Virus record (IMG/VR): IMGVR_UViG_3300025885_000003
DNA length: 20,000 nt
Strand: one strand, 5' to 3'
From: an uncultured virus (IMG/VR IMGVR_UViG_3300025885_000003)
Taxonomy: Duplodnaviria > Heunggongvirae > Uroviricota > Caudoviricetes
Both the position numbers and the translations under genes were made by a program. The notes beneath the pieces were generated by a model, which had not been told where the DNA came from, did no database searches, and saw nothing but the letters and a program-made list of their open reading frames with translations. Below, piece after piece: positions 1 through 20,000 of this stretch. Within the stretch, counting starts at the first letter, position 1. Each line of letters opens with the position of its first letter.

Positions 1-2
1 GC

Positions 3-443
3 GTTGCTATCGTGGACGGGATCGAGTTCCCAATTCCGGATGAAGACGTAAAAGACATGAAGAAATTCGCCCTCCATATTGTGCTGGACAATATGGTGGT
101 GCAGGTTGCCTCGGCTCTGGTTGAAATTGGAGTTCCCCAGGAGATGGCTGACAAAGCAGCGCAGTCTCTTCGTGATGCAGCGGCGGCAGCTACGCCAGGA
201 GCAATGACGAATGAACGATCCAGCAGCAGAGAAGGTGTGTCCACAGTGTCTCCAGTCTCTACCACTGACAGCGTTCCACAAGGACGTGACGCAGAAGACG
301 GGTCGGCACAGTTGGTGCAGACAATGCACGAAACAGACGACCAGAACACGGACGCTAGCTGGCTCTTGGCAGACAGAGAAGCACAAGGAGAGGAACCGCC
401 GATTCAAGGGGACGATAGCGGGAGTAGCGACGAGCCTTCGTAG
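3..443 (+). CDS. Hypothetical phage protein, probably 5'-truncated by the window edge
   Basis: Frame is open from position 3 (VAIVDGIEFPIPDEDVKDMKK...). The first ~65 aa look helical and protein-like. The last ~77 codons overlap the HNH gene in another frame. Confidence 0.55.
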   Translation, partial: VAIVDGIEFPIPDEDVKDMKKFALHIVLDNMVVQVASALVEIGVPQEMADKAAQSLRDAAAAATPGAMTNERSSSREGVSTVSPVSTTDSVPQGRDAEDGSAQLVQTMHETDDQNTDASWLLADREAQGEEPPIQGDDSGSSDEPS

Positions 444-849
444 TCAGCATGATTACAGTCGGCCTGACTCTCTTGTCCTTGCTGCGACGCTCATGCACCG
501 TAATACACGGTGTCAGATTTGTGGCATCCCGCTCTATTTTCTCCGTCTCTTGAAGTTCTGGCCACAAGGTGGCGAGAGAATGAATCGACGCATGACGGCC
601 GATCATATTCAGCCTAACGGACCTTCGACACTTGCGAACACGCGCCCACTTTGTTCTTCCTGCAATCGGAAGCGCGGGCATGCACAGTTCACGGATGTCG
701 AAGTTCTTCGTTACATGACGTGGTGGTACACAACAAATTTCGCCCCGCGCCTTCTGTGGTGGCTGAATACTAGCCCAGGTGAAGGTGGTAGATTACACCG
801 GACTGCGGGCACTGAATCTACGGATAGGAGACTCGATGGCAATTCGTGA
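211..849 (+). CDS. HNH endonuclease (probable free-standing homing endonuclease) with N-terminal Zn finger
   Basis: N-terminal CPQC...CRQC. C-terminal CQICG...MTADHIQP.GPSTLANTRPLCSSCNRKRG is an HNH motif. AGGAG at 197-201 lies upstream of ATG 211. Confidence 0.85.
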   Translation: MNDPAAEKVCPQCLQSLPLTAFHKDVTQKTGRHSWCRQCTKQTTRTRTLAGSWQTEKHKERNRRFKGTIAGVATSLRSQHDYSRPDSLVLAATLMHRNTRCQICGIPLYFLRLLKFWPQGGERMNRRMTADHIQPNGPSTLANTRPLCSSCNRKRGHAQFTDVEVLRYMTWWYTTNFAPRLLWWLNTSPGEGGRLHRTAGTESTDRRLDGNS

Positions 850-3298
850 ACCAGACTATGCAGAGGGTCGAGTCGATGCTCCCTTCCTCTTCGTCTTCAG
901 CCATAAACCATCTGAAGGCATGAACGCATGGTTCCTTCAGAAGCTTCTTGACTGCGGTATCGATAAGCTTGATTGTCGCTTCATCTACATGTTGGACGGT
1001 CCACCTAAGGGTGGCCACGGTAAGCCGGTTAAGGAACAGACTCGTGGCTCGTGGAACCGGTTTCAGGCCGAGGTCCGCGATTCCAACCCTCGCGTCGTCG
1101 TGCCCCTCGGGTCAGATGCACTATATGCGCTGACGGGTATCCGGCAGCACATCGCGGACAGTCGTGGGTACCTGATCACGAAGGACTTTTTCCGCAACGC
1201 TGTCCATGACGAGTTCATCCAGATCGGCACATACAAGGCTGCCAGCAAGGCTACTGGTGCGAAGAAGGGTGACGCGAAGATGGCGTGGAAGGAAGTCACG
1301 GCGGACGGTCTTCTCGGAGCGAATTTCACTGGACACGTCATTCCGATGTTCCAGCTTGACCAGATTCGCATGGAGGGCTTCGCTGCCTCTGCTGCTGTGA
1401 ATGCGGACCTAGATAGGGCTCGCCGAGCGTACGAGGGGAACCTCGATCTGATCGACACGGTATTCGTTTACGAGACCACTCTTACGCACACACTCCAGTC
1501 GCACGACTGGGGTACTGTGATCGCCGTTGACATCGAGACGCATGGTGTGGACAATGAAGTCCTCGATTGTGTCTCCATCTCAGACGGCGATATGTCAGCT
1601 ACGCTCAAGTGGTCTATCCCGGTTCGGGAGTTTCTGACCCGGCTGTTTGCGCTGCCCGGTCACATCTTTGCGCTGCATAACTCACAGTTCGACCTCCCTC
1701 GGCTCGTCCAGGCTGGGGTCATTATCCCAGATCACACGCTGCGATATCAGGTCTTCGACACGATGCTCGCGGGCGTGGTCATTCAGCCGGACCTTCTCAA
1801 GGGTCTTGGCAAGATGACGACTGTCTACCTCGACACGACTCCGTGGAAGTGGCGTCTACTGTCTGCCGCTGATCCAGAGTTCTACTCTGCCAAGGATGCT
1901 TTTGTCACGGCACGCCTTGCCATTAATCTAATCCAGATCATGAAAGACCTGGGTACGTGGAATCTGTTCATGGGTCAAGGTGGACATCCTGGGCCAGGGC
2001 AGATGGCAACCATTCCTACCCTTACGCGCGTGACGCGCGAGGGCATTCGGATCGACCGTGGCGCGGCTGAACTGTGGTGCCACAGGCTACGTCGGCAGTT
2101 GCTACGCCTACTGAAGCTGTGGAACAAGACTTTCCCGACGTATCGCCCATCTAGCACGAAAGAACTGCGCGAACTATTCTACAAGGAGTGGAACCTCCCG
2201 ATCCAGAAGACTCTCGCGGAGGGCATCAGTACGGATGAACTAGCGTGCATGCGTCTACGAGAGTACACGAAGATGTACGCTACCTCGCCTAGCACAGCGC
2301 GCGAGGGATGGCGAACGGACCCCCGCTTCCATCCGCGTGTATTCGACTTGCTGCTGGCGATTCGTAACGTGTCGAAACAGTTGGGAACCTACGCTCAGCC
2401 AGTTGCAGAGAGCGGACAGACTCGTGTATATCCGTCGTACCTACCCGCACCGAATCGCACTGAGCGGGACGGGCTGGAAGGCAGCAAGGGTAATACATCT
2501 ACAGGGCGGCTTGCGTCGTCTAATCCGAATATCCAGAATCAGCCGAAGCGGGCTCGCTGGATGTACGTACCGGATGCAGATGACATGTGCTTCCTCCAGG
2601 CTGACTACACGCGCGCTGAACCGTACGTCATGGCGTACATGGCGAACGACAAGAACATGATCGCGGACTTGAACTCAGGTGATCTTTACCAGCGGTTGCT
2701 TGAGCGTCTGTCTGGTATGGGTTACAAGGGATTGACCAGGAAGTCGTGTAAGAACGTGTTCCTTGCTGGCCAGTACCTTGCCGGTGCCGCGAAGGTGTCT
2801 GAGATGATCCTGAAGCAGGATCATACGTTCATCGAGCCGTCTGTCTGTAAGGGGATTCTGCATGGTATCGCAACAGCACATAGTGACGTGGCTGCGTACA
2901 AACAATATCTGGTTCAGTGTGCCCAGCCACCAGACGAGGGTGGACAGGGTTACGTACGCAACCCCTTTGGACGTGTCCGTTTCTTCTATGACGGTCGTGG
3001 TCCTGCTGCCGTAGACTTCATCCCGCAGAGCACGGTTGCTGACATCCTTTGGTGTGTGTTGATGGAGGTAGACGAGGTGGCACGTTCCCTCGGGGGCCGT
3101 TTCACGCTGACCGTACATGACTCGGTCCTTGTCCAGGTGCCGAAGCAGCATGTGGCTACGATGGCGAGTGAGATGCGGAGGATCATGGAGCGGCCGTTCG
3201 ATTGCGTGAAGGAGGGCTTTAGCATCCCGGTTGAGTTCGAGGCTGCTGGTCCCGGCGAGTCGTGGGGTGCTGTGAAGGCGTATAAGGTGGCGGCATGA
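836..3298 (+). CDS. polA: Family A DNA polymerase with N-terminal UDG-like domain and 3'-5' exonuclease
   Basis: ExoI AVDIETHG, ExoII HNSQFDL, ExoIII YSAKDA; TGRLASSNPNIQNQP; motif A DYTRAE; motif B RKSCKNVFLAGQY; motif C VHDS. The N-terminus has EVRDSNPRVVVPLGSDALYALTG...IADSRG, typical of the family-4 UDG fold. Start moved from GTG 779 to ATG 836 because of AGGAG at 826-830. Confidence 0.95.
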   Translation: MAIREPDYAEGRVDAPFLFVFSHKPSEGMNAWFLQKLLDCGIDKLDCRFIYMLDGPPKGGHGKPVKEQTRGSWNRFQAEVRDSNPRVVVPLGSDALYALTGIRQHIADSRGYLITKDFFRNAVHDEFIQIGTYKAASKATGAKKGDAKMAWKEVTADGLLGANFTGHVIPMFQLDQIRMEGFAASAAVNADLDRARRAYEGNLDLIDTVFVYETTLTHTLQSHDWGTVIAVDIETHGVDNEVLDCVSISDGDMSATLKWSIPVREFLTRLFALPGHIFALHNSQFDLPRLVQAGVIIPDHTLRYQVFDTMLAGVVIQPDLLKGLGKMTTVYLDTTPWKWRLLSAADPEFYSAKDAFVTARLAINLIQIMKDLGTWNLFMGQGGHPGPGQMATIPTLTRVTREGIRIDRGAAELWCHRLRRQLLRLLKLWNKTFPTYRPSSTKELRELFYKEWNLPIQKTLAEGISTDELACMRLREYTKMYATSPSTAREGWRTDPRFHPRVFDLLLAIRNVSKQLGTYAQPVAESGQTRVYPSYLPAPNRTERDGLEGSKGNTSTGRLASSNPNIQNQPKRARWMYVPDADDMCFLQADYTRAEPYVMAYMANDKNMIADLNSGDLYQRLLERLSGMGYKGLTRKSCKNVFLAGQYLAGAAKVSEMILKQDHTFIEPSVCKGILHGIATAHSDVAAYKQYLVQCAQPPDEGGQGYVRNPFGRVRFFYDGRGPAAVDFIPQSTVADILWCVLMEVDEVARSLGGRFTLTVHDSVLVQVPKQHVATMASEMRRIMERPFDCVKEGFSIPVEFEAAGPGESWGAVKAYKVAA

Positions 3299-4023
3299 TG
3301 CGCGTGTATCTGATCAGTAGACCGACGCTGGACTTTATCGAGTACAACCGATTCCTTGCGGATGAAGGATTACCGAAGGAGGCTGGCTACCACGTAGAAC
3401 CTTCTAGCGATGGAGAGATGCTGGCAGAGATTGCCGGGCGTCTATGTTACATGAGCTACGGCAAAGGGCGCAAGACTACGAAGGCATTCATTGAGCACAT
3501 CGTTGACGTTGGCCACTTCTCGGTGCTTGAGCATGCTAATTGGACATTCATCTTCACGGGAGTCTCGCGGTCGCTCACGCACGAACTGGTTCGACATCGG
3601 CACTTCAGCTTTAGCCAGTTGTCGCAACGGTACGTTGACGAGAGCAATGCTGAGATGGTCATGCCTGAGCTAGTCAAGGGTGATCTCATGGCCGAGTCTG
3701 CGGCGAAAGAAGCTTTCGAGACGACGCAGCATCTTTACAAGCATCTGGTTGGCTATCTGGAGACGCGCTTCAGAGCACAGAACCCAGAGGCATCTGATGT
3801 CGAAGTTCGTAAGGCTGTTCGACAAGCCGCACGCTCCGTGCTGCCGAACGCGACCGAGACTAAGATCACGGTCACGGGTAACGCGCGAGCGTGGCGGGAG
3901 TTCATCCAGAAGCGCAAGCATCCGGCAGCGGATGTCGAGATCAGAGCACTGGCTACACTTGTACTGGACACACTGAAGAAGGAAGCTCCGTCAATCTTTG
4001 TCGACATGGGGGATGAAGCATGA
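3295..4023 (+). CDS. thyX: FAD-dependent thymidylate synthase
   Basis: GHFSVLEH; SRSLTHELVRHRHFSFSQLSQRYV (RHRx7S signature); ARSVLPNATET; NARAWREFIQKR. ATGA overlap with the polymerase stop. Confidence 0.97.
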   Translation: MMRVYLISRPTLDFIEYNRFLADEGLPKEAGYHVEPSSDGEMLAEIAGRLCYMSYGKGRKTTKAFIEHIVDVGHFSVLEHANWTFIFTGVSRSLTHELVRHRHFSFSQLSQRYVDESNAEMVMPELVKGDLMAESAAKEAFETTQHLYKHLVGYLETRFRAQNPEASDVEVRKAVRQAARSVLPNATETKITVTGNARAWREFIQKRKHPAADVEIRALATLVLDTLKKEAPSIFVDMGDEA

Positions 4024-4895
4024 GTCGAGACCCGGAGAAGCAGCGTGCTGCTGCGCGTAAAAGTTACCAAAAACACAGGAAGAAGGTACGAGAAAAGCAG
4101 GCAGCCAGATACCGGGTAGACATTGAAGTATCTCGTGCTCGCGGTCGGCAGGCAGCTAAGAAGTACAGAGACGATAACCCGGGTAGTAACACGGCTGCGG
4201 TGCGTAAATACCGGCATGGCTGGACCGCGTTAGACGTTGAAAATCAGCTTATCCGACAACAGCGATCCTGTGCTGGATGCCTTCTCCCAATTGATAGATC
4301 AGCACATTTGGATCATGACCATGAGACCGGAAGAATTCGCGGGCTTCTTTGCCCGCCATGTAACTTGGCTCTTGGGCAGTTGCGAGATAATCCGGCCACA
4401 CTTAGGCGACTGATGGCCTACCTGGACCGCGATATCAGCAAGACTTTCATTTACCTTATCGGGGCACTTAAAAATCAACGCATTCCAGACGTGGGGAATC
4501 TTCTTCGGGCTGCAAATTACGATGTCATGGATGAGTGGTTCACGCCCGGAGAATTTGCTGACTCAAACTGGCAGGAATACTCACGTAGGCGTGGGCTCAC
4601 TTTCGTGGAAGCTCTGCGGGGACGGGCGGCTACGAATATTTTTCTCTTCGACCGATCGTACTTGGATATCTCAGACATTGTCGTCCTTGTTATGCCCGCC
4701 GGTAAATCAGCGATGCTTGAGCTTGGCTACGCAAAGGGGCGAGGGAAAAAGACAGTCATCTTTCTTGACGGGGCCGACCCAGACCGGTATGATATCATGC
4801 CGAATTTCGCCGATGCCGTCTGCTTGAATGAAGAAGAACTGCTGGCCGTGCTCACTAAATTTTCACCGGAGAGGAGAGGTAACGATGGAGTTTGA
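4020..4895 (+). CDS. Fusion: endonuclease VII-type (His-Me finger) nuclease + nucleoside 2-deoxyribosyltransferase / NMP glycosidase-like domain
   Basis: Residues ~1-135: basic helix, CAGC, HLDHDHETGRIRGLLCPPCNLALG (EndoVII signature). Residues ~140-285: FIYLIG, FDRSYLDISDIVVLV, GKSAMLELGYAKGRGKKTVIF (NDT/Rcl-like, with the likely catalytic Glu). Confidence 0.85.
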   Translation: MSRDPEKQRAAARKSYQKHRKKVREKQAARYRVDIEVSRARGRQAAKKYRDDNPGSNTAAVRKYRHGWTALDVENQLIRQQRSCAGCLLPIDRSAHLDHDHETGRIRGLLCPPCNLALGQLRDNPATLRRLMAYLDRDISKTFIYLIGALKNQRIPDVGNLLRAANYDVMDEWFTPGEFADSNWQEYSRRRGLTFVEALRGRAATNIFLFDRSYLDISDIVVLVMPAGKSAMLELGYAKGRGKKTVIFLDGADPDRYDIMPNFADAVCLNEEELLAVLTKFSPERRGNDGV

Positions 4896-5232
4896 AATCA
4901 AGGATAGTGGACAACGACAAAAATTCTCCACTGGTATGCAGCGCGACACACAAGCAGGCAAGGTACTATATGAGCTTGTCTTCGACGGTCCCATGATCGA
5001 GCGGTACGCAGCCCACCTGACAAAGGGCGCGGAGAAGTATTCGGCTCGAAACTGGATGCTCGCAGCAACTGACGAAGAGGAGCAACGATTCCGTGCCTCT
5101 GCTATTCGTCACTTCTTCCAGTGGCTTAGAGGTGACACAGACGAAGATCATGCTGCTGCCGTCTTCTTTAATATCAATGGTGTCGAATACGTGAGAGAGC
5201 GTAAGCGTGGACCGGCCACTCCGCAAGTGTAA
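4885..5232 (+). CDS. DUF5664-type (dATP/dGTP diphosphohydrolase N-terminal domain) protein
   Basis: KDSGQRQKFSTGMQRDTQAGK...GAEKYSARNW...SAIRHFFQW..G.TDEDHAAAVFFN matches the family pattern. GAGGAGAGG RBS precedes ATG 4885. Confidence 0.8.
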   Translation: MEFEIKDSGQRQKFSTGMQRDTQAGKVLYELVFDGPMIERYAAHLTKGAEKYSARNWMLAATDEEEQRFRASAIRHFFQWLRGDTDEDHAAAVFFNINGVEYVRERKRGPATPQV

Positions 5233-5593
5233 CCAGTGCAAGGAGCCTGCAACAATCGGTACGCGCTGCTTCCGGCACTACGTCCTGGTTCTTGCGCGCG
5301 AGCGTAACTTGCTGCGATACAAATGGTTCCGGTGGAGGATCGACAAATTCGTCTCGATGCTTCTCGGGCGATATCTGATTATCACAGGTGGCAGCGAACC
5401 GATTCCAGCGTGGGACTTGATCAAGTTAGTTTGGACGGACGATCCCAGACCCAACTGGACGCGCAGAAAAAATACGACCGATCACCGCCCCCAAGGGGGT
5501 GGAATCCGGTCGCGTAGTGAACTACACTCATTGATCGCTGCTGTTGAGCAGCGCGCGAGGGAAGACAGACATGCGAGTGACAATTGCAGGTAA
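5207..5593 (+). CDS. Hypothetical basic protein with small N-terminal Zn-finger-like motif
   Basis: CNQC-x9-CFRH near the N-terminus. Fills the gap in the overlapping + strand gene chain. Confidence 0.55.
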   Translation: MDRPLRKCNQCKEPATIGTRCFRHYVLVLARERNLLRYKWFRWRIDKFVSMLLGRYLIITGGSEPIPAWDLIKLVWTDDPRPNWTRRKNTTDHRPQGGGIRSRSELHSLIAAVEQRAREDRHASDNCR

Positions 5594-5798
5594 GAATATG
5601 GGGCCGATCTCGGGCTGGGATGGGGCGGTTGTTGTTAACGATAAATTTTACTGTGCTAAGGTGGGCGCACAATTTGAGACTCTTATCCTTGGTAGTCTCG
5701 GTTCTCTTCTTCCTGAGCAACTCCCGATCGGGACAAACATCCTTGTTACAATCACCGTAGAGGAGCCGACGCATGGACAGGCAACTGCTCAGGGCTGA
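5571..5798 (+). CDS. Hypothetical small protein
   Basis: ATG 5571 follows GAGGGAAG. Overlaps both neighbours like the rest of the block. Confidence 0.55.
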   Translation: MRVTIAGKNMGPISGWDGAVVVNDKFYCAKVGAQFETLILGSLGSLLPEQLPIGTNILVTITVEEPTHGQATAQG

Positions 5799-6216
5799 AC
5801 TTATTCGGGATGAAGGTTGCCTTCTCGATGCGTACAAGGACACGATGGGTTACTGGACCATCGGTGTCGGGCATCTTCTCGGTACGTCGATGAGGATGGA
5901 GAAGATTACGCAAGCTGAAGCGGAAGCACTTCTCAATAGTGACATTGATGAAGCTATCGACCTCGTCTCTACCCTTGTTCCTTCTATTTGGCAGGTCAGT
6001 GCAACCGAGTTTATGGAGGAGCGCGAGCGTGCGCTTGTCAACATGGCATTTAATCTCGGGAATCGCCTACGTGGATTCAAGAAATTTCTCGCTGCTGTAG
6101 ACCGTCGTGATTGGACCACCGCCGCTGTTGAGATGATGGATTCAGTGTGGGCTAAGCAAGTCGGAGCACGGGCTGACCGTCTTCGGCACATGATTTTGAA
6201 AGGGGAAACGCCGTGA
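5773..6216 (+). CDS. GH24 (T4-type) lysozyme / endolysin
   Basis: DEGCLLDAYKDTMGYWTIGVGH contains the E-x8-D-x5-T triad; also ALVNMAFNLG and SVWAKQVGARA. AGGAG RBS at 5761-5765. Confidence 0.93.
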   Translation: MDRQLLRAELIRDEGCLLDAYKDTMGYWTIGVGHLLGTSMRMEKITQAEAEALLNSDIDEAIDLVSTLVPSIWQVSATEFMEERERALVNMAFNLGNRLRGFKKFLAAVDRRDWTTAAVEMMDSVWAKQVGARADRLRHMILKGETP

Positions 6217-6626
6217 AGGTAGGATTCGATCTGGACGGAGTACTGGACAGACCCGTACTGGCTACGCTCCTTCGTACGTTACTCTCGGCCGGTGTCGAAG
6301 TCCACATCATCACGGGTACTTTTGACGAATCAGACTCTTGGCAGGGGCCACAGGCTAAGCGGGAGAAGCTTGCTCGTCTGAACATCCCGTATCGGGAATC
6401 TATCTCTCCGGTTCCTGGTCCTGGTCATCCTGCGACAGCAGTGTTCCACTGTCTGTACGCTGCGGATGAGCATTACGGGCTGGAATACCGGTTGCGTGAT
6501 CTTGGGATGCGGAAGGGCGCGCTGTGTGAGAAGTTGGGCATCACGCTGTTCCTAGACGATTCGGAGATTTACGCCAAGATGATCCCACTGATGTCTGGCG
6601 GCACAACCGTTCTTCATGTGAGGTAA
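6213..6626 (+). CDS. Minimal HAD-superfamily hydrolase (possible nucleotidase/phosphatase)
   Basis: Motif I FDLDGVLD, motif II IITG, motif III K (RKG), motif IV LFLDDS. GTGA overlap with the lysozyme stop. Confidence 0.8.
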   Translation: MKVGFDLDGVLDRPVLATLLRTLLSAGVEVHIITGTFDESDSWQGPQAKREKLARLNIPYRESISPVPGPGHPATAVFHCLYAADEHYGLEYRLRDLGMRKGALCEKLGITLFLDDSEIYAKMIPLMSGGTTVLHVR

Positions 6627-6628
6627 CG

Positions 6629-6754
6629 ATGGCCAGAACGATTGCACAGAAGTACGCGACAGGAAACTGTACTCAAAGAATGCTCACCGGAAAATACGGC
6701 GTTGCTCAACCAACGATCAGTAAACTTGTGCTGCGGCAGCGGAGGAACACATGA
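6629..6754 (+). CDS. 41-aa stand-alone helix-turn-helix peptide (not in ORF track)
   Basis: Hand translation: MARTIAQKYATGNCTQRMLTGKYGVAQPTISKLVLRQRRNT. TQ..L..KYGV.Q.TIS..V is an HTH pattern. GAGGT RBS upstream; stop overlaps the next start (ATGA 6751-6754). Confidence 0.7.
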   Translation: MARTIAQKYATGNCTQRMLTGKYGVAQPTISKLVLRQRRNT

Positions 6755-7332
6755 GAATTATCGTCCTAGACGTAGAAACGGGTGGCTTCGATTCCACTAC
6801 TGACTCGATCCTTTCCCTCGGCGCGGTAGTACTGGACGACGACGGTACCATCGTTGACTCGTTCCACACGCTGATCCAGGAAGAGGAAATCAACGCCAAC
6901 GAGGGTGCGCTGAAGGTCAATGGTTTGACCATCGAACGACTCCGTGAGCAGGGCTTGTCGCCTCGGATGACGGTGACGTTGTTTACTGAGTTCATACGGC
7001 GCAATAGCCTTCCCTCGCGGCCGACTCTTGCTGGACACAACATCGCGGGATTCGATATGGGCTTCATCCGGCGTCTGTATCGTCTGGCTGGCGCGCGGAT
7101 GTCGTTCGATTATCATGTGCTCGATACCATGTCGGCTGCTCTGCTGTTGAAGTGGGCGGGCCGGTTGCCGGTAGCGAACGTGAAGCTGGACACACTGATC
7201 AAGCACTTCGATATCGTGGGTCGTGAGGGTGAGGAGCATAACGCACTCGAAGACGCGACGCTTACAGCGAAACTCCTGGTCGCACTCCGTGATATGTTCA
7301 CAGTTGGCGCACTTGAGAACAAAACTACCTAG
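6751..7332 (+). CDS. DEDDh 3'-5' exonuclease (DnaQ/epsilon-like)
   Basis: LDVETGG, AGHNIAGFDMGFI and EHNALEDA motifs. GGAGGA RBS. Confidence 0.92.
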   Translation: MRIIVLDVETGGFDSTTDSILSLGAVVLDDDGTIVDSFHTLIQEEEINANEGALKVNGLTIERLREQGLSPRMTVTLFTEFIRRNSLPSRPTLAGHNIAGFDMGFIRRLYRLAGARMSFDYHVLDTMSAALLLKWAGRLPVANVKLDTLIKHFDIVGREGEEHNALEDATLTAKLLVALRDMFTVGALENKTT

Positions 7333-7342
7333 GAGGTAACTC

Positions 7343-7438
7343 ATGGGTTGTGCAGTTGCAATTGTCGTAGGACTCGTCTGCGCGTTCCTCTTCATCGAGT
7401 TCGTCATGCCACTGTTCTTCCCTGTCCAGTGGCCTTGA
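7343..7438 (+). CDS. 31-aa single-pass membrane peptide (not in ORF track)
   Basis: Hand translation: MGCAVAIVVGLVCAFLFIEFVMPLFFPVQWP. Perfect AGGAGGT RBS at 7331-7337. Confidence 0.7.
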   Translation: MGCAVAIVVGLVCAFLFIEFVMPLFFPVQWP

Positions 7439-7440
7439 GT

Positions 7441-7571
7441 TTGGGTTGACTACGCCCGTGAATCGGGCCTTGCCGCGAGGCTCTACGGGCTGGTACCGGT
7501 TCGCGAGACCGACTGTCGCATAGCATTACGGTGCTAGGGCAGTTCGGAGGAAGAGTAGAGTGTCAACCCAA
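7441..7571 (+). ncRNA. Candidate structured ncRNA (or structured 3' UTR) of unknown family
   Basis: A perfect 10-bp closing stem (TTGGGTTGAC 7441-7450 / GTCAACCCAA 7562-7571) encloses three hairpins, two with GCGA (GNRA) and UACG (UNCG-type) loops. The G-U pairs work only on the + strand. Confidence 0.55.
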
Positions 7572-7574
7572 CAA

Positions 7575-7625
7575 ACACGAAGCCCCGACTGCCTATCACT
7601 AGGCGGCCGGGGCATTTGTGTTGTT
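7575..7625. terminator. Intrinsic terminator hairpin between convergent operons, possibly bidirectional
   Basis: GCCCCGaCTGCCTA-tcac-TAGGCGGcCGGGGC (7582-7613), followed by ATTTGTGTTGTT and preceded by AACAAACACGAA, which reads U-rich on the - strand. Confidence 0.8.
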
Positions 7626-7685
7626 ACGGATGAACTCGCCCAGGTGACTGGACGGGCTCAGGACTCCTCCCACGACGTGGGTGAG

Positions 7686-8090
7686 CTATTTCGATGCAAC
7701 TCCCTGGAGCTTCTCGACCGTGCGCATACCACCGAGGCCGAGCATTCCAACGAGTAGTGTAGTCAGGAGACTCACGTCCAGCATGACCATCTTGACTGGG
7801 TGCGCAGTCATCTCAGAACCCCACACGACGAGGGGACCTAGAACCATCTGGATAGCCAGAGCCGAACCGCAGACCCAACCGATAAACGGCCTCCATCCAG
7901 ACACAAAGATGTTCGGATTCGCTGCCTCGATCTCGTTGATCTTGTTCTGCCCGGCGATGACCGCGAGGTCACCACTCTGCTCAAGTTCAGCGAGTTTCTG
8001 AATCGCTTCAGCCTTAGCCTTGGGATCGGGGATGACCTTGTCGAGAATCTTCGTACCGAAGCCGAGGAGGTCAAGAAGAGGAAATGGCAT
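7686..8090 (-). CDS. Holin of the 3TM / GTA-holin type
   Basis: KILDKVIPDP..KAEA, FVSGWRPFIGWVCG and LLVGMLGLGGMRTVEK match the family pattern. GAGGT RBS. Confidence 0.85.
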   Translation of the reverse strand: MPFPLLDLLGFGTKILDKVIPDPKAKAEAIQKLAELEQSGDLAVIAGQNKINEIEAANPNIFVSGWRPFIGWVCGSALAIQMVLGPLVVWGSEMTAHPVKMVMLDVSLLTTLLVGMLGLGGMRTVEKLQGVASK

Positions 8091-8092
8091 CG

Positions 8093-8302
8093 TTACCTCT
8101 TATCTTTCGGTAGCGGTCCAAGCGGCTTACGTCCTGCACCGACGTTGACACTGACATAGTGTTCGAGAAAGAGGCCAACTGCGAGTACAGCAACTGCACC
8201 GTAACCGCCGTTAAATGGAAGACCCGCGAGGATCAGCCACGCCACTAGGGCGACGATTTCAATAGCAGTAAACAGAATGACGCCTTTGAGTGCTTTGCTC
8301 AT
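8093..8302 (-). CDS. Small two-TM membrane protein (lysis-module associated)
   Basis: Two hydrophobic segments and a basic C-terminal tail. GGAGGT RBS; coupled to its neighbours. Confidence 0.7.
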   Translation of the reverse strand: MSKALKGVILFTAIEIVALVAWLILAGLPFNGGYGAVAVLAVGLFLEHYVSVNVGAGRKPLGPLPKDKR

Positions 8303-8451
8303 TACTTACCTCCCTTGATTTTCTTCCCTGCGTAACCGCTATTCTTCGTCAACTTCATCGGGGGAGCCTCGTGCTTGGGCATAGTCGCTTCTCCGAGTAT
8401 CACATTCTTCGTGCGGTCCACCATATTCTGAATCGGGCTCTTACGTGCCAT
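8302..8451 (-). CDS. 49-aa basic hypothetical protein (not in ORF track)
   Basis: Hand translation: MARKSPIQNMVDRTKNVILGEATMPKHEAPPMKLTKNSGYAGKKIKGGK. TAATG stop/start overlaps at both ends; GGAGG upstream. Confidence 0.7.
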   Translation of the reverse strand: MARKSPIQNMVDRTKNVILGEATMPKHEAPPMKLTKNSGYAGKKIKGGK

Positions 8452-8705
8452 TAGCGTTCCCTCCGTTCAAGAAGTCGGTCCAACTTGTGATTCATTTCTT
8501 TCTGTCCGTCTTTAATCTCAGTAATGTCATCACGTACAGTCTCAACTTTAGTCTCGACTACTGCAAGACGGGCATCCTGTTTCCACGATGAGACGCTTGA
8601 CCATGTAGCCCAGGCGACGGTACTGGAGAGGATAAGACCGATGATAACCTGGATCAGCCACATCGGAACTTGCTCCATGCTGCGGCTTAGTGCATTGTGA
8701 GTCAT
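8451..8705 (-). CDS. Single-TM + coiled-coil protein (XhlA-like / holin-accessory type)
   Basis: Hydrophobic WLIQVIIGLILSSTVAWATW followed by heptad-like RLAVVETKVETVRDDITEIKDGQKEMNHKLDRLL. ATGA overlap with the upstream gene. Confidence 0.7.
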   Translation of the reverse strand: MTHNALSRSMEQVPMWLIQVIIGLILSSTVAWATWSSVSSWKQDARLAVVETKVETVRDDITEIKDGQKEMNHKLDRLLERRER

Positions 8706-11290
8706 TGCTGCTCCCTCTCCGCGCGAGCGGCTTCCAACTTTTCCAGGATCGACTGCTTCCGCTTCTCACTTCCCTCCGGACGGGGCGGTGCTTCTTCCCT
8801 CGCGGCCTTGGCAATGGGTGCGGCTCGTTTGATCTCTTCTTGTGCTTCCTTAAGCTTCCGCCACGCATCGGACACCTGTGTCGGCGTGCCGTTGCGAATG
8901 GCCGTCTTCCACTGTGTCTTGGCCTGGGCCAGCTTCGCCTTGGCCTCGACCAGGGTCGCGTTCTGTAGCTGCGTACCACGTCGAGCAGTCGGCGCGAAGG
9001 AGAGACCGAGCCAACGCTCAGCCGCTACCTTGGCTCCCTCGGCGGGTCCGTAGTCTGCGGCCGTCTGCGCCCCCTCGATACCGATGCGGGCGAGGGGAGA
9101 GATGCGCCCGAGACGTTCCTTCAGTGACATCTCGCGTCCTGTGTCAGTCTTACCGGACATGAGTTCCTTGACCACTTCGGGCGTCAGGAGCATCCCCGTG
9201 AAGTTCTCGGCTGCTTGTGCTCCGGCATCCTGTGCGAACTGAACTGGCGTATCCTTGCCGCTGATTACCCGCTGAAGGCGTGACGGAGTGTTGCCAAGCC
9301 CCGCGACCTGGGCCACCTGTTCGGGGACCCACCAGCGGAATCGGAGTACAACGGGAGCACCATTGATGTCACGGCGTACATGTGCCGGGTCCATCGGGTC
9401 CGGGACAATGATGTGAATTTGGCCACGCTCACGTTCGTGCAGCGCGTCTTCAACTTGCTGATACTCGGGGTTCTGAGTATTCCAAAGCATCGTGGCCGTG
9501 GGGACAGCAACCATAGCCGTCAGGGCTTTCACCTTGCCTGGGGCGTTCTGTGCGAGATTCATCGTGTTCAGGACCCATTCTGTAGCCAGACCCTGGAACT
9601 GGATGAACGGTGCGATGAGACGCATCGCCGGAAAGGTCGCCCACTTCGGAGCACCGGCCCCGTAATGGAACGTAATCTCACGGCCGACACGACCGAACTC
9701 AGCGGGGTTGTTCGACTGGGCAAAGGCTTCCATACCGGCCGCGATACGCGGAGCCAACTCGACAGCTTGCCGTTCCGCTGCGAGTACCTGGAACGGTGCT
9801 GCGAATTTGACCTGCATCGTCTGCCACCAGTTGTCATAGTTCTTCTGTGCTTCCGGCAGGTTCTTGAGAAGATGCTGCGGGATACTGGAACCACCAACGT
9901 CGTGCATGATCGTGCTGGCGGGCAGGCCCTGCTCTACTGCCATTTCCCATACGTCCACCGGCTGTCCGTTGATCTCAACGATTGTGCTTCCCTTTCCGAA
10001 GATACCACGGAAGGCGACTTTGTTCGCGGTGCCATACCACTTCAGGATGCCAAGCGGACTTACGCCCAACTCAGGACCACGAGTCATAGCAACCATGAGG
10101 TCAGAGCCACGGTTGACGTTCGTATTACCGGGATTGTAGATGGTGAACTGCCGGGCGATCATGTTGCCCGCCTTGTACAACTGCTGCTCGCGCGCGGTGT
10201 GCATTGACCGCTTGTAGCTCTTCAGAGCTTCTACGATAGGTGTCGGGAAGATGTGTCCCTGGTTCGCGGGAGGGAGTGCTTTCTGCGCGCCGAGGATGAA
10301 CTGCTCCTCGGGCGTCTTCGGTTCGTATCCAATGTCACCGGGGCCAGGAAGGAACCGGGAGAAGCCCTTCGGCGGGTCCATGTGCGCAGGCACCTGATCG
10401 GTCAGGTTGATCGACTTGTCGGACTTGAGATCGAGCCACAGTTCGTGTTCAGCCACATGTCTGTGATACTGGGCCATTGTCTCGCGCAGCATGTTGACAA
10501 GATTGGACTCGCGTTCTGTCTGACCCTCCCCTCGGTGCTTCAACATGGAGAGGAGATTGAGACGGAAGTCTTCTCCGGCTGCCTGAGTCGTAGCATCAGC
10601 CACGGCGTGGAGCTTACGGATCGGAGTATAGTCTTCGAGATAGCGTTCCGGTGTAAGCCAGCCACGAGACTGAGCATCTCCGAAGAGCGCGTCCATTTTC
10701 GCGCGGTACCGCTTGTGTGCTTCAGCTATCTGCGGGTCGGCATCGACCTGAGCCTGGAGTTCGCTAACAACGCGCTCCCACTTCTCGATGGGCTCGCCCA
10801 TAATGTCAGGTCTGCCATCACGCTTAGCTTGCGCCAACTCGTCTGAGGCCAGTAGGTGCTTGGCCCAGATCGTTGTCTGCTTTGGCGAGTCGATTTGCAT
10901 GGGCTCCACGATCTTCGAAAGCTCGAAGTCCGCCATGTGCCCTGCACTCTCTTCCGCCTGCCGTGACCGTAGGAACCGTGCCTGAAGGTCTTTCGGCAGA
11001 TTCGGATCACGCTTGATCGCACCCCCAAGGAAGGTTTTGAGCGATTGGATACCATCCACGAGAGAGTTGTGCGGATCGTACGTCATCTCAAGATGCTGTT
11101 CGACAGCCGGCTGTGACGTAACCTGGGGCTGGTTTGGACGCCGCGACATCGGCGGTTCAGCCGTGCGCAACTTCTCCATCAGCTTCGGAGCCCGCTCAGC
11201 CAGTTCAGGGACGGCTGGCTTGAACAGAGCTTCCCCCACCTGTTTCCCGGTCTCACCGAGAATCTTGCCGAACTCACTGAACGATGGCAT
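8702..11290 (-). CDS. Large internal virion / DNA-ejection protein with LPD38-like C-terminal region
   Basis: 862-aa helical protein, last of the large virion genes. The segment PFIQFQGLA...PTATMLWNTQNPEYQQVEDALHERER...VVLRF resembles my recollection of LPD38. Function inferred from synteny. Confidence 0.6.
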   Translation of the reverse strand: MPSFSEFGKILGETGKQVGEALFKPAVPELAERAPKLMEKLRTAEPPMSRRPNQPQVTSQPAVEQHLEMTYDPHNSLVDGIQSLKTFLGGAIKRDPNLPKDLQARFLRSRQAEESAGHMADFELSKIVEPMQIDSPKQTTIWAKHLLASDELAQAKRDGRPDIMGEPIEKWERVVSELQAQVDADPQIAEAHKRYRAKMDALFGDAQSRGWLTPERYLEDYTPIRKLHAVADATTQAAGEDFRLNLLSMLKHRGEGQTERESNLVNMLRETMAQYHRHVAEHELWLDLKSDKSINLTDQVPAHMDPPKGFSRFLPGPGDIGYEPKTPEEQFILGAQKALPPANQGHIFPTPIVEALKSYKRSMHTAREQQLYKAGNMIARQFTIYNPGNTNVNRGSDLMVAMTRGPELGVSPLGILKWYGTANKVAFRGIFGKGSTIVEINGQPVDVWEMAVEQGLPASTIMHDVGGSSIPQHLLKNLPEAQKNYDNWWQTMQVKFAAPFQVLAAERQAVELAPRIAAGMEAFAQSNNPAEFGRVGREITFHYGAGAPKWATFPAMRLIAPFIQFQGLATEWVLNTMNLAQNAPGKVKALTAMVAVPTATMLWNTQNPEYQQVEDALHERERGQIHIIVPDPMDPAHVRRDINGAPVVLRFRWWVPEQVAQVAGLGNTPSRLQRVISGKDTPVQFAQDAGAQAAENFTGMLLTPEVVKELMSGKTDTGREMSLKERLGRISPLARIGIEGAQTAADYGPAEGAKVAAERWLGLSFAPTARRGTQLQNATLVEAKAKLAQAKTQWKTAIRNGTPTQVSDAWRKLKEAQEEIKRAAPIAKAAREEAPPRPEGSEKRKQSILEKLEAARAEREQQ

Positions 11291-13287
11291 TACTTACTCC
11301 CTTTCTGGGGACTACGAACAAGAACGATTGGAGTATCGCCTTCCTTACCAGTACGAACGAAACCATGCTTCTCATACCATTTGGCGATCTTGGCCGCAGG
11401 AATCTTGCCTCCCTTGAGGCCGGGCATGTCAGTGACGGATACCTGAATCGGCGCACCGGCTTCATCAGCCGACTTAACGATGGCAGCGAGAGCTTCCGTG
11501 CTGGCCTTGCCCCCGTGTTCCGCACCCTTGATGCTCTTGATGATGATGTGCGTGCCGTCTACGGAAGGCGTAGCGTGAACCGTTGCCCCTTTAACGATGG
11601 TCGGACCGGACTCGTGGATCGTACGCATAACATGCTCAACAGCTTTCGTCGGCAACGTGATCTCATTTCCGAGCGCCGGACCCGTCCCCTCGGCGCTGCG
11701 CGGTGGCAGCGTCAGGTCTAGCGGAGAAGCGGTGCCGGGCGGTTGCACACTAGCAGGCCCAGCAGGCGGAAGCGGTGCCTCGGGGAGACGCATAGCGTGT
11801 TCTGCTGGCAGATTCGGACCAAGACGCTCGATATCAAGCGGCGACCGCATGGCCGCTGCCGGGCTACCAGCCTGTGGTGCAACACCGATAGGCTGCTGCA
11901 TTTCGGGCGTGAACCCAGTTGACGGACCAGGAAGTGGAAGCTGCTGTGGGGTCGGCATCTGTTCGAGACCGGCCATCGGAGCGGGAGGTTCCACCGGGGG
12001 AGTGAACGGAGGAGCGGTCGGCTGGGCAACCGGTCCCTGTACCGAAGGAGGCGCGACTTCGGGCGCGAGACCCCCTTGGGCGTTCAAGTCTGCCCCCGGT
12101 GGTAGAGTACCCAGAGGCGCAAGCGGCTCCTGGGGAAGAGCGACAGCGGGATTGATCTTAGCTTCAGCCTCCAGCCACGGCTTGATCTTGGCCGTGATAG
12201 CTTGAATCGCAGCAGGGTCAGCCGACATGGCGTCCTGCCCATAGAGCTTGGATGCGATGTCAGCGGCCAGCTTCTCGATGGGAGCACCGGCCGGAGCCTG
12301 TGCCTGCCATGCGTCGAAATCAGGCTTGAACCGGTCGCGTAGCATCGAAGGCTGAAACTTGTTTGCAAAGGTCTTGAGTGCCACAGAGCGCGCCCCGAGG
12401 GCAGAAGCCTCAGCAGCAGCGTGGCGGGCAGCCCAAGCAGGATCGATCTTCGATCGGATCGCGGTCAGGCCGTCGCCGAGGGCACGACCGACTTTGTTCC
12501 CGGCAGCGCCAAGTCCGTGGAACACAGCACCACCAGCGGCACCGTATGCGGCTCCTGTAACACCACCGTGACCGATGCCATGCGTCACTTCATTGAAGAT
12601 GTCTTCAGCACTCGCACCCTGCGCCGCTGCCTCGCTACCACGGACAATACCCTCATCAATGGCACCATAAGCAGCGCCAAACAGTGCGCCAGTTCCGACA
12701 GAGCGTGCCAGTGTGTGCGCTGCCTTAGCACCACCACCGCCGAACGGTAGCGTGCCGTAGAAAGCCGCAGCTTCACCGGTTGAGCGAACACCAGCTTGTC
12801 CTTCCTCACCAACATCCTGCATGAGACTTTCCTGCGTCTGCGTATACCCTCTGACGACGTTGTGAATCTGCTCGTCAGTGTATCCTTTCGCCCGCATTTC
12901 GGCGATGTTAGGCTGTGGCACACCCGCAGCGACCTTCTCCAATTGCTGTCCTGCTGCAAGGTGCTTGACAGCCGTGACAGGAGAAGCGATGCTCTCGCCC
13001 ACGCCCTTAACAAATGCACTCGGCATACCAGCAACTGCCTTACCCGCAGCCATAACTCGCTCCCCAAGTGGAGGTGGGGCGGGTTTGTAGTCCGGGGCGA
13101 ACTTCTTTGTCAGCTTGTCCATGTAATCTTGAGGCGACAAGTCAGAGTAATGCCGCTGGTGCATCTTGACAATCACATCGTCGTCCGCCATGTCGGTATA
13201 ATCCGGAAACTGTGCCCGGAAGCCCTTCATGATTGCCTGGACTTGAGGATCATCACTCTGCTGCGCTGTAGGATTCAGGTCAGCCAT
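11290..13287 (-). CDS. Internal virion / ejection protein with Gly/Ala-rich segment, Pro-rich linker and C-terminal GNAT-like domain
   Basis: N-terminal FRAQFPDYTDMADD; GALFGAAYGA...GAAGGAVFHGLG; long Pro-rich stretch; C-terminal ALAAIVKSADEAG...KIAKWYEKHGF. AGGAG RBS. Confidence 0.65.
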   Translation of the reverse strand: MADLNPTAQQSDDPQVQAIMKGFRAQFPDYTDMADDDVIVKMHQRHYSDLSPQDYMDKLTKKFAPDYKPAPPPLGERVMAAGKAVAGMPSAFVKGVGESIASPVTAVKHLAAGQQLEKVAAGVPQPNIAEMRAKGYTDEQIHNVVRGYTQTQESLMQDVGEEGQAGVRSTGEAAAFYGTLPFGGGGAKAAHTLARSVGTGALFGAAYGAIDEGIVRGSEAAAQGASAEDIFNEVTHGIGHGGVTGAAYGAAGGAVFHGLGAAGNKVGRALGDGLTAIRSKIDPAWAARHAAAEASALGARSVALKTFANKFQPSMLRDRFKPDFDAWQAQAPAGAPIEKLAADIASKLYGQDAMSADPAAIQAITAKIKPWLEAEAKINPAVALPQEPLAPLGTLPPGADLNAQGGLAPEVAPPSVQGPVAQPTAPPFTPPVEPPAPMAGLEQMPTPQQLPLPGPSTGFTPEMQQPIGVAPQAGSPAAAMRSPLDIERLGPNLPAEHAMRLPEAPLPPAGPASVQPPGTASPLDLTLPPRSAEGTGPALGNEITLPTKAVEHVMRTIHESGPTIVKGATVHATPSVDGTHIIIKSIKGAEHGGKASTEALAAIVKSADEAGAPIQVSVTDMPGLKGGKIPAAKIAKWYEKHGFVRTGKEGDTPIVLVRSPQKGSK

Positions 13288-13295
13288 TGGAACTC

Positions 13296-14288
13296 CTAGT
13301 CTCTGAGATGGAGGGGATCATTCGGCTTAGCAGCCGCTGGTGTCTTACCAGCTCCTGTAGCTGGGATTTCACCCTTCTGAAGATCGTGCGCCTGCTTCAT
13401 GATCTCGATCATCGTTTCGGTTTGCCACTGATCATACTGCTCAGGTTTGACCGTGAATCCACCCATGACAGGATCGAGCGCACCGTACTTCTGGAGCTTG
13501 GCCGCAGCAATCGTACCAGCGATTCCCAGCAACTTGAGTTTCATACGCTCGTCGAAGTGGAAACTATCAGCGATAGCACTCGCCTTCTCGCGCGCGGTAT
13601 TGATCGCATTCGTGCCTTTGAGCTTCTCCAACTGCTCCTTCTCGGCCGCACGATTCTTAGCGCCAGCCTCACCAATGCCCTTCTGAAGCAGCATGGTTGC
13701 GAGGGCTTCCTGAAACTTCCCTCGGCGCTGGAGGTCGGCGATATGGCTCATGGTGATGTTTTCCTGGAGCTTGTCCATGTCACCAGTCTTCTGTGCTTCT
13801 GCCTTCTTGATCGCATCTTCGCGTTCGGTCATCATCCGGTCACTTTCAGGTGATCCAGCATGAGCGAAAGTACGCTGGAGCAATCCCGGCATCTTCTCGG
13901 TCTGACGGGACTCGATACGCTTGCGTAGTTCAGCCGCCTGCCCAGCGTAATCGATCTCAGGGCTCATCTCCCCGAGCACCTTCTGAATGTCAGGATTCGC
14001 CTTGTGCATCGCGGTGCCGAGATTGTGGAGCAACTGATACCAGTCATCTTCACTCATCGGCTCGTGTTCGTCCATCGCGTCGTAGTCCTTCGCCTGTGCC
14101 TGAGCTTGCGGATTAGCGCGCTGTGCGACAATATCATCAGGTGAGTACGCACCGGGAGCAGGAGCCGCAGCCGGTTGGTCGAGGAAAGAAGTCTCGGCCG
14201 CAGGAACCATAGTCCCCGCGAGAGAGCCGGTTGTGTCACTCGGCGCGATGACATTGCGCATCGACGGCCGTGGTTTCATCGTAGCCAT
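13296..14288 (-). CDS. Probable internal virion / ejection protein
   Basis: 330-aa helical, Q/E/K/A-rich protein in the ejection-gene position. AAGGAG RBS. Confidence 0.55.
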   Translation of the reverse strand: MATMKPRPSMRNVIAPSDTTGSLAGTMVPAAETSFLDQPAAAPAPGAYSPDDIVAQRANPQAQAQAKDYDAMDEHEPMSEDDWYQLLHNLGTAMHKANPDIQKVLGEMSPEIDYAGQAAELRKRIESRQTEKMPGLLQRTFAHAGSPESDRMMTEREDAIKKAEAQKTGDMDKLQENITMSHIADLQRRGKFQEALATMLLQKGIGEAGAKNRAAEKEQLEKLKGTNAINTAREKASAIADSFHFDERMKLKLLGIAGTIAAAKLQKYGALDPVMGGFTVKPEQYDQWQTETMIEIMKQAHDLQKGEIPATGAGKTPAAAKPNDPLHLRD

Positions 14289-14297
14289 GTGATCTCC

Positions 14298-15053
14298 TTA
14301 GGCGTAAGCTGCGGCGAAGCGGCCAGGACGGACGGCTCCGGACATACCAGAGAAACGAGACATCTTGGAAAGGAACCGACTCGGTCGGGCACCGCTGCTT
14401 CCTTGGATGGAGGCCATCGAAGGAGCGCCGAGGGCAGCGTTCGGTCCTGCGGGCTGTCCACCGGGAAGTGGTCCCTGCGGAACGTTGATCGCTGTCGGTG
14501 TGGGGACTTCTTGCGCTGTTTGTCCCATACCTTTACCAGCCATTCCGATGGAAGCATACTTCGAAATCTGGCCACCAAGGTCGGAGATGGGAGAGTCTTC
14601 GTATGGAGCATTCGCCCGCAACCCTTCACCCTGCATGAACGCTGCGAGACGGCCCTGCACCATTTGCTGAGCGACAGGTAGCATCGATTCCATGAGGCTA
14701 GCCTTCATCCCTCGCTGGAGGTTGTTGACTGCCTGTCCTGCACCGGCCGCGGCGAAGATGTCGGCACCAGTCGAAGCACCACCCGCTGCCCCGAGGCCAG
14801 CATTTGCAGCCCCCCGTGCGAGGTCGGTCTGGAATTGCTGCCCGCCCTGGGCCGCGTTAGTCATGAGTTGCTGACCCTGCGTGCTGTTGATCGCGCGGTT
14901 GAAGAGGGCCATGAGTTCGTCATTGACGGCTCCGGCTCCGAACTTCTGCTTCAGCCATTCGGGGTCGATGCTCTTGCGCTTCTTCTTACCGAAGATGCTC
15001 ATGAGTGTTCCGCCACCCTGCAATGCTGCAAGAGCGAGTGTGATCGGGTCCAC
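14298..15053 (-). CDS. Probable DNA-transfer / pilot-like small ejection protein
   Basis: MDPITLALAALQGGGTLMSIFGKKK N-terminus and G/A/Q-rich body, typical of the first small podovirus ejection protein. GTG start with AAGGAG RBS. Confidence 0.6.
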   Translation of the reverse strand: MDPITLALAALQGGGTLMSIFGKKKRKSIDPEWLKQKFGAGAVNDELMALFNRAINSTQGQQLMTNAAQGGQQFQTDLARGAANAGLGAAGGASTGADIFAAAGAGQAVNNLQRGMKASLMESMLPVAQQMVQGRLAAFMQGEGLRANAPYEDSPISDLGGQISKYASIGMAGKGMGQTAQEVPTPTAINVPQGPLPGGQPAGPNAALGAPSMASIQGSSGARPSRFLSKMSRFSGMSGAVRPGRFAAAYA

Positions 15054-15062
15054 GGTGTCTCC

Positions 15063-16796
15063 TTAGTAGATCGTCTCGACAACGAAGTTCGTCGTCGTGA
15101 TTGTGTCAGATGCAGACGGTGCGCCTGCACCACCCCATTCGGCTGTAAGACTGATAGCGCCGGTTGCTGCTACAGTGACAGCCGAGTTACCCGTCGTGAA
15201 GGGGAGTAAGAACTCGACGCCGGTTCCTGTGTCTTGAATCTCAACAACGCTGCCACCGATAACAGTAGTCGCGCTGCGCCACGTCAAAACAACACTGAAA
15301 CTCCAATCGGTAGTCGTTGATCCGAGTGTGAATGCTCCGGTGTCAAGTACGACGGTTGAGCCGTGCTTCAAGCGCAATCGAATCGAATCGTTTGCGATAT
15401 TACCGATGACACCGTGTGCTGTGATACGGATTGAACGCCCGGTTGGGGCCGCATTGATCGTAGCTGAACCCTGTCCACCAGCATTGCTGATATCCGTTTC
15501 ACTAGTCGTATTTGCGCAGGTATCGCTCGTGGTTAGCGCAAAGCCACCGATCTGGATTGTACCCGCCTGATTCGGTAGCACATCTGCACGGGTAGTTGCT
15601 GTGTCGATACCAGAAAGATCGAGTGTGACTTTCTTCGTCCGATCAGTCACATCCACAAGTGAACTGTCGGAGCGAATCGATGCTTTGAGCATCGCTTTGT
15701 TATCCACAAGGAAAGTGGCTGCGCCAGATACGGTAGAAATCGCATCAAGAAGATCAGCCGATTGTGACGCTCCGGCACCATTAAGCTGGAGTGGAACAAC
15801 ACTATTGCCATCAGCCGTGAGGGTCCCCATTGGAGAGAGGACCGCTGCTCCTGTACCGATGCCAAGATGTCCGGCCCCGTCGATCTTACCGAGTTGTGAT
15901 CCGCCCGAGGAATCCCAACGCACAATGTCCGCTGAAACAGCGACAACTTCTACGTACGAGACACAGAGGTAGAGGGTGTCGCCCGTACCATCTAGCTCGA
16001 TCGAGTTCGCGGTGCCCGTACCAACGCTTCCGCTAGTCGTGACTGTCGTCGTGATCGTGGTCGGGGTGGTGCCGATGCCAGAGAGGTTGTAGACCCCTGA
16101 GGCGTACCGGACACCCGCCGAGTCAACGAGGTGAAACGTAATCGTGGCCGAGCCCCCGAAGGTTCCACCGAGGGCAAAGACAGAGGCATTGATTGTGTAG
16201 GTCCGTCCGGCCAGAATCGAACCGTTAAGGCCGTTCTTCTGTCGATTGGCCCCATTCGGGAGGCTCGTATTGATCGCCATATACGACGAAGTTCCGTCGT
16301 TCGAAGCAAGCGCCGCTGCTGATGTTCCACCGATGGGAGTACCGCTACCAGAGTACGGTCCCGCCCAGTTGTCTGCTACGACACTGTTCGGCGTAAAAGT
16401 ACCCCCACCAGCACCCGTTCCCACAACATGCAGGGGATTTGCAGGAGTTGCCGTACCGATACCGAAGAAGCCTCGATCTTCATCTAGGGCTACCCGAATG
16501 TTCGGGTATCCGAGATAGATAAAGCCTTTGTCCGCATCAGCCGTAGACGACAAGTACAGATTCCCGTTCGCTTGGTTCGAGCCGAAGGCAATCTGGCCGC
16601 CGGGGATACCCGGCTTGAAGAAGAACGGAGTAGTATCAATGAGTGGACCGCCACTACCATCCGGAGCTTCGTTACGGATAATCGCCCCGAAAGCTGCGGT
16701 TGTTTGATTGTGGTTGTCTACGAGACGCCGGAGAAGATTGTACAACCAGACCGGCGTCCCCTCACGCTTGACTACTCCTGTTCCGATACTTGGCAT
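15063..16796 (-). CDS. Tail fibre / receptor-binding protein
   Basis: G/S/T-rich, beta-rich sequence with GGQIAFG...NLYLSST..DKG, GIGTATPANPLHVVG, LGIGT and DVTDRTKKVTLDLSGI.T.TTR..LP...GT, motifs that recur in phage fibres. Confidence 0.7.
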   Translation of the reverse strand: MPSIGTGVVKREGTPVWLYNLLRRLVDNHNQTTAAFGAIIRNEAPDGSGGPLIDTTPFFFKPGIPGGQIAFGSNQANGNLYLSSTADADKGFIYLGYPNIRVALDEDRGFFGIGTATPANPLHVVGTGAGGGTFTPNSVVADNWAGPYSGSGTPIGGTSAAALASNDGTSSYMAINTSLPNGANRQKNGLNGSILAGRTYTINASVFALGGTFGGSATITFHLVDSAGVRYASGVYNLSGIGTTPTTITTTVTTSGSVGTGTANSIELDGTGDTLYLCVSYVEVVAVSADIVRWDSSGGSQLGKIDGAGHLGIGTGAAVLSPMGTLTADGNSVVPLQLNGAGASQSADLLDAISTVSGAATFLVDNKAMLKASIRSDSSLVDVTDRTKKVTLDLSGIDTATTRADVLPNQAGTIQIGGFALTTSDTCANTTSETDISNAGGQGSATINAAPTGRSIRITAHGVIGNIANDSIRLRLKHGSTVVLDTGAFTLGSTTTDWSFSVVLTWRSATTVIGGSVVEIQDTGTGVEFLLPFTTGNSAVTVAATGAISLTAEWGGAGAPSASDTITTTNFVVETIY

Positions 16797-16798
16797 CG

Positions 16799-19700
16799 TT
16801 AGCTCCTGTTCTGTTCCTTACCTGCGTCTGCCATGTCGTAAGCGAAGAAGTTCAGTCGCATGTCTACGCCTGCGTCTACGCGCGAAGCATCGGGCATCAA
16901 TACCTTGTCGAACTGTAGCTCCAGTGCCTGTCCCTGATTATCCGGGTGTACGACCAGAAGTGAGCCGACGCGCATGGAACTGTAGACAGTCTCACATGCC
17001 GTAGCCGCCTCACCGATGTTTTGTCGGCGTACTGTGACCGAGAGCGTACTACTGTCGAATCCGGTTGAGAAAGTACCGGCCTCGAAGGCGTTCGTGGAGA
17101 TAGTAATCTGCGTCGCACTGTCCACGCTAAGGATGATCGTGTCACCCACGACATTCGTACTACGTACCAACATGCCCTTCACGAGACCAGTTGTGCTCGC
17201 CATTGTCACTGTAGGCGAGCCCTTGGTGAACGTACAATTGGTCGTGACAACGAGCGAGCCGGTAGCAGAGAAATGAATGTAGATACGCTCTTCACGCGCG
17301 CTTCGGTCGATACCATTCGGGAAGAATCGACGTGAAACAGCCCTCGGCGCTCCAATGACTGTGGTGGAGTCATCGCTCTTGTAGCCAGCGGGGATGGTGA
17401 ATCCGTTATCTTCCGTGTAGATTAGACCCCCAGTGTGGTAGCCAGTGAATAGTACGTGCTGTCCATTAAGCGTCGCAACCATAGCTGAGCGTGCGGCCAC
17501 GGAGATCGGTCCGATGGCGGGAATCATGCCACCTTCCTTGATCTTGTCCTGTGAGTAGTTGAAGACCATCGCCCGGCTGTTCTTACCATTGCCACCGTAG
17601 GGCGCGTAGTAAAGCACCAGCCACTGTTCCTTCGGGTAGTTTCGGAGGATACACTTGCTGATGTTCGCGGAATCCACGAGCGTGGACCACTTAAGGTCTA
17701 GATTCAGGAAGCGCGTTGTCACGCCATCCGTGACATGCAGCCCGTTTTGTGCGACGTAAGCCAGTTGCTGGCCACCACCGCCCGGTACCGTGAAAAGCGC
17801 ACCAGCGAGGGGACCAACGATTCCGTGATCTGAGGCCAAGTCTTCATGAGCAAGGCCCTCACGGAAGTCTGTGTCAGTCTCGGCCGGGAGGTAATTCACC
17901 CGCTTAACGGCATCGTTCATGCCGACAATCAGAACCTGACCGCAGCGCCGGATGAAGTTCACTTTGTTGTGTCGCCGCTCGTTGAACGCCATGACGTATG
18001 GGCCGGGCTTCCCCTTGTCCACGACGCCTGGGAAGGCTTCGGGCTCGCCGGGAAGCGACCACACGATGACGTTCTCGTTCGAGAGGTCATTCACGACCAT
18101 GCTGCCCTGGAAAAGGTCTCCCGTCGAAGACAGTGGGGGCGTCCCTCGGGCCGGGATGTCAAGCGTATTGCCGATCTGGTCCCGATAGGTGACGATGCGG
18201 AATGGCTTGCCGTTCAGATTGACTGAGGTTCCAGAGAAGAATACAGTGACCTGGACACCGTCAACTGCGATGTGCTGATTGCTGTTGGACCCCGCCTTTT
18301 CGATCCAGACTTCGAAACCGCCCGTGCCAGCGGACGTAAAGTCTGCTGCTACCCATGCGACACCGAGCGTATCGAATTGGCTACCCACGACGTTGATTTT
18401 CCAGTCGAACGTACGCACTTCACCAAGAATAGGACCGCTATCCTTCGTGATGCCGGTATTACGAAGGTACAGAAAGTAGTTACCCGCGCCAGTCGCGGGT
18501 CCGAGCTTTGCGCGCACAGATACCTGGATACCAGTCACGGTCTTACCAGTGAAGTCACCGTCCGAGCCGCTCATGGTAAAGGTCGTGAGCTTGTTCATCG
18601 ACGCATTGACGCCCGCGCCCGAATTACCGAAGGCTGCGATGTTGTCATATGCGTTCAGAAGGTTGCTGGGGAGCGTCCACTCGTCACGACCGGATACCGC
18701 CGATTTCACGGTCGGGAACCCCGTGCGGCTGCTATTCGTGTCAGTCAGGTCCTTAGAGGTATCTGTGATGGGGATTGTCGCGACGAGTCGGAATGTAGCC
18801 AGCGAGGGAGTCGTGGAGGCATCCGTCTGCTTCGGCGACATGTAGATGCGCCAATGCGTAGCAAGGCGACCGTCACTACCATCGTTGACGATGGACGGAC
18901 GTGCGACGCGCACACACTGAGTCGTGTAGTCTGTGACGTTGCCGACGACTGGACCGATCTGCACACCCTTGTCATCCTTCGGCGCGTAGGTACCCTCGAC
19001 TTCATCGGGTTGATCCGGATTCGTGACTTCGGTCGTGAGAAACCAGTAATAGCCGTTACCAAGTACCGCAGACCACGTACCGGAGACAATGGACACCGTA
19101 GGCTGGCGTGCAACTGCACCCATGCCAGCAGGACGGGCGACAACGATATCGTCTAACGTCGTACCAGGGATAGAGCGCGAGCGGAAGTAGATGCGCTGCG
19201 TGACACCGGCTCCGAAGAGACCGTAGTAGACACCGCCCCACTGGACGAGATCAAGAATTTCGACTCCTGTGTCACTCGGCGCGACCGCGATGCCCATGTC
19301 GAAAGTCGCCGTGATGGTGGCTGTTGCGGTAGCTGGTTTAGAGATCGTGATCGAGGTTGCGCTCGTGAGTGTGATCACGACACTGTTAGTGGGGATGCCT
19401 GCACCAGAGATGCGGGCACCCAGAACCATATTGGCGAATCCACCGCTGGCCGACGTGATAACCGCACTAGTATTGGTCGTAGCAGCATCAGTGACCTGAC
19501 CAGGACCAGTAATCTTGGTGAAAGTGGCGGTACCATCGATGACGGAGAAGTTGCCGGTCCAGAGAGTGCCCCTGCTATTGTCATTGCCCCCGAGCGCAAT
19601 GAACTGCTGAGTCAGTTGTGCCGGAAAGGGAGCCCACGCCATGCCCTTGACAGGACACGTTGCCCCCGAGGAATCCTTGATCGTGGTGCTATTGTACTGC

Positions 19701-19843
19701 GTGCGACCCGGTGCCCGGAACAGGCCCGGATCATGCGCACGGTACACACACTCGTCAGCAGCCTGGACCTCACCCTCGATGAGGAGGGCTGGGTCCCGCG
19801 CGGTGACGAGACCGCCGTTCAAAAATTCGGACACGAGTGGCAT
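16799..19843 (-). CDS. Tail nozzle / tail tubular-like protein (P22 gp10 / T7 gp12 position) with inserted beta domains
   Basis: 1014 aa. N-terminal FLNGGLVTARDPALL; propeller-like VIVWSLPGEPEAFP, DHGIVG and LAYVAQNGLHVTDG. Lies directly upstream of the fibre and ejection genes. Confidence 0.65.
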   Translation of the reverse strand: MPLVSEFLNGGLVTARDPALLIEGEVQAADECVYRAHDPGLFRAPGRTQYNSTTIKDSSGATCPVKGMAWAPFPAQLTQQFIALGGNDNSRGTLWTGNFSVIDGTATFTKITGPGQVTDAATTNTSAVITSASGGFANMVLGARISGAGIPTNSVVITLTSATSITISKPATATATITATFDMGIAVAPSDTGVEILDLVQWGGVYYGLFGAGVTQRIYFRSRSIPGTTLDDIVVARPAGMGAVARQPTVSIVSGTWSAVLGNGYYWFLTTEVTNPDQPDEVEGTYAPKDDKGVQIGPVVGNVTDYTTQCVRVARPSIVNDGSDGRLATHWRIYMSPKQTDASTTPSLATFRLVATIPITDTSKDLTDTNSSRTGFPTVKSAVSGRDEWTLPSNLLNAYDNIAAFGNSGAGVNASMNKLTTFTMSGSDGDFTGKTVTGIQVSVRAKLGPATGAGNYFLYLRNTGITKDSGPILGEVRTFDWKINVVGSQFDTLGVAWVAADFTSAGTGGFEVWIEKAGSNSNQHIAVDGVQVTVFFSGTSVNLNGKPFRIVTYRDQIGNTLDIPARGTPPLSSTGDLFQGSMVVNDLSNENVIVWSLPGEPEAFPGVVDKGKPGPYVMAFNERRHNKVNFIRRCGQVLIVGMNDAVKRVNYLPAETDTDFREGLAHEDLASDHGIVGPLAGALFTVPGGGGQQLAYVAQNGLHVTDGVTTRFLNLDLKWSTLVDSANISKCILRNYPKEQWLVLYYAPYGGNGKNSRAMVFNYSQDKIKEGGMIPAIGPISVAARSAMVATLNGQHVLFTGYHTGGLIYTEDNGFTIPAGYKSDDSTTVIGAPRAVSRRFFPNGIDRSAREERIYIHFSATGSLVVTTNCTFTKGSPTVTMASTTGLVKGMLVRSTNVVGDTIILSVDSATQITISTNAFEAGTFSTGFDSSTLSVTVRRQNIGEAATACETVYSSMRVGSLLVVHPDNQGQALELQFDKVLMPDASRVDAGVDMRLNFFAYDMADAGKEQNRS

Positions 19844-20000
19844 CAGCTATTCCTCTTGTGGGGACAGATGAGTCCCTTAGTTTTCACTAGGTGACAGTTA
19901 GCACAAAGAAGTTGAATGTCTAGCGGCTGGTTATTCAGTAGATGACGAATAAATGCGGGACCCATGCCTGTTTTCTTACGATCATGCTTCCCATCATCAT
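19843..20000 (-). CDS. HNH endonuclease, C-terminal part (5'-truncated by window edge; not in ORF track)
   Basis: Hand translation: ...DDGKHDRKKTGMGPAFIRHLLNNQPLDIQLLCANCHLVKTKGLICPHKRNS*. QLLCANCH...CPH is a typical HNH C-terminus. TGATG overlap with the nozzle start. Confidence 0.75.
   Translation of the reverse strand, partial: DDGKHDRKKTGMGPAFIRHLLNNQPLDIQLLCANCHLVKTKGLICPHKRNS

What the first reader, a model, noticed from the sequence alone, without database searches (positions are those of the whole stretch)
7441..7625. Unassigned multi-stem structured RNA ending directly at the terminator between the convergent operons
Seen: P1 is 7441-7450/7562-7571 (10 perfect bp, extendable by TAC/GTA 7451-7453/7555-7557). 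P2 is GCCCGTG/TACGGGC (7454-7460/7484-7490), an AATC bulge, then GGGCCTTG/CGAGGCTC. P3 is CGG(T)TC-GCGA-GACCG (7497-7511, GNRA loop). P4 is ACTGTC/GGCAGT plus TAGCAT-TACG-GTGCTA (7512-7543, UNCG-type loop). A purine-rich joiner CGGAGGAAGA follows. Most of the ~130 nt are paired, several G-U pairs point to + strand RNA, and the genome is otherwise almost gap-free. Mutually exclusive alternative pairings exist (GCCCG-tgaat-CGGGC 7454-7468; CCGA 7509-7512 with TCGG 7544-7547), which could allow switching. Inference: a discrete phage-encoded four-way-junction ncRNA (decoy, packaging, processing or regulatory RNA). I cannot assign it to tRNA, tmRNA, SRP, RNase P or a known small ribozyme.
Basis: partly seen in the sequence, partly recalled or inferred. 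Interest (0 to 1): 0.8.

Follow-up and report, generated by a model that had tools for sequence, protein, structure and literature searches.

The report
Orphan RNA in phage tRNA slot
An uncultured soil phage carries a 131-base stretch that can fold into a clamped RNA at the spot where its relatives keep tRNAs and other small RNA genes, so it is probably a small stable RNA gene like the unexplained ones of phage T4, but I found no relative of it and its inner fold is uncertain.

Summary
The 10-bp closing stem 7441-7450/7562-7571 was reached by 0 of 300 shuffles. The element folds better than shuffles on the + strand (z -3.4; minus strand -2.4). The four-way junction is not supported: its P2 and P3 have pair probabilities of 0.08 and 0.02, and a three-way fold dominates. 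No Rfam, tRNA, YrlA, SRP or ribozyme signature was found. No homologue was found beyond a 94-99% identical sister phage, so covariation is untestable. The new evidence is position. In 19 of 23 hand-picked syntenic relatives, the stretch between the same exonuclease gene and the same terminator holds tRNAs (13) or recurring uncatalogued RNA families (6). The element matches none of 35 other candidate RNAs from that slot. Best reading: a stable small RNA cut from the operon's 3' end, akin to T4 RNAC/RNAD, probably a decoy against host defence (inferred). The scan noted a similar arrangement on other DNA (e1-6116202).

The parts
6751..7332 (+). DEDDh 3'-5' exonuclease gene; upstream anchor of the RNA cassette slot in the phage family
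   Evidence: Pfam RNase_T E 3e-18; syntenic in relatives
7343..7438 (+). 31-codon hydrophobic ORF with a GGAGG ribosome-binding site; its UGA lies two bases before the RNA
   Evidence: sequence; no Pfam hit; unchanged in the sister; tblastn found it only in the sister
7441..7571 (+). Candidate 131-nt stable RNA
   Evidence: z -3.4 on + against -2.4 on -; no Rfam or tRNA hit; occupies the tRNA/ncRNA slot
7441..7450 (+). P1 5' arm (closing clamp)
   Evidence: 10 perfect pairs with 7562-7571; 0 of 300 shuffles
7454..7505 (+).
   Evidence: probabilities 0.88 / 0.08 / 0.04; energies within 1.4 kcal
7509..7547 (+). P4 hairpin with a UACG loop, extended by CCGA/UCGG
   Evidence: pair probabilities mostly 0.86-1.0
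7548..7561 (+). Purine-rich single-stranded joiner (part of the GGAGG/GGA run at 7546-7551)
   Evidence: largely unpaired in the minimum-energy fold; motif scan
7562..7571 (+). P1 3' arm; A7570 is G in the sister (U-A becomes U-G)
7572..7626 (.). Bidirectional intrinsic-terminator-like hairpin of a type shared by the phage family; C7604 is T in the sister (G-C becomes G-U on +)
   Evidence: z -6.4 on both strands; same hairpin type in 18 relatives. The simple terminator scan did not list it, as its + strand U-tail is imperfect
7686..8090 (-). 3-TM holin gene; last gene of the convergent late operon
   Evidence: Pfam GTA_holin_3TM E 9e-21

Best explanation
The element is the single RNA gene in this phage's variable tRNA/small-RNA cassette. 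It is co-transcribed at the 3' end of the + strand replication/metabolism operon and ends at the family terminator (position shown; transcription inferred). Host nucleases trim it free of the upstream message, and the 10-bp P1 clamp plus the terminator leave a stable RNA of about 130-185 nt (inferred). It works in trans, like the unexplained stable RNAs of the T4 tRNA region. Its most likely job is to act as a decoy or sponge for a host RNA-binding defence or translation-control protein, with P4 and the exposed purine-rich GGAGGAAGAG joiner as the contact surface (inferred; no direct evidence). I put about 0.6 on 'a selected, discrete RNA' and about 0.35 on the full decoy mechanism.
For: P1 beyond chance (0 of 300); + strand z -3.4; largest intergenic gap in a tightly packed window. 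The two sister substitutions in element and terminator both give G-U pairs on the + strand and are also seen in run X9; by chance this has about 1 in 4 odds. Slot: of 23 relative loci, 13 hold tRNAs and 6 hold members of recurring non-tRNA RNA families between the same exonuclease gene and terminator; 4 hold none that I could see. Other clamped multibranch RNAs abut the terminator in the same way in L231 (z -2.9) and L306 (z -3.3). The window's 136 nt before the terminator fold best of 19 loci (z -4.1). T4 RNAC and RNAD are small RNAs of the tRNA region with unknown roles (PMC3014915; PMC9697503). A T5 tRNA from that phage's tRNA region neutralises a host defence (PMC11464382).
Against: No homologue beyond the sister, so no covariation: 0 compensatory changes in 42 pairs over 2 sequences. 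The interior alone is weak (z -1.7) and ambiguous. The element resembles none of 35 other slot candidates (best z 2.0). Its low divergence (1 of 133 sites, against 7 of 50 and 12 of 57 fourfold sites in the flanking genes) is not proof of selection: the peptide ORF (0 of 17) and the spacer (1 of 59) are as conserved, and run X8 is a mosaic of window and sister alleles next to it. No promoter-like site was found. The sister genome has no tRNA. The decoy step has no support from any call.
Confidence: 0.4

Rival explanations
1. A cis-acting 3'-end structure: it stays on the operon mRNA and stabilises or insulates it together with the terminator, with no separate RNA.
For: It begins two bases after a stop codon and abuts the terminator. 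No promoter-like site and no flanking tRNA to release it.
Against: The terminator alone is already very stable (-33.4). Four relatives (L216, L223, L300, L303) go from coding sequence straight to the terminator, so the operon does not need such a structure.
Confidence: 0.2
2. A decayed relic of the ancestral RNA cassette, or a captured scrap: the stems persist but have no present function.
For: The slot turns over fast between lineages. The interior is only z -1.7. It is an orphan.
Against: P1 is still 10 of 10 and P4 nearly perfect. It shows no likeness to any tRNA or slot family from which it could have decayed.
Confidence: 0.17
3. Chance pairing in a GC-rich spacer next to a real terminator.
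For: 7 of 1590 tiled windows in coding DNA fold better in raw energy. The boundaries were chosen after the fact.
Against: P1 reached by 0 of 300 shuffles; whole-element z -3.4; a 133-nt spacer is atypical of this window.
Confidence: 0.12
4. A coding explanation: a stimulator of UGA read-through that extends the 31-aa peptide by 32 codons, or a ribosome-binding site (GGAGG 7546-7550) for a 65-codon ORF at 7560-7757.
For: The frame stays open for 32 codons past the UGA. A gene caller predicted the 65-codon ORF in a near-identical phage (P0121).
Against: No homologue for the read-through form. The 65-codon ORF crosses the terminator, runs antisense into the holin gene, has only one near-identical match, and its stop is lost in the sister through changes inside the overlapping holin gene.
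Confidence: 0.06
5. A bistable switch, riboswitch or small self-cleaving ribozyme that controls termination or processing.
For: Three folds lie within 1.4 kcal. A UGGUACC string like the T-box bulge (motif recalled) is present at 7491.
Against: The terminator is never disrupted. No sense-strand gene lies downstream. No Rfam ribozyme or riboswitch at E up to 10. No hammerhead core and no HDV-like topology.
Confidence: 0.05

Closest known systems
T4 RNAC and RNAD (small RNAs of the T4 tRNA region; PMC3014915, PMC9697503, passages read)
   Same: Small non-tRNA RNA in a phage tRNA region, role unknown. Similar size (sizes recalled, from no call).
   Different: No sequence comparison was made. The T4 RNAs are shown by Northern blot; this one is only predicted. 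This phage has no tRNA beside it; the tRNA context comes from relatives.
Bacterial and phage YrlA Y RNAs (PMC4201824, parts 1-2 of 5 read)
   Same: Size near the 80-130 nt range given there; a long stem pairing the two ends; phage-encoded examples are known; three relatives carry T-arm-first tRNA-like RNAs in this slot.
   Different: No GNCGAA motif and no T loop. No TROVE/Ro60 hit among 69 ORFs scanned.
GOLLD and ROOL RNAs (search listing only; link to phage tRNA regions recalled)
   Same: Structured phage-associated RNAs of unknown function.
   Different: Several times longer (recalled); no Rfam match.
Uncatalogued slot families of the related phages
   Same: Same genomic slot, same strand, same terminator type.
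   Different: No sequence or model match. The family A model scores its members at 110-140 bits but nothing above 6 bits in window 6500-8500; pairwise z at most 2.0.

Membership tests
tRNA / tRNA-like | Cloverleaf with T loop, anticodon arm and a CCA-accepting end | tested here: not met
   ARAGORN 0 genes; no Rfam tRNA; no T-loop motif; the only CCA (7568-7570) is CCG in the sister
YrlA / bacterial Y RNA | GNCGAA motif near the 5' end (PMC4201824) | tested here: not met
   absent on + strand 7441-7580
YrlA / bacterial Y RNA | T, acceptor-like and D stem-loops in permuted order | tested here: not met
   no T loop or D-arm start; no Rfam hit
YrlA / bacterial Y RNA | Ro60/TROVE gene within about 4 kb | tested here: not met
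   none among 20 window ORFs and 49 further ORFs chosen from the sister genome's ORF list; the host is unknown
SRP RNA | Helix 8 with GNRA tetraloop and symmetric loop | tested here: not met
   recalled motif absent; no SRP model at E up to 10; the likeness CAGUUCGGAGGAAG is superficial
HDV-like / theta ribozyme | Nested double pseudoknot with L3 and catalytic J4/2 | tested here: not met
   a relaxed descriptor written from memory found 0 hits on either strand of 7400-7640; 12 of 164 background tiles hit; no positive control was run
Hammerhead, twister, pistol, hatchet ribozymes; riboswitches; tmRNA; RNase P; 6S | Match to the Rfam model | tested here: not met
   no such match at E up to 10 in the whole window or in 7300-7700 (only ftsZ-DE at E 5.2 over the terminator)
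T-box riboswitch | Antiterminator competing with a terminator upstream of a gene; Stem I | tested here: not met
   a UGGUACC string is present but the terminator stays formed, no sense gene follows, and Rfam gives no hit
Slot family A of related phages | Match to the covariance model built from 6 members | tested here: not met
Phage tRNA-region stable RNAs (T4 RNAC/RNAD kind) | Encoded in the phage tRNA region | tested here: inconclusive
   met by synteny (13 of 23 relatives have tRNAs in the slot) but this phage has no tRNA
Phage tRNA-region stable RNAs (T4 RNAC/RNAD kind) | Accumulates as a discrete stable RNA in infection | not testable with these tools
   no RNA run was available to lay
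Phage tRNA-region stable RNAs (T4 RNAC/RNAD kind) | Conserved structure across related phages | tested here: inconclusive
   only the near-identical sister was found; one G-U-type change, no compensatory change

The most novel reading that the evidence does not exclude
This family of uncultured ~64-kb soil podophages keeps a fast-swapping cassette of RNA-only counter-defence modules (tRNAs, permuted and oversized tRNA mimics, clamped multibranch RNAs), and this element is a new, bistable RNA class in it that neutralises a specific host defence or RNA-binding protein.
Probability: 0.15. Interest if true: 0.8.

Novelty: new member of a known kind. Interest (0 to 1): 0.42.

Why it matters
The roles of the non-tRNA RNAs in phage tRNA regions have stayed unknown even in T4 (PMC3014915, PMC9697503). 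Here one genomic slot in one phage family holds tRNAs in some members, several uncatalogued RNA families in others, this orphan in one, and nothing in a few. That is a natural swap series for asking what such RNAs do. The element itself is the weakest-supported member because it has no homologue; family A, with compensatory changes in 7 of 25 pairs, is the better target.

Tried and rejected
DNA search of 5, 401 and 301 bacterial genomes: only 24-32 nt matches; the host is unknown, so the phyla were guesses. The closest relatives by exonuclease (52-58% identity) lie in collections whose DNA I could not fetch. No cultured relative: the 862-aa protein has no match and the polymerase at most 24% among the 15 rows listed. 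No RNA holder was listed among 12 runs; this says nothing on expression. A circular-permutation likeness to family A and a reversed Y-RNA-like stem were seen by eye and dropped. Self-dimer through the palindrome run at 7492-7506: gain -14.4 kcal, matched by 13 of 100 shuffles. Selection from low divergence was rejected as confounded by recombination. Fremin et al. (PMC10690425): short motifs of the element and of family A had no match in 6 supplementary files, but 3 files could not be searched, two of them too large, and these may hold the alignments. PMC2330249 passages held nothing on T4 stable RNAs. Keyword searches showed no paper on this phage family; they cannot test a sequence.

Full report
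Setting. The window is part of an uncultured phage. The + strand carries a family A DNA polymerase, ThyX, a lysozyme and a DEDDh exonuclease; the - strand carries a holin and large unannotated genes. A sister record of 63,464 bases (G001; loci L001, L214) is 94-99% identical over three blocks and has SU10-type portal and adaptor genes. The best DNA runs are rhizosphere and soil metagenomes. No cultured relative was found. The host is unknown.

Observation. The element starts two bases after the stop of a 31-codon hydrophobic ORF (7343-7438) and ends at a strong hairpin terminator (z -6.4 on both strands). The element gives -58.7 kcal/mol, z -3.4 (1 of 300 shuffles); the minus strand gives z -2.4; the interior without P1 gives z -1.7 (19 of 300). 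A 10-bp perfect long-range inverted repeat was reached by 0 of 300 shuffles. P1 and P4 are firm. The four-way fold is 4.5-4.9 kcal above the minimum, and two other folds are within 1.4 kcal. Loading other energy sets changed nothing in that call, so it is no independent check. The terminator stays formed in all three contexts folded, so no switch output is visible.

Known families. Rfam gave no relevant match at E up to 10 and ARAGORN none. The YrlA features of Chen et al. (PMC4201824, parts 1-2 of 5 read) are absent: no GNCGAA, no T loop, no TROVE hit in 69 ORFs scanned. Hammerhead, SRP and HDV-like patterns, written from memory, were not found.

Homologues. None beyond the sister, by blastn, nhmmer, three pattern scans, a covariance model and bacterial genome samples. 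The sister differs at 7570 (P1) and 7604 (terminator); both changes give G-U pairs on the + strand and recur in run X9. There is no compensatory change. The element has 1 change in 133 sites while the adjacent gene parts differ at 7 of 50 and 12 of 57 fourfold sites. But the peptide ORF (0 of 17) and the spacer (1 of 59) are equally quiet, and run X8 joins window-type alleles at 7191-7242 to the sister allele at 7307. Recombination can explain the quiet block, so I do not count it as selection.

The slot. Protein-based scans gave related phage loci with the same order: polymerase, lysozyme, exonuclease, then the convergent holin. I picked 23 by hand, leaving out duplicates, loci cut before the terminator and non-syntenic ones; some that remain are close kin (L221/L296, L230/L231). 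A terminator of the same type was found by pattern in 18 of the 23, and 11 of these 18 have ARAGORN tRNAs between exonuclease and terminator. Five more (L218, L224, L229, L319, L375) hold members of recurring non-tRNA families; L216 and L223 hold none. Of the 5 missed by the pattern, L215 and L448 hold tRNAs, L235 holds a family member, and L300 and L303 hold none. In all, 19 of 23 use the slot for RNA genes. Rfam names only tRNAs in 20 such loci. The window's element resembles none of 35 candidate RNAs that I delimited by eye there (best z 2.0), while true families score z 5-53. It is not family A. It shares only an architecture with L231 and L306: a long closing stem directly before the terminator.

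Mechanism. Shown: position, strand preference, P1, P4, terminator, slot. Inferred: co-transcription with the operon, release by host nucleases, stability from the clamp, and action in trans. T4 makes two small RNAs of unknown role from its tRNA region (PMC3014915 and PMC9697503, passages), and a T5 tRNA defeats the PARIS defence (PMC11464382, passages). Fast, lineage-specific turnover of the slot fits an arms race. I therefore commit to a decoy RNA against a host RNA-binding defence or translation-control protein, at about 0.35-0.4; no call tests that step. Rivals: cis 3'-end structure 0.2, relic 0.17, chance 0.12, coding 0.06, switch or ribozyme 0.05.

Novelty. The sequence is in no catalogue I could search, with the caveat on three unread supplementary files of Fremin et al. 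(PMC10690425; passages and 6 supplement files). The kind, a small structured RNA in a phage tRNA region, is known. Earlier AI notes of this scan describe like arrangements in other phages (e1-6116202, e1-6036238); I did not check their sequences, and sequence look-ups found no look-alike. I saw only the abstract and outline of preprint 10.64898/2026.07.01.735769 and do not rely on it.

Verdict. A real clamped structure, probably an RNA gene, with an uncertain inner fold and no homologue. The cassette around it is the more interesting result. Interest 0.42.

Noticed in passing
L221:4438-4566, L296:3822-3949, L298:3821-3950, L229:5022-5131, L236:3333-3460, L319:3842-3948, L299:1526-1632: Family A: an uncatalogued 105-130 nt RNA with invariant junction residues and a 3' ACCA, often just before a tRNA; 7 of 25 predicted pairs show compensatory change; no Rfam hit at gathering scores. 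It contains GGCGAA, which fits the Ro60-binding motif of YrlA RNAs.
   Followed up: partly
L218:5122-5240, L224:4815-4930, L236:3538-3620: Family B: circularly permuted tRNA-like RNAs (T arm first, then acceptor-like stem, then D arm), the YrlA order, directly before the terminator; not detected by Rfam or ARAGORN.
   Followed up: partly
L229:5132-5243, L235:4669-4777, L228:5646-5756: Family D: about 110-nt RNAs with an acceptor-like stem and T arm at the 3' end but three other hairpins in place of D and anticodon arms; 4 of 33 pairs compensatory.
   Followed up: partly
L319:3950-4020, L375:5040-5108: Family F: a near-identical 70-nt non-coding stretch before the terminator in two lineages, weakly folded.
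   Followed up: no
L374:5311-5430 and 6571-6712; L227:4873-5122; L231:5368-5606; L306:3645-3806; L224:4613-4812; L295:2568-2790; L299:1632-1800; L310:1019-1212; L230:4826-4975: Further clamped or tRNA-like RNAs of unknown family in the same slot; the two in L374 are related to each other (z 7.2).
   Followed up: no
L227:5211-5285, L228:5760-5836, L229:4946-5020, L230:5059-5133: Degenerate tRNA-His-like genes with altered D and T loops, missed at default scores and found for L230 and L231 only at a lowered ARAGORN threshold.
   Followed up: no
window:7343-7438: 31-codon hydrophobic peptide before the RNA; relatives have other short hydrophobic ORFs near the terminator.
   Followed up: partly
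G001 whole record (L454-L457): Strong avoidance of several 6-bp palindromes, for example CTCGAG 0 seen against about 20 expected, AGATCT 0 against 12, GTCGAC 1 against 20, pointing to host restriction systems; two glycosyltransferase genes and an FAD oxidoreductase gene suggest DNA modification.
   Followed up: no
window:4020-4895 and 6627-6750: Homing-endonuclease turnover between window and sister: the window has an endonuclease VII domain fused ahead of a nucleoside deoxyribosyltransferase-like gene that the sister lacks, and the sister has an HNH gene inserted before the exonuclease.
   Followed up: no
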